Of a stretch of 64,000 nt of DNA, positions 1 to 64,000 are shown in pieces (within the stretch, counting starts at the first letter, position 1; every line of letters begins with the position of its first letter). This DNA comes from Alphaproteobacteria bacterium (GTDB lineage: Bacteria; Pseudomonadota; Alphaproteobacteria; UBA828). The position numbers were made by a program, and so were the translations under genes. The notes below the pieces were generated by a model. The model saw only the letters and a program-made list of their open reading frames with translations. It made no database searches and was not told where the DNA came from. The stretch covers positions 992,001-1,056,000 of the forward strand of contig OZ243972.1 of the NCBI GenBank assembly GCA_965214705.1. Direction: 5' to 3'.

Positions 1-70
1 CTTGCTGAAGGAACCGAGGTGCCCTGATGCTACGCATACCAAGACCATGACCGCGGCGAGAGGGAGTGCC

Positions 71-907
71 ATGATGCGGACCGTGAGATTGCCGGGAGGC
101 GACGAGGTGGTGGCCCTCGGCCAGGGCACGTGGCGCATGGGCGAGCGCCGGGCGGCGCGCAAGGACGAGGTGGCGGCGCTCCGGCACGGCATCGCCGGCG
201 GCATGACGCTCATCGACACGGCGGAGATGTACGGCTCCGGCGGCTCAGAGCGGGTGGTCGGCGAGGCGATCCGCGGGCAGCGCGACAAGGTCTACCTGGT
301 GAGCAAGGTTCTGCCGTCGAACGCCGGGCGCAAGCGCATGAAGCGCGCCTGCGAAAAGAGCCTGAAGTGCCTCGGCACCGACTATCTCGACCTCTACCTG
401 CTGCACTGGCGCAGCGGCACGTCCCTCGACGAGACCGTCGAAGGCTTCCTCGCGCTGCAGGAGGCCGGCAAGATCCGCCACTTCGGGGTCAGCAACTTCG
501 ACATCGACGACATGGAGGAGCTGTGGGAGACCCCCGGCGGGCAAGGCTGCCAGACCAACCAGATCCTCTACAACCTGTCGCGGCGCTGGCCGGAGGGAGC
601 GCTGATGGACTGGTCCCAGCGCCATGACCAGCCGTTGATGATCTATTCGCCGCTGGAGCAGGGCAGGCTGCCGGCGGGCGGTGCGCTCGGCGCGATCGCC
701 GCCGCCCGCGGCGTGACGACGATGCAGGTGGCGCTCGCCTGGGTGCTCCGGCACGAGGACGTGTTCGTCGTGCCCAAGGCGAGCCGCATCACCCATGTTG
801 ATGAGAATCTGGGCGCACTCGACATCGCGCTCACCGATGACGAGCTTGCCGCGCTGGATGAGGACTTTCCGCCGCCCGAGGGCGGTGCGCCCCTCGAAAT
901 CCTGTAG
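71..907 (+). CDS. Aldo/keto reductase (YeaE-like)
   Basis: Motifs LGQGTW, IDTAEMYG, YLDLYLLHW, GKIRHFGVSNF and YSPL; ATG at 71 follows an AGGGAG RBS. Confidence 0.9.
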   Translation: MMRTVRLPGGDEVVALGQGTWRMGERRAARKDEVAALRHGIAGGMTLIDTAEMYGSGGSERVVGEAIRGQRDKVYLVSKVLPSNAGRKRMKRACEKSLKCLGTDYLDLYLLHWRSGTSLDETVEGFLALQEAGKIRHFGVSNFDIDDMEELWETPGGQGCQTNQILYNLSRRWPEGALMDWSQRHDQPLMIYSPLEQGRLPAGGALGAIAAARGVTTMQVALAWVLRHEDVFVVPKASRITHVDENLGALDIALTDDELAALDEDFPPPEGGAPLEIL

Positions 908-925
908 GGTGCGCTGCGGGAAGCG

Positions 926-1816
926 TCAGTCGCCCTGTCCGATCATCTTCATGATGCCGGAAAAATCGTCCGCCCCGTTGCCGGCGTTGCAGAAGAGGGT
1001 GTAGAGCGCCGCCGCCTCCGCGCCGAGCGGCGAGGCCGCGCCGGCCGAGGCCGCGGCGGTCTGGGCGAGGCGCAGGTCCTTCAGCATCATGGCCGCCGTG
1101 AACCCCGGCGCGTACTCGCGGTTGGACGGCGCGTTCGGCACCGGCCCCGGCACCGGGCAATAGGAGGTGAGCGCCCAGCACTGGCCCGTCGCCTTGGAGA
1201 CGATGTCGAAGAGGGTCTGGCGCTCCAGCCCGAGCCGGTCCGCCATCCCGAAGGCCTCGCACACCCCGATCATCGAGACCGCGAGGATCAGGTTGTTGCA
1301 GACCTTCGCGGTCTGGCCCGCTCCCGATGCGCCGGCGTGGATCACGGCCTTGCCCATGTCGCCCAGCACCGCACGCGCGCGCTCCACTGCTTCGGCCTCG
1401 CCCCCCACCATGAAGGTCAGCGTGCCCGCCGCGGCACCGGCGACACCGCCGGAAACCGGTGAATCCAGCAGCGCCCAGCCGCCCTCGGCGGCCGTCGCGG
1501 CGACATCGCGCGCGGTATCGACGTCGATGGTCGAGCAGTCGATGAGCAGCGTGCCGGGCGCCGCGACCGAGAGGACTCCGCCCTCGCCGCGATAGACCTC
1601 GGACACCTCGGCGCCGGCGGGCAGCATGGTGATGACCACCTCGCGTCCTGCCGCGGTCTCGGCCACCGTGCTCGCCGTTGCACAACCTGCCTCTCGGGCC
1701 CTCTCCACGGCATCCGCGCTGATGTCGAAGGCGGAGACGGCGTGGCCGGCCTTCGCCAGATTGGCGGCCATCGGCCCTCCCATGTTGCCGAGCCCGATGA
1801 AACCCACGTCAGCCAT
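926..1816 (-). CDS. mmsB: 3-hydroxyisobutyrate dehydrogenase
   Basis: GFIGLGNMGGPMA Rossmann motif, DSPVSGG, GTLTFMVGG, catalytic K in AKVCNN, YCPVPG; ATG at 1816 after GGGAG. Confidence 0.93.
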   Translation of the reverse strand: MADVGFIGLGNMGGPMAANLAKAGHAVSAFDISADAVERAREAGCATASTVAETAAGREVVITMLPAGAEVSEVYRGEGGVLSVAAPGTLLIDCSTIDVDTARDVAATAAEGGWALLDSPVSGGVAGAAAGTLTFMVGGEAEAVERARAVLGDMGKAVIHAGASGAGQTAKVCNNLILAVSMIGVCEAFGMADRLGLERQTLFDIVSKATGQCWALTSYCPVPGPVPNAPSNREYAPGFTAAMMLKDLRLAQTAAASAGAASPLGAEAAALYTLFCNAGNGADDFSGIMKMIGQGD

Positions 1817-1869
1817 GTCGAAATCTCCCTCCCGCATCCGTCAGCGGCGGGGGTGCCGCTGGCGGCCGC

Positions 1870-2937
1870 TCACCACGTCATGTCGCCCTTGGGCGGCTCC
1901 TCGAAATAAGCATCGACCGCTGCCGCCGTCACCTCCTCCAGACGCGCCGGGCGCCAGGCCGGATTGCGGTCCTTGTCGACGATCTGGGCGCGAATGCCCT
2001 CGAAGAAGTCGGCGCCGAGGTTACAGTGCATAGCGAGGCGGTATTCCAGTGACATGGCCTCCTCGAAGTCGCGCTCGCCGTACTCCGTGAGCTGCTTGAA
2101 CGAGACCTTGAGGCTGGTCGGCGATTTCTGGAGGAGCGTCGCGAGCGTCTCCGCCGCCCAGTCCGAGCCTTCAGCCTCAAGCTTGGCGACGATCTCCTCC
2201 ACGGAGCCCGCATCGAAGCAGCGGTCGATCGCTGCCTGATGCGCGGCGAGAGGGGCCGGGCCGAGGTCTGCGGCGCTCTCCGCCAGCATTCGGCCGACGG
2301 CCGCGTGCGCGTCGCCGCCGAGGTCCGCCGCCAGAAGGGTCTCGTCAAGCGCCTGCAGGGCGTCGCTCGCGACAACGTGGGTCGCGAGCCCGAGATAGAG
2401 CGAGTCGGCCGCGCCGATGCGCGCGCCGGTGAGCCCGAGGTAGAGCCCCGCCTTGCCCGTGAGCCTGGGTAGGAAGTAGGTCGCGCCGACATCGGGGAAG
2501 AGCCCGATGCCGGTCTCCGGCATGGCGAAGAGCGCGCGCTCGGTCATCACGCGGTGCGAGCCATGAATCGATATTCCGACGCCGCCCCCCATCACCACGC
2601 CGTCGATCAGCGCGACGTAAGGCTTGGGATAGCGGAAGATGACGGTGTTGAGCCGGTATTCCTGGGCGTAGAAGACCGTGGCGAAGTCGCGCTCCGGGTC
2701 GTCCCGCTCGCCGTAGAGCAGGCGGATATCGCCGCCGGCGCAGAAGGGCACGCGGCCGTCCTCCCGCGCCGCGCCGCGCACCACCACGGCGGCGATGGCG
2801 GGGTCCTCCGCCCATTCCCTGAGCCTCGCGTCGAGGTCCAGCACCATGGGTTGGGTCAGCGCGTTCAGCGCCTTCGGCCGGTTCAGCGTGACACTGCCGA
2901 CCCGGCCCTTCCGTTCCAGGATGATCTCGTCGCTCAC
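1870..2937 (-). CDS. Enoyl-CoA hydratase/isomerase family, 3-hydroxyisobutyryl-CoA hydrolase-like
   Basis: LNRPKALNAL, FCAGGD, DGVVMGGGVG, AMPETGIGLFPDVG, FFEGIRA..VDKDRNP; lies next to mmsB. Confidence 0.9.
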   Translation of the reverse strand: MSDEIILERKGRVGSVTLNRPKALNALTQPMVLDLDARLREWAEDPAIAAVVVRGAAREDGRVPFCAGGDIRLLYGERDDPERDFATVFYAQEYRLNTVIFRYPKPYVALIDGVVMGGGVGISIHGSHRVMTERALFAMPETGIGLFPDVGATYFLPRLTGKAGLYLGLTGARIGAADSLYLGLATHVVASDALQALDETLLAADLGGDAHAAVGRMLAESAADLGPAPLAAHQAAIDRCFDAGSVEEIVAKLEAEGSDWAAETLATLLQKSPTSLKVSFKQLTEYGERDFEEAMSLEYRLAMHCNLGADFFEGIRAQIVDKDRNPAWRPARLEEVTAAAVDAYFEEPPKGDMTW

Positions 2938-3019
2938 GGTCGCTCCACCCCGGTCAATTGCCGGCGCATCCTACGGATAAGCCCTCAGTGGGGAAACAGG
3001 CGCTTGGTGGTGGCCCGTC

Positions 3020-4159
3020 TCACTCCGCCAGCAGGCGGCGGGCGATGATGAGGCGCATGATCTCGTTGGTGCCTTCGAGGATCTGGTGGACCCGCAGGTC
3101 GCGCAGGTGCCGCTCCACGGGGAAGTCCATAAGGTAGCCGTAGCCGCCGAGAAGCTGCAGCGCCTGGTTGCAGACCTCGAAGCCCGTATCGGTGGCGAAG
3201 CGCTTGGCCATGGCGATGATGGCGGTGGCACCGTCCTCGCGCGCGTCGAGCGCCGCCGCGGCCCGGTGGATCATCAGGCGCGCGGCTTCGAGGTTCGTCG
3301 CCATGTCGGCGAGCGTGAATTGCAGCGCCTGAAAGTCGGCGAGCCTGCGGCCGAACTGCTCGCGATGGAGCAGATGATCGCGGGCGATCTCCAGACTCGC
3401 CTGGGCCGCACCGATCGAACAGGCCCCTATGTTGATGCGCCCGCCGTCGAGCCCCGCCATGGCGATCTTGAAGCCCTGGCCTTCAGAGCCGATGAGGTTC
3501 TCCGCCGGCACGCGGCAGTCCTCGAAGATCACCATCGCCGTCGGCTGGCTGTGCCATCCGAGCTTCTTCTCCTGGGCGCCGAAGCCAAGGCCCGGCGTGT
3601 CGCGCTCGACCGCGATGCAAGAGATGCCGCCTGGCCCCGGCCCGCCGGTGCGCACCATGCAGACGTAAACATCGGCGTGGCCGCCGCCGGAGATGAAGGC
3701 CTTGGTGCCGTTCAGCACGTAGTGCTCGCCGTCCCGGCGCGCGCTGGCCTTGAGCGAGGCAGCGTCGGAGCCCGAGCCCGGCTCGGTCAGGCAGTAGCTC
3801 GCGAAGTGTTCCATGCTCGCAAGACGCGGCAGGAAGCGCCTGCGCTGCGCGTCCCCACCAAAGGCGTCGATCATCCAGGACGCCATGTTGTGGATCGAGA
3901 TGTAGGCGGCGGTCGAGGCGCAGCCCCGCGCCAGGCCCTCGAAGATCAACGCCGCGTCGAGCCGAGTCAGGTTCGACCCGCCGACGTCGTCGCCCACGTA
4001 GATGCCGCCGAAGCCGAGCGACGCGGCCTTGCGCAGCGTCTCCACCGGGAAGGTGCAGTCCCGGTCCCACTGGGGGGCGAAGGGGGCAAGCTCATTCTCG
4101 GCAAAGCTCTGGGCGAGCTCGCGGAACGCCTCTTGCTCTTCCGAAAGGGTGAAGTCCAT
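3020..4159 (-). CDS. Acyl-CoA dehydrogenase, isobutyryl-CoA dehydrogenase-like
   Basis: [44 protein letters not shown]; valine catabolism context. Confidence 0.9.
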
Positions 4160-4163
4160 GGGC

Positions 4164-5267
4164 CTAACTTAGCGAGCGCCGGCGCACCTGGGCGAGACGA
4201 AATATCAGGGGAGCCACGATCACGATCAGCATGATCCGCGCGATGTGATGGGTCGAGACGAAGGCGGCGGCGCTCCCCATGGTGAGCGCGATCAGGCTCA
4301 TCTCGGCAAGCCCGCCGGGGGCGAACGCGAGGAACAGGACCGGACCCGACTGGCCCGCGACGGCGGCGAGGCCGTAGGCCGCGCCGGCCGTGACCAGCAC
4401 CATCATCACCCCCACCAGCCCAGCCAGCAGCATGATTCGCCTAAGCTCGCCGAACGCCATGCCTACGAAGCGCGCCCCGATGGCGCCGCCGAGCACCACC
4501 TGGGCGGCAGCGATCAACTCGCCGGGCGGCTGCGCCGAGACCACCCCGCTCAAGTGCAGGGCGGCGCTCAGCACCATCGGCCCCACCAGTTGCGCCGCCG
4601 GCACCTTGAGCGCCTTCGCCGCCGGGTAGCCCACCAGCGCACAGGCGATCAGCGCGAGGATGTCGATCCAGTCTGCCGACTCGCCGGCGGGCACCGGCAG
4701 GCCCACCGGGGCGACCCCCTCGACCAGCCGGAAGTAGAAGGCGATCAGGAAGACGGCGACCAGGATGCGCGTGGCGTGGGTGAGCGAGATCGTGCGCCCG
4801 TCGCCGCCCATGCTCTCGCCGAGCACCATCATCTCGCTGAGCCCGCCCGGCATGGACGAGAAGTAGGCGGACACCCGGTCGTAGCCTCCCAACTTGCGGA
4901 AGACGACATAGGCCATGCCTGCCGCCAACGCCGTGGAGAGCACCACGCCCGAGAGCCCCACGTACCATTCCGCGATTCGGCCGAAGAGGTCGATGGTGAA
5001 CTGGCTGCCCAGCAACACGCCGAGGATCGCGATCATGACGTTGCGGACCTGAGCGGGGACCATGATCGGCGCGCCGGCGAGCGCCGCCCCTGTCGCCACG
5101 GTCATGGCGCCCAGCATCCAGGGCAGCGGCAGCGCCAGAGCGAAAAAGATTGCTCCGCCGACGGTACCGAGGCCGACGGCGAGTGCGAAGCGCAAGCCGG
5201 CGATGCGCAGCCGCGCGGCCTGCCAGCGCGGGCCAAATGGGATGTCGAACGGTTTCACGGGCCGCAC
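4164..5267 (-). CDS. AbrB-family (putative ammonia monooxygenase-like) duplicated membrane protein
   Basis: About 10 hydrophobic segments; duplicated motifs PLPWMLG/PAAQLVG and PGGLSEM/PGGLAEM. Confidence 0.8.
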
Positions 5268-5289
5268 CCGGCTCGCCGCGCCGCACCCC

Positions 5290-6057
5290 TCAAGGGGTGA
5301 ACTGCTCGGAGAGGATGCGCTCGGTGAGGCTGTGCTCGGGATCGAACAGGAGGTTGATCGCCGTCGCGTGATCGACCGCGACCTCGACCGACGCCACGTC
5401 GCGCACCTCGGTGTAGTCGGCGACCGCGCTGACCGGGCGCTTGTCGTGCTCGATCACCTCGAGCCGCACGGTGGCCTCGTGCAGCAGAAGCGCGCCACGC
5501 CAGCGGCGCGGGCGGAAGGCGCTGATCGGCGTAAGCGCCAGGATGTTGGCGCCGAGCGGGATGATCGGGCCGTGGGCCGAGAGGTTGTAGGCGGTGCTGC
5601 CGGCGGGCGTCGCCACGATCACGCCGTCGCAGATCAATTCCTCCACCCGCACGACGCCGTCCACGCTGATCCTGATCTTGGCGGCCTGGCGGGTCTCCCG
5701 CAGCATCGAGACCTCGTTGATGGCGAGCGCTTCCTGCGTATCGCCGTGGATTGTCTCGGCCCGCATGCTGAGCGGGTGCAGGACCGTGCTGTGCGCCTGC
5801 TCCAGCCGCGCCGGCAGGTCGTCGAGGGAGAATTCGTTCATCAAAAAGCCGACCGTGCCCCGGCTCATGCCGTAGATCGGCTTGCCCCGGCGGAGCAGGC
5901 GGTGCTGGGTTTCCAGCATGAAGCCGTCGCCGCCGAGGGCGACGATGACGTCGGCTTCCACCGGCTCGGTCAGGGAGTAGCGTGCGGCGATCTCGGCCAG
6001 CGCGTCTTGAGCATCGGCGGCGGTCGAGGCGACGGCGGCCATCCTCCGGTAGCGCAT
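5290..6057 (-). CDS. nadK: NAD kinase
   Basis: [36 protein letters not shown]. Confidence 0.93.
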
Positions 6058-6115
6058 GGGGTCCCCCGATGGGTAGCGCCGGCACGGCGCTAAGCGTGGT
6101 CTGGGCGGCGGCGGA

Positions 6116-7108
6116 TCAGCCGCCGGTCACGCTCATGTGGCGGCCGACCGCCGGGCCGGTATGGCGGCGGTCGATGATGAAGTCATGGCCCTTGGGCTTG
6201 CGCCCGATCGCCTCGTGGATCGCGTCGACCAACGCCTCGTCGCTTTCGCTCTGGCGGAGCGGGGTGCGCAGGTCGGCCGCGTCCTCCTGGCCCAGGCACA
6301 TGTAGAGCGTGCCGGTGCAGGTGAGCCGGACCCGGTTGCAGGATTCGCAGAAGTTGTGGGTGAGGGGCGTGATGAAGCCGATCCGCTGGCCGGTCTCGCG
6401 CACCGTGACGTAGCGCGCGGGCCCGCCGGTGCGATGGTCGCTCTCGTCCAGGGTCCAACGCTTGCGCAGCCGCGCGCGGACGAGAGAGAGCGGCAGGTAG
6501 TGCTCGGTGCGGTCGCCGTCGATGTCGCCGAGCGGCATGGTCTCGATGAAGGTGATATCCTGGCCCTCGGCCGCGCACCACTCGATCAGGTCCTCGATCT
6601 CGTCCTCGTTGACGCCGCGCAGCGCCACGGTGTTGATCTTGACCCTGAGGCCCGCCGCACGCGCCGCCTCGATCCCCTCCAGCACCTGGTCGAGCCGGCC
6701 CCAGCGAGTGATCTCCGCGAATTTCGCAGGATCGCGCGTGTCGAGGGAGATGTTGATGCGGCGCACGCCGGCCGCGTAAAGAGCCTCCGCGTGGCGCGGC
6801 AGTTGGCTGCCGTTGGTGGTGAGCGTTAGCTCGTCGAGCGCGCCGGTCCGCAAGTGGCGGCCCAGGCTCTCGAACAGGCCCATGACGCCCTTCCGCACCA
6901 GCGGCTCGCCGCCGGTGATGCGCAGCTTGCGCACGCCGAGGCCGACGAAGGCGCTGCACAGGCGATCCAGCTCCTCAAGCGTCAGCAGCTCCGCCTTCGG
7001 CAGGAAACTCATGTGCTCCGACATGCAGTAGAAGCAGCGGAAGTCGCACCGGTCCGTGACCGAGACCCGCAGGTAGGTGACGTGGCGCTCGAATGGGTCG
7101 ATCAGCAT
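6116..7108 (-). CDS. moaA: GTP 3',8-cyclase (radical SAM, molybdenum cofactor biosynthesis)
   Basis: CDFRCFYC radical SAM motif, TGGEPL, C-terminal CESCNRVR..C cluster, ends in MSVTGG. Confidence 0.96.
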
Positions 7109-7293
7109 GGCTTCCGCTCCGCCGGCGCGCGGCGGCCCTTATGCCGCTCGGCGCCCCGCATATTACGCGAGGGTGCCGAATTTCTCCCGGAGAATCTGGG
7201 CATCATCGGGGTGACGTCAACCGTGCCGCTCGCACGGTAATGGAGGCTGCTGGTAGGATCGGGAGCGAAGGGCCGCGAAGTGGAGCGCGCAGA

Positions 7294-8310
7294 ATGACGG
7301 AATCAGTGGTCCCGGTCATCGATATCGCGCCGTTTCTCGCCGGCGAGCGGGAAGACAAGGCGCGCGTTACCGCAGAGGTGGACGACGCCTGCCGCGAGAT
7401 CGGCTTCCTCGTGATCGCTGGCCACGGCGTGTCCCAGGCGCAGATCGACGAGATACGCCACGTCACCCGCGCCTTCTTCGAGCTGCCCTATTGGGAGAAG
7501 CTGAGAGTCAAGATGCCGCCCGACCGCTATCGCGGGTTGATGACCGTCGGCAGCGAGGACGTGGCCTACAGTATGGACGCCGACGAGGGCGCGCCTGACT
7601 GGCGCGAGAGCTTCGTCACCGGGCCCTTCGATCACGCCTACGACGAATATCACTACGGGCCGAAGGGCTGGCGCTTCTTCGCAGCCAATCTCTGGCCCGA
7701 TAAGCCTGCGGAGATGCGGCCGCTCTGGGAGGCCTACTATCGGGAGATGGAGCGGCTGGCGGGCGACCTGATGCGCATCTTCGCCTGCGCGCTGGGGCTG
7801 CCCGAGGCGTTCTTCGTCGACAAGATCGACCGGCACATCACCAACTTCATCGCCTCCTACTACCCGCCGCAGCCGACCCCGCCGCTGCCGGGGCAGCTCC
7901 GCTGCGGCGCCCATGCCGACTACGGCAGCCTCACCATCGTCTCCTCCGATTCCCCCGTGGGCGGCCTGCAGGTGCTAGGCAAGGACGGCGCCTGGGCCGA
8001 CGTGCCCTGCATCCCCGGCACCTTCGTCATCAATCTCGGCGACCTGATGGCGGAGTGGACCAACGACCGCTGGCGCTCGACCCTGCACCGGGTGGTCAAT
8101 CCGCCGCGTGAGGAGGCGGAGAGCAGCCGGCTCTCGCTGCTGTTCTTCCACCAACCCAACTACGACGCCGTGATCGAGTGCCTGCCGAGCTGCACCGATG
8201 CAGCCAACCCGCCGCGCTACACGCCCATCACGTCCGGCGCCCACGTCGCATACAAGATCGACAAGAGCCGCCGCCCGCTTCTCGAGGATGCCGAGGCGGC
8301 TGCAGGATAG
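7294..8310 (+). CDS. Isopenicillin N synthase-family 2-oxoglutarate/Fe(II) oxygenase
   Basis: VPVIDI, ACREIGF, HxD in GAHADYG, NLGDLM..WTND, distal His in LHRV, RxS (RLS). Confidence 0.88.
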   Translation: MTESVVPVIDIAPFLAGEREDKARVTAEVDDACREIGFLVIAGHGVSQAQIDEIRHVTRAFFELPYWEKLRVKMPPDRYRGLMTVGSEDVAYSMDADEGAPDWRESFVTGPFDHAYDEYHYGPKGWRFFAANLWPDKPAEMRPLWEAYYREMERLAGDLMRIFACALGLPEAFFVDKIDRHITNFIASYYPPQPTPPLPGQLRCGAHADYGSLTIVSSDSPVGGLQVLGKDGAWADVPCIPGTFVINLGDLMAEWTNDRWRSTLHRVVNPPREEAESSRLSLLFFHQPNYDAVIECLPSCTDAANPPRYTPITSGAHVAYKIDKSRRPLLEDAEAAAG

Positions 8311-8407
8311 CGGCGGCACCATCGGCCCTTGACTCCCCGCGCCTGAGACCGCGAATTCGGGCCGCCCGCACGGCGGGCGATGAAGGCGTGACGGAGAGGA
8401 GGCGGCG

Positions 8408-9757
8408 GTGGCCGACAACGGAGGGCAAGGCGCCCGCGATCAGGTAGAGGACGCACTGGCGCAGCTAGAGCGCGGCGGCATTCAACACGTTCGCTTCGAG
8501 CTGCCGGACATGCACGGCTCGGCCCGCTCCAAGCAGGTGCCGATCGAGCGATTTCCCGCCTCCGCCCGCGAGGGCGTGAACATGTATGGCGGCATCGTGG
8601 CCCTCGACACGGCCTCCCACGTGATCCCCGGCACCCTCTACAACGAGGAGGTCAAGTACAAGGACCAGACCCTGCGTCCGGACCTTTCGACCCTCGCGAC
8701 CGTGCCGTGGCTCGACGGCATGGCCAAGGTCATCTGCGACACAGAGTGGGAGGACGGCACGCCGCTACACGCGGCACCCCGCGGTGTCGCTCGCCGGATG
8801 CTGGAGCGGGCGGCCGAGCTCGGCTTCGGCATCGAGAGCGCCCACGAGTACGAGTTCTACGTGCTCGACCGCGAGACCTATCAGCCGCTTTTCGGCGGCG
8901 TCCACATCTTCAACAATCTACGCAACGATCACCTGCCCGCGATCCGCGCGGTGGTCGACGGTCTGCGCGCGGCCGGCATCCCGATGCTGACCGCGAACGC
9001 CGAATACGCGCCCTCGCAGTACGAGCTGGTCTACAGGCATGCCGCGGGGATGGCGGGCCTCGACCAAGCGTTTACCTTCAAGAACGGGGTGAAAGAAATC
9101 GTCCAGCACGAAGGGCTCACCGCGACCTTCATGGGCAAGCCCTCGGCGGAGTCGGCGGGCTCCGGCTGCCACTACCACATCAGCCTGCTCGACAAGGAAA
9201 GCGGGCAGAGCGCCTTCTACGACCCCGATAACCCGAGCGAGATGACGCCGACACTCAGGCACTTCGTCCAGGGCATCATCGACCACGGCGCGGCTGCCAT
9301 GGCGCTCTTCAACCCGACGCCCAACTGCTACCGCCGGCTCACGCCCCACACCTTCGCGCCGTCGAACGTGAGCTGGGGCGAGGAGGACCGGAGCGCGATG
9401 GTGCGCATCAAGCAGCCGGGCTCGCCTGGGATGCACGTGGAGATGCGGGCGTCTTCTGCGATCAGCAATCCCTATCTCTGCGCGGCCGGCACGCTCGCCT
9501 GCGGGCTGCTCGGGATGAGCGAGAAGCGCTCGCTGGTCGCGCAGTCCGACGGGCCGAGCGAGGACGACCCCAGCCTGCCGCCCTTCCCGGCCAATCTCGA
9601 GGCGGCGCTGGCTGCACTCGAAGCCGACGCGGCGATGGTCGATCTGCTGGGCGAGGAGTTCGTGACCGTCTTCACCACGATGAAGCGCGCCGAGCTCGCC
9701 CGCTTCAACGCCCACGTCACGCAGTGGGAGCGCGACGAATACATCGAGCTTTATTGA
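8408..9757 (+). CDS. Glutamine synthetase-family protein (probably a gamma-glutamyl-amine ligase rather than GlnA)
   Basis: EYEFY, EYAPSQYE, ATFMGKP, GSGCHYHISL, NPTPNCYRRL, DRSAMVRI, EMR..NPYL; about 450 aa. Confidence 0.85.
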   Translation: MADNGGQGARDQVEDALAQLERGGIQHVRFELPDMHGSARSKQVPIERFPASAREGVNMYGGIVALDTASHVIPGTLYNEEVKYKDQTLRPDLSTLATVPWLDGMAKVICDTEWEDGTPLHAAPRGVARRMLERAAELGFGIESAHEYEFYVLDRETYQPLFGGVHIFNNLRNDHLPAIRAVVDGLRAAGIPMLTANAEYAPSQYELVYRHAAGMAGLDQAFTFKNGVKEIVQHEGLTATFMGKPSAESAGSGCHYHISLLDKESGQSAFYDPDNPSEMTPTLRHFVQGIIDHGAAAMALFNPTPNCYRRLTPHTFAPSNVSWGEEDRSAMVRIKQPGSPGMHVEMRASSAISNPYLCAAGTLACGLLGMSEKRSLVAQSDGPSEDDPSLPPFPANLEAALAALEADAAMVDLLGEEFVTVFTTMKRAELARFNAHVTQWERDEYIELY

Positions 9758-9801
9758 GCCGCGGTCAGTATTTGGTTTGGGTCGAGCAGCCGGTTTCTAC
9801 C

Positions 9802-9915
9802 CACCTCTCCCTGTCCCTCTCCCCCCTGAAGGGCGGAGAGGGGACGTAGATGGCGCCGGCTAACACTCCCTCTCCTCCCCTCGGGGGAGGAAAGGGTCGG
9901 GGTGAGGAGGGGGTG
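9802..9915. repeat. REP/RIME-like intergenic palindromic element (two inverted CCCTCTCCC..GGAGAGGG units)
   Basis: cctctccctgtccctctcccccctgaagggcggagagggga followed by tccctctcctcccctcgggggaggaaagggtcggggtgaggagggg, between convergent genes. Confidence 0.7.
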
Positions 9916-9943
9916 CTTTCGATTAGACTTGGCGGTGCACTTC

Positions 9944-10963
9944 CTAACGGAAGTGCGGGAGCACGTGGTCGGCGTAGGCCGCGACGATCTGCTCCTCGCC
10001 GCCGTTGGTAAGGTAGATGTTGAACTGGGTCACGCCGGCCGCCTCCAGCGCACGGATCTTCTCCACATGGGCCTCGGCCGGGCCGACCACGCAGAAGTCC
10101 TCGGTGATCTCGGGCGAGACGTAGGCACTGTTGTCTGACTCCAGCGCGGTGTGCTGGCGATAGTCGTAGCCCTCGTCGGCGCCCACACCCTCGCGCTCCG
10201 CAATGTAGGTGGTGAGGCTCTTCGGCACGAGGTCGGTGCCGGCGCCGTGGTGCTTCACGATGTCGGCCACGTGGTTGCCCACCAGCGCCGGGAACCACTT
10301 GGTCTGGGCGATCCCGGCCTCGCGGTCGCCGACCCAGACCGGTGCGCAGGCCATGACGCGGTAGTCCGCCATGTCGCGGCCTTCGGCGCGGCCGGCGGCG
10401 CGCGCCTGGTCCCCCATCCACTGGCAGAGGCCGACGTCGCCGAGCTGCACGATCAGCCCGTCGCCGACGCGGCCAGCCGCCGCCAGCGCACGCGGCCCGT
10501 AGGCCGCGACCCAGACCGGCATCTCGTAGCCGCCGGTCCAGTCGAACTGCACCGGCTCCGGCACGCCCTCGTAGCTCACCGCCTCGCCCCGCACCAGCGC
10601 CTTCATGGCGTGGCAGAACTCCTCCAGACGTGCCACCGTCGCCGGCCGCTTGCCGATCGCCCGCACGGCGCTGTCGCCGCGCCCCACGCCCATGTCGAAG
10701 CGGCCGTCCGACTGCACCGCCATCGCCCCGAACAGGCTCGCGGCCACCGACCATTCGCGGGTCATCGGGTTGGTGACGCAGGGGCCGAAGCGCAGCCGCT
10801 GTGTGTGGTCGATGGCGACCGCCATCTGTGGGTAAAGATCGCGCCACAGCGCGTGGCTGTCGAAGAACCAAGCGTAGTCGAAACCCGCCGCCTCGGCCTG
10901 CCTGCAGATGGCGACGATGCGATCCTTTTCGAGGTCGCCGCGAAAGGTGATGGCGAATTCCAT
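9944..10963 (-). CDS. LLM-class F420-dependent oxidoreductase (TIGR03842-like)
   Basis: AEAAGFDYAWFFDSH, GPCVTNP.TR, GRGDSA, AAYGP, FPALVGNHVAD, GYDY..H; directly downstream of npdG. Confidence 0.85.
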   Translation of the reverse strand: MEFAITFRGDLEKDRIVAICRQAEAAGFDYAWFFDSHALWRDLYPQMAVAIDHTQRLRFGPCVTNPMTREWSVAASLFGAMAVQSDGRFDMGVGRGDSAVRAIGKRPATVARLEEFCHAMKALVRGEAVSYEGVPEPVQFDWTGGYEMPVWVAAYGPRALAAAGRVGDGLIVQLGDVGLCQWMGDQARAAGRAEGRDMADYRVMACAPVWVGDREAGIAQTKWFPALVGNHVADIVKHHGAGTDLVPKSLTTYIAEREGVGADEGYDYRQHTALESDNSAYVSPEITEDFCVVGPAEAHVEKIRALEAAGVTQFNIYLTNGGEEQIVAAYADHVLPHFR

Positions 10964-10974
10964 GATTGTCTCCT

Positions 10975-11643
10975 TTACCCGGCTTCCGGCCAGATCTGCA
11001 CGCCCGCGTGCTTGAAGCCCGTCGCCTTCGACATATTGAGGCGGATCAGCAGCGGTGTCAGCGCCTCAATGCAGCGCGCGCTCTCGGCCGGGCCGCAGTT
11101 GTAGGCGCGGGCACCGATGGTCTCGACCAAGTCCATCACCGCGCGCTTCGCCTCCAGGTCATCGCCGCAGACGAGGATGTCGCAGTTGATCGGCTGATCA
11201 AGTGCGGCAAGCACGTGGGCGGAGACGTTGTGGAGAGCGCCCACCACGGCGACGCCCTCGCCCAGCATCGCCTGCGCCGCCTCGGTCGCCGAGCCCTCGG
11301 GTGGCATCGCTGCCTTGCGGGGATTGCCGTCGGCGAGCGGCACGGCCATGTCAACCAGGATCTTGCCTTGCAACGCCTCGGTAAGCCCCGCGAGGGTCGC
11401 CTGGTGCGCGCTCCACGGTACCGCCAGCACGACCACGCGCTCGGCCCGCGCCACCGCGTCGGCGTTGGCGGCGCCTTCGATCGACCCCGGTGCATCAGGC
11501 ACGCCGGCTCTTAGATCGACGGCGATCTCCGCCGCGCGGGCGGCATCGCGCGAGCCGACCACGACGTCGATGCCGGCGAGTGCGCAGCGCTGCGCCAGCC
11601 CGCGGCCCTGAGGTCCGGTGCCTCCGATCACGGCGATTGCCAT
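10975..11643 (-). CDS. npdG: NADPH-dependent F420 reductase
   Basis: [53 protein letters not shown]. Confidence 0.9.
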
Positions 11644-11675
11644 GGAATGGGTCTCCTGAGTGCGCCCGGCCGCAG

Positions 11676-12200
11676 CTACGCGTCGTAGGCGACGAGGGAG
11701 GTGATCGGCAGGTCGAGGCGTTGACGCCCGCCGAGGAAGCTCAGCTCAATGATGAAGGCCGCCGCCACCACCTCGGCACCCACTTGGCGCAGCAGCGCAT
11801 GCGACGCGGCCGCCGTGCCCCCGGTTGCAAGCAGATCATCGACCAGGACAACCCGCTGACCCGGCGCGACGGCGTCGGCCTGCACCTCGACCTGATCGGT
11901 GCCGTACTCGAGCGCGTATTCATACGCCACGGTCTCGCCCGGCAGCTTGCCCTTCTTGCGTACCATGATGAAGCCACACCCGAGTGCGTGCGCCACCGGC
12001 GCCGCGACCAGAAAGCCGCGGGATTCGATCCCTGCGAGAAGATCGGGCTTGTGACTGCCGACCACATCGACGAGACGCTGCACCGTCTCGCCCCAGGCCC
12101 GCGCGTGGGCGAGCAGGGTCGAGATGTCATAAAAGAGGATGCCTGGCTTGGGAAAGTCAGGAATTTCGCGGATGTGGTCGCGCAGGTCGAACGCGGACAT
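11676..12200 (-). CDS. apt: Adenine phosphoribosyltransferase
   Basis: [43 protein letters not shown]. Confidence 0.95.
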
Positions 12201-12241
12201 GGCTGCCCCCAATCAGCGCAAGAGGGCTTTGTCCTCCGCGA

Positions 12242-12631
12242 TCACTCGGCGCCGGTGGCTTCCTTGAGATAGGCGATCAGGTTGTCGCGGTCCTTTTCCT
12301 TCCTGACCCCCTTGAACGCCATCTTGTTCTTCGGAATGTAACCCTTGGGATCGGCAATATAGGCTCTGATCGTCTCCTCGTCCCAGACGATTGCCGCGTC
12401 CTTCATCGCGTCCGAGTACTTCTTGAAGCCTTCGGCCGTGCCCGAGGTGCGGCCGAAGACGCCGTGGAGGTTCGGGCCCACCTTGTGCTTCCCGCCTTCC
12501 TTGACGGTGTGGCACACCTTGCACTTCTTGAAGACCTTCTTGCCCTTCTTCACATCAGCGGCAATGGCGGAGGCGCTTGCCGCCATCATGAAGGTGGCGA
12601 GGGCAACGGCGAGGACGTGTCGTGCGCGCAC
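12242..12631 (-). CDS. Class I cytochrome c (c2/c550-like), Lys-rich, with signal peptide
   Basis: GTG start after AAGGAG; Sec signal ending in AIA; CKVCH heme motif, KVGPNL.GVFGR, Met ligand in NKMAF. Confidence 0.93.
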
Positions 12632-12675
12632 GGGTATCTCCTTAGGTCTGGTCCCGATCATGCGGTGAACGCGCG

Positions 12676-12705
12676 AACATAGGCCGGGTTCGCACCCGCG
12701 ATCAA
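12676..12705 (-). promoter_or_regulatory. Putative sigma70 promoter for the cytochrome c gene
   Basis: Minus strand reads TTGATC-N18-TATGTT about 45 nt upstream of the start. Confidence 0.35.
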
Positions 12706-12764
12706 GGAGGCCATTCGGCCGGTGGCGCGCCGCTTCCGCGGAGCAGCGCGCCGCCGGCGGATGG

Positions 12765-14147
12765 CTACTGGACCCGGTACTCCTCGTCGAGGAAGAAGCG
12801 GCTGTCATAGTCCTCGACGCCAAGGTGGCACTCAGCGCAGAAGACGACGTTCTTGGCGCCCTTGCCGCCGGTCGTGCCGATCGTCCGGCCGCTCGGCATG
12901 ATCAGCGTGTAGCGCCAGTCGCCGGTATCGGCGTCGAAGCCGGCTTCCATCTTCTCCATCAGGAAGAGCGGCCCGGCGCCGATCTTGCCGTTGGGTTTGA
13001 CGGTGAAGCTGTCCTTGGCCAGAACGGTTCCGACGGGCGCTGGCCCCGCCTCTTCGAACTGGCTGTAATTGTCGGCGCCGATGTCGTTGGCGTAGTTGTT
13101 GACGTAGCGCGCGCCGTGGGTATCGGAGACGTAGGGTTGGGCCGCGACGTTCCGCCAATTCTGGTAGGACGCCGCCCACTGATTGCCCGACTTGGCGTAT
13201 CCCTCGGCCATGACCGCACTGATGCAGGCGTAGGCGTCTCGGGCCTCGTCTGCGGTCAACTCGACCTCTTCGCCGGCCGCGCAGGGGTTGCATGGATTGC
13301 AGGCGCCGCACGGGCCGCAAGGGTTCGCCGCACACGGGTTGCAGGGGTTGCACGGTCCACAGGGGTCGCAGGGATTGGCCGCTGCGCACGGATTGCAGGG
13401 GTTGCAAGGGCCGCATGGGTTGCACGGCTCGCACGGGCTGCAGGGACCACAGGGGCTGCAGGCTGCGGCGCAAGGGTTGCAAGGCCCACAAGGGTTGCAG
13501 GCTGCAGCACAGGGATTGCACGGATTACAGGGAGCGCACGGTCCGCAAGGGCTACAAGCACTCGCGCAGGGATTGCATGGACCGCAAGGAGCACATGGCC
13601 CGCAGGGGCTGCCAGCGGCAGCGAGGCGCGGAACCACGCAGTCCGAACTGACCGCAGCGCCCGCCGCGCACGGGTTGCAGGCGCCGCACGGCCCGCAGGC
13701 GCCCGCACAGGGATTGCAAGGGTTGCACGGTCCGCAAGGGCCGCAGGCGCCCGCACAGGGGTTACAGGGCCCACAGGGGTTGCATGCAGCTGCGCAGGGG
13801 TTGCACGGATCACATGGATTACACGGTCCGCAAGCACCACAAGCGGCGTCACAGGGGTTGCAAGGATTACACGGCCCACACGCAGACGCGCAGGGATTGC
13901 ACGGTTCGCACGGACTGCATGGTCCGCGAGGTCCGCATACCGCCGCGCACGGGTTGCACGGACTGCATGGTCCGCACGGGTTGCAGGAGGCGAAGAGCAG
14001 CACTCCCGGATCCTGATGCTGCGGGGTCGCCGCCGGGCTTTCGCCGGTGGATGTACCGGCCGTTGCGTGGCCGCCACTGGTGGCGACCGCGAGCCCGATG
14101 ACCACAGGGACCACCGTTCCGGCAAGCAAGGTGTTCGAGCGTGGCAT
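12765..14147 (-). CDS. Secreted cytochrome P460-family protein with a very large N-terminal Cys-rich (C-x-P)n region
   Basis: ATG at 14147 after GGGAGG; hydrophobic signal; two Cys blocks; C-terminal domain with [33 protein letters not shown] and a single C-terminal CAECH heme motif. Confidence 0.85.
13281..13985 (-). repeat. Coding low-complexity repeat C-[N/G/S/D/E/A]-P with AAA/AGA/ASA spacers, two blocks of 33 and 34 Cys
   Basis: Manual count from the translation; 9-nt periodicity (gggttgcac/gggttgcag) with synonymous variation. Confidence 0.92.
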
Positions 14148-14279
14148 GTCGGGCCTCCCTTGATGGCGTGATGGCGGCACTCTGAGCGAATTGTCGGCGA
14201 GCGCATGGTGCGGGGCAAACCCCTTCGACTCAAATTTTTGTGATTCCCGTGCCGGGTGAGCGGCAGCTAGGCTGCTGCA

Positions 14280-15155
14280 ATGGTTTTCTCCCGCGCACTT
14301 CTTGCGGTCTGTCTCGCGACCTGTGGCCTGGTCCTCGGGGGCGCTTCATATGCTGGTTCGGTGCCAGTTCCAGTCCTGGCGGAGGTCCCGGCCGGCCCCT
14401 TCATCGCGGGCTCCGACGCGGCCGAGCGGGAATACGCCTACCAGCTCGACGAGGCGGCCTACGGCCACTCCCGAACGCGGGAGCGCGGCTGGTACGATCG
14501 CGAGCGCCCGCGCGGAACCAAGTCACTGGACGGCTTCTTCATCATGCGCACGCTGATCACCAATGCCCAGTACGCGGCGTTCGTGGATGCCACGGGCCAC
14601 CGCGTGCCCGATGTCGATCCCGAGACCTGGCGCGGCTACAGGCTGATCCACCCTTACGAGCGCACCCGCCGCCACGCGTGGACGGAGGGAGTTCCGCCGC
14701 CTGGGCGCGAAAACCATCCCGTGGTCATGGTCTCGCACGACGACGCCAATGCCTACGCGGCCTGGCTCTCGGCCGAGACCGGGCGCGCCTGGCGTCTCCC
14801 CACCGAGCTGGAATGGGAGAAGGCCGCACGCGGCACGGACGGCCGCAACTTCCCCTGGGGCGATACGTTCGACCCAGCGCTGCTCAACAGCCACGATGCC
14901 GGTCCCTTCGACACGCTGCCGGTCGGGAGCTTTCCTGCCGGTGCAAGCCTTTACGGCCTCCTCGATGCGGCAGGCATGGTCTTCGAGTGGACCGCCTCGC
15001 CCGGCAATACGGGGCGCTTTCTGGTGAAGGGCGGATCGTGGGACGACAGCGGCTGCGGCATCTGCCGCCCTGCGGCACGGCACGGCCGGCCGGCGGACAT
15101 CAAGCACATCCTCGTCGGCTTCCGCCTCGTCGTCGATCCGGGCGCGGGGGGTTAG
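14280..15155 (+). CDS. FGE-sulfatase/SUMF1/EgtB/PvdO-family protein with signal peptide
   Basis: [72 protein letters not shown]. Confidence 0.88.
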
Positions 15156-15237
15156 CCTCCTCGGTCTGGCAAGAGCAAGCCCGCGACACTATCTTTTCCT
15201 GGCGGCACAGCCAGCGAACGGGCGACAGAGCGGCAGA

Positions 15238-15999
15238 ATGGCCCAGGCTTCAGCGGCGAAGAATGAGCGGCAGGAGGAGACCCGCCACCTCGACATGGCG
15301 ACACAGCCGGTGAAGCGGCTGCGCATGATGCTCGCCGCCGGCGAGGAGGTGCAGGAGGTCGAGCGGGTGCTCGGCAGAACCGGCGATAATGTGGTGAGCG
15401 AGCTGCTGCGCGGGCGCGGGACGTTCTACGAGTGGGACCATTACCCGAAAGGGGACGTCTTCGACGGTCAGAGCCACTCCCAGTATTTCTACCACGCCCA
15501 TCCCGGCGGCTTCCGGGATACCGAGCACGGGCATTTCCACACCTTCGTGCGCGCCAAGGGGATGCCGCGCGGCATGAAGCCCGTGCGCCGCAAGAAGCGC
15601 GACAAGTGGCCCATGGGTGACAAAGCGCTCACCCACGTCATCGCCATCTCGATGGGGTCGAAGGGTCAGCCTCTCAGGCTTTTCACCACCAACCGCTGGG
15701 TCACCGGCGAGACCTGGTATCGCGCGGATGACGTGGCAAAGGTGATCGGCCGCTTCGTCATCGACCACGCCCGCCCGTCATGGCCGACCAACCGCTGGGT
15801 CGGCGCCATGATCCGCCTCTTCTGGCCGCAGATCATCCTGCTGGTCAAGGCGCGTGATCAGGTGATCGAGAACTGGGCTGCCCAGAATCCGAAGCAGGAT
15901 ACCCTCGAAGATCGCCGCCTCGAGGTCGTCTCGCAGGCCGAGGTGGATATCGAGGCCCAGATCGCCGCAGTCAAGGCGGCCCTCGCCGCGAGAACCTGA
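15238..15999 (+). CDS. His-rich conserved hypothetical protein (resembles DUF6969 from memory)
   Basis: W.HYP..DV.D, YFYHAH, EHGHFHTF, THVIAISM, LFTTNRWVTGE; normal codon usage; no signal peptide. Confidence 0.7.
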   Translation: MAQASAAKNERQEETRHLDMATQPVKRLRMMLAAGEEVQEVERVLGRTGDNVVSELLRGRGTFYEWDHYPKGDVFDGQSHSQYFYHAHPGGFRDTEHGHFHTFVRAKGMPRGMKPVRRKKRDKWPMGDKALTHVIAISMGSKGQPLRLFTTNRWVTGETWYRADDVAKVIGRFVIDHARPSWPTNRWVGAMIRLFWPQIILLVKARDQVIENWAAQNPKQDTLEDRRLEVVSQAEVDIEAQIAAVKAALAART

Positions 16000-16037
16000 G
16001 GCGCAGTCGGCCCGCCGCTGTCACGGCTCCCGTACCG

Positions 16038-16071
16038 CAACAAAGAACGCCGCCTCTCCCGAGGCGGCGCC
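16038..16071 (-). terminator. Rho-independent terminator of the small Cys-rich gene
   Basis: Minus strand GGCGCCGCCTC-GGGA-GAGGCGGCGTT followed by CTTTGTT, about 30 nt after the stop. Confidence 0.75.
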
Positions 16072-16100
16072 CTTGGATACCGTTGTCGTTACTCTCAAAC

Positions 16101-16415
16101 TTACTCGGCAGCACACGGATCGCACGGGTTGCAAGCCGCGCACGGGTCGCACGGGTTGCAGGCCGCGCACGGGTCGCACGGATTGCAGGCATCCGCGACA
16201 ACGATGCGCTCGTCCAAGGAAGATTCGCACGGATTGCAACCGCCGCATGGGTTGCAAGCCTCGCACGGGTTACAGGCCCCGCACGGGTTGCACGGATCCT
16301 CGTGCGAGTCCGCAACGACGATCGGCTGCTCCCCAGCGGACACGGCCGACGGCGCAAGAGCGGCGCCGGCCGCCATGGTAACGATACTCACGGCGACCAC
16401 TGTTTCCTTGATCAT
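16101..16415 (-). CDS. Small secreted Cys-rich protein (17 Cys; two IVVAD-led CNPC cassettes)
   Basis: GAGGAGGAG RBS, ATG, Sec signal ending ..AVSA, own terminator; last cassette is CNPCDPCAA x3 (near-perfect 27-nt tandem repeat). Confidence 0.85.
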
Positions 16416-16585
16416 TTTCGTAGTCTCCTCCTCGCAGACGCGAATTTAGTTGGTTTGAATTGGGGCTTCGCGCCGCCTCGGCGGACTGTCGAACCATGCG
16501 AAGCCCATGTCATTGTGGTGTATATCGGCAGTGCGCAAAAGTGCTTTCGTTTCAATGACGCGAATTTGAACGCCGGAGACGACCG

Positions 16586-17371
16586 ATGCCGGTCGCGAGC
16601 AGCGAAGATTACGCGAGGCTGGCGGCCACCGCGCGGCGATTGGCGCTGGAGGCCGGGCGGACTATCATGGTCTTCTACCGCGAAGGCACGCTGGTCGAGA
16701 CCAAGGCCGATTCCACACCCGTGACCGAGGCGGACCGCGCCGCAGACGGTCTCATCGTCACAGGCTTGCAGGCCGCGACCCCCGACATCCCCGTGATTTC
16801 CGAGGAGAGCACAAGCACAGGCCCGCCACCCGCCGGCGGGCGCTTCTGGCTGGTCGATCCGCTCGACGGGACACGGGAGTTCATCGCACGCACCAACGAG
16901 TTCACGGTCAATATCGCCTTGATCGAGGATGGCCGACCGGTGCTCGGCGTACTCCACGCCCCGGTCCAGGGCGAGACCTATCTCGCCGACGGGCAGGGCG
17001 GCGCCGTGCGCATCGTTGGCGACGGGGCGCCGCAGCCGATAGGCGCGCGGCCGGTGCCCGGTGAGGGCCCGGCCGTGATCGCCAGCCGCTCTCACCGCGA
17101 TGCCGAGACCGATGCGTTCATCGCGGGTCTGGGGCCTGCGCGGATCGAGAGCGCAGGCAGCGCCCTCAAGTTCGGCCTGCTCGCGCGGGGCGCGGCCGAT
17201 GTGTACCCACGCTTCGGCCGCACCATGGAGTGGGACACCGCCGCCGGCCACACAATCCTCTCCGCCGCTGGCGGCCATGTCCGCGACCTGAACGGGCGCG
17301 AGTTGCGCTATGGCAAGGCGGGGTTCGTGAATCCGCCCTTCGTGGCCTGCGGCGTGGATGGGGCCCGATGA
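16586..17371 (+). CDS. cysQ: 3'(2'),5'-bisphosphate nucleotidase
   Basis: KAD.TPVTEAD, ISEE, WLVDPLDGTREF, EFTVNIAL, SRSH, GSALKF, TMEWDTAAG. Confidence 0.93.
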   Translation: MPVASSEDYARLAATARRLALEAGRTIMVFYREGTLVETKADSTPVTEADRAADGLIVTGLQAATPDIPVISEESTSTGPPPAGGRFWLVDPLDGTREFIARTNEFTVNIALIEDGRPVLGVLHAPVQGETYLADGQGGAVRIVGDGAPQPIGARPVPGEGPAVIASRSHRDAETDAFIAGLGPARIESAGSALKFGLLARGAADVYPRFGRTMEWDTAAGHTILSAAGGHVRDLNGRELRYGKAGFVNPPFVACGVDGAR

Positions 17372-18030
17372 CACCCCCCGACGCCCAGGCCGGCCCTCCG
17401 TGCCTCGCACCGACCCCCGATGTCATCGCGCAGGCCGCGCGGGTGATCAGAGACGGTGGGCTCGTCGGGCTGCCGACCGACACGGTCTACGGCCTCGCCG
17501 CCGATGCCGCCAGCGATGCGGCCGTGGCAGGCGTCTTTCGTGCCAAGGGCCGGCCGGTCGGCAAGCCGCTCATCGCCCTCATCGCCACGATGGCGATGGC
17601 CGAAGCATGTGGCGAATTCTCTACCCCGGCCCTGGCGCTCGCCGATGCCTTCTGGCCCGGCCCGCTGACCCTGGTGCTGCCGCGTGGCCCAGCCTCGCCC
17701 CTCTCGCCGCTGGTTCACCAGGGCGCGCCCGGCGTCTCTCTGCGCATTCCCGGCAACGAGACTGCGCGTGCCGTCGTTGAGGCCGCGGAGCGGCCGGTGA
17801 CGGCGCCGAGCGCCAATCCCTCGGGCGCGCCGAGCCCGCTCACCGCACAAGAGGTGGCGACCGGCCTCGGGGCAGCGGTCGCGCTGGTGATCGACGGCGG
17901 CAGGGCCGCCGATAGCCTCGGCTCGACGCTACTCGACCTCACCGGGGACATCCCGCGTCTGCTCCGCGCAGGCGTCGTGAGTGCCCCGGCAATCGAGAGC
18001 GTGATTGGCCCTATCGTTCGCGCGGACTGA
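17368..18030 (+). CDS. tsaC: L-threonylcarbamoyladenylate synthase (YrdC domain only)
   Basis: PTDTVYGL, AKGRP..KPLI, FWPGPLT, APSANPSG; ATGA overlap with cysQ. Confidence 0.88.
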   Translation: MTPPDAQAGPPCLAPTPDVIAQAARVIRDGGLVGLPTDTVYGLAADAASDAAVAGVFRAKGRPVGKPLIALIATMAMAEACGEFSTPALALADAFWPGPLTLVLPRGPASPLSPLVHQGAPGVSLRIPGNETARAVVEAAERPVTAPSANPSGAPSPLTAQEVATGLGAAVALVIDGGRAADSLGSTLLDLTGDIPRLLRAGVVSAPAIESVIGPIVRAD

Positions 18031-18916
18031 GAAACTGCGTTAGGCCGACGGTGCCGCTGCCCCTGCGCGCGGGCTGCTGTTGAGAATCGTGCGGGCGCCA
18101 GCCTGTAAGATAGAGCACCTGGAAGGTGGCCGGGATACGCCCGTCGCCGCTACCGAACATCTCCTGGTAACCGTCTGCGGCGACACGGAAAGTAGCCCGC
18201 CGGGCAAAGTGCCGCGCCCGCCCGCGAGCGGCGTTGGCCTCGCCCATGGCGCGGAGATCGCGCATCAGCGCGTCGGCGCTCTCGTAGGTGACCGTGATCC
18301 GATCGCTGTCCACCACCGGCAGCGCAAAACCGGTCCGCTGCAACAGGGCGCCGAGGGTCTGGACATCGGGGAAGGGCGAGACATGGGGCCGCGCGCCGCC
18401 TTCCTGCCCCGCTTCCGCTTGCAGGAACGCCTCGCGCAGTTCAAACAAGGTCTCGCCGCCCAGCATCGCCACCAGCAGCAGGCCGTCCGGCCTGAGCGCC
18501 TGCCTGATCTGGACCAGCGCCCCCGGCAAGTCGTTCACCCAGTGCAGGCTGAGCGCGCTCACCACGAGATCGAGCGAGTCCGCGCGGATCGGCAGCCACT
18601 CCTCGTCGGCGACGAGGCGCGCGGGGCCCGAAGCGCGCGCCACCATGGCCGGCGAGAAGTCCGCCTCGATGAGCAAGTCGGGCGCGGCCTGCCGATGTAG
18701 CATCGGCCCGAGCTGCCCGCTGTGGCAACCAAGGTCGAGCACGCGGGGGAAGCGGCGCTTGACGTCTTCGAGCCGGCCCACCAGCCGCTCGCCCACCTCG
18801 CGAACCAGGAAGTCGCCACGCCCCGCGAAGCAAGCGGCGGCGCGGTCGCGGTGGGCGCGCACGGCGGCACGGTCGAAGACCGCGGCGCCGTCGGGCTGAG
18901 CCGCGCGCTGGGTCAT
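18011..18916 (-). CDS. SAM-dependent methyltransferase (BioC/NDUFAF5-like)
   Basis: FDR..V..HRDRA, VLDLGCH, DEE.LP, SLHWVNDLPG, PHVSPF, GFALPVVD; divergent from comF. Confidence 0.88.
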   Translation of the reverse strand: MTQRAAQPDGAAVFDRAAVRAHRDRAAACFAGRGDFLVREVGERLVGRLEDVKRRFPRVLDLGCHSGQLGPMLHRQAAPDLLIEADFSPAMVARASGPARLVADEEWLPIRADSLDLVVSALSLHWVNDLPGALVQIRQALRPDGLLLVAMLGGETLFELREAFLQAEAGQEGGARPHVSPFPDVQTLGALLQRTGFALPVVDSDRITVTYESADALMRDLRAMGEANAARGRARHFARRATFRVAADGYQEMFGSGDGRIPATFQVLYLTGWRPHDSQQQPARRGSGTVGLTQFLSPRER

Positions 18917-18973
18917 GTCGCCGGTTATGGCATGATGGACAGGAGGCTGGAAGCGCACGCGGGAGTCGGGCTA

Positions 18974-19741
18974 ATGCTGAGCGGCGCGCACGGGTGGCCA
19001 TTGGCGATGCTGGCGCGGGTGGCCGCAACGGGCGCCATCGACATGGTTCTGCCGCCTTCGTGCCTCGCATGCCATGCGGCGGTCAGCGAGGCCGGCGGGC
19101 TCTGCCCCGACTGCTGGAACCGCATCAGCTTCATCGGCCGGCCCTGCTGCGCGCGCTGCGGCCTGCCGTTCACGATCGAGGCAGCCCCGGACGCGATCTG
19201 CGGCGACTGCGCCCGCGTGCCGCCCGTCTTCGACCGGGCGCGCGCGGCCTTCCTCTATGAAGGCGCAGGCCGCGAGCTGATCCTCGCCTTCAAGATGGCC
19301 GATCGCTCGTGGCTCGCGCCCAGGCTGGCCACGTGGCTGCAGCGCGCGGCCGCGCCGCTCCTGCCCGAGACGGATTTGGTGGTGCCGGTGCCGCTGCACC
19401 GCTGGCGGCTGCTGGCGCGGCGATTCAACCAGGCGGCGGTGCTCGCCCGGCTCATGGCGCGCGAGGCGGATGTTGCGATGGTCCCGGACCTCCTGGTGCG
19501 GACGCGGCGGACGGCGACGCAGACCCGGCTCTCGCGCGTCGAGCGGCGGCGCAACGTGCGGGGCGCGTTCGCGGTGCGGCGCTCACGCGCGCCGCTGGTT
19601 GCCGGGCGCAATGTCCTCCTGGTGGACGACGTCATGACCACCGGTGCCACCGTCTCGGCCTGTGCTCGTGCGCTGCGCAAAGCGGGCGCTGCGCGGGTCG
19701 ATGTGACCACTCTTGCGCGCGCCTTGCCGAGCCGTCCATGA
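18974..19741 (+). CDS. comF: ComF-family protein (zinc ribbons plus PRTase domain)
   Basis: CLAC, CPDC, CARCG, CGDC, VPVPLH..R...R.FNQA, LLVDDVMTTGAT; start codon uncertain. Confidence 0.88.
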   Translation: MLSGAHGWPLAMLARVAATGAIDMVLPPSCLACHAAVSEAGGLCPDCWNRISFIGRPCCARCGLPFTIEAAPDAICGDCARVPPVFDRARAAFLYEGAGRELILAFKMADRSWLAPRLATWLQRAAAPLLPETDLVVPVPLHRWRLLARRFNQAAVLARLMAREADVAMVPDLLVRTRRTATQTRLSRVERRRNVRGAFAVRRSRAPLVAGRNVLLVDDVMTTGATVSACARALRKAGAARVDVTTLARALPSRP

Positions 19742-19772
19742 TGCCGGCCTGCACCGAGCATTGGGGGATACC

Positions 19773-20633
19773 ATGACCAAAACCCTTCGGGTCGCCTGCG
19801 TTCAGCCCTCCAGCGGCCAGGACATGCAGACCAACCTCGATGCGGCCGGCGCCCTTGTACGCGAGGCCCGCGCCGCCGGCGCGGAGCTGATCGCGCTGCC
19901 CGAAAATATCGCCCTGATGGAGCACCGGACGGAGCTGGTGCAGGCGAACGCCCGCCCGCTCGACGCCCATCCGGCGGCGCGGTTCTTCAGTGCGCTCGCG
20001 GAGGAGCTGGAGGTTTGGCTGCTCGCGGGCTCGATGGGGGCGGATGCCGGCGACGGCCGAATCGCCAACCGCTCCGTCCTGATCGACCCGTCAGGCACCA
20101 TCGTCGCCACCTACGACAAGATCCACATGTTCGACGTGGACCTGCCGAACGGCGAGGTCTACCGCGAGAGCGACGCCTTCCGCCCCGGTGGGCAGGCGGT
20201 GGTGGCGGAGACGCCCTGGGGCGGCCTCGGCATGACCGTCTGCTATGACCTGCGCTTTCCCCAGCTTTACCGGGCGCTGGCCCATGCCGGGGTGCGGCTC
20301 ATCACCGTGCCCGCAGCGTTCACCAAGCATACGGGCGAAGCGCATTGGCACGTTCTAATGCGGGCGCGCGCCATCGAGAGCGGCTGCTTCGTGATCGCGC
20401 CCTGCATGTGGGGCAGCCACTCCGGCGACCGCCAGACCTACGGCCACTCGCTGATCGTCGATCCCTGGGGTGAGGTGCTGGCCGATGCCGGCGAGGGCGT
20501 CGGCATTATCACGGCCGATCTTGAGCTTGCGCGCGTGGAGCAGGTGCGCGCCGCAATCCCGGCGCTGGCGCACGACCGCGCCTTCTCGCCGCCGGCCGGT
20601 TCGGAACAGGAGCTCCGCCGCGCCGCCGGCTGA
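19773..20633 (+). CDS. Carbon-nitrogen hydrolase (Nit1/deaminated glutathione amidase-like)
   Basis: LPEN, YDKIHMFDV, VCYDLRFP, VPAAFT..TG.AHW, TYGHSLIVDPWG. Confidence 0.9.
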   Translation: MTKTLRVACVQPSSGQDMQTNLDAAGALVREARAAGAELIALPENIALMEHRTELVQANARPLDAHPAARFFSALAEELEVWLLAGSMGADAGDGRIANRSVLIDPSGTIVATYDKIHMFDVDLPNGEVYRESDAFRPGGQAVVAETPWGGLGMTVCYDLRFPQLYRALAHAGVRLITVPAAFTKHTGEAHWHVLMRARAIESGCFVIAPCMWGSHSGDRQTYGHSLIVDPWGEVLADAGEGVGIITADLELARVEQVRAAIPALAHDRAFSPPAGSEQELRRAAG

Positions 20634-20693
20634 AATTTTACGTTTCCCTCAACGGCGGGCGCGCGCTCCGGACCGCTTCACGGTCCGGCCCTG

Positions 20694-21233
20694 TTACATT
20701 GCGGGCTTTATGGGCTTCCGGGCGCAGAGGTGCTGAACGATCTTGGGATTGGGCGGTGGGACTGCGTGGTGCTCGTAGGCGACGACTGTGAGACGGCCTG
20801 CGGCGAGCGCCAGCAGCTCGCCGCGCTGTAGCAGGTAGTCCGGGTTGCGCGGGCGGCCAAAGCGTTCGTTGCCGACGGCGAAGGTCTCGTAAAGGAAGAC
20901 GCCGCCCGGCAGGAGGCAATCCACGAGCGGGACCAGAAGCGGGCGGAACAGATAATCCGTCACCACCACGGCATCGAACCGGCGTCCGACGAGCGGCTCG
21001 GCACCGGGGCGCTCCAAGTCCATCTCGACGATCTCGACCTGTGGGTCGTCTGCGAGGTCGGCGAGGCCCGAGGTGTCGATGTCGATGGCCGTGACCCGCA
21101 GGCCGTGCTCGCGTAGATAGCGCGTGTGCCGGCCGCCGCCGCAGGCGAGATCGAGCACGTGGCCGCCTTCGGCGATCAGGCCCGCATGGCGGACGATCCA
21201 GGCGGAGGGGACGGACGAGCGATGACTGTGCAT
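20694..21233 (-). CDS. Class I SAM-dependent methyltransferase (TehB-like)
   Basis: VLDLACGGGRH, YLFRPL, YETFAVGNE.FGRPRNPDYLL. Confidence 0.85.
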   Translation of the reverse strand: MHSHRSSVPSAWIVRHAGLIAEGGHVLDLACGGGRHTRYLREHGLRVTAIDIDTSGLADLADDPQVEIVEMDLERPGAEPLVGRRFDAVVVTDYLFRPLLVPLVDCLLPGGVFLYETFAVGNERFGRPRNPDYLLQRGELLALAAGRLTVVAYEHHAVPPPNPKIVQHLCARKPIKPAM

Positions 21234-21328
21234 GGCAGCAATAGCGGTGGGGACAGTTGAATCTTCGTATAGTTTCGGGGTTTTATGGTACGTTGCAGTG
21301 ACCGTGACAGCGAGCCGGGCGCACCCAC

Positions 21329-21784
21329 ATGATCGTGTTCGACCTCAAGTGCGGCAAGGACCACGTGTTCGAGGGCTATTTCGCCGACTCCGCGACCTAC
21401 GAGCAGCAGGCGGAGGCGGGCGAGATCGCGTGCCCCTATTGCGGCGACGTCGAGATCGCCAAGGCGCCGATGGCCCCCAACATCGCGGTCAACAACAAGG
21501 CGAGGGGCGAGCCCGAGCCTGCGCCGGAGAAGGTGCCTGCGCGCAAGCCAACGCCGCCGGAAATGGTCCGCGCGATCGGGACGCTGCGGCGCATGCGTTC
21601 CTACATCGAACAGAATTTCGACCATGTGGGCGAGCGCTTCCCCGAGGAGGCGCGCAAGATCCACTATGGCGAGGTCGAGCGCCGCAGCATCTATGGCGAC
21701 GCCACCAAGGAGGAGGTCGGCGAGCTCGCCGACGAGGGGATCGAGGTCGGCGAGGTCCCCTGGGTCCCCCGCCACGACGCTTAG
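21329..21784 (+). CDS. DUF1178-family protein
   Basis: MIVFDLKC..DH.FEG.F, CPYCG, KAPMAP, VGERFPEEARKIHYGE, IYG.AT. Confidence 0.88.
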   Translation: MIVFDLKCGKDHVFEGYFADSATYEQQAEAGEIACPYCGDVEIAKAPMAPNIAVNNKARGEPEPAPEKVPARKPTPPEMVRAIGTLRRMRSYIEQNFDHVGERFPEEARKIHYGEVERRSIYGDATKEEVGELADEGIEVGEVPWVPRHDA

Positions 21785-21818
21785 TTCACGGGCATCCTGA
21801 CGCCGGTTTTACCCGCGC

Positions 21819-22628
21819 TCAGGCGGCGGGCTTGCGGGCGTGGACGATGTAGTTCACCGCAAGGTTAGGGCTCATCGTCCAGCCGCCGGCGAGCGGGTTG
21901 TAGACCATGCCCCGCATGTCGACGACGGTGAGGCCCTGGCGGCGCAGCAGGCGCACCATCTCGGCCGGGCGGATGAAGCGCGACCAGTCGTGTGTACCGG
22001 CCGGCAGCCAGCCGAGAATCCGTTCGCCCGCCACGATGGCGAGCGCGTAGGCCGCAAGGGTGCGGTTGAGCGTCGCCACAACGAAAGTCCCACCGGGCTT
22101 GACCAGGCTTGTGCAGGCGTCGGCGAAGGCATCGAGATCGGCCACGTGCTCGACGATCTCGAGCGCCAACACGGCGTCGAACAGCTCGCCGTCCGCCGCC
22201 AGCGCTTCCGCCGTGGCGTGGCGGTAGTCGATGGCGAGCCCCTGTTCCTCGGCGTGATGGCGGGCCGCGCGGACGTTGGCCTCCGCCGCATCGATGGCGA
22301 CCACGTCGGCGCCGAGCCGGCAGAGCGGCTCGGTCATCAGGCCGCCGCCGCAGCCGACATCGAGGAGTCTCAAGCCCGTCAGAGGCTTGAGCGCCGCCGC
22401 ACCCTCGGCGCAGACGCCGGCCTCTCTCCCGGCCACTAGGACATCCCGCACGTAGGCGATGCGCACCGGGTTCAGTGCGTGGAGCGCGCGGAAGGCACCG
22501 TGGCGGTCCCACCAACGCTCGGCGAGCGCGGCGAAGCGCTCGATCTCCGCCGGGTCGACGCTGGGGTCGGTCGCGGGCTCCGCGCCCGGCTCCGGCCCTT
22601 TCGGCTTGCTCCCCTCCTGGGCCATCAT
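21819..22628 (-). CDS. ubiG: Ubiquinone biosynthesis O-methyltransferase
   Basis: VDPAEI.RF, WWD..G, LH.LNP.R, LLDVGCGGGL, LEIVEHV, GTHDW..FI.P. Confidence 0.93.
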   Translation of the reverse strand: MMAQEGSKPKGPEPGAEPATDPSVDPAEIERFAALAERWWDRHGAFRALHALNPVRIAYVRDVLVAGREAGVCAEGAAALKPLTGLRLLDVGCGGGLMTEPLCRLGADVVAIDAAEANVRAARHHAEEQGLAIDYRHATAEALAADGELFDAVLALEIVEHVADLDAFADACTSLVKPGGTFVVATLNRTLAAYALAIVAGERILGWLPAGTHDWSRFIRPAEMVRLLRRQGLTVVDMRGMVYNPLAGGWTMSPNLAVNYIVHARKPAA

Positions 22629-22741
22629 CGCGTTCCCCTCCGGCCAGGCCGCCCGCTTGCGCGGCCAAAGCCGAGCCAGTATGTAGGGCCGTCTCCACGA
22701 CCGGCAAGCGTCGCCTCACCGACGCAGACGCGGCCCATCCG

Positions 22742-23965
22742 ATGGCACTCATCGTTCACAAATACGGCGGCACGTCGCTGGCCGACCTCGACCGCATCAA
22801 CGCCGTTGCCGACCGGGTGAAGGCGGCGTTCGATGCCGGCGATGAGATCGCGGTCGTGGTTTCCGCCATGGCCGGCACCACCGATCAGCTTGTCTCTTGG
22901 GTCCGGGCCGCGGCGCCGCTACACGACGCGCGGGAATACGACACCGTCGCTGCGGCGGGCGAGCAGATCACCGCCGGCCTGCTGGCACTTGCGCTGCAAA
23001 GCCGCGGGGTCACAGCACGCTCGTGGCTGGGCTGGCAAATCCCGATCCACACGGATGGCGGCCACGGCCGCGCCAGAATCGAGGGGATCGAGACCGAGGA
23101 GCTGCACAAGCGGCTCGGCAGACGCGAGGTGCCCGTGGTCGCGGGCTTCCAGGGCTTGGGCCCGCTTGGGCGGATCACGACGCTGGGCCGGGGCGGCACC
23201 GATACTTCGGCGGTCGCCCTCGCGGCAGCGCTAGGCGCGGACCGTTGCGACATTTTCACGGACGTGGAAGGCGTATTCACCGCCGATCCGCGCATCGTTG
23301 CGACGGCGCGCAAGCTGACTAAGATCACCTACGAGGAGATGCTGGAGCTCGCCTCCCTCGGCGCCAAGGTCTTGCAGATTCGCGCCGTCGAGATGGCGAT
23401 GAAGCACCAGGTGCCGCTTCAGGTCGCCTCCAGCTTCACCGATACCCCCGGAACATTCGTGGTCGATGAGGACGACATCGTGGAACAGGAGCGGGTCAGC
23501 GGGATCGCCTACAGCAGGGACGAGGCCAAGATCACGGTGATGGGCGTCGCCGACCGCCCCGGGGTTGCGGCGGCCATCTTCGGGCCGCTGGCGGATGGCA
23601 ACGTCAACGTCGACATGATCGTGCAGAACATCTCCGCCGACGGCACGACCGACCTCACCTTCACGGTGACGGAGGCCGATCTGGACCGCTCAATCGCCAT
23701 CCTGGAGGAGGCGCGGAGCGTGGTCGCCTACGAGCGGCTGGTGGCGGACCAGGGCGTGGTCAAGGTCTCGGTGATCGGCGTCGGAATGCGCAGCCACGCC
23801 GGGGTGGCACAGACGATGTTCGCGGCGCTAGCCCAGAAGGGCATCAACATCCAGGTGATCTCGACCTCGGAGATCAAGATCAGCGTGCTGGTTTCCGAAG
23901 ACTATACCGAGCTTGCCGTGCGCGCTCTCCACGCGGCCTACGGACTGGACGACCGTGAGCCCTGA
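22742..23965 (+). CDS. lysC: Aspartate kinase
   Basis: KYGGTS, VVVSAM, VAGFQG, TTLGRGG.DTSAVA, two ACT domains, ISTSEIKIS. Confidence 0.95.
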   Translation: MALIVHKYGGTSLADLDRINAVADRVKAAFDAGDEIAVVVSAMAGTTDQLVSWVRAAAPLHDAREYDTVAAAGEQITAGLLALALQSRGVTARSWLGWQIPIHTDGGHGRARIEGIETEELHKRLGRREVPVVAGFQGLGPLGRITTLGRGGTDTSAVALAAALGADRCDIFTDVEGVFTADPRIVATARKLTKITYEEMLELASLGAKVLQIRAVEMAMKHQVPLQVASSFTDTPGTFVVDEDDIVEQERVSGIAYSRDEAKITVMGVADRPGVAAAIFGPLADGNVNVDMIVQNISADGTTDLTFTVTEADLDRSIAILEEARSVVAYERLVADQGVVKVSVIGVGMRSHAGVAQTMFAALAQKGINIQVISTSEIKISVLVSEDYTELAVRALHAAYGLDDREP

Positions 23966-24001
23966 GGCGATCACCCGCGCGGGAACCGTCGCGGGTGGGC
24001 C

Positions 24002-25093
24002 ATGACTGAAGCGCGTGAGGGCGCGCTCCGGCGGCTCGATGCCTACTGGGCGCGGGGGCGGGCGTTCCTCGGCACCCGCTACGCAATCATGGGCGGGGCG
24101 ATGTCGTGGGTCTCCGAGCGGAACCTGGTGGCCGCCATCTCCAACGCCGGCGGCTTCGGCGTGGTGGCCTGCGGCTCGCTGGCCCCGGATCAGCTCGCGG
24201 AAGAGATCGACGGCGTCTACGAGCGCTGCGACAAGCCCTTCGGGGTCAACATCATCGTCATGCACCCGGAGCTGGACGCCCTCGTCGCGACTTGCGTTGA
24301 GCGCCGCGTGGGCCACGTGGTGCTGGCCGGCGGCCTGCCGCCCAGGCGGACCGTCGAGACGCTGAAGCAAGCCGGCACCCGCATCGTCGCCTTCGCATCG
24401 ACGCTGCCGCTCGCCCGCAGGCTCGCCAAGCAAGGCATCGACGCGCTCATCATCGAAGGCATGGAGGCGGGCGGGCATATCGGGCCGGTCTCCACCAACG
24501 TGCTCGCCCAGGAGGTGCTGCCCCATTTCGACGAGGTGCCGGTCTTCGTCGGCGGCGGCATCGGGCGGGGCGATGCAGTCGCGCTCTATCTCGCAATGGG
24601 GGCGGCCGGTTGCCAGCTCGGTACGCGCTTCGTCTGCGCGACGGAATCCATCGCCCATCCGCGCTTCAAGCAGGCGATGATCCGCGCGAATGCGCGCGAC
24701 GCGCGGCTCTCGGTGCAGGTGGACCCTGATTTTCCGGTAATTCCGGTGCGCGCCGTCGCCAACAAGGCGACCGAGCGATTCGAGGCGTTTCAACGGGAGA
24801 CCATCGCGCGCTATCGCCAGGGCGAGATGGAACTCGCCGAGGCTCGGCTCGCCATCGAGCACTTCTGGGCCGGTGCGCTGCGCCGGGCCGCAATCGAAGG
24901 CGACGTCGAAGACGGTTCTCTGATGGCCGGCCAAAGCGTCGGCATGGTGACATCGGAGCAGTCGACAGGCGAGATTGTCGCTGAACTGTTGGATCAGGCA
25001 GTAAATGCGCTCGCACTCAGCGCCGAACGCGGAGCCGCAGGCCTTGCTGACGGTAATCAACCGGCGCATCGTCCTCTGCCCGCCAGTGCATAA
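24002..25093 (+). CDS. Nitronate monooxygenase/FabK-like flavin oxidoreductase
   Basis: GGAMSWVSE, SNAGGFG, EG.EAGGHIG, GGGIG.G, GCQLGTRF, GSLMAGQSVG. Confidence 0.85.
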   Translation: MTEAREGALRRLDAYWARGRAFLGTRYAIMGGAMSWVSERNLVAAISNAGGFGVVACGSLAPDQLAEEIDGVYERCDKPFGVNIIVMHPELDALVATCVERRVGHVVLAGGLPPRRTVETLKQAGTRIVAFASTLPLARRLAKQGIDALIIEGMEAGGHIGPVSTNVLAQEVLPHFDEVPVFVGGGIGRGDAVALYLAMGAAGCQLGTRFVCATESIAHPRFKQAMIRANARDARLSVQVDPDFPVIPVRAVANKATERFEAFQRETIARYRQGEMELAEARLAIEHFWAGALRRAAIEGDVEDGSLMAGQSVGMVTSEQSTGEIVAELLDQAVNALALSAERGAAGLADGNQPAHRPLPASA

Positions 25094-25344
25094 CAGCAGC
25101 TTTACAATGCGTAAGTCTATGATTGCGCAGGATGACAGCCGATGATAACATCATAGGCCTGACTGTTAGTAACGGGGGACGGCTGATCGGGTCGCAGTCT
25201 TCTAGCGTCAGAAGAATAACTGGCGAAATGAGGCGGTGGCGCGAACACAATATGGAGCGGATTAGACGTTCGCAAACGGGTGCCTGAGCGCGCAACGCCG
25301 GCTGGGAGGGTGGTGTTCGTGCTCGCTGTTGCGGGACGCGAGTC

Positions 25345-26937
25345 ATGAAGGAACCTCTGCGGGTGCCGTTCGAAGCATCCGAGCCTGATCTGGCCGGTCC
25401 GCGACTCGTTCACGAGACGAGCCGCGACGACCCACATGCCCTCCCGAGTTTCTGTGAAGAGCTGCGGGAAGCGCGGACCAGGGGCGGCTACAGCGTGGCC
25501 GACGCCGCTCACGTGCTGCGCATTCAAGAGCACTATCTTGAAGCGCTTGAGGAAGGTCGCTTCGACCAAATCCCCGGCACCACTTATACGATAGGGTTCT
25601 TGCGCAGCTATTCGGGCTTTCTCGGGCTCGATCCAGACGAGATCGTCGACGCTTTCAAGCGCGAGCAAGGGCTCGAAAAGAGCGAGCAGAGGCTGGCTTT
25701 TCCGTCGCCCACCGACAGCAGCCCCAAACCCAAATTCTGGCTCATCCTCCTCGTTCTGGTGCTGGCGGGCCTCGCCTACGGCGGCTGGCAGTATCAGTCG
25801 ACCGGTGGACAGATTGCGACTGATCTCGTCGACGACGTTTCGACCCGGCTGACCGAGGCGGTGGGCCTGAGCGAGACCGTCGCTACCGAGGAGACGGCCG
25901 CCGCAAGCCAGACAGCAACTGCTGCGGCCGATACCACGCCTGCGGCCGAGCCCGCCGCGGAGACGGCTGCCGCGACCGCCGAAGCGGTTGTCGCGGAGGA
26001 GGCGACGCCCGCGCCGGCGGAACCTGCATCAACGGCGGCAGTCGAGCCGCCTCCCGCTCCCCCCGCGGTACGGCAGGAAGAACCTGTAACGGTAGATCCC
26101 GCTCCGGCGGCCCCCGACGCGACGGATGTCGCCTCGGCTGATCTCATCCCGGCGGCCGAGGTGTGGGAAGAAGCCGGGCCGGCTGAGGCGACGGAGGTGG
26201 CCGCGCTTCAGGGGTCGCAGCCGGAGGACGCACAAGCCCCGCTGTCACCTGCCACGGTCGAAGCGACGCCTGAGCCGACAGCGCAGACCGAGCCTGCTCC
26301 GGCGGCCGTGGTGGCCGCGCCGAGCGAGCCGGCCGTCGCGCCTGCGGAAATGCCTGATCGTGGTACGCCGATCGCGGCCCCGCTTGATCTCGCGATCGTC
26401 GCCACTGGCGGGACAAGTAGCCCCGCGACCGGCACTGACGTAGCTGTTGCGGGCGACGGCGCGGCGACCAGCGACGCCACCAGCGACGCTAACGCTGCCG
26501 ACGCCGATGTCATCGTGACCGCCGCGCTGGAACCTGCATCGTCGGAGCCGACAATCGAGGCAGCGTCGGAGCAGACCGCCCCGCCCGCGGCTCCGGTGGC
26601 GGCTGAGCCCGAACTGCCGGTGGATACCGGCTACGTTCCCAAGGTCTACGGGCGAAGCAATCTCGACGCTCGCGTGATCATTACGGCGATCGACGATAGC
26701 TGGGTCCAGGTCCAAGGACCGGACAACGAGTTGCTGCTGACGCGGATCCTGCATGCAGGTGATTCGTACCGTGTGCCTGACAGGCCTGGTCTGCTCATGG
26801 TGACCGGCAACGCCGGCGGCCTTGAGATTCATGTCGACGACGCCCCAGCACCGTCACTCGGTCCGCTCGGTGTGGTCATTCGGAATATAGCCCTCGACCC
26901 GGATCGGCTCCTGGCCGGTACCGCCATCGGCGGATAG
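25345..26937 (+). CDS. rodZ: RodZ-like protein (HTH, TM, long Ala/Pro/Glu linker, DUF4115)
   Basis: LR.AR...G.S..D.A..LRI...YL.ALE.G, Y..GFLRSY...LGL, one TM helix, C-terminal DSWVQV and TGNAGGL. Confidence 0.85.
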   Translation: MKEPLRVPFEASEPDLAGPRLVHETSRDDPHALPSFCEELREARTRGGYSVADAAHVLRIQEHYLEALEEGRFDQIPGTTYTIGFLRSYSGFLGLDPDEIVDAFKREQGLEKSEQRLAFPSPTDSSPKPKFWLILLVLVLAGLAYGGWQYQSTGGQIATDLVDDVSTRLTEAVGLSETVATEETAAASQTATAAADTTPAAEPAAETAAATAEAVVAEEATPAPAEPASTAAVEPPPAPPAVRQEEPVTVDPAPAAPDATDVASADLIPAAEVWEEAGPAEATEVAALQGSQPEDAQAPLSPATVEATPEPTAQTEPAPAAVVAAPSEPAVAPAEMPDRGTPIAAPLDLAIVATGGTSSPATGTDVAVAGDGAATSDATSDANAADADVIVTAALEPASSEPTIEAASEQTAPPAAPVAAEPELPVDTGYVPKVYGRSNLDARVIITAIDDSWVQVQGPDNELLLTRILHAGDSYRVPDRPGLLMVTGNAGGLEIHVDDAPAPSLGPLGVVIRNIALDPDRLLAGTAIGG

Positions 26938-27042
26938 CCGCGCCGAGCGGCGCCTGCTGCTTGCAGTGACCGTCAATTCGAGTCACTAAACCCGCCACCG
27001 TCACGCCGGGAGCAGCACCGGCACCGTTCGGGAACCCAGACA

Positions 27043-28304
27043 GTGCGTAGAATTCAGCCGGTTCGTGGAACGCACGATCTCGCGGCGGACGAGATGCGCC
27101 GCCACCGCCACGTCATCGAGCACGCCCGCGCTCTTGCTGCCCGCTACGGGTTCGCCGAGGTGGCGACGCCGATCTTCGAGTTCAGCGACGTGTTCCGGCG
27201 TACTCTCGGCGATACCTCCGACATCGTGACCAAGGAGATGTACACCTTTGCCGACCGCAGCGGGGCGGAGATCACGCTCCGGCCGGAGAACACGGCGGGC
27301 GTCGCGCGCGCGGTGATCGGAGGCACCTTCGGAGAGCGCCGGCCCTTTAAGTGCTTCTACGCCGGGCCGATGTTTCGCTACGAACGGCCGCAGAAGGGCC
27401 GGCTGCGCCAATTCCATCAGATCGGTGTCGAGTTGATCGGCGCTGCCGAGCCGCTCGCCGATATCGAGGTGATCGCTCTCGGCGCGCACTTGCTCGAGGA
27501 ACTCGGCGTGCTCGACCGGGTCACGCTCGAGATCAACACGCTTGCCGACGAGGCCAGCCGACGCGCCTACCGGGCGGCGCTCGTCGCCTACCTCGAGGCT
27601 CACGAGGATTCGTTGTCGGAGGAGAGCAAGCAGCGGCTCCAGCGTAATCCGCTGCGCGTCCTCGATTCCAAGGACGAGGGCGATAAGGCGGTGCTAGCGG
27701 ACGCACCTGAAATCGATGCGCACTTGAGCGCGGAGGCCGCAGCGTTCTTCGACGGCGTTTGCGAAGGGCTGAGCGGGCTCGGCATCGCCTATACCCGCAA
27801 TCCGCGCCTCGTGCGCGGGCTCGATTACTACTGCCACACGGCCTTCGAGTTCACGACCGAGGCGCTCGGCGCCCAGGGCGCAGTTCTCGCCGGCGGCCGT
27901 TACGACGGCCTGGTGGAGACCATGGGCGGGCCGCCCACACCCGGAGTCGGCTGGGCCGGCGGTATCGAGCGGCTCGCCGCCTTGGTGGAAGAGGTGGTGG
28001 GCGACGTGGCGGCGGCGCCGCGGCCCATCGCCATCGTGCCCCTCGGCCCGCGCGCCGAGGCCGCCGCACTCGGGCTCGCCCAGCGCCTCCGCCACGAGGG
28101 CTTCGCGGTGGAGCTGACCTATCGCGGCTCGCTCTCGAAACGTCTGAAGCGGGCCGACCAAGCGCATGCTATAGCGGCGGTCATCCTGGGCGATGACGAG
28201 ATGGAGCGCGGCGTGGCGACGGTTCGCGATCTCGACAGCGGTGAGCAGGTCGAGACGCCTGAAGCAGAGCTCGGCACGCACCTCGCCCGCTACGCGCCCG
28301 GTCG

Positions 28305-28308
<4 letters not shown>
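27043..28308 (+). CDS. hisS: Histidine--tRNA ligase
   Basis: [50 protein letters not shown]. Confidence 0.97.
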
Positions 28309-29389
<1,081 letters not shown>

Positions 29390-29393
<4 letters not shown>

Positions 29394-30265
29394 GTGGGGC
29401 TACGGCGAGCCGGGCGGAGGCGCTCGGTGCTGCAACCGAGATGTTGCGGGCAGCAGGCGTCGATGCGCCGCGCCGCGATGCCCGCCTGCTGATGCAACAC
29501 GCGCTGGGGCTCACGCCCGAGGCGTTGCTCGCGGACGACCACCTGCCGCTCGGCGAGAGCGAGGCCCGGCGGCTGACGGTGCTCGCCCGGCGCCGCGCTT
29601 CGCGCGAGCCAATCGCCTACCTCACCGGCAGGCGCGAGTTCTGGAGTCTCGACTTCGCGGTCGACAGTTCCGCGCTGGTGCCGCGTCCGGAGAGCGAGAC
29701 CCTAGTGGAGGCGGTGCTGGCGCGCGCGGCGCGGCTCCCGGCCCGCCCGCGGTTGCTCGACCTCGGCACCGGCACGGGCTGCCTGCTGGTCGCGCTCCTC
29801 ACCGAACTTCCCGGCGCGGTCGGCCTCGGCATCGATGTCAGCGACGCCGCTGTCTCGCTCGCGCGGCGCAACGCTTATCACCACGGTCTCGGCGAACGGG
29901 CCTCCTTCGCCGTTGCCGATTGGGGCGCACCACTCGCCGCTCGCTTCGATGTCGTGGTGAGCAATCCACCTTATGTGGCGGCGCCGGAGCTGGCATCGCT
30001 TGCGCCGGAGATTACCCGCCACGAGCCGCGAGCGGCACTCGCTGGCGGACAAGACGGGTACGCATGTTACCGGCAGCTCGCATCTGAAGTTGCACAACTC
30101 TTGGCACCAAGAGGGCTGGCTGCAATCGAGCTCGGTGCGGGGATGGCGGATGAAGTCGAGTCGTTGTTTGTTGCATCCGGACTCGTAGAAATCAGCCGTC
30201 GGCGTGACCTCGCCGGCATCGAGCGCTGCGTTCTGTTTGCCCACGATACCGACGCCGGGTTCTGA
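29390..30265 (+). CDS. prmC: Release factor glutamine methyltransferase
   Basis: [34 protein letters not shown]. Confidence 0.95.
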
Positions 30266-30481
30266 CTCGAAGAGGGTAATATTATGCTGGCGGAACATGC
30301 CGGCTTGGAAAAAAGTTGTTGCAAACTGCGCACATATGGGTAGGGTTCGCGGGACTGGCGAACCTCGACCGGATGGACGGTCTCGCAGAGTTCCTCAGCG
30401 AAAGAAGCTGGCAAGCGTGCTTGGACGCAACGGAGTCGGAGCACGGCTTGTGGACGCCGACTAGGGGAGAAGGCGATTCGC

Positions 30482-30931
30482 ATGAAGGGTCCCAACAACA
30501 AGCGCCCGCGCGGGTATAGGGGCAACGGACGACGCCCCGGATTTCACGGTCGCGGGTCGACCTTCGAGAGCAATGGTCCCGAAGGAAAGATCCGCGGAAC
30601 CGCGTTCCAGGTCATCGAGAAATATCAGGCCCTGGCGCAAGATGCGCTCTCGTCGGGAGACCGAATCGGCGCCGAAAATTTCTTCCAGCACGCCGAGCAT
30701 TATTACCGTGTTGTTGCAGCCAATGGCTGGGATCAACGCGGGCAACGCCAGCACGGTCAGCAGCCTCAACATTCGCAGCAACAGCCGCAACCTCAGCAGC
30801 GCGTCGAGCCCGAGAAAAACTCGGGCGGAGCGCAGGAACAGGCGGCAAGCGCCGAGCCTCAGGCCCAGGCGACGGCGAGCGAGGAAGCACCGGCGGACGC
30901 GACCGAGGAGCGCGCGCCCCAGGCTTCCTAA
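30482..30931 (+). CDS. DUF4167-domain protein
   Basis: FESNGP..KIRG.A.QV.EKY..LA.DA..SGDR..AEN.FQHAEHYYR; usual position between prmC and clpB. Confidence 0.88.
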   Translation: MKGPNNKRPRGYRGNGRRPGFHGRGSTFESNGPEGKIRGTAFQVIEKYQALAQDALSSGDRIGAENFFQHAEHYYRVVAANGWDQRGQRQHGQQPQHSQQQPQPQQRVEPEKNSGGAQEQAASAEPQAQATASEEAPADATEERAPQAS

Positions 30932-31054
30932 TCCGGGCGCCAGACCCTACCCAGTCCTTTTCAGGTAAGTTTTCTTCCCAGTCGGCGGGCCCGCGCGGTG
31001 CGTGTTTTGCGCGCGCGGACGCATCATGTGTAAGGGATGGCAAGAGGAGCCACC

Positions 31055-31084
31055 CTTGCCGCGGTGCTGCCAGACCCCATATAG
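31055..31084 (+). promoter_or_regulatory. RpoH (sigma32)-type promoter of clpB
   Basis: CTTG at 31055 and CCCCATATAG at 31075, matching the alphaproteobacterial heat-shock consensus. Confidence 0.7.
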
Positions 31085-31191
31085 GGAACGGTTGCTCAGC
31101 GACCCGGCATCCGGCTGCGGGCCTCGTTCGAGGCCATGAGAGTGCGACCGTATTCGGCTCTCATCAGCGGATGGCCAACGAGGGATGACAC

Positions 31192-33795
<2,604 letters not shown>

Positions 33796-33799
33796 CGGG

Positions 33800-33824
33800 A
33801 GGCGCGGGTCGCGCGCCTTTATTC
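33800..33824 (+). terminator. Putative clpB terminator
   Basis: AGGCGCG-GGTCG-CGCGCCT hairpin followed by a short T-rich tract. Confidence 0.45.
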
Positions 33825-33889
33825 CCGGGTGGCCAGGAGGATAGCGAGAACATTGTGCGGCCCTGGACGGGCCAACGACCAAGGATAAT

Positions 33890-36883
33890 TTAGCGCTGGG
33901 CGACGCGCGTGACCGCCGGCACCTCGGCGATCAGGACCATGATCTTCTGCACCTGCGCCTGAAACTCTGCCAACTCGCTGCCCTTCAGCTTGCGGCCGGA
34001 GGGCAGCTTGAGCGTCATCGGGTTGATCCGCTTGTTGCCCACCATCACCTCGTAGTGGAGGTGAGGCCCGGTCGACATCCCGGTGGAGCCAACGTAGCCG
34101 ATGACCTGCCCCTGACGCACGCGTTTGCCCCTCTTCATACCCTTCGCGAAGCCGCTGAGGTGGGCATAGCCGGTGCTGTAGGTACCGTTGTGCCGGATAC
34201 GGATGTATTTGCCGTAGTTGCCATAGCGGCCGATCATGGAAATCTTGCCGTCGCCTCCGGCGTAAATTGGCGTGCCCGTGGGCGCCGCGAAATCGACCCC
34301 CAGGTGCTTCTTGTTGTAGCCAAGGATCGGGTGTCTGCGCATGCCGTAGGCCGACGAGAGCCGGGCGCCGTTGATCGGCGTGCGCATCAGGGCCTTGCGC
34401 ACGCTGGCGCCTTGAGCGTCGATGTAATCCGCTGGCCCTTCCCCCGGTTCGTAGCGGAAGAGCTCGACCTCACGCTCGCCCACTTCCAGGTTCGCGTAGA
34501 GGATGGGACCATTCTCCACGAACTCGCCCGCCCTGTTGAACACTGCTTCGTAGAGGACCTCAAACCGGTCGCCTGGTTGGATATCCCACTGGAAGTCCAC
34601 GTCGAAGCTGAAGATGTGCACCATCTCCATGAGCACTTGGTTCGGCATTCCTGCGGCGAGAGCGGAGACATAAAGACTGGAATCGATCGTTCCGACTGTC
34701 CGCTGCAGGACGCGGTCGAGCGGCCTGTCCACCACGCTGGGCAGGAAGATACCGTCATTGCTGCGGGTCACCACGACGTCGCGATCCGCCGCCACGTCGA
34801 GAGCAAGCGAGGCAAGCCGAGGGGCGCCGTTCGACCCGTTCTCCGGATCGAACGCCAGGGAGAGCGTCTGGCCGATCCGTAACTTGCGTGGATTGTGTAC
34901 CTTGCGGAAGGCCACGATCGCGGCTTCCGCCTCCTCGCGCGTGCCGCCGGCCCGTGTCAGTGCTTTCGACAGCGTGTCGCCACGGCCAATGACCACCGCC
35001 TTGCGCACCAGGCCGTCGTCTCCGTCGAGCGGGGCGGCGGCGAGATCGCTGAAAGCACCGTTGATGGTGCCCTTGATGACGGGAAGGACAATCCCGTTGA
35101 CGGCACCACTTTGGGGATCCGCCGCGCCTTGCGGCTCAAGGTTGGAGGAGACGGTGGCGATCGGCGCAGCGGCGGCGACGAAGGCGCTGGTCATCACTTG
35201 GCCGCGATGGGTCACCCTTGCCCGCTCGCGCTGCGGCTTGTCCTTGGGCGGCGTGGCGACTGTGGCAGTGCGCATGAGCGGGGCAGCCATGAGCCCGAGC
35301 CGATCGACCTCTGCCGCGTCGAAGTAACCGCTCGCGACACGGCTCACCTTGACATAGCGGTCGTCGCCAACCCGCAATGCAACGGCCTTAAGGGTATCGG
35401 CGCCGGTCTCGTCGACGCCGGTGACCAGGGTGATTTCCTGCCCGATGCTGAGCCGCCTGAGGTTGAACAGCTTGCGGGCCGCCTGAATGGCGCGGTCGGC
35501 CTCCACACGGTCGATCCCGTGCCGCCGCAGAATCGCCATGAGCGTATCGCCGGAGCGCACCGTGATGCGTGTTGCGGACGGCGGCAGGGTATCGTCTGGC
35601 GCGGCAGGCGCTGCAATCGGCGTCGTCCGCTCTACCTCGGCGGCGGCGGCCACCGCGCGCGGCTGGGCAGGCGTCGGCGGCTCCGTCGTGATGCGACTGG
35701 AGAAACGTCCTTTCTCCTCGCGCTCCACCACGATGTGCCGGCCTTTCGGGAGCTTGATGTCGAGCAAAGCGACGCGTGGCTCGAAGCCTTCCACCGGCTT
35801 CTTGGCTACACGCACGGTAACGCCGGCAGGAAGGCGCCGTGGGTTGAACACGCGGCGCAGGCTCCGCACGATGGCATCCGCCTCGGGTCTACGCACGTCC
35901 GCGTCGAGGAGCAAATCCATCAACGTGCTGCCCGACCGCAAGGTGCGGCTCAGCTCAATGAGCTCGGGCTCGACAGGGTGCTGGGGACCATCGTAGCGCG
36001 CGGTGTCGGCGCTGGTCTGATCGGCGGCCGCAGGAGCGGTGTCGGCAGTCTTGGGCGTGGGCTTTTGCGGTGGCGTTATAGCGACGTCAGCCAGCTGCAT
36101 CGCGGCGTCGTCCGCCGCCGGCGCTGGAGCAAATGTTAACCCTGCGGTGCGGAGCGCGTCGGCAGTGGTGCGGCGTGCGGCGAAACCGCCGCCATCGCTG
36201 CGGACGACCGCTACTGCCATGTCGTCGTCGAGGTGGAGCGCGATGCCGCGCAGGAGGGGTGCGTCATTCGCGTCGCGCCCAGCCACGATTGTGAGGGTAT
36301 GGCCTGGCATCAGGTTGCGTGGGTCGAAGGCTGCACGCAGCGCGCTCACGACGGCGTCAACGGTCACGGCGTCAACGCCGTGGCGTTGCAAAATGCCCGC
36401 GATCGTCTGATTGCGCCGCACGGTCACGGTGCGGCCGTCGCGCTCGAACGCCACTTCGGACAGAGGGACGGGCTGAGTGAGAGGAACGGTGGTGCGGCGC
36501 GCCCTGTACCCGCCTTTCTCGGTGCGGGTAGCTTCGACGTATCGACCGGGCCGCGTCTCGACGCTGACCGCAACCGGAATGCGCCGACGCTCGCCCTCCG
36601 CCTTGAACAGAAGCCTCACCTCGCGGCCGACCGACATGCGCCGCAGGTTGGTTTGCTTCTGAATTGCCCTGCTGATTCGGTCGACGTCAACGGCGCGCAC
36701 GCCGGCCCTGGTAAGCAAGACGGAGAGGCTGTCGCCGCGTCCTAACTTGAGGGTCTCCAGCTCGGTCTCGATCTCCGCCGCAGCGAGTGCCGTCTGCATC
36801 GGCGCGGGCAGGACCACAGCAATCGCCGCGATCAATGCGAGCGCTGCAAGTCGGCCCATCCAACGGCGAGACTGGCGATCCAT
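33890..36883 (-). CDS. M23-family peptidoglycan DD-metalloendopeptidase with five tandem LysM-like/OapA-type N-terminal domains
   Basis: N-terminal hydrophobic segment; C-terminal H.GVDF, GYAHL, GSTG.STGPHLHYE; ATG at 36883 after GGAG. Confidence 0.9.
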   Translation of the reverse strand: MDRQSRRWMGRLAALALIAAIAVVLPAPMQTALAAAEIETELETLKLGRGDSLSVLLTRAGVRAVDVDRISRAIQKQTNLRRMSVGREVRLLFKAEGERRRIPVAVSVETRPGRYVEATRTEKGGYRARRTTVPLTQPVPLSEVAFERDGRTVTVRRNQTIAGILQRHGVDAVTVDAVVSALRAAFDPRNLMPGHTLTIVAGRDANDAPLLRGIALHLDDDMAVAVVRSDGGGFAARRTTADALRTAGLTFAPAPAADDAAMQLADVAITPPQKPTPKTADTAPAAADQTSADTARYDGPQHPVEPELIELSRTLRSGSTLMDLLLDADVRRPEADAIVRSLRRVFNPRRLPAGVTVRVAKKPVEGFEPRVALLDIKLPKGRHIVVEREEKGRFSSRITTEPPTPAQPRAVAAAAEVERTTPIAAPAAPDDTLPPSATRITVRSGDTLMAILRRHGIDRVEADRAIQAARKLFNLRRLSIGQEITLVTGVDETGADTLKAVALRVGDDRYVKVSRVASGYFDAAEVDRLGLMAAPLMRTATVATPPKDKPQRERARVTHRGQVMTSAFVAAAAPIATVSSNLEPQGAADPQSGAVNGIVLPVIKGTINGAFSDLAAAPLDGDDGLVRKAVVIGRGDTLSKALTRAGGTREEAEAAIVAFRKVHNPRKLRIGQTLSLAFDPENGSNGAPRLASLALDVAADRDVVVTRSNDGIFLPSVVDRPLDRVLQRTVGTIDSSLYVSALAAGMPNQVLMEMVHIFSFDVDFQWDIQPGDRFEVLYEAVFNRAGEFVENGPILYANLEVGEREVELFRYEPGEGPADYIDAQGASVRKALMRTPINGARLSSAYGMRRHPILGYNKKHLGVDFAAPTGTPIYAGGDGKISMIGRYGNYGKYIRIRHNGTYSTGYAHLSGFAKGMKRGKRVRQGQVIGYVGSTGMSTGPHLHYEVMVGNKRINPMTLKLPSGRKLKGSELAEFQAQVQKIMVLIAEVPAVTRVAQR

Positions 36884-37067
36884 ACTCCGAATCAATCAGT
36901 GAACCACGCGCACGCCCATCGATTCATTGGTCGGAATCGGCAAACGACTACTGACCCTGATGGCGCAAGGGCGTCATGTCAATCATTGCTTGAGCGACAT
37001 GACCCGAAAAACACCTTGCAATTCGGCATGGTATGCCTTGTCGGCGCACACTCTAGGTCCAGGCGGC

Positions 37068-37316
37068 CTAGCGCCGACTGTGCGCTCCCGAGCGGCGGTT
37101 TTCACCTGCCGCCGCCGTCTGCAGCCGTGCGATCTCGTCCTTAACCTTGAGCTTTCGACGTTTCAAATGGGTCAGAGACAGCCCATCGGGTGCCGGCCGT
37201 CCGGCTTCTTCCTGGATAGCCCGTTCGAGTCCGGCGTGTCTTGCAGCAAGCGTGGCGAGATAGTCGTCGACCCCGATCTCAAAGGCCAGCGCGACAGGGT
37301 CGATCCGCGAATACAT
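37068..37316 (-). CDS. DUF465/YdcH-family small coiled-coil protein
   Basis: L..L..RH..LE..I..E..RP.PD...L..LKRRKL..KDEI; start codon uncertain. Confidence 0.7.
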   Translation of the reverse strand: MYSRIDPVALAFEIGVDDYLATLAARHAGLERAIQEEAGRPAPDGLSLTHLKRRKLKVKDEIARLQTAAAGENRRSGAHSRR

Positions 37317-37662
37317 CAGTTGGTGGAGCTCACTGGGGCAATCTCGACAGAGGTAATCAGCAAGGCATGCCGGGGCATCTGCGGGTCTGTCGCTAGTATG
37401 TCATATCGCATGCACCGCCGCCACGCCGTATCGCTCATCGAATCGCGTGGAATGGCCGCATGTTATCAATATTGCTATGACTCTTTCGATAGTAGGCATG
37501 ATGGGTGTCGTCGGCTCGGCGATCGGGCGTCGGTGCCCGGACACAGGAGCCAAGGCTGCCGCGAAGCGCTCGGAGCCGACGCGGGAATAGCGGGCGAAAG
37601 GCTGGTGATCGCGGAATGAGGGTTGGCGGTCGAGCGGCAGACACAGCGCCACGCCGAATGCA

Positions 37663-38700
37663 GTGAACCTTACCGCGTCTCTCGTAGCCGGCGGTGTGGG
37701 CTTCGCGGCGACGGCGGCGTTGACCGGTCTCGTGCGGGCGCTGCTACGGCGTCATGGCGTCTTGGACCGGCCCAACGAGCGCTCCAGCCATCGGGCCGCA
37801 GTGCCGCGTGGCGGCGGCATCGCCGTTGTCGGCGTCCTGCTTGCGGCATGGCTCGTGCTCTGGTTCACGGACGCCTCTGCAGGCAGCGGGACGCTCTTCT
37901 GGGTCGCGCTCGCAGGCGGGCTCGGGCTCGTCGCGGTCTCCTGGCTCGACGACCTAAGCGGTAGCGCCCCTATCTTCGTGCGCCTTGGGGTGCAGGTCGT
38001 GGCGGTCGGCGCCGGGATCGCCTCGCTCCCCGGTGACGGTCTCGTATTTCAAGGCACCGTGCCGGCCCTCGTCGATCACGCGCTGGCGGCGGTAGCCTGG
38101 CTCTGGTTTGTGAACCTGTTCAACTTCATGGACGGGATCGACGGGCTCAGCGGCGTCGAGGGCGCGAGCCTCGGGCTCGGCACGTTCCTGCTGGCGCTGC
38201 TGGGTGCCGCGCCGGCCTGGCTCGGGCCACTCGGGCTGACCCTCGCCGGTGTCTCTCTCGGTTTTCTGCTCTGGAACTGGCACCCCGCCAGGATCTTTCT
38301 CGGCGATGTGGGGAGCGTGCCGCTCGGGTACTTGGCCGGTTGGCTCCTGCTGGCGTTGGCGGCGGCGGGCGCATGGCAGGCGGCACTGCTGCTGCCCGCG
38401 TACTATCTCGCGGACGCGACGTTCACGTTGGTTCGTCGCCTGCTGCGCGGCCGGCGCGTGTGGCATGCGCACCGCGAGCATTTCTATCAGCGGGTGGTGG
38501 CGGCCGGCTGGAGCCACGGTCGCACTGCCGCACTGATCGCCGGCCATAATCTGCTGCTCGTGGGACTTGCGGTCGCCTCCCAGCAGGGCTCGGCCGCAGC
38601 TGCGGCGTCGCTTGCGGCGGGGGCGATGCTCGTCGTGGCGCTGCTGTGGTATCTTCACGCCGCCGCTCGGGCATCACGCGGCGCATCGGGGCAGAGTTGA
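37663..38700 (+). CDS. MraY/WecA-like polyprenyl-phosphate sugar-1-phosphate transferase (WbpL-like)
   Basis: DRPNERSSH..PRGGG, WLDD, NLFNFMDGIDG, WNWHPARIFLGDVGS, AHREHFYQR; multiple TM helices. Confidence 0.9.
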   Translation: MNLTASLVAGGVGFAATAALTGLVRALLRRHGVLDRPNERSSHRAAVPRGGGIAVVGVLLAAWLVLWFTDASAGSGTLFWVALAGGLGLVAVSWLDDLSGSAPIFVRLGVQVVAVGAGIASLPGDGLVFQGTVPALVDHALAAVAWLWFVNLFNFMDGIDGLSGVEGASLGLGTFLLALLGAAPAWLGPLGLTLAGVSLGFLLWNWHPARIFLGDVGSVPLGYLAGWLLLALAAAGAWQAALLLPAYYLADATFTLVRRLLRGRRVWHAHREHFYQRVVAAGWSHGRTAALIAGHNLLLVGLAVASQQGSAAAAASLAAGAMLVVALLWYLHAAARASRGASGQS

Positions 38701-39968
38701 TCGTCAAACGCGCGTACATGGTGGCGGCCCGCGACGTGGCCATGGCAGGCGCGTCGTTCGCGCGCGCCCTGCTGCCCCGTTGCAGGCTCGGTAGCGTGGC
38801 GCGGCGCGGCGCCGGTGTCGACCGCGACATCGATGTGCGCCCGCTTCGCTCCGAAGACCTGCTCGGTCGCCCGGAGGCCGCGCCCGACCATGCTGCCATG
38901 CGCGCCCTGGTCAACGGCAGGCGAGTCTGCATCACTGGCGCCGGCGGCACCATCGGCGCCGAACTCGCACGGCAGATTGCCCAATACGCGCCTGCACACC
39001 TCACCCTGATCGACAACGCCGAGTACAACCTCTACCGGATCAATCTCGAGCTCGAGGAGGCGCAACCGGAACTCCCACGCAGCACTGTGCTCGGCGATGT
39101 GCGGGATCCGGACAGCGTGGCTTATACCTTCGCCTCCGCCTGCCCGGAGCTGGTTTTCCACGCGGCGGCGCTCAAGCACGTGCACATGGTCGAGGCCAAT
39201 CCGGACGAGGGGGTGCTCACCAATGTCGTGGGCACGCGTAACGTGGCCGATGCCTGCATCTCGATCGGCGCCCGAGCGATGGTGCTCGTATCGACCGACA
39301 AATCGGTCGATCCCACGAGCGTCATGGGCGCGACAAAGCGCATCGCCGAGAGCTACTGCCACGCGCTCGCCCACTCGCAGGCGGCGGGGGACTTGCGGCT
39401 GGTGACGGTACGCTTCGGCAACGTGATTGGCTCCTCCGGCTCGGTCGTGCCGCTCTTCCAGCGTCAGATCGCCACCGGCGGCCCGGTAACCGTCACCGAT
39501 CCCGATGTTGCGCGCTACTTCATGACGACGCGGGAGGCGGTGCAGCTCCTTCTCCAGGCGTCGGCGCTTGGCGTGGCCGAGGAGAGCGGCGGCATCTACG
39601 TGCTCGATATGGGCGAGCCCATCAAGGTCGTCAATCTCGCGCGGCGGATGATCCACCTCGCCGGGCTAACCCCCGATAGAGATATCGAAATCGTTTACAC
39701 CGGACTGCGTCCAGGCGAGAAGAAGGGCGAGAGCCTGTTCCATCGGGCCGAGCCCATGGTCATCACCAAGATGCCCGGTATCCTCAAGGCGCGGTCGCGT
39801 CCCGCCGACATCGCCTTCATGCGGCGCCGGCTCGATCAGCTTGCGGCCGCGGCGCGCGACCGACGCACGCGCGACACGCTGGCGATGGTGGCGGCGATGG
39901 TGCCCGAGTACGAGCCGAGCGACGGTGCTCTCTCGGCGACGCCTGCTGCATCCGGGCTCGCCCTTTAG
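38697..39968 (+). CDS. CapD/WbpM/PglF-like UDP-sugar 4,6-dehydratase, apparently lacking the internal membrane/linker region
   Basis: TTG overlaps the upstream stop; [57 protein letters not shown]. Confidence 0.85.
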
Positions 39969-39999
39969 CCGGCCGCAACGCCCCAGCAGGAGTCACTCG

Positions 40000-41589
40000 A
40001 TGCCCGACACCCCAGGCCGGCCCATTGCCCGTGCGCTGATATCGGTTTCGGACAAGACAGGCCTGGAGCCCTTCGCTGCCGCGCTCGCGCGATTGGGCGT
40101 CGCCATCCTGTCCACCGGCGGCACCGCACGGGCCCTGCGCAACGCCGGCATTGCGGTCACCGACGTCTCGGAGCACACGGGTTTTCCGGAGATCATGGAC
40201 GGCCGGGTCAAGACCCTGCACCCGGCGATCCACGGCGGAATCCTCGCCCGCAGGAGCGATGTCGGCCATCGCGCGGCGCTGAAGGCGCACGGTATCGCGG
40301 GCATCGATCTGGTCGCGGTCAACCTCTATCCCTTCGAAGAGGCGGTGCGGGAGCGCGCCGCACTCGATCGGTGCATCGAGACCATCGATATAGGCGGCCC
40401 GGCGATGATCCGGGCGGCGGCCAAGAACCATGAGGACGTGACGGTGGTGGTCCAGCCCTCGGACTACGCGGCGGTCATGGAGGAGATGGAGACGATGGGC
40501 GGCGCCACCAGCCTCGGCTTGCGCCGACGCCTGGCTGCGACGGCGTTCGCGCGCACGGCCGCTTACGACGCTGCCATCGCCCGCCGGCTCGCGGCCGAGA
40601 GCGACGGCGACCCGCTGCTGCCCCGCTTTGTGTTAGGTGGTTCGCGGAGCAGGCTGCTGCGTTACGGCGAGAACCCCCACCAAGCCGCTGCTCTTTACGT
40701 CGACCCCACGGCCCCGCCGGGCGTCGCCCAGGCCGCGCTGATCCAGGGCAAGGAGCCGAGCTATAACAACTTGGCCGATGCCGACGCGGCGTATGGGCTG
40801 GTGCGCGAGTTCGGCCCGCCCGCCATCGCCATCATCAAGCACAACAACCCCTGCGGCGTCGCCGTCTGCGGCACCCTCGCCGAGGCATACGAGAAGGCGC
40901 GGGCGTGCGATCCGGTGAGCGCCTTCGGCGGCGTGGTCGCGGCGAACCGGCCGCTAGACGGTGCGACCGCACGGGCCATCGCGGGCCTCTTCATCGAGGT
41001 CGTGGTGGCGCCCGACGCGGACGACGAAGCGCGCGCCGCTCTCGCGGCGAGGAGCGGTTTGCGCCTCCTGCTCACCGGCGCAGGCGCCGATGACGGCAGC
41101 GAACGACTGATGGTCCGCACCCTCGACGACGGTTTCCTGGTGCAGACGCTGGATACCGCGCGGGTGACGGCAGAGGCGCTCGAAACCGTAACTAAGCGTG
41201 CGCCGACGGAGCAGGAACGCGCGGACCTCCTGTTCGCGTTCACGGTGGCCAAGCACGTGAAGTCCAACGCCATCGTCTACGCCAAGGATGGCGCCACGGT
41301 CGGCATCGGCGCAGGCCAGATGAGCCGCGTCGACTCCTCCCGGATCGCGGCGCAGAAGGCAGCGGACGCATCTGCCGCCGCCGGCGAGGCCCGCTCCAGG
41401 GCGGAAGGCTGCGTGGTGGCATCCGACGCGTTCTTTCCCTTTGCGGACGGGCTCTTGGCTGCCGCTGCGGCCGCCGCCACCGCCGTGATTCAACCGGGCG
41501 GATCAAAGCGCGACGCCGAGGTTATCGCCGCGGCTGACGAGCAAGGCCTTGCCATGGTCTTCACCGGCCTCCGTCACTTCCGCCATTAG
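40000..41589 (+). CDS. purH: Bifunctional AICAR transformylase/IMP cyclohydrolase
   Basis: [52 protein letters not shown]. Confidence 0.97.
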
Positions 41590-41601
41590 GGAAGCGCGCC
41601 G

Positions 41602-42540
41602 ATGATCGTCGTCTTCGGCTCGCTCAACGCCGATCTCGTGTTCGCCGTCGACGCCCTGCCGCGCCCAGGCGAGACGGTTCTCTGCCCCGGCCACCAAGCC
41701 GTGGCCGGCGGCAAGGGCCTGAACCAAGCGGTCGCCGCCGTCCGGGCCGCGACGGATCCGACGACCTCCGTGCAGATGGTCGGCCGCGTCGGCCCAGATG
41801 GCTTTGCCTCGCTCGCACTCGCGGCCCTGGAGGACGCGGGAGTCGGCACTGGGGCGATCACCGAGAGCGCACTGCCGACCGGCTGCGCCGCGGTGATCGT
41901 GGACCGCGTAGGCGAGAACCAGATCACCGTGGCAAGCGGCGCCAACACGGACCTTCCGCCCGAGGCGCTGCCGGACGACTGGCTCGGACCGGAGACGGTG
42001 CTCGTGCTGCAGATGGAGGTCCCGCTGGAATCGAACTGGGCAGCAGTCGAAAGAGCCAAGGCGCGGGGCGCGCGCGTGGTGCTCAATCTGGCCCCGGCAA
42101 AGCCCGTGCCGGCCGAACTACTTCCTGCCTTCGACCTCGTGGTGTTCAACGAAGTCGAGGCCGAGATGCTCGCCCGTGCGCGGGCGCTTGATGACGCCGC
42201 TGGCGAGGACGCGGCCCGCGCCATTACCGCGCGCTACGGCGTGACAACGGTGGTGAGCCTCGGCAGCGCCGGAGCCGCCGCCTTCACGCCTGACGAGGCC
42301 TGGCGCTGCGGCGCACTCGCGATCGAGCCCGTGGACACGGTGGGGGCGGGCGATGCCTTCGTCGCCGGCCTCGCACTCGGGCTCGAAGCGGGGGCGACGC
42401 TGTCCGCAATGTTGCACAGGGCGAGCGTCATCGGCGGCCTCGCCTGCTTGCGTGAGGGCGCGGCGCCCGCGATGCCGTCCGCAGCCGAGATCGAGGCGCG
42501 GCTCGGCGACCTTCCGCCAGCGCAGCCTATCCCGTTATGA
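41602..42540 (+). CDS. rbsK: Ribokinase-family (PfkB) sugar kinase
   Basis: GSLNAD, GGKGLNQA, GENQI.V..GAN, NEVE, DTVGAGDAF. Confidence 0.8.
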   Translation: MIVVFGSLNADLVFAVDALPRPGETVLCPGHQAVAGGKGLNQAVAAVRAATDPTTSVQMVGRVGPDGFASLALAALEDAGVGTGAITESALPTGCAAVIVDRVGENQITVASGANTDLPPEALPDDWLGPETVLVLQMEVPLESNWAAVERAKARGARVVLNLAPAKPVPAELLPAFDLVVFNEVEAEMLARARALDDAAGEDAARAITARYGVTTVVSLGSAGAAAFTPDEAWRCGALAIEPVDTVGAGDAFVAGLALGLEAGATLSAMLHRASVIGGLACLREGAAPAMPSAAEIEARLGDLPPAQPIPL

Positions 42541-43638
42541 GGAGGATGCCTCGGCGGCGCGGTCCGGAAACAGGGTCTGCAGGCCCTTCTGGGAGGCTTC
42601 GCACACGCCGCGATCGGTGATGAGCGCGGTCACGAGCCGGGCGGGTGTCACGTCAAAGGCATAGTTGGCGGCGCGACTGCCGGCGGGCGTGAGCGCCACC
42701 TTCGTCTCCTGACCCGCTTCGTCGCGCCCTGTGATCGTCAGCACTTCGTCCTCGTCCCGCTGCTCGATGGGGGTATCGGCGCCATCGGACAGGGACCAGT
42801 CGATGGTCGGATGGGGCAGCGCGACATAGAAGGGGACGTCGTTGTCGCTGGCGGCGAGCGCCTTCAGATAGGTGCCGATCTTGTTGCAGACATCGCCGCG
42901 GGCCGTCGTGCGGTCCGTGCCGGTGATGCAGAGATCGACCAAGCCAGTCTGCATCAGGTGACCACCGGCGTTATCCACGATCACCGTGTGCGGAACGCCG
43001 TGGCTGGCAAGCTCCCACGCGGTGAGCGCGGAGCCCTGGTTGCGTGGCCGGGTCTCGTCGACCCAGACATGGACCGCGATCCCCTTGTCGTGGGCCATGT
43101 AGAGCGGTGCCAGCGCCGTGCCCCAGTCGACCGTCGCGAGCCAGCCGGCGTTGCAGTGGGTGAGCACGTTGAGCGTGCCGTCCTTGCCCTCGGCCGCCTG
43201 CTCCAACAGGGCGAGACCGTACTCCCCGATCGCCCGGTTGATAGCGACGTCTTCGTCGCAGATCTCAGCCGCCCGCCGGTAGGCGGCAGCGGCGCGGTCT
43301 GCGGCAGGCAAGGGCCGCAGCCGGCGGCCGATATCCTCCAGCGCCCAGCGCAGGTTGGCTGCGGTCGGCCGCGTGCCGGCCAGGAGCGTGATGGCGTTCT
43401 CCAGGTTCGAATCGCCCGGGTCCTCGGCGAGCGCGAGGGCCATGCCGTAGGCCGCCGTCGCGCCGATAAGCGGCGCGCCGCGCACCACCATCGTGCTGAT
43501 GGCGTGTGCGGCCTCCTCGACCGAGCGAAGCCGGCGCGTTCCGAAGTTGTGAGGAAGCCGCGTCTGGTCGATGACGACGACCGTGCGGCCGTCCTCGTCC
43601 AGCCAGATGCTGCGATAGGGCTGGCCGTCGATCTTCAT
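42535..43638 (-). CDS. mtnA: S-methyl-5-thioribose-1-phosphate isomerase
   Basis: DQTRLP, VRGAPLIG, RPTA.NL, THCNAGWLA, DETRPRNQG, NKIGTY, N.AFDVTP. Confidence 0.95.
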   Translation of the reverse strand: MKIDGQPYRSIWLDEDGRTVVVIDQTRLPHNFGTRRLRSVEEAAHAISTMVVRGAPLIGATAAYGMALALAEDPGDSNLENAITLLAGTRPTAANLRWALEDIGRRLRPLPAADRAAAAYRRAAEICDEDVAINRAIGEYGLALLEQAAEGKDGTLNVLTHCNAGWLATVDWGTALAPLYMAHDKGIAVHVWVDETRPRNQGSALTAWELASHGVPHTVIVDNAGGHLMQTGLVDLCITGTDRTTARGDVCNKIGTYLKALAASDNDVPFYVALPHPTIDWSLSDGADTPIEQRDEDEVLTITGRDEAGQETKVALTPAGSRAANYAFDVTPARLVTALITDRGVCEASQKGLQTLFPDRAAEASSS

Positions 43639-44321
43639 GAGCCACTGCCCGCCTTCGTCATCATATCGTAGCGCACCCGGTCGTGGGCCTCCACCGGGTC
43701 AACACCCTGACGCACCGCCTCGATGATGCCCTCCTCGATATTCTTGAAGAGCGTGGCGTGCTCCAGCACCTCGGCCGCCCGCGCCAGGGGCACGACGCAG
43801 ACCCCGTTCTCATCGGCGACGATGATGTCGCCCGGTTCGACCGGCACACCGCCGAGGTGCACGGGAATGCCGTAGCCCGCGCAGGCGCAGCGGTTGCGGA
43901 TCGACTGCTGGATGAAGCCCCGCCCGTAGACCGGCAGGTTCAGTTCCTTGTACTCGTCGATGTCGCGGGTGACGCCGTCGATCACCGTGCCAACGAGGCC
44001 GAAGTGCCGGGTGGTGAAGCCCGCGACGCCGCCATAGCTGTTCACGTCCATCCGCCCGCCCTGGTCGATCACGAGAACGTCGCCGGGATTGCCCAGCTTC
44101 ACCGCCTCCAGGGTGCCGAGCACCGGCGATTCACCGGCCTCGCCCACCGGCACCAGCTTCAGCGTCGCGGCAGGGCCCACGATCTTGCCGCAGCTATCCC
44201 AGAGCGGGCCGATGCCGTGCGGCGCGCCCGCGATCCCGGCCCGGTCGAGACCGTCCGAGACGTTGGCGGTGGAGAGCCGGCGGAATCCCTCGATGAGCCC
44301 CTTGAGGTCGGCGTCGGTCAT
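43635..44321 (-). CDS. RraA-family protein (HMG aldolase-like)
   Basis: STANVSD, GPA.T, PGDVLVID, DG..RD, PGDIIVADENG. Confidence 0.82.
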   Translation of the reverse strand: MTDADLKGLIEGFRRLSTANVSDGLDRAGIAGAPHGIGPLWDSCGKIVGPAATLKLVPVGEAGESPVLGTLEAVKLGNPGDVLVIDQGGRMDVNSYGGVAGFTTRHFGLVGTVIDGVTRDIDEYKELNLPVYGRGFIQQSIRNRCACAGYGIPVHLGGVPVEPGDIIVADENGVCVVPLARAAEVLEHATLFKNIEEGIIEAVRQGVDPVEAHDRVRYDMMTKAGSGS

Positions 44322-44332
44322 GGTTGCTCCCG

Positions 44333-45268
44333 CTACGATCGCTGCGGCGTGTCGAAACCGGTCTCCTTGGCCCGGACCAGTGCCGAGACGAGCGTGTTGT
44401 AGGGCGCTTCCAGCCCGAGCGCCAGAGCCTCCGGCGGGATCGCGCCGTTGATCGCGTCGATCTCCGAACGTCGGCCGGCCATGTGGTCCAGCAGCATCGA
44501 GGGGCGGGCGCCGGGAATCTTGGCGCCGAAGTCATGCACGTACGCGACCGGGTCGTCGAAATCGAGGCGGATGCCCTTGGCGCGGGCGACCCGATAGGCC
44601 TCCGCCGCACAACCGGAGGCGATGGGCCAAGCGTCGGCATCCGCCATGATCTCGCCCACGGTGAGCCCCGTGAGTGTCGCCGTGCCGCTGTAGCAGACGT
44701 TGCAGATGAGCTTCTCCCAGACGAGCTGGTCGATATTGTCGAAGCACTTGACCCTGAAGCCAGACTCCCGCCAGAGCGCGGCGATACGCTCCAGCCGGGG
44801 TGTCACTGCGCCGTGTGCTTCGCCGAGCCGCACCAGCTCCATGCCGTTGTGGTGGGCGTGGCCCGGCGCCACGATCGAGGCGCCGAAGCCCCCGACCACG
44901 CCGACGATCACGCGCTGCTCGCCCAGGATGCGGGCGACCTTCGCGGCGCTGCCGAGGCCGTTCTGAATGGTCAGCACCGGGGTCTCGGGGTCGAGCAGGG
45001 CGCGGGCGCCGTTGGCGGCGGCTTCCACCTGTGGTGCCTTGGTCGCGATGATGACGAGATCGCAGTGGCCGACGGTCGCGGGGTCGCTGGTAGCACCCAG
45101 TGCCACCGTGCGGTCGCCACTCGCGCCCTCGAGCCGGAGTCCGTTGGCGACGATGGCGTCGACATGCGCCTGCCAGGTGTCGATCGCCCAGACCTCGTTG
45201 CCGGCATCGGCCATGAGCGCCGCGTAGACGCAGCCCATAGCGCCGGCACCGACAATTCCGATCTTCAT
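44333..45268 (-). CDS. panE: Ketopantoate reductase-family protein
   Basis: GAGAMG, ATKA, QNGLG, WEKL..N, SM..D...GR.SEID.ING. Confidence 0.8.
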   Translation of the reverse strand: MKIGIVGAGAMGCVYAALMADAGNEVWAIDTWQAHVDAIVANGLRLEGASGDRTVALGATSDPATVGHCDLVIIATKAPQVEAAANGARALLDPETPVLTIQNGLGSAAKVARILGEQRVIVGVVGGFGASIVAPGHAHHNGMELVRLGEAHGAVTPRLERIAALWRESGFRVKCFDNIDQLVWEKLICNVCYSGTATLTGLTVGEIMADADAWPIASGCAAEAYRVARAKGIRLDFDDPVAYVHDFGAKIPGARPSMLLDHMAGRRSEIDAINGAIPPEALALGLEAPYNTLVSALVRAKETGFDTPQRS

Positions 45269-45309
45269 GACTCGATGCTCCGTTGGTTTCAGTTGCTGGC
45301 GGGAGCGCC

Positions 45310-46023
45310 CTACCGCGGGCCGATGCGCGCGCCGTGCTCTTCGCAGGACGCTTCGGCCAGCGTGACGAAAGGCTCGGTCACTTCGTCCGGCGCAGGCAGC
45401 TTGGCCGGGTCCTCGCCGGGATAGGCGCGGCGGCGGAGCTCCGTCGCCACCGGGCCAGGGTCGAGCAGGTTGACCCGGAGCGCGCTCCGCCGGGTCTCCG
45501 CCGCGTAGCAGCGCACCAGCGCCTCCAAGCCGGCCTTGCTCGCCGCATAGGGACCCCAGAAGGCGGGTGTGTCCTCAGCAGCGGCGGCGGAGACGAAGAT
45601 CGCCCGGCCCGCGGGCGAGGCCCGCAGCAGGGGATCGAGACTGCGGATCAGGCGCCAGTTGGCGCCGAGGTTGAGCCCGAGCGTCTGCTCCCAATCCTCG
45701 GGCGCGTAGTGTCCCACCGGGCTTAGCTGCCCCAATGTGCCGGCGTTGGCGACGAGGATGTCGAGGCGGCCGAAACGCTCGCCCAGAGCGCCGCCCAGCC
45801 GGTCGATCTGCTCGCCGTCGTGCAGGTCCATCGGCACCAGCGTCGCGGGCTCGCCTGCCGCGCGCTGCACCGCGTCATCCACCTCCTCCAACCCGCCCGT
45901 GGTGCGGGCGACGAGGATGAGCCGCGCGCCTTCGGCGGCGAAGCGGCGGGCGACGGCGGCCCCGATGCCGCGAGAGGCACCGGTCACGAGCGCGATCCGG
46001 CCTTCGAGACGCGGTGGCGCCAC
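45310..46023 (-). CDS. SDR-family oxidoreductase (YciK-like)
   Basis: C-terminal part of ORF 45310..47442; TGASRGIG, NAG, Y..SK (YAASK), PG.VAT; GTG at 46023 follows purF. Confidence 0.88.
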   Translation of the reverse strand: MAPPRLEGRIALVTGASRGIGAAVARRFAAEGARLILVARTTGGLEEVDDAVQRAAGEPATLVPMDLHDGEQIDRLGGALGERFGRLDILVANAGTLGQLSPVGHYAPEDWEQTLGLNLGANWRLIRSLDPLLRASPAGRAIFVSAAAAEDTPAFWGPYAASKAGLEALVRCYAAETRRSALRVNLLDPGPVATELRRRAYPGEDPAKLPAPDEVTEPFVTLAEASCEEHGARIGPR

Positions 46024-46031
46024 GATGCCGG

Positions 46032-47513
46032 CTAGCCCGATTCCGCGAGCAGAGAGAGCTGCGCCGGCGGCTCGCCAACCTGTTGATCCGAAAGCGGGAT
46101 CGGATAGTCGCCGGAGAAGCAGGCGTCGCAATAGCGCGGCCGTGCCGGATCGCGCCCCGGCTCGCCCATGGCCCGGTAGAGACCGTCGATGGTGAGGAAG
46201 GCGAGGCTGTCGACCCCGATGGAGCGCGCCATGGCGTCCACGTCGTGACGGGCGGCCAGCAGCTTCTCGCGCGCCGGCGTATCGACGCCGTAGAAGCAGG
46301 AATGGGCGGTGGGTGGGCTCGCGATGCGCATGTGGACCGCCGCAGCGCCTGCCGAGCGCACCATCTCCACGATCTTGGTGGAGGTGGTGCCCCGCACGAT
46401 GCTGTCGTCGACCAGCACCACCCGCCTGCCTTCGAGGACGTGGCGGTTGGCGTTGTGCTTGAGCTTGACGCCAAGGTGCCTGATCTGATCGGTGGGCTCG
46501 ATGAAGGTGCGCCCGACGTAGTGGTTGCGAATGATGCCGAGCTCGAAGGGCAGGCCGCTTCGCGTGGCGTAGCCGATCGCCGCCGGCACGCCGGAGTCGG
46601 GCACCGGCACCACCACGTCCGCCGGCGCCGGCGCCTCTCGGGCGAGCTCGGCGCCAATGCGTTGCCTCGCCTCGTAGACCCCGATCCCTTCGGAGACGCT
46701 GTCGGGCCGCGCGAAGTAGATGTACTCGAAGATGCAGAAGCGCTGCGCGGTGGAGCGGAACGGCTTGATGCTCTCGACGCCGGCCTCCGAGATGATGACC
46801 AGCTCTCCGGGCTCGATATCGCGCACGAACTGGGCGCCGATGATGTCGAACGCCACCGTCTCCGACGCCAAAATCATCGCGCCGTCGAGCTGGCCCAGGA
46901 CCAGCGGACGTACGCCGTAGGGGTCGCGGACGCCGATCATGGCGTCCTTGGTGAGGGCCACCAGGGAATACGCGCCGCGCACCCGGCCCAGCGCCTCGAT
47001 CATGCGCTCGACCACGCGCTCGCGGCGGCTGATGGCGATCAGGTGGACGATCACCTCGGTGTCGGAGGTGGACTGGAAGATGCAGCCGCGCGAGACGAGA
47101 TCGCCGCGGAGCGAAAGCGCGTTGGTGAGGTTGCCGTTGTGCGCGATGCTGAGCCCGCCGAAGGCGAGGTCGGCGAAAAGCGGCTGGATGTTGCGTACCT
47201 CCGGCGCGCCCTGGGTGGAGTACCGGTTGTGGCCGATGGCGGCGTGGCCCTCCAGCGCGTCGATCACCTCGCCCGAAGAGAAGATATCGCCGACCCGCCC
47301 GAGCGCCCGGTGCGAATGGAAGAGCGTGCCGTCTGTGCTGACGATGCCGGCGGATTCCTGCCCCCGGTGCTGCAGCGCGTGCAGGCCGAGCGCCGCGTGG
47401 GCCGCCGCGTCGGGGTGACCGAAGATGCCGAAGACCCCGCATTCCTCGCGCAGCTTGTCGTCGTCGGGCGCGACACCCACGGCCGCGTCGCCCGTCCAGG
47501 CTGCCGCCATCAC
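46032..47513 (-). CDS. purF: Amidophosphoribosyltransferase
   Basis: Propeptide then ECGVFG, LQHRGQE, HNGN, VPDSG, VDDSIVRGTT, YCDACF. Confidence 0.97.
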   Translation of the reverse strand: MMAAAWTGDAAVGVAPDDDKLREECGVFGIFGHPDAAAHAALGLHALQHRGQESAGIVSTDGTLFHSHRALGRVGDIFSSGEVIDALEGHAAIGHNRYSTQGAPEVRNIQPLFADLAFGGLSIAHNGNLTNALSLRGDLVSRGCIFQSTSDTEVIVHLIAISRRERVVERMIEALGRVRGAYSLVALTKDAMIGVRDPYGVRPLVLGQLDGAMILASETVAFDIIGAQFVRDIEPGELVIISEAGVESIKPFRSTAQRFCIFEYIYFARPDSVSEGIGVYEARQRIGAELAREAPAPADVVVPVPDSGVPAAIGYATRSGLPFELGIIRNHYVGRTFIEPTDQIRHLGVKLKHNANRHVLEGRRVVLVDDSIVRGTTSTKIVEMVRSAGAAAVHMRIASPPTAHSCFYGVDTPAREKLLAARHDVDAMARSIGVDSLAFLTIDGLYRAMGEPGRDPARPRYCDACFSGDYPIPLSDQQVGEPPAQLSLLAESG

Positions 47514-48172
47514 TCGACGCTTTCGCTCAAGCCGTCGAGCTGGTTCCGCTCGCGGTCGCTGTAGCCGGTCTCGCCGTCCTCTTCGCTTCGCTCGGCAGGC
47601 ACGGGCTCGGTCAGCTCCTTCACGCTTCGCTCCCGGCCATCTTCGAAAGTCTCCTCGATGTGCCGAGTGCCTTCCTCGGCGACCTCCTCCGGGACCACCT
47701 CCTGCAACGCGGCGACGCCCTGCTTGATATACGGCAAGGTTCTGGCCTCGTCGACCCAGGGCGGCCAGTCGCTTTGCGGCACCACAGAGCCGAACAGCAT
47801 GTAGGCGATGCAGACCAGAGCCGCACCGCGCAGTATGCCGAAGATGAAGCCGAGAGTGCGGTCCAGCGCCCCGCCGCGGCTCCGCTGGATGCGGCCGGAG
47901 ATGATCTGGTTGATGATCGTGAGGATCACCAGCACGACGACGAAGACCGCAACGCCCGCGACCACGTCGGCGATCAGCATGGAGTCCGGGATCAGGTCGC
48001 GGGCGATGGGCCTAGTGTGAGGAAAGGCGAAGAAGGTCGCGACGCCCGCGCCAACCCAGGCCCCGATGCCGAGAATCTCCCGCGCGGCCCCTCGCCCGAA
48101 GGCGAGCAGCGCCGAGAGGACAATGATCAGCGCCACCAGGATGTCGATCAGATTGACCGGCAGGTCTTCCAT
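47510..48172 (-). CDS. cvpA: CvpA (colicin V production)-family membrane protein
   Basis: D......I.LS...RG..RE, DRTLGFIFG..RG; upstream of purF. Confidence 0.88.
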   Translation of the reverse strand: MEDLPVNLIDILVALIIVLSALLAFGRGAAREILGIGAWVGAGVATFFAFPHTRPIARDLIPDSMLIADVVAGVAVFVVVLVILTIINQIISGRIQRSRGGALDRTLGFIFGILRGAALVCIAYMLFGSVVPQSDWPPWVDEARTLPYIKQGVAALQEVVPEEVAEEGTRHIEETFEDGRERSVKELTEPVPAERSEEDGETGYSDRERNQLDGLSESVE

Positions 48173-48185
48173 TCTGCCTCGATGG

Positions 48186-49574
48186 TCAGGGCGCGCGCCC
48201 GGCCTCCGGGGGAAAGAGCGCCACCAGGTCGTGCACATGGGTGAGCCGCCGCACCGCGATCCCCTGACCCTCCGCCTCGCTGCCCTGGGCGCGGTCCGGC
48301 ACCGGCGCAAGCGCATGGGTGAAGCCGAGCTTGGCGGCCTCCTTGAGCCTGGCCTCGCCCTGGCTCACCGGCCGAATCTCGCCGCCGAGCCCGACCTCGC
48401 CGAAGATGACGGCGCCGTGGTCGAGCGCCCGGCCCGCCGCGGACGAGGCGAGCGCGGCCGCGACCGCAAGATCGGCCGCGGGCTCGGTGATGCGCAAGCC
48501 GCCGGCGACGTTGAGATAGACGTCGCAGACGCTGAGCCGAAGGCCCGCACGGGCCTCCAGCACCGCGAGCACCATGGCGAGCCGGCCGGCATCCCAACCC
48601 ACCACGGTGCGCCGCGGCGAGCCTGCCGGCCCCGGCGCCACCAGTGCCTGAATCTCGACCAGCACCGGCCGCGAGCCCTCGACCCCGGCAAAGACCGCAG
48701 CACCGGGCACCGGGCCCCGTTCGGGATCGACGAACAGGCTGGAAGGGTTGGGAATTTCCATGAGCCCGCGGTCGGTCATCTCGAACACGCCGATCTCGTC
48801 GGTCGGCCCGAAGCGGTTCTTGATGGCACGCACGATGCGGAACTGGTGGCCGCGCTCGCCCTCGAAGTAGAGCACGCAGTCGACCATGTGCTCGAGCACG
48901 CGGGGGCCCGCGATTTGGCCCTCCTTGGTGACGTGGCCGACGAGCACCAGGACAGTGCCGGTGCGCTTGGCAACGCGGATCAGCTCCTGGGCGGAGCCCC
49001 GCACCTGGGCGACCGTCCCCGGTGCCGAATCCAGGTTGTCGAGGTACATGGTCTGGATCGAATCGATCACCACCATGTCGGGCGGCGACCCCTCCTCCAG
49101 GCTTGTCACGATATCGCGCACGTCGATGGCCGCCGCCAGCCCGATCGGCGCGCCAGCGAGGCCGAGCCGGGCGGCGCGCATGCGGATCTGCTCCAGGCCC
49201 TCTTCACCCGAGATGTAGGCGGCGGGACTGCCACCGCCGGTCAGCGCGGCCGCGACTTGCAGGAGCAAGGTGGACTTGCCGATACCCGGATCGCCGGCGA
49301 GCAGGACGGCTGAGCCCGGCACGAAGCCGCCGCCCACGACCCGGTCGATCTCTCCGATGCCGCAGGGCCGCCGGGTGAGCACGCCGCCCGGCCCGTCGAG
49401 GGGCTGAAAATCGATTACGCGGCCCTTGCCGCCGCCGAGGCCGCGCGGCGGTGCCTCGCGCGGCACTTCCTCCGAGAGGCTGTTCCACGCGCCGCAGGCG
49501 TCGCAACGGCCGGCCCAGCGCGACCGCGCAGCGCCGCAGTCGCTGCAGACGAAGCGCTTTTCTGCCTTCGCCAC
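48186..49574 (-). CDS. radA: DNA repair protein RadA/Sms
   Basis: C..CG..W.GRC..C..WN, GDPGIGKSTL, DSIQT, KNRFG, GEVGL.GE. Confidence 0.96.
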   Translation of the reverse strand: MAKAEKRFVCSDCGAARSRWAGRCDACGAWNSLSEEVPREAPPRGLGGGKGRVIDFQPLDGPGGVLTRRPCGIGEIDRVVGGGFVPGSAVLLAGDPGIGKSTLLLQVAAALTGGGSPAAYISGEEGLEQIRMRAARLGLAGAPIGLAAAIDVRDIVTSLEEGSPPDMVVIDSIQTMYLDNLDSAPGTVAQVRGSAQELIRVAKRTGTVLVLVGHVTKEGQIAGPRVLEHMVDCVLYFEGERGHQFRIVRAIKNRFGPTDEIGVFEMTDRGLMEIPNPSSLFVDPERGPVPGAAVFAGVEGSRPVLVEIQALVAPGPAGSPRRTVVGWDAGRLAMVLAVLEARAGLRLSVCDVYLNVAGGLRITEPAADLAVAAALASSAAGRALDHGAVIFGEVGLGGEIRPVSQGEARLKEAAKLGFTHALAPVPDRAQGSEAEGQGIAVRRLTHVHDLVALFPPEAGRAP

Positions 49575-49616
49575 CGGTTCTCTCAGCGGGACCGCGGTGC
49601 GGGCGCCGCGCGCCGT

Positions 49617-50432
49617 TCAGCCGGCCGCGGCATGGGCGACCGCAAGCTGGATCGGGCCCTCAGCCCGGCCGTTGATGAACTGCTCCACATGCGCGTTCCC
49701 GCAGCTGTCGATCTCGGCGGCGGGTCCCTGCCAAACGATCGCACCGTCGTGGATCATGGCGATCCGGTCGGCGATCTTGCGCGCGCTCCTCATGTCGTGG
49801 GTGATGGTGAGCGCGGTTGCGCCGAGCTCGTGCGTGCAGGTGACGATCAGGTCGTTGATGACATCGGCCATGATCGGGTCGAGCCCCGTCGTCGGCTCGT
49901 CGAAGAGGATGATCTCGGGCTTGGTGGCGATGGCGCGGGCGAGCCCCACCCGCTTGCGCATGCCGCCGGAGAGCGCGGCGGGGTAGAGTTCGGCCGAGGC
50001 CGCGTCGAGGCCCACCTGGGCCATAGTCTCTATGGCGAGCCCGCGCGCCTGCCTGCGAGGCATGCCCTGCGCCTGGATCAGGCCAAAGGCGACGTTCTCC
50101 CACACCGACAGGCTGTCGAAGAGTGCTGCGTTCTGAAACAGCATGCCGATCTTGCGCATGGCGGCCTCGCGGGCCGTGCGATTGCGGGAAAGCTCCTCGC
50201 CGTCGACGGTCACGCTGCCGGCGTCGGGGCGGAGCAGGCCGAGCAGGCACTTGAGCATGACCGACTTGCCGACGCCCGAGCAGCCGATCACCACGACGGA
50301 CTCCCCGGTGCCGATCTCGAGGTCGAGGCCGTCGAGCACCACCGCCCCGCCGAACGCCTTGCAGAGACCGCGCAGGGCGATCTTGGGCTGGTTCGCGCCC
50401 GGGCCGGTGCGGTCGTTCGCGGGCGCACTCAT
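49617..50432 (-). CDS. mlaF: ABC transporter ATP-binding protein, MlaF-like
   Basis: G.SGVGKS, FQ..ALFDSL, LSGGMRKRV, DEPTTGLDP, THD. Confidence 0.88.
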   Translation of the reverse strand: MSAPANDRTGPGANQPKIALRGLCKAFGGAVVLDGLDLEIGTGESVVVIGCSGVGKSVMLKCLLGLLRPDAGSVTVDGEELSRNRTAREAAMRKIGMLFQNAALFDSLSVWENVAFGLIQAQGMPRRQARGLAIETMAQVGLDAASAELYPAALSGGMRKRVGLARAIATKPEIILFDEPTTGLDPIMADVINDLIVTCTHELGATALTITHDMRSARKIADRIAMIHDGAIVWQGPAAEIDSCGNAHVEQFINGRAEGPIQLAVAHAAAG

Positions 50433-51208
50433 TGGGCGAAGAACGCTTCGGTGATGATGTAGTTGAAGATCAGCACCAGGATCGCGCCGGTGACCACGGC
50501 GTTGGTGGTGGCCTTGCCCACCCCCTGAGCGCCACCCCTGGAGTGGAAGCCGTGGTAGCAGCCCATCAGCGCGATCAGGTAGCCGAAGACGGCAGCTTTG
50601 ACGAGGCCGGAGGCCACGTCCATGACCTCCAGATATTCGAGGGTGTTGTTGATATAGGCGTCCGGGTTGAAGCCGAGCTTGAAGACGCTGACCAGATAGC
50701 CGCCGCCGACGCCGATGATGTCGGTAACGAGAACGAGGAAGGGCAGCATGAGTAAGCCGGCGAGCAGGCGCGGCACGATCAGGTATTTGTGCGGGTTGGT
50801 CGAGAGCGTGGTGAGCGCGTCGATCTGCTCAGTGACCCGCATGGTGCCGATTTCCGCCGCCATCGCGGCGCCGACCCGGCCGGCGACCATGAGGCCCGCC
50901 AGCACCGGCCCGAGCTCGCGGGTGATCGAGAGCACGACGACGGTGGGGATCGTGCTCTCGGCGGAGAAGCGGGAAAACCCGGTGTAGCTCTGCAGCGCCA
51001 GCACCATGCCGGCGAAGAGGCCGGTGAGCCCCACCACCGGCAGGGAATAGAAGCCGATCTCCACCATCTGGCGCAGAAGCAGGCGCGGGTAGAAGGGCGG
51101 CCTCGCGCAGTGAGAGGTCGCTTCGAGCGCGAAGAGGGAGAGGCGCCCGACAGCCTCGAACAGCGCCAGGACGCCATGGCCGATCGCCTGTAGCGGAGGT
51201 CTCTTCAC
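50429..51208 (-). CDS. mlaE: ABC transporter permease MlaE
   Basis: SLPVV.LT, RELGPVL, AGRVG..AAEIGTM.V.EQIDAL, GVG.ATT.AVV. Confidence 0.9.
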   Translation of the reverse strand: MKRPPLQAIGHGVLALFEAVGRLSLFALEATSHCARPPFYPRLLLRQMVEIGFYSLPVVGLTGLFAGMVLALQSYTGFSRFSAESTIPTVVVLSITRELGPVLAGLMVAGRVGAAMAAEIGTMRVTEQIDALTTLSTNPHKYLIVPRLLAGLLMLPFLVLVTDIIGVGGGYLVSVFKLGFNPDAYINNTLEYLEVMDVASGLVKAAVFGYLIALMGCYHGFHSRGGAQGVGKATTNAVVTGAILVLIFNYIITEAFFAQ

Positions 51209-51412
51209 GCAGCGTTCCCGTCGATGACGCCTCCGGGCCGACCCGCCCAGGCCACGACTCGGCGCCAAGCGCGCGGGACTCTAGCCCGGATTTCTCGCCA
51301 CGGTCACGGCCCGCGTCCCATTCAGGCGTTCGACCCGCGATGCGCGGCCCGATCCGCGCCTCACGGCCCCAAATTCAAGGCCTGAGATGTCGCGGATAGG
51401 CGAAAGGTCGGG

Positions 51413-52300
51413 TCAGCGGTCCGCGAGGAAGGCCAGAATCTCCCGCGCCGTTGCTTCCGGCGCCTCCTCGGGCAGGAAGTGACCGCAGTCGAGCGCTTGG
51501 CCCTGCACGTCCTCCGCTCGCTCACGCCAGCTCTCCAGCATGCTGAGCCCCTTGCCGGTCTGCCAGCCGGGGCGCTTGGGCATGGTGCCGGCCCAGAGCA
51601 CCAGCATCGGGCAGGCGATCTTGCGGCCCCGGTCCGCCTCGTCGTGAACCAGGTCCAGCGCGATGGCGCGGTAGTCCATGCACATGCAATGGAGAGTCTC
51701 GGGGTCGCTGAAGCAGCGGAGATAGTCGGCATAAGCCTCGGGCGCGATGGCACCGTCAGCGGCGGTCCACTGGTCCAGCAGGAAGTCGAGGAAGAGCTGC
51801 GCGCTATTGCCGATCAGCGTTTCGGGAAACGGCGCTGGCTGACGCATCAGGTGCCAGTGGAACCATGAGAACGCCAGATCGCGGTCCATGTTCTCGAAGG
51901 CCGCCTGGGAGGCCACCACGTCGAGCGAGGTGAAGGTACGCACCCGCTCCGGGTGGTCGAGCGCCATGCGATGGCCGACGCGGGCGCCGCGATCGTGCCC
52001 CACCACGTGGAAGCGATCGAAGCCCAGAGCCCCCATGACCTCGACCTGATCCTGCGCCGAGGCGCGCTTGGAGTGGTCGTTGAAGTCGTCCGACGCCGGC
52101 TTGCCGCTGTCGCCGTAGCCGCGCAGGTCGGGCGCCACCACCGTGTGGTGCTCGGCGAATATCGGCGCCACTTTGTGCCACATCAGGTGATTCTGCGGAT
52201 AACCGTGGAGCAGCAGAAGCGGCGGACCCTCGCCCCCCTTCACGAGATTGATCGTGATGGACGAGGTCTCGACCTGGGTCTTGGTGAAGCCGTCGAACAT
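51413..52300 (-). CDS. Alpha/beta hydrolase, fluoroacetate/haloacetate dehalogenase-like
   Basis: LLHGYPQ.H.MW, DLRGYG.S, SKR..A.D, GHDRGARV (Asp nucleophile plus Arg pair), FHW, DYRA, CGHFLPEE. Confidence 0.82.
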   Translation of the reverse strand: MFDGFTKTQVETSSITINLVKGGEGPPLLLLHGYPQNHLMWHKVAPIFAEHHTVVAPDLRGYGDSGKPASDDFNDHSKRASAQDQVEVMGALGFDRFHVVGHDRGARVGHRMALDHPERVRTFTSLDVVASQAAFENMDRDLAFSWFHWHLMRQPAPFPETLIGNSAQLFLDFLLDQWTAADGAIAPEAYADYLRCFSDPETLHCMCMDYRAIALDLVHDEADRGRKIACPMLVLWAGTMPKRPGWQTGKGLSMLESWRERAEDVQGQALDCGHFLPEEAPEATAREILAFLADR

Positions 52301-52485
52301 GCTTGGCTCATTCGTCGAATGACAACACGCGCCGCCGTCTGCCGCAGCAGCATAGCAGTTATGCCGAGCTGGGGGGGTTCGACCACGCCGTGGCCGGACA
52401 CATATCGGAATCAGGACTGGTGTGCGGCGGATCGGGTATCGGCCGCCGCAACACCTTTGACACTCCGGAAACAGGAGGTGAGGAC

Positions 52486-52671
52486 ATGGTTCTTACACCC
52501 ATCACCCGAGCGGTCCGGAAGTGGCGGGAGCGCAGCCGTGCGCGGCGGGAGCTCCAGCGCCTGACCGATCTCGAGCTTGCCGATATCGGGCTCAACCGGG
52601 GCGACATCGACGCGGTGGTGCGCGGCGATATCGTGCGGTCGCGACCGTCCGGCTTCTATAAGGTTCGGTAA
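52486..52671 (+). CDS. DUF1127-family small Arg-rich protein
   Basis: AGGAGGTGAGGA RBS; W.ER.R.RRELQRL.D.ELADIGLNR.DI. Confidence 0.88.
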   Translation: MVLTPITRAVRKWRERSRARRELQRLTDLELADIGLNRGDIDAVVRGDIVRSRPSGFYKVR

Positions 52672-52841
52672 TAAGGGAGGCGGGGCCGGCCTGCGGGTCG
52701 GCCTCGCCACCCCGCCTGACTCCGGGTTGATCTGACCCAATACAGGGAGGAATGAGATGGGTCCCTTGAAGCAGGGGTGAATGTCCTGAAGCGGGACACG
52801 CCGTTGCCGCTGCGCCTGCGCTGTGGCAATGTCGCGCCCGC

Positions 52842-52913
52842 GCCGCCGTAGCTCAGGGGTAGAGCACTCCCTTGGTAAGGGAGGGGTCGGAAGTTCAATT
52901 CTTCCCGGCGGCA
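52842..52913 (+). tRNA. tRNA-Thr(GGT)
   Basis: Acceptor GCCGCCG/CGGCGGC, D arm GCTC..GAGC, anticodon stem CTCCC-TTGGTAA-GGGAG, T loop GTTCAATT; followed by CCG, so CCA is not fully encoded. Confidence 0.95.
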
Positions 52914-53013
52914 CCGGCGCCCCCGTCGGACGCGACAAAACTCCCGGCTGCGCTTCCCGCCATAGGTCCACCTCGCCTATAATCGGCCCTGCAGCGAGAC
53001 TGCGGGGGTAGTC

Positions 53014-53370
53014 ATGCAGATCGCCATCACGGGCCGGCACGTCAGCGTCAACGAGAGCTTTCGGGACCAGGTTACGCAGCGCCTCGAATCGTCGGCGGGG
53101 AAGTTCTTCTCCACCGCCATCGATGCGCAGGCGGTGTTCGCCAAGGTGGCGCAGATGATCGAGACCGACCTTATGATCCATGTCGGTCACGGCATCAGGT
53201 TCCAGAGTCACGCGTCGGCCGCCGACATGACGGCGAGCTTCAGCATCGCCGCCGAGCGGTTGGAGAAGCGCATGCGGCGACACAAGCGCAAGCTTCGTGA
53301 CCATCACAAGACCCCGCGCAGCGGTAGGGCCGCAGACGTAGGCGAGCCTTCGCCGCAGCCGGCCGACTGA
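53014..53370 (+). CDS. hpf: Ribosome hibernation factor (short, N-terminal domain only)
   Basis: MQI.ITGRHV, D..ASF..A.E.LEKRMRR.KRKL.DH; 118 aa. Confidence 0.85.
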   Translation: MQIAITGRHVSVNESFRDQVTQRLESSAGKFFSTAIDAQAVFAKVAQMIETDLMIHVGHGIRFQSHASAADMTASFSIAAERLEKRMRRHKRKLRDHHKTPRSGRAADVGEPSPQPAD

Positions 53371-53451
53371 GCGGCGCTGCGGCCGGGTGCAGGCCGCCAC
53401 CAACTTCGAGCAAGCGCTGCCTCCAACGGCAATCAACAGAATGGCCGGGAA

Positions 53452-53916
53452 ATGGAGATCGCGGACCTCTTGCCATTGAGCGGCGTCCTGGACGACGTGA
53501 GGGCGGCCAGCAAGAAGCAGGCGCTGCAGGAGCTCGCTGCCATCGCCGCGACCCAGACGGCGCAGGAGGAACGCACCGTTCTCGACCTGCTGCTCGCGCG
53601 CGAGCGTCTGGGCTCGACCGGGGTCGGTGCCGGGGTTGCGATCCCACATGGCAGACTCACCAGCCTCACGCGGCTCTCGGCGGTGTTCGCCCGCCTGCGG
53701 GAGCCCATCGAGTTCGACGCGGTGGACGGGAAGCCGGTGGACCTCATTTTCCTGCTGCTCGCACCGGACTCCGCGGGATCGGATCATCTGAAGGCGTTGG
53801 CGCTGGTCTCGCGCCTGCTGCGCGACCACCGCGTGTGCGCGCGCCTGCGCGGCGCCGACAACGCGGAGGCGCTTTATGCCGTCCTCACCGGCGCGGCCGG
53901 CACGTCGCGGGCGTGA
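53452..53916 (+). CDS. ptsN: PTS EIIA(Ntr)
   Basis: SKKQ.LQEL, RE.LGSTG.G.GVAIPH, F..D.KPVDL.FLLLAP, HLKALA. Confidence 0.93.
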   Translation: MEIADLLPLSGVLDDVRAASKKQALQELAAIAATQTAQEERTVLDLLLARERLGSTGVGAGVAIPHGRLTSLTRLSAVFARLREPIEFDAVDGKPVDLIFLLLAPDSAGSDHLKALALVSRLLRDHRVCARLRGADNAEALYAVLTGAAGTSRA

Positions 53917-53963
53917 GCACCCGGCCGATTGACAGCCGCCCCGCCGGGCCGCACGGTCGCGCC

Positions 53964-54419
53964 ATGGTTCTGGTTCATGCCAGCTGCGTCGCCCTGGAGG
54001 GCAAGGGGGTGCTGCTGCGCGGCGCCCCCGGCGCCGGCAAGTCGGACCTCGCGCTGCGCCTGATCGAGGGCGGGGCGCGGCTCGTGGCGGACGATCAGGT
54101 AGCATTGACGGGCACCGGCGAGAGGCTGTTCGCGGCGCCGCCGGCGCGGATCGCAGGACTGCTCGAAGTGCGCGGGATCGGGATCGTCTCGATGGAATTC
54201 CTGTCCCAATGCCCGGTCCACCTCGTGGTCGATTTGGTCCAGCCCGACAAGGTCGAGCGCAGCCCGGAGGCCGCGACCATCGACCTCTGCGACCATCGAA
54301 TCGCGCACGTGGCACTCGCCCCATTTGAGGCGTCGACGCCGGCGAAGGTCAGGCTCGCGCTCTCGCGCGCCGCTGCTGCCGGGCAGGACGTTCTAGCAAC
54401 GCGCTCGGCCGGAAGATGA
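53964..54419 (+). CDS. hprK: HPr kinase/phosphorylase (short alphaproteobacterial form)
   Basis: VHASCV, G.PGAGKSDLALRL, LVADD, GLLEVRGIG; alternative GTG start at 53913. Confidence 0.88.
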   Translation: MVLVHASCVALEGKGVLLRGAPGAGKSDLALRLIEGGARLVADDQVALTGTGERLFAAPPARIAGLLEVRGIGIVSMEFLSQCPVHLVVDLVQPDKVERSPEAATIDLCDHRIAHVALAPFEASTPAKVRLALSRAAAAGQDVLATRSAGR

Positions 54420-55330
54420 GCGCGGATCCCTCTGGCAGTCGTGCTCTCGTGCTGGTGACGGGAATGTCCGGCGCCGGCAAGTCGACCGCGCTCAAAATCC
54501 TGGAAGACCTCGGCTACGAGGCGATCGACAACCTGCCCCTCTCGCTGCTCTCGGAGCTGGTCCAGGCGCGGGGCGAGAACGGGCGGCCGGGCCCGCTCGC
54601 GCTGGGCATCGATTCGCGGACGAGGGGGTTCGATCCCGGCGACATCGAGCGCTATCTCGAGCCGCTACTTGGCGAGGGCGAGCGTGGTGAGATCGCGCTG
54701 CTCTTTCTCGACTGCGAGACCGGGGTACTGCGCCGGCGCTTCAGCGAGACTCGCCGCCCACACCCACTGGCGCACGACGAACCTGTCGACGAGGGAATTC
54801 GGCGCGAGCGCGCGCTGCTCGGCTGGGTCCGCGACCGGGCGGACCTCACCGTCAACACCAGCCGGCTTTCCGTCCGCGATCTGCGCAGCATCATCGCCGC
54901 ACGCTTTGGGCCCGAGACCGGGCGGGCGCCCGCGATCTTCGTGCTCTCCTTCGCCTACAGCCGCGGTGTGCCGCCGGACGCCGACTTCGTGTTCGATGCC
55001 CGCTTCCTCACCAACCCTCACCATGTGCCGGCGCTTCGGCCGCTGACCGGGCGGGAGCCCGAGGTCGCCCGCCACGTGCGGGATGACCCGGCTTATGGCC
55101 CGTTCTTCGAAGGCATGGTCGCGATGCTCAAGCCGCTGCTACCGGCCTTTGAGCGGGACGGGCGCTCCTACCTCACCATCGCGCTCGGATGCACGGGCGG
55201 GCGGCACCGCTCCGTCGCCGTGGCCGAGCACCTGGCCGAGACGCTCGGCGGCGGGCGCTGGCAGGTCACGGTGCGCCACCGCGATCTCGACACCGAGCCC
55301 GCGGCACCTGCGATGCAAGCCAACGGATGA
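54416..55330 (+). CDS. rapZ: RNase adapter RapZ-like P-loop protein
   Basis: TGMSGAGKST, EDLGY..IDNLP, RRFSETRR.HPL, SF.Y..G.P, D.RFL.NP, GCTGG.HRSV. Confidence 0.92.
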   Translation: MSADPSGSRALVLVTGMSGAGKSTALKILEDLGYEAIDNLPLSLLSELVQARGENGRPGPLALGIDSRTRGFDPGDIERYLEPLLGEGERGEIALLFLDCETGVLRRRFSETRRPHPLAHDEPVDEGIRRERALLGWVRDRADLTVNTSRLSVRDLRSIIAARFGPETGRAPAIFVLSFAYSRGVPPDADFVFDARFLTNPHHVPALRPLTGREPEVARHVRDDPAYGPFFEGMVAMLKPLLPAFERDGRSYLTIALGCTGGRHRSVAVAEHLAETLGGGRWQVTVRHRDLDTEPAAPAMQANG

Positions 55331-55334
55331 CCCG

Positions 55335-55742
55335 ATGATCGGACTCGTTCTTGTCACGCACGGGCAACTCGCCGAGGAGTTCGTTGCGGCGACCGAGCAC
55401 GTCGTCGGGCCGCAATCCCGCACGCGCGCCATTTGCATCGGCCCCGACGACGACATGGAGCAGCGCCGCCAGGACATTCTCGACGCCATCGGCGCGACCG
55501 ATGAGGGCGACGGGGTCATTGTGCTCACCGACATGTTCGGCGGGACGCCCTCGAACCTCGCCATCTCGGTCATGGAGAGCGCGAACGTCGAGGTCATCGC
55601 CGGCGTGAACCTGCCGATGCTGATCAAGCTCGCGAGCGTACGCTCGGGCAGCGATCTGCGGGGTGCCGTGGCCGCGGCGCAGGAGGCCGGGCGCACCTAT
55701 ATCCATGTCGCAGGCAGGCTGCTCGAGGGTGACGAGACATGA
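55335..55742 (+). CDS. PTS EIIA component, mannose-type
   Basis: MIGLVLVTHG, TDMFGGTPSN, G.NLPML. Confidence 0.92.
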   Translation: MIGLVLVTHGQLAEEFVAATEHVVGPQSRTRAICIGPDDDMEQRRQDILDAIGATDEGDGVIVLTDMFGGTPSNLAISVMESANVEVIAGVNLPMLIKLASVRSGSDLRGAVAAAQEAGRTYIHVAGRLLEGDET

Positions 55743-56038
55743 GCGCGGCGGCGACCGAGGCCGGCGACGGGAGCCACCGTCGCACATGCCTGATCGCCAA
55801 CCGGCGAGGGCTGCACGCGCGGGCCGCCGCCAAGTTCGTCAAGACCGCCTCGTGCTTCAATATTGATGTCGCGGTCTCCTGCAACGGCACGCGGGTCTCG
55901 GGCCTGTCGATCCTGGGGCTGATGATGCTGGCGGCGGGGCCGGGTACCGAGATCGAGATCGAGACCGCGGGCAGAGATGCGGCGGTGGCGCTGGCAGCGT
56001 TGGCAAAGCTCGTGGACGGTGGCTTCGATGAAGACTGA
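55739..56038 (+). CDS. ptsH: Phosphocarrier protein HPr/NPr
   Basis: N.RGLHARAAAKFV (His15), SILGLMML (Ser46). Confidence 0.92.
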   Translation: MSAAATEAGDGSHRRTCLIANRRGLHARAAAKFVKTASCFNIDVAVSCNGTRVSGLSILGLMMLAAGPGTEIEIETAGRDAAVALAALAKLVDGGFDED

Positions 56039-57830
56039 AGCAAGCTCCGCTGTCGCGCGCCCGCAGGCCGTTGAGATCGCGGAGCGGCCTGAGCGGCACT
56101 TCAGCGGCCTCGGGGTCTCCGCCGGCATCGCGGTGGGACCCGCGCATGTGGTCGAGCGCGGCCTCATCGACGTGCCGGAGTACCGTATCGAGGACGACGC
56201 GATCGAGACCGAAATCGCGCGTTTTGGCGACGCCGTCACGCTTTCCGCATCGCAGATCCGCAACCTCCAGGCCCAGGCCGAGACTCTGCCGGAGGAGGTG
56301 GCCGGCCAGCTTCGCCACCTGCTCGATGCGCACCTGCTGATGCTGACGGGCTCGCGGCTCGTGCGTGGCGTCGAGGCCCGCATCCGGGACGCCCGCATCA
56401 ACGCCGAGGCGGCAGTCCAGGTACAGCTCTCGGAAATCGCGCAGGCCTTCGCCGTGATGGAGGACCCCTACCTCGCAGGCAAGATCGACGACGTGCGCGA
56501 GGCCAGCGCACGCCTCGTGCGAAACCTGACCCGTGCGGGCTATCAGGCTTTCTCTGGCCTGCCCCCCGGTACCATCGTCATCGCCGAGGAGATCACGCCG
56601 GCCGATACCGCGCTCATGGACCCCGCGCGCATCGGCGGCTTCGCCGCAGCGCTTGGCGGCGCCGAGGGGCATACCGCGATCATGGCACGCTCGCTCGGGT
56701 TGCCGGCAGTGCTCGGGGTGGCGGACCTGGCCGGCGCCGTGCGCTCGGGCGACATCGTGGCGGTGGACGGTGTGCGCGGTGGGCTCGTGGTCAACCCCGA
56801 CGAGACGACGATCGCGCGGCTCGAGCGCCGCCGCCGCGCGCTTGAGCGGCGCGAGCGCCAGCTCGCTCGGCTGCGCGAGGTCGCGGCCATATCGTCCGAC
56901 GGCGCGCGCGTGACCCTGCAATGCAACATCGAGCTGCCAAACGAGCTGCCGCAGGCGCAGGAGGCAGGCGCCGAGGGCATCGGGCTCCTGCGCAGCGAGT
57001 TCCTCTACATGAACCGCGAGGAGCCGCCGAGCGAGGACGAGCAATACGTCGCGCTCAAGGAGATCGTCGCCGGCATGGAGGGAGCGCCGGTGACCGTGCG
57101 CACCCTCGATGTGGGTTCGGACAAGCTCGCCTACTCCCTCGGCGAGCACATCGCGCCGAGCGTCAATCCGGCGCTCGGGCTCCGCGCCATCCGCCTTTCG
57201 CTCAAGACGCCGGCACTGCTGGAGGCGCAGATCGCGGCGATCCTCCGCGCCGGTGCCCACGGGCCCGTGCGCATCCTCGTGCCGATGATCACCTCGGTGG
57301 AAGAGATCAGACATGTGCGGAAGGCCGTGGACAAAATGATCCGCCGGCTGACCCGAAAACGGGTGGCGATCGCCGATGCGCCGCCGCTCGGCATCATGAT
57401 CGAGACGCCGGGCGCGGCGCTCGCGGCCGATGCGCTGGCCAACGCCTGCGACTTTTTCTCGCTCGGTACCAACGACCTCACCATGTACACGCTCGCGATC
57501 GACCGCGGCGACGATCAGGTCGCGCACCTGTACGACCCTCTCCATCCCGCAGTGCTCCGGCTGATCCGCTTCGCCACTGACGCGGCCCGGCGCGCCGAAA
57601 TCCCGGTCAATCTCTGCGGCGAGCTCGCGGGCAACCCGCGTTTCACCGCGATGCTGCTGGGCTTCGGCCTGCGCGATCTCTCCATGGCGCCACCGAACGT
57701 GCCGCGCGTGAAGCAACGCATCCTCACGCTGGATGCCGGCAAGGCGGCAGGCCATGCGGAGGAGCTGCTGAGGCAGACCGAGGCGGGCCGTATCGCGAAG
57801 CTGATCGACGCCTTTCCCAATGGAGAGTGA
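56028..57830 (+). CDS. ptsI: PEP-protein phosphotransferase Enzyme I (no GAF domain)
   Basis: G.G.S.GIA.G, GHTAIMARS (phospho-His), GIGL.RSEF, RTLD.G.DK, NPALG.RAIR, GTNDL, CGE. Confidence 0.92.
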   Translation: MKTEASSAVARPQAVEIAERPERHFSGLGVSAGIAVGPAHVVERGLIDVPEYRIEDDAIETEIARFGDAVTLSASQIRNLQAQAETLPEEVAGQLRHLLDAHLLMLTGSRLVRGVEARIRDARINAEAAVQVQLSEIAQAFAVMEDPYLAGKIDDVREASARLVRNLTRAGYQAFSGLPPGTIVIAEEITPADTALMDPARIGGFAAALGGAEGHTAIMARSLGLPAVLGVADLAGAVRSGDIVAVDGVRGGLVVNPDETTIARLERRRRALERRERQLARLREVAAISSDGARVTLQCNIELPNELPQAQEAGAEGIGLLRSEFLYMNREEPPSEDEQYVALKEIVAGMEGAPVTVRTLDVGSDKLAYSLGEHIAPSVNPALGLRAIRLSLKTPALLEAQIAAILRAGAHGPVRILVPMITSVEEIRHVRKAVDKMIRRLTRKRVAIADAPPLGIMIETPGAALAADALANACDFFSLGTNDLTMYTLAIDRGDDQVAHLYDPLHPAVLRLIRFATDAARRAEIPVNLCGELAGNPRFTAMLLGFGLRDLSMAPPNVPRVKQRILTLDAGKAAGHAEELLRQTEAGRIAKLIDAFPNGE

Positions 57831-57947
57831 AGCCCGTCCAGCGGCGGCCGGCTCGCGCGCTTGCGCCTGTTGTGAGCCCCCGGCGGCGGTGCTAAAAGCC
57901 GCGCCGGCAGCGGCGCGGACGCCGCTCCGGCGAGCAAGGAACCAAGA

Positions 57948-59243
<1,296 letters not shown>

Positions 59244-59289
59244 CGATAGGGCGCCGGGCGCCACGGGGAGCGAGAGCGCGACACCGCGC

Positions 59290-59775
59290 GTGCCGCTGAC
59301 CGTGCGCGCCGATGCGTTGGCGGAGACCGAGCGGCTGGCGCAGCGCCTCGCCCCGCACGCGGCGTCGGGCGACATAATCGGGCTCTGTGGGCCGCTCGGC
59401 AGCGGCAAGACCGCCTTCGCCCGTGCCTTCATCCGCGCTCGGCTCGGCCGCCCTGCGGAGGAGGTGCCGAGCCCCACCTTCACGCTGGTGCAGCTCTACG
59501 AGCACGCGGCCGGCGCGATCTGGCACTTCGACCTCTACCGCCTGAGCGCGCCGGAGGACGCCTACGAGCTCGGCATCGAGGATGCGTTCGCAGCCGCGAT
59601 TTCGCTGATCGAATGGCCGGAGAAGCTGGGCGCCATGATGCCCGCCGACCGGCTGGAGGTGAGGCTCGCGCCGGCAGAGGACGAAGAGTCGCGGCGCATC
59701 GCGATCGCTGCTCACGGGCTGCGTGCCGGGAGGTTGGCCGTGGCGCTTGCCCGAGACCTGGAGCCTGGCGCGTGA
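59290..59775 (+). CDS. tsaE: tRNA threonylcarbamoyladenosine biosynthesis ATPase
   Basis: G.LGSGKT.FAR, VPSPTFTLVQ.Y, H.DLYRL, IEW; start codon uncertain. Confidence 0.92.
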   Translation: MPLTVRADALAETERLAQRLAPHAASGDIIGLCGPLGSGKTAFARAFIRARLGRPAEEVPSPTFTLVQLYEHAAGAIWHFDLYRLSAPEDAYELGIEDAFAAAISLIEWPEKLGAMMPADRLEVRLAPAEDEESRRIAIAAHGLRAGRLAVALARDLEPGA

Positions 59776-60776
59776 GCGAGCGCGAGCGGCAGCGGCGGGC
59801 CTTCGCGGCGCGCGCGGGCTGGGGCGAGGCGGCGCACGCTGTGCTGGCCGGCGACGCCTCGGCACGGAAATACGAACGGCTGTCGCGCGGCGATGCGACG
59901 GCCGTGCTCATGGACGATCCGCCGCCGGGGCATTCCGTCGGCGCCTTCGTGCGGATCGCGCGCCTGCTGCGCGGCATGGGTTACAGCGCGCCGGTAATCC
60001 TTGCCGTTGACGAAGCGCAGGGGTTCGCCTTGCTCGAAGACTTCGGCGACGACAGTTTTGCGGCCCTGCTGGACGGGCCCGATGCTTCCAGCCTGGAACG
60101 CACGCTTTACGAGGCAGCGACCGACTTTCTGATCGATCTCCACCGCCGGCCGGTGCCGCCCGATCTTCCTCGGTACGATCCCGATTGGATGCTGAGCGAT
60201 GCTGCGCTCTTTCTTGAAGCCGCCATCGCCGTCGAGGCGGAAACCGCGATGGCGGCGGAATTCGAAGCGGCGTGGCGAAAGCCGCTGGAAGCCACGGTGC
60301 AAGGGCCGGCCGTGCTTTGCCTGCGCGATTTTCACGCCGGCAACCTGATGTGGTTGCCCGAACGGGGCGATGCGGGTTGCGGCACGAGCGGGCTCGCCCG
60401 GATCGGTTTGCTGGACTTTCAGGATGCGCGCGCTGGACCCCCGGCTTACGACCTGGTCTCGCTGCTGCAGGACGCCCGGCGCGACCTTGGCGCCGGCCTC
60501 GAGGCTGCGATGGTGACGCGTTACCTCGGCGCATCGCCAGGCCTCGACGAAGCGGCGTTCCGCGCGGCCTACGCCATCCTCGGTGCGCAGCGTGCGGTGC
60601 GGATCATCGGCGTCTTTCACCGCTTGGCGCGGCGGGACGGCAAGCCCGCCTACCTCGCCCATTTGCCGCGGGTGTGGCGGCACCTCGAGGCTGACCTCGC
60701 CCATCCGGCGCTCGCCCCGGTGCGAGCCTGGTTCGAGCGCTGGGTCCCGCCCGACGCGCGGAGCTCCGCTCTGTGA
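59772..60776 (+). CDS. amgK: Aminoglycoside phosphotransferase-family anomeric MurNAc/GlcNAc kinase
   Basis: LAGDAS.RKY.R, LEDFGD, RDFH..NL, LDFQDA..GP..YDL.SLL.D; GTG overlaps the tsaE stop. Confidence 0.82.
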   Translation: MSERERQRRAFAARAGWGEAAHAVLAGDASARKYERLSRGDATAVLMDDPPPGHSVGAFVRIARLLRGMGYSAPVILAVDEAQGFALLEDFGDDSFAALLDGPDASSLERTLYEAATDFLIDLHRRPVPPDLPRYDPDWMLSDAALFLEAAIAVEAETAMAAEFEAAWRKPLEATVQGPAVLCLRDFHAGNLMWLPERGDAGCGTSGLARIGLLDFQDARAGPPAYDLVSLLQDARRDLGAGLEAAMVTRYLGASPGLDEAAFRAAYAILGAQRAVRIIGVFHRLARRDGKPAYLAHLPRVWRHLEADLAHPALAPVRAWFERWVPPDARSSAL

Positions 60777-61516
60777 ACGCCCGGCCTACGCGCGCGATGG
60801 TGCTCGCGGCAGGCCTCGGCACGCGCATGGGCGCGATGAGCGAGACGATTCCGAAGCCGTTGGTGCCGGTCGCCAACAAGCCCCTCATCACCCACGCCCT
60901 GGAAAGCCTGGAACAGGCTGGGGTGGCGGAGATCGTGGTCAACACTCATCACCTAGCGGCGCAAATCGAAGCCTTTCTCGACACATATGCGGTGCGTCCC
61001 GGCGCGCCGCGCATCCATATCTCGCGGGAGGCGGAGCGGCTGGAGACCGGCGGCGGAGTCCGCCAGGCACTCCCGTGCCTCGGCGACGACGCGTTCTATG
61101 TCTTGAACAGCGATGTCGTCGTCGTGGAGCGAGACGCGCCGGCGCTCGCGCGCCTCGCCGAGACGTGGGATGAGCAGACGATGGATGCGTTGCTCCTCCT
61201 CTGCCCGCTGGCGCGTGCGGCGGGCTACGAAGGCGCTGGCGACTTCTTCTGTCATGAGGACGGGCGGCTCAGCCGGCGCGGCAGGGCGCAGACCGCGCCC
61301 TTCGTCTTCACCGGCACGCAGCTCCTGCACCCACGGCTCTTCGCAGACGCGCCGGCGGGCGCCTACTCGCTCAACCACCACTATGACGAGGCGCTCCTCG
61401 CCGGCCGTCTGTTCGGGCTGATGCATGGCGGGCACATGCTCCACGTCGGCTCGCCGGAAGGGCTTGAAGCCGCCGAGCGCTATCTCGCGGGCGACCCGGG
61501 CGGAGGAGCCGGATGA
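60773..61516 (+). CDS. murU: Nucleotidyltransferase (MurU-like)
   Basis: AMVLAAGLGTRM, PKPLV, VN.HH, LETGGG, NSD. Confidence 0.82.
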   Translation: MNARPTRAMVLAAGLGTRMGAMSETIPKPLVPVANKPLITHALESLEQAGVAEIVVNTHHLAAQIEAFLDTYAVRPGAPRIHISREAERLETGGGVRQALPCLGDDAFYVLNSDVVVVERDAPALARLAETWDEQTMDALLLLCPLARAAGYEGAGDFFCHEDGRLSRRGRAQTAPFVFTGTQLLHPRLFADAPAGAYSLNHHYDEALLAGRLFGLMHGGHMLHVGSPEGLEAAERYLAGDPGGGAG

Positions 61517-64000
61517 GCGCGGGCGCGCCCACCCTCTACACGGTGCCGCTCCATGTCTCGTTCGTGGATGCGCTGGCGGAGGGCCTGCTCGCCGGCCGGG
61601 TGACGGCGCTCGACCCGGACGACCCGCTGGCGCTGAGCCGCCTCACCATGCTGCTGCCCACGCGCCGCGCCTGCCGGGCGCTGGGCCTCGCCTTCCTCCA
61701 TGCGGCACCGGGGCAGGCGCTGCTGCTGCCGCGCATTCGCCCGCTTGGCGACATCGACGAGGACGAAGCGAGCATCGGCGACGAAGCGGACGAAGCGCTG
61801 CCCGACGCCGTCTCACCGCTGGAGCGCCGGCTCATGCTTGCGCGCCTGATCCAGAGGCTTGGCGAGACGCCGGGCGGCGCGGCGCTCACTGGTGCGGGCG
61901 CCGTGGATCAGGCCGCCCGGCTCGCCAGCGCGCTTGCCAGCCTGTTCGACGAAATCCAGATCGCCCGACGCGACCCCAAGGGGCTCGCCGACCTCGCACC
62001 GGAGGAATACGCGGCGCACTGGCAGCAGGTGCTGCGCTTCCTCTCCCTCATCACCGACAACTGGCCCGCGATCCTGGCGGAGAAGGGCCTGATGGACCCG
62101 GCCGCGCGCCGCAACGCCCTGCTGGAAGCGCTCGCCGAACGGTGGGCTGAGACGCCGCCGGCGCATCCGGTGATCGCTGCCGGCTCCACAGGCAGCGTGC
62201 CGGCCACACGCGACCTGCTGGCCACCGTCGCCCGCCTGCCTCAAGGTGTCGTCGTCCTCCCCGGTCTCGATACGGAGGCCGACGATGCGACCTGGAAGGC
62301 GATCGGTCCCACCCATCCACAGTACGCGCTGAAGGGGCTGCTCGAACGCATCGGCGTCACGCGCAGCGAGGTCGCGCCGTGGCCGGGCGGTGAGGCAGCG
62401 GGCACCGCCGCCACGCGCGCCCGCGCGCGGTTGATCGCCGACGCCATGCGGCCGGCGGAGACCATTACCGCCTGGCGCGCGCTGCCCCCGCCGGCACCCG
62501 ACGCGCTCCGCGACATGCACCGGATCGACTGTGCAAGCCCGCAGGAGGAGGCGGGCGTCATCGCCATCGTCATGCGCCGCGCGCTGGAGACTCCGGGCCG
62601 CACCGCCGCGCTGGTGACGGCGGACCGCGCCCTGGCCCGCCGGGTTTCGGCAGAGCTTAGGCGCTGGAACATCGACGTGGACGATTCAGCCGGTGAGCCG
62701 CTGGGAGAGACGGCGCCCGGCGCCTTCCTGCGGCTCACCGCACGCATGATTGCCGAGCAGGCCGCGCCGGTCCCGCTGCTGGCCGCGCTGAAGCATCCGC
62801 TCGCGGCTGGTGGCCAAGCGCCCGCCACATTCCGCCGCTCAGTGCGCGCGATGGAGACGGCGATCCTGCGGGGCCCCCGGCCTGCGCCAGGGTTCGCCGG
62901 CCTGCGGGTAGCGCTGAAGGAGCATGACGCGGCCATCCGCCCCTGGCTCGAAGGCCTGGAAGCTGCCGCCGCGCCTTTCGCCGCCCTCATGGCCCGGCCC
63001 GAGGCCGACGCGCGCAAACTCTTGCAAGCACATGTCGAATTCGCGGAATGGCTCGCGGCCACGGACGACGAGGCGGGGGCCGCGCGGCTCTGGTCGGGCG
63101 AGGCGGGCGCGCAGGCGGCGTGCTTCGTCGCCGGACTCTTGGAAGCGGCGCCGGCGCTGCTGCCGGTCGCACCTGCCCACTATCAGGCACTGCTCGACGC
63201 GCTGATGGAGGACCATGTGGTCCGCCCGCCCTATGGCCGCCATCCCCGCCTGCAAATCTGGGGTCCGCTGGAGGCCCGCCTGCAACATGCGGATTGCATG
63301 ATCCTGGGCGGGCTGAACGAGGGCGTCTGGCCGCCGGCGGCTGCGGGCGACCCGTGGATGAGCCGTCCCATGCGCGCGGACCTCGGCCTGCCGCCTCCGG
63401 AGCTTCGCATTGGGCTCTCCGCCCACGACTTCGTTCAATGCTGCGGCGCGCAGGAGGTCTATCTGACGAGGGCGCGGCGCATCGAGGGCACGCCGACCAT
63501 CCCGGCGCGCTGGCTCCAGCGTCTCGATGCCTTGCTGCCGAGTGGCTCCGAGGGTGCGGCGGCGCTGCGCACCATGGAGCCCGTGCTGCTCGCCTGGTGG
63601 GCGGCCCTGGACCGGCCGGCAGAGCCGCCCGGCCCCCGGCCTGCGCCGGCACCCGCGCCGCCTGTTACGGCGCGGCCCAGGCAACTCTCGGTCACGAAGA
63701 TCGAAACCTGGATCGCCGACCCCTATTCCATCTACGCGCGGGACATTTTGCGACTCAAGGTCCTTGATCCCGTCGACGCGGACCCGAGCGCGGCGGAGCG
63801 CGGCAGCATCATCCACCAGATTCTGGATGCCTTCGTGCGCGAGCACCCGGACACGTTGCCCCCGGATGCCGAGGCGCGACTGCTGGCGCTGGGTCGGGCG
63901 CAGTTCGAAGCGGCCGGCGCGCGCCCCGGCGTGCTGGCCTTCTGGTGGCCCCGCTTCGAGCGCATCGCCCACTGGTTCCTGGAGACCGAACAGACCCGGA
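61513..64000 (+). CDS. addB: Double-strand break repair protein AddB (partial, runs off the window)
   Basis: Read from ATG 61513 (absent from the ORF track): F.DALA.GL, LLPTRRA.R.L, LLLPRIRPLGD.DE, AAGSTGS.PAT, VVLPGLD, DDSAG.PL, I.GPLEARL, LSVT.IE.W..DPY.IYA; follows murU. Confidence 0.92.
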   Translation, partial: MSAGAPTLYTVPLHVSFVDALAEGLLAGRVTALDPDDPLALSRLTMLLPTRRACRALGLAFLHAAPGQALLLPRIRPLGDIDEDEASIGDEADEALPDAVSPLERRLMLARLIQRLGETPGGAALTGAGAVDQAARLASALASLFDEIQIARRDPKGLADLAPEEYAAHWQQVLRFLSLITDNWPAILAEKGLMDPAARRNALLEALAERWAETPPAHPVIAAGSTGSVPATRDLLATVARLPQGVVVLPGLDTEADDATWKAIGPTHPQYALKGLLERIGVTRSEVAPWPGGEAAGTAATRARARLIADAMRPAETITAWRALPPPAPDALRDMHRIDCASPQEEAGVIAIVMRRALETPGRTAALVTADRALARRVSAELRRWNIDVDDSAGEPLGETAPGAFLRLTARMIAEQAAPVPLLAALKHPLAAGGQAPATFRRSVRAMETAILRGPRPAPGFAGLRVALKEHDAAIRPWLEGLEAAAAPFAALMARPEADARKLLQAHVEFAEWLAATDDEAGAARLWSGEAGAQAACFVAGLLEAAPALLPVAPAHYQALLDALMEDHVVRPPYGRHPRLQIWGPLEARLQHADCMILGGLNEGVWPPAAAGDPWMSRPMRADLGLPPPELRIGLSAHDFVQCCGAQEVYLTRARRIEGTPTIPARWLQRLDALLPSGSEGAAALRTMEPVLLAWWAALDRPAEPPGPRPAPAPAPPVTARPRQLSVTKIETWIADPYSIYARDILRLKVLDPVDADPSAAERGSIIHQILDAFVREHPDTLPPDAEARLLALGRAQFEAAGARPGVLAFWWPRFERIAHWFLETEQTR

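Follow-up and report, generated by a model that had tools for sequence, protein, structure and literature searches.

A conserved proteobacterial module of DUF6969 and secreted C-x-x-C-array proteins, one of them fused to a P460 heme domain

Introduction

The closest described relatives of the locus reported here are the bufferins and oxazolins. Their precursors are cysteine-rich, carry Sec-type signals, are destined for the periplasm and include some long substrates (PMC12452194, PMC11626156), and in the systems that PMC12452194 describes the gene of the MNIO enzyme is as a rule directly preceded by that of the precursor. The cysteine arrays considered below are alike in cysteine content, Sec-type signals, periplasmic destination and the length of some of the proteins. 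However, they are long C-x-x-C arrays, whereas bufferin/oxazolin-type precursors are made of DUF2282 or EGKCG units, and they are paired not with MNIO but with DUF6969, the predicted fold of which is unlike anything solved. A heme domain, an FGE-like protein and a cytochrome c also set the module apart, while modification of its arrays is a proposal. The lack of MNIO at the locus, noted in the original prediction, extends to the organism's own genome (98.5% complete), where no match to DUF692 (PF05114) was found; Caulobacter, used as the control genome, was positive.

Metallothioneins and copper storage proteins resemble the arrays in their high cysteine content, CxxC/CxC spacing, few aromatic residues and disorder without metal. 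Unlike them, the arrays are exported, far longer and more regular, are fused to heme/redox domains and are tied to DUF6969. No description of a module of such composition was found in the literature, as had been anticipated from the sequence. On these two grounds, composition and the lack of a description, we provisionally regard it as new as a category.

Organization of the locus

In the window, i.e. the whole stretch of 64,000 nucleotides that was analysed, the interval between apt and a CysQ-type gene consists of five genes (ORF listing and Pfam): those for a c2-type cytochrome, a Cys-array/P460 fusion, an FGE-family protein, a DUF6969 protein and a CNPC-repeat protein. The features are as follows.

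11676-12212, minus strand: apt, flank
12242..12661, minus strand: class I c-type cytochrome (c2/c550-like), 139 aa (Pfam PF00034)
12765..14147, minus strand (ORF start alternatively 14180): Cys-array/cytochrome P460 fusion, 460 aa (ORF, Pfam, alignment of 33 orthologues, AF2, Foldseek)
12768..13274, minus strand: heme domain of the fusion, P460/c'-beta fold (Pfam, PDB sequence match, Foldseek)
13275..13988, minus strand: repeat region of the fusion, residues 54-291 (composition, pLDDT, diverged DNA repeats)
13623..13640, minus strand: CVVPRL motif of the fusion, residues 170-175 (conservation, AF2)
14280..15155, plus strand: secreted FGE-sulfatase-family protein, 291 aa (Pfam, orthologue sequences)
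15054-15065, plus strand: CGIC of the FGE-like protein, at residue 259
15238..15999, plus strand: DUF6969 protein, 253 aa, alternative ATG at 15295 (Pfam PF22308)
16048..16069, no strand: inverted repeat of 9 bp, G+C-rich, with a 4-nt loop (read from the sequence)
16101..16415, minus strand: small secreted Cys-array protein, 104 aa (ORF, composition, homologues)
16586-17371, plus strand: inositol-monophosphatase/CysQ-type gene, opposite flank

The ORF listing and Pfam place every feature of the original prediction where it had been drawn. The same Cys repeat occurs in two genes, one fused to P460 and the other free-standing (ORFs, Pfam, motif counts), with the c2-type cytochrome alongside and apt and the CysQ-type gene as flanks (ORFs, Pfam). 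The ORF of this cytochrome spans 12242-12823 on the minus strand, and inspection of the starts makes 12661 the likely ATG. Its product has a signal-like N-terminal segment and a CKVCH heme site; it matches Cytochrom_C (PF00034, E 1.8e-11) and also the NCBIfam CycA c-550 domain at E 3.6e-34, which is under the cut-off of that model. The inverted repeat lies between the convergent DUF6969 and small-protein genes and is possibly a two-way terminator; the terminator scan did not call this hairpin because it has no T run.

Cysteine arrays

The P460 fusion has 71 cysteines and 50 overlapping CxPC motifs. Its 238-residue repeat region holds 68 of these cysteines (29% Cys) and 54 CxxC, arranged in CxPC/CxxC units with Lys, Asn, Pro, Ala and Gly between them. 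AF2 predicts the region to be disordered (pLDDT <50) except for residues 161-180, and by motif count and pLDDT it thus shows the metallothionein-like trait of many cysteines in CxC/CxxC spacing and no folded core. In the small protein there are 17 cysteines, 10 CxPC, a signal that begins MIKETV (signal peptides were assigned by eye) and two copies of the motif IVVADSH. Its gene carries GGAGG a few bases 5' of the ATG and is covered by an RNA-library contig from a relative, which spans 16105-16447. There is no match for it in Pfam or NCBIfam, and none of its 61 homologues has a name.

Only four ORFs of the organism's own genome (7.9 Mb) carry such repeats: two at this locus, and a further two on the other contigs that are paralogous to the small gene. 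The DNA repeats under the arrays are diverged (60-89% matches), hence the repeat is kept at the protein level. The C-x-P character, from which the arrays had been recognized, holds for both genes here but is not general, as some relatives carry CGACGAC arrays without Pro. Outside Proteobacteria the same repeats are found on other redox-type domains without DUF6969, and in four genomes of other phyla (two Poribacteria, one Leptospirales, one Nitrospinota) there are NPC arrays and no DUF6969.

P460 heme domain

The fusion starts with a hydrophobic anchor or signal, continues with two Cys-repeat blocks and ends with the heme domain. Cytochrome_P460 (PF16694) matches residues 338-460 (E 3e-8, 34.5 bits against a cut-off of 27), and a sequence search of the PDB yields 7s5o (E 7e-5). 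With the AF2 model Foldseek gives the P460 fold, the matches 7s5o, 7ead and 6hiu (E 6e-5 to 1e-4, target-normalised TM 0.54-0.68) being cytochromes c'-beta and P460. C308, H344, R347, N351, K378, C437, C440 and H441 are invariant in 33 fusions, and the last three belong to the c-type heme site CAECH near the C-terminus. In one pairwise phmmer alignment K378 is placed opposite the Met of NeCP-beta (7s5o), which stands in for the cross-linking Lys of P460 (PMC11928373, section 8). On this alignment the heme domain keeps Lys at the heme cross-link position, as in P460 proper versus c'-beta.

The fusion therefore shares with the P460/c'-beta superfamily the fold, the C-terminal CxxCH and, by the same alignment, the Lys. 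It differs from the solved members, to which it is only 17-24% identical, in an N-terminal extension of about 290 residues that comprises the anchor, the two Cys arrays and a docking strand, in the additional invariant Cys308 and in its carriers, which are non-nitrifying marine heterotroph lineages. Neither fusions nor cysteine-rich or N-terminal parts are mentioned in the available sections of the P460 review (PMC11928373). CVVPRL lies between the two repeat blocks, in a predicted strand and helix (pLDDT 80-93 for residues 161-180). Conservation of its C170, P173 and R174 reaches 90% or more in the 33 fusions, and C.[VI]P[RK][LI] is present in 38 of the 52 non-identical P460-domain ORFs listed.

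DUF6969 and the FGE-like protein

The protein previously described as His-rich and unknown is DUF6969 (PF22308, E 5e-84, 281 bits against a cut-off of 27). An alignment of 38 sequences has six invariant histidines, H68, H86, H88, H99, H101 and H133. The AF2 model is confident (pLDDT 92.4, pTM 0.90), and a structure search with it found no match in the PDB. DUF6969 has no signal peptide, and in two fused forms it is followed by a coiled coil, a TM helix and an SH3 domain; by these features it is cytoplasmic. The domain is present in 91 of the 401 genomes of the class sample and in 1284 representative clusters at E up to 0.001.

The FGE-like protein carries the FGE-sulfatase domain (PF03781, residues 61-284, E 5.4e-45), which it shares with FGE, pFGE, PvdO, ToxD, CalU17 and the EgtB C-domain. 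Its best PDB match is ToxD (7spq, E 5.8e-34), and among solved structures it is closer to ToxD and CalU17 than to FGE. The orthologues have hydrophobic N-termini and a conserved GGSWDD(K/S)GCG(V/I)CRPAARH; CGxC is kept in all full orthologues compared but one, which has CGVY. GGSW and AAR flank this CG(V/I)C and bound the loop which in true FGEs contains the copper-binding Cys pair, a comparison made at the level of motifs. The spacing in true FGE is C-x4-C, and the FGE-like protein also differs from it in being secreted. Its presumed partners lack the CxPxR substrate motif, carrying CxPC, CGAC and CxxPR(L) instead, and no sulfatase-like cluster is found among the 30 most recurrent neighbourhood ORF clusters listed, seven of which were checked with Pfam. 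The gene is accessory, being found in about one third of DUF6969 genomes; in 22 of 24 loci it precedes DUF6969 on the same strand at a distance of no more than 252 nt, and in the window it is divergent from the fusion gene.

Co-occurrence and gene order

The forward test was seeded with DUF6969 and covered 80 loci (75 genomes, 48 families), each surveyed within 6 kb. A Cys-repeat ORF is present in 42 of them (32 families), an FGE-like gene in 24, a P460 gene in 23 and a cytochrome c in 33. The repeat detector gives 47 matches in 0.91 Mb of DUF6969 loci against a background of 6 in the 7.9 Mb of the own genome. The reverse test used 76 distinct loci seeded only by the pattern [11 protein letters not shown], independently of DUF6969; DUF6969 lies within 7 kb in 32 of these, and DUF6969, an FGE-like gene or P460 is present in 49. 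All ten tested proteobacterial genomes whose repeat locus lacks DUF6969 nearby have it elsewhere, and it accompanies 46 of 58 P460-positive and 32 of 33 FGE-positive genomes. DUF6969, and not the FGE-like gene, is the constant genomic companion of the repeat genes; the FGE-like gene and the c2-type cytochrome often accompany them as accessories. At the same time, NPC arrays were not found in 7 of 9 tested DUF6969 genomes with a pattern that is not fully sensitive; together with the arrays that lack DUF6969 in other phyla, this means that DUF6969 does not suffice for such arrays and is not needed by all of them.

Of 28 stand-alone repeat ORFs found no more than 600 nt from DUF6969, 19 precede it in the same orientation. 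With DUF6969 in the place of the enzyme, this is the order that the MNIO survey PMC12452194 reports for Cys precursors with Sec signals; the pair in the window is convergent. Other recurrent neighbours are DUF2336, histidine kinases and TRAP transporters. Module genes stand beside repeats in Aestuariispira insulae, Denitrobaculum tricleocarpae, Pelagibius sp. Alg239-R121, Hwanghaeella sp. and Vreelandella utahensis.

The original prediction had made its case depend on homologues of the FGE-like and His-rich genes occurring with repeat ORFs or P460 in other genomes, and both directions of search find them there. The forward, reverse and genome-wide results likewise bear out a dedicated module. 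It is conserved in Alpha- and some Gammaproteobacteria, many of them marine, and is built around secreted C-x-x-C-array proteins.

Proposed mechanism and alternatives

We tentatively suggest, at somewhat less than even odds, that the module provides the periplasm with a thiol array which takes up soft metals or redox-active ligands, is matured by DUF6969 and is wired to heme. DUF6969 would act, as a metalloenzyme, on precursors not yet exported, with the same logic as MNIO for bufferins and an unrelated fold. Sec would then export the array proteins, and in the periplasm the arrays would provide dense thiol or thiol-derived capture of a thiophilic ligand, most likely soft metal ions such as Cu(I). 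The FGE-like protein might oxidise or load cysteines there, and the P460 heme with the neighbouring cytochrome c could serve as a redox outlet for the array. The forward and reverse surveys, the genome-wide co-occurrence, the gene order and the features of the proteins speak for this reading. Against it, free thiols tend toward disulfides in the oxidising periplasm, neither metal-resistance genes nor metal regulators recur among the neighbourhood ORF clusters, DUF6969 and the arrays are also found apart from each other, and the small gene of the window is convergent with DUF6969. A bolder form of this proposal, which we consider doubtful, is that DUF6969 represents a new class of cytoplasmic His-ligated metalloenzymes modifying Cys arrays of Sec-destined precursors, by which peptide and protein metallophores or redox arrays of the periplasm would be made without MNIO; a further oxidation of cysteines, in the periplasm, would be the work of a secreted FGE relative of the copper type, and one product would be a P460 heme protein with modified thiol arrays of its own.

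The arrays might instead act as an unmodified metallothionein-like sponge of the periplasm, where plain thiolates bind metals and DUF6969 and the FGE-like protein are co-regulated without acting on the arrays, for example as parts of one stress response in which DUF6969 handles metal in the cytoplasm and the FGE-like protein is a copper protein of the periplasm. The metallothionein-like composition with its Lys/Asn/Pro/Ala/Gly spacers and predicted disorder, the arrays without DUF6969 in other phyla and the DUF6969 genomes without detected arrays are all in its favour. Nevertheless, we hold it to be rather unlikely, since the position of repeat genes just upstream of DUF6969 and the ten-of-ten genome-wide co-occurrence suggest a more direct link, and no metal-resistance or efflux gene and no known metal regulator recurs among the neighbourhood ORF clusters. 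Handling of reactive nitrogen or sulfur, in which a Lys-type P460 oxidises hydroxylamine, binds NO or handles sulfur species, the arrays take up NO+ or sulfane sulfur and the c2-type cytochrome carries the electrons away, appears unlikely. It would agree with the P460 fold and the Lys at the cross-link position, with the NH2OH oxidation by known P460s (PMC11928373), with the adjacent cytochrome c, with the three genomes in which the same repeats are joined to SoxA/TsdA-type cytochrome c domains and with CysQ as a flank in the window's family. However, 25 of the 80 DUF6969 loci have stand-alone arrays, many without P460 within 6 kb, YceI and DM13 domains likewise occur as fusion partners of arrays, and no nitrification, denitrification or Sox genes recur among the neighbourhood ORF clusters.

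Classical FGE chemistry, by which the secreted enzyme would convert cysteines of the array C-x-P units or of CVVPRL to formylglycine and thus produce aldehyde-bearing proteins, we judge quite improbable. The FGE-sulfatase domain, the two conserved cysteines at the presumed copper-pair site, the C-x-P-rich substrates and the divergent position of the enzyme and fusion genes speak for it. Yet the motifs are CxPC or CxxPR and not CxPxR, the closest solved relatives are not FGE, and CVVPRL is kept in genomes where an FGE orthologue was not found, e.g. those of loci L069, L072, L090 and L097. The enzyme is also present in only 33 of the 401 genomes against 58 for P460, and it adjoins CGAC arrays without Pro at some loci, so that a CxP-directed FGE reaction is not general. 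Inherited synteny without shared function is disfavoured and very improbable. Some of the adjacency is indeed plain synteny, as the order apt, cytochrome c, DUF6969, cysQ is kept in the window's own family (L059, L063). But the arrangements differ across 32 families and in Gammaproteobacteria, split pairs re-associate (in genome G191 the FGE-like gene adjoins P460, away from DUF6969), and the reverse search was seeded independently of DUF6969.

Implications

The module is small enough for direct co-expression, and cultured carriers exist among the matches to the pattern [11 protein letters not shown]. If the proposed coupling of DUF6969, the arrays and heme holds, it would give a first function to DUF6969, a widespread domain without a solved fold relative, and would define a new family of secreted cysteine-array proteins. 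The P460 heme fold would gain a role outside nitrifiers and methanotrophs, and the FGE family a new class of substrates. The coupling would also matter for the question of how marine and sponge-associated bacteria deal with soft metals, or with reactive species of nitrogen and sulfur, in the periplasm, a compartment in which free thiols should not persist.

Gene content of the locus

The gene cluster between apt and cysQ described in the original prediction is present in the window, at 11.6-17.4 kb, as seen from the ORF list and Pfam matches.

11676-12212, minus strand: apt (ORF list and Pfam)
12242-12823, minus strand: ORF of a class I cytochrome c, with the likely ATG at 12661 giving 139 aa
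12765-14147, minus strand: long ORF, Cys-array/cytochrome P460 fusion, 460 aa counted from the ATG
14280-15155, plus strand: FGE-sulfatase protein (FGE-like protein), Pfam E 5e-45
15238-15999, plus strand: DUF6969 (PF22308), Pfam E 5e-84
16101-16415, minus strand: small Cys-array ORF, 104 aa (ORF list)
16586-17371, plus strand: CysQ-type phosphatase (ORF list and Pfam)

A scan of 11500-17500 for promoters and terminators gives four terminator-like sites and a single promoter-like one, located in cysQ, which is the level of shuffled controls. The long antisense ORFs over the repeat region, 12825-14171(+) and 13288-14016(+), with, for example, HGLQGPQG repeats, are by-products of the G+C-rich repeats and are not taken as genes. 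The stretch is contained, wholly or partially, in 20 of the 21 public sequencing runs listed, two of these 20 being RNA libraries. Contigs of the first RNA library (X19) span all 30 bins of 11600-17400 with 90-99% identity. In the second (X20), the uncovered parts of which carry no meaning, a 334-nt contig lies over the small ORF with a 9-nt deletion. Since the contigs originate from relatives and DNA carry-over is possible, this cover is a hint of expression of the locus.

The cysteine-array proteins

The long ORF has a hydrophobic N-terminus, 68 Cys within 238 residues, 50 overlapping CxPC motifs, CVVPRL at residue 170 and a C-terminal domain with a Cytochrome_P460 match (Pfam E 3e-8) that carries CAECH. 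The small ORF contains 17 Cys and 10 CxPC, has a signal-like N-terminus and GGAGG ahead of its ATG, and gives no match to Pfam and NCBIfam models; signal peptides of the module proteins were assigned by eye. Its 61 homologues, none of them named, strongly conserve the signal region (MIKETV/MLKKT). The first Cys is preceded by a hydrophobic IVVA(D)SH or IQIAAC motif, which is common to the small proteins and the fusions. No more than four ORFs across the 7.9-Mb genome bear such repeats: the two window genes, and two paralogues of the small one that lie on the remaining two contigs. The DNA of the repeats is diverged (60-89% matches). Non-coding GC-rich repeats are rejected as an explanation, given the conservation at the protein level despite the diverged DNA, the signal peptides, the ribosome-binding site and the homologues in many genomes.

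The two extra copies of the small gene, at C2:30011-30466(-) (locus L032) and C3:2316671-2316886(-) (L033) of the window's own genome (G000), share its signal peptide, and the C3 copy is truncated. Both are surrounded by integrase, group II intron reverse-transcriptase, RadC-like and large methylase/helicase ORFs, which suggests that the small gene has spread on mobile elements. Two proteins of an Arg-rich family with repeated CxxCG...CxPC zinc-ribbon-like units directly adjoin these copies. Members of the family are encoded at G000 C1:296896-297780, 1924416-1925789, 342749-344479 and 3074239-3075831, at L032:6559-7410(-) and at L033:7325-8134(-).

In the alignment of 33 fusions C308, H344, R347, N351, K378 and CxxCH are invariant. 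The repeats are disordered in the AF2 model, and residues 161-180 around CVVPRL are modelled as a strand plus helix with pLDDT of 80-93, which suggests that this segment may dock on the heme domain. Structure matches of the C-terminal domain are cytochromes c'-beta and P460. K378 is aligned to the Met of N. europaea c'-beta, which is described as standing in place of the cross-linking Lys (PMC11928373 section 8); hence, the family looks P460-type from its alignment. The heme domain adopts the P460 fold, and a Lys occupies the cross-link position.

P460-like proteins share a very conserved N-terminal segment, K/R-x-x-L-L-S-S-T-V-I-P, followed by a Gly-rich hydrophobic stretch. It is seen at L043:4620-5735(-), at L064:4595-5728(-), at the N-termini of P460 fusions and also in Cys-free P460-like paralogues. 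This segment could function as a membrane anchor or in sorting, rather than as a generic signal peptide.

Conservation and co-occurrence of the module

An even sample of 401 genomes from the class has PF22308 in 91, with the own genome and the unpublished G240 among them, and none of 14 control genomes has a match. Neighbourhoods of 6 kb per side were compared for 80 of 100 listed places, which represent 48 families and 75 genomes. The comparison set excludes the own locus, G240, nine partial rows, two fragments at contig ends (G250, G189) and seven of the lowest-scoring full-length matches (G175, G138, G144, G159, G362, G386, G301). Features were called by tblastn, with the proteins of the window as queries, and by a composition-based repeat detector. 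Such queries can overlook distant orthologues, and many of the loci are MAG contigs with truncated ends.

Features within 6 kb of DUF6969
Cys-repeat ORF: 42/80 loci, 32 families
FGE-like gene: 24/80 loci, 19 families
P460-domain gene: 23/80 loci, 20 families
Cytochrome c: 33/80 loci, 19 families
None of the four: 18/80 loci

Stand-alone repeats occur at 25 of the 42 Cys-repeat loci and repeat-P460 fusions at 22, with both kinds in some. At 22 of its 24 loci the FGE-like gene precedes DUF6969 by at most 252 nt. The repeat detector gives 47 matches in 0.91 Mb of DUF6969 loci versus 6, four of them real, in the 7.9-Mb own genome. Of the stand-alone repeat ORFs, 28 are at most 600 nt from DUF6969: 19 precede it on its own strand, 6 follow it in convergent orientation, which is the arrangement of the window, and 3 are upstream and divergent. 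Other recurrent neighbours are histidine kinases, TRAP transporter genes and DUF2336 (PF10098; 14 of 80 loci, e.g. L042:4214-5419(-)), the last probably a matter of synteny.

The reverse search was seeded with the exact DNA pattern encoding CNPCNPCA, one genome per species, and gave at least 125 stretches; 80 loci were examined, 76 of them distinct. Among the matches listed, 32 of the 76 loci have DUF6969 within 7 kb of the repeat, 20 have the FGE-like gene and 34 the P460 domain; 49 have one or more of the three. For the 50 listed loci with two or more pattern matches DUF6969 is present in 28 and any of the three in 38. Most of the carriers listed belong to marine Alphaproteobacteria (Rhodospirillales, Sneathiellales, Kiloniellales, Hyphomicrobiales, Pelagibius, Geminicoccaceae, Inquilinaceae), together with the gammaproteobacterial Granulosicoccaceae and Vreelandella utahensis. 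Thus both searches bear out the dedicated module proposed earlier, as FGE-like and DUF6969 homologues co-occur with repeats and P460 elsewhere. The module is real and conserved.

Within Proteobacteria the arrays are genomically dependent on DUF6969: all ten tested proteobacterial genomes without DUF6969 near the repeat have it elsewhere. Among the 401 genomes a P460-domain orthologue (E up to 1e-10) is found in 58, of which 46 are also DUF6969-positive, and an FGE-like orthologue (E up to 1e-40) in 33, of which 32 are DUF6969-positive and 28 P460-positive. The FGE-like gene is an accessory essentially restricted to array-bearing, DUF6969-positive genomes. Fisher p values for these profiles are very small and are given little weight, since they treat related genomes as independent.

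Among the matches listed, further fusions of NPC-type arrays involve YceI domains at three Poribacteria loci (L175, L176, L136), SoxA/TsdA-type cytochrome c domains in one Granulosicoccaceae, one Leptospirales and one Nitrospinota genome (L118, L160, L173) and a DM13 domain in an Acidimicrobiia-labelled MAG (L132). PF22308 is found in this MAG and was not found in four array-bearing genomes (two Poribacteria, one Leptospirales, one Nitrospinota). Scanning nine DUF6969-positive genomes without a local module for NPC-x-NPC-x-NPC gave arrays elsewhere in two and none in seven, with a pattern that is not fully sensitive, as it misses the own genome's two extra copies.

DUF6969 and the FGE-like protein

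In 38 aligned DUF6969 sequences H68, H86, H88, H99, H101 and H133 are invariant, and the alignment also shows a TNRWV motif. At E up to 0.001 the family counts 1284 representative clusters. AF2 gives a confident model (pLDDT 92.4, pTM 0.90). No match was found to PDB sequences at E up to 10, no relative among solved structures (Foldseek best E 0.59; VIA-align wide best Z 3.6) and no usable match among ESM Atlas features; the solved-structure result is not proof of a new fold. The protein has no signal peptide by eye. In P0089 and P0152 DUF6969 continues into a long coiled coil, with one TM helix and, at the C-terminus, a bacterial SH3 domain, in agreement with a cytoplasmic location. These fusions, and one to PAP2 from a single sequence, bear on topology only. 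Complex prediction with the small protein (run scores 0.02, 0.70, 0.01) points neither way on binding. That DUF6969 also pairs with arrays other than the NPC type is hinted at by L108:6790-7185(-), where another kind of secreted Cys array (CSGCSGSC..., with GGSHAGD repeats) is encoded 67 nt away from it.

The FGE-like protein has an N-terminal hydrophobic segment and CGIC at residue 259. Its orthologues keep hydrophobic N-termini and GGSWDD(K/S)GCG(V/I)CRPAARH, with CGVY in one full sequence. The CGxC pair presumably sits where FGE carries copper ligands; C-terminal fragments with the CGxC loop aligned to pFGE and PorK only. FGE-like proteins are listed among T6SS immunity proteins in a preprint (10.1101/2021.05.21.445229); we reject this role here, as no T6SS or effector-like family occurs in the 30 most recurrent neighbour clusters listed.

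Alternative explanations and proposed mechanism

The logic of the module resembles that of bufferins and oxazolins, whose Sec-signal Cys precursors are described as encoded upstream of a cytoplasmic metalloenzyme (PMC12452194), in that its Sec-signal-type Cys precursors are often encoded upstream of the putatively cytoplasmic DUF6969, a candidate metalloenzyme. It is not a member of these systems, since their defining MNIO enzyme was not found in the own genome. Searches of the literature, with most subscription journals outside their scope, found no paper naming DUF6969, a Cys-rich P460 or the repeat strings [16 protein letters not shown] and CGPCNPC, and no description of the module in work on FGE and RiPPs, P460 gene neighbourhoods or NirV and formylglycine.

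The arrays could be a plain metallothionein-like sponge with neighbours that are merely co-regulated, which we consider rather doubtful. It is unlikely that the P460 heme handles NH2OH/NO or sulfur with the thiols as acceptors; the fusion belongs to the P460/c'-beta superfamily by fold and domain, which does not imply a shared reaction. Metal-resistance, nitrogen-cycle and Sox families are all absent from the 30 most recurrent neighbour clusters listed (seven Pfam-checked).

Classical formylglycine formation seems quite improbable. By domain the FGE-like protein falls in the FGE-sulfatase superfamily, again with no shared reaction implied; its best solved relatives, ToxD and CalU17, outscore the true FGEs. 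Mere synteny is very hard to credit: split genes re-pair, as in genome G191, where the FGE-like gene adjoins the P460 fusion apart from DUF6969.

Tentatively, we suggest a periplasmic system of thiol or thiol-derived arrays on which DUF6969 and the FGE-like protein act, a reading that we regard as possible. DUF6969 would work on the array precursors ahead of export, and the FGE-like protein would act upon cysteines in the periplasm. There the arrays would serve as thiol or thiol-derived ligand arrays, with the redox outlet supplied by heme and cytochrome c.
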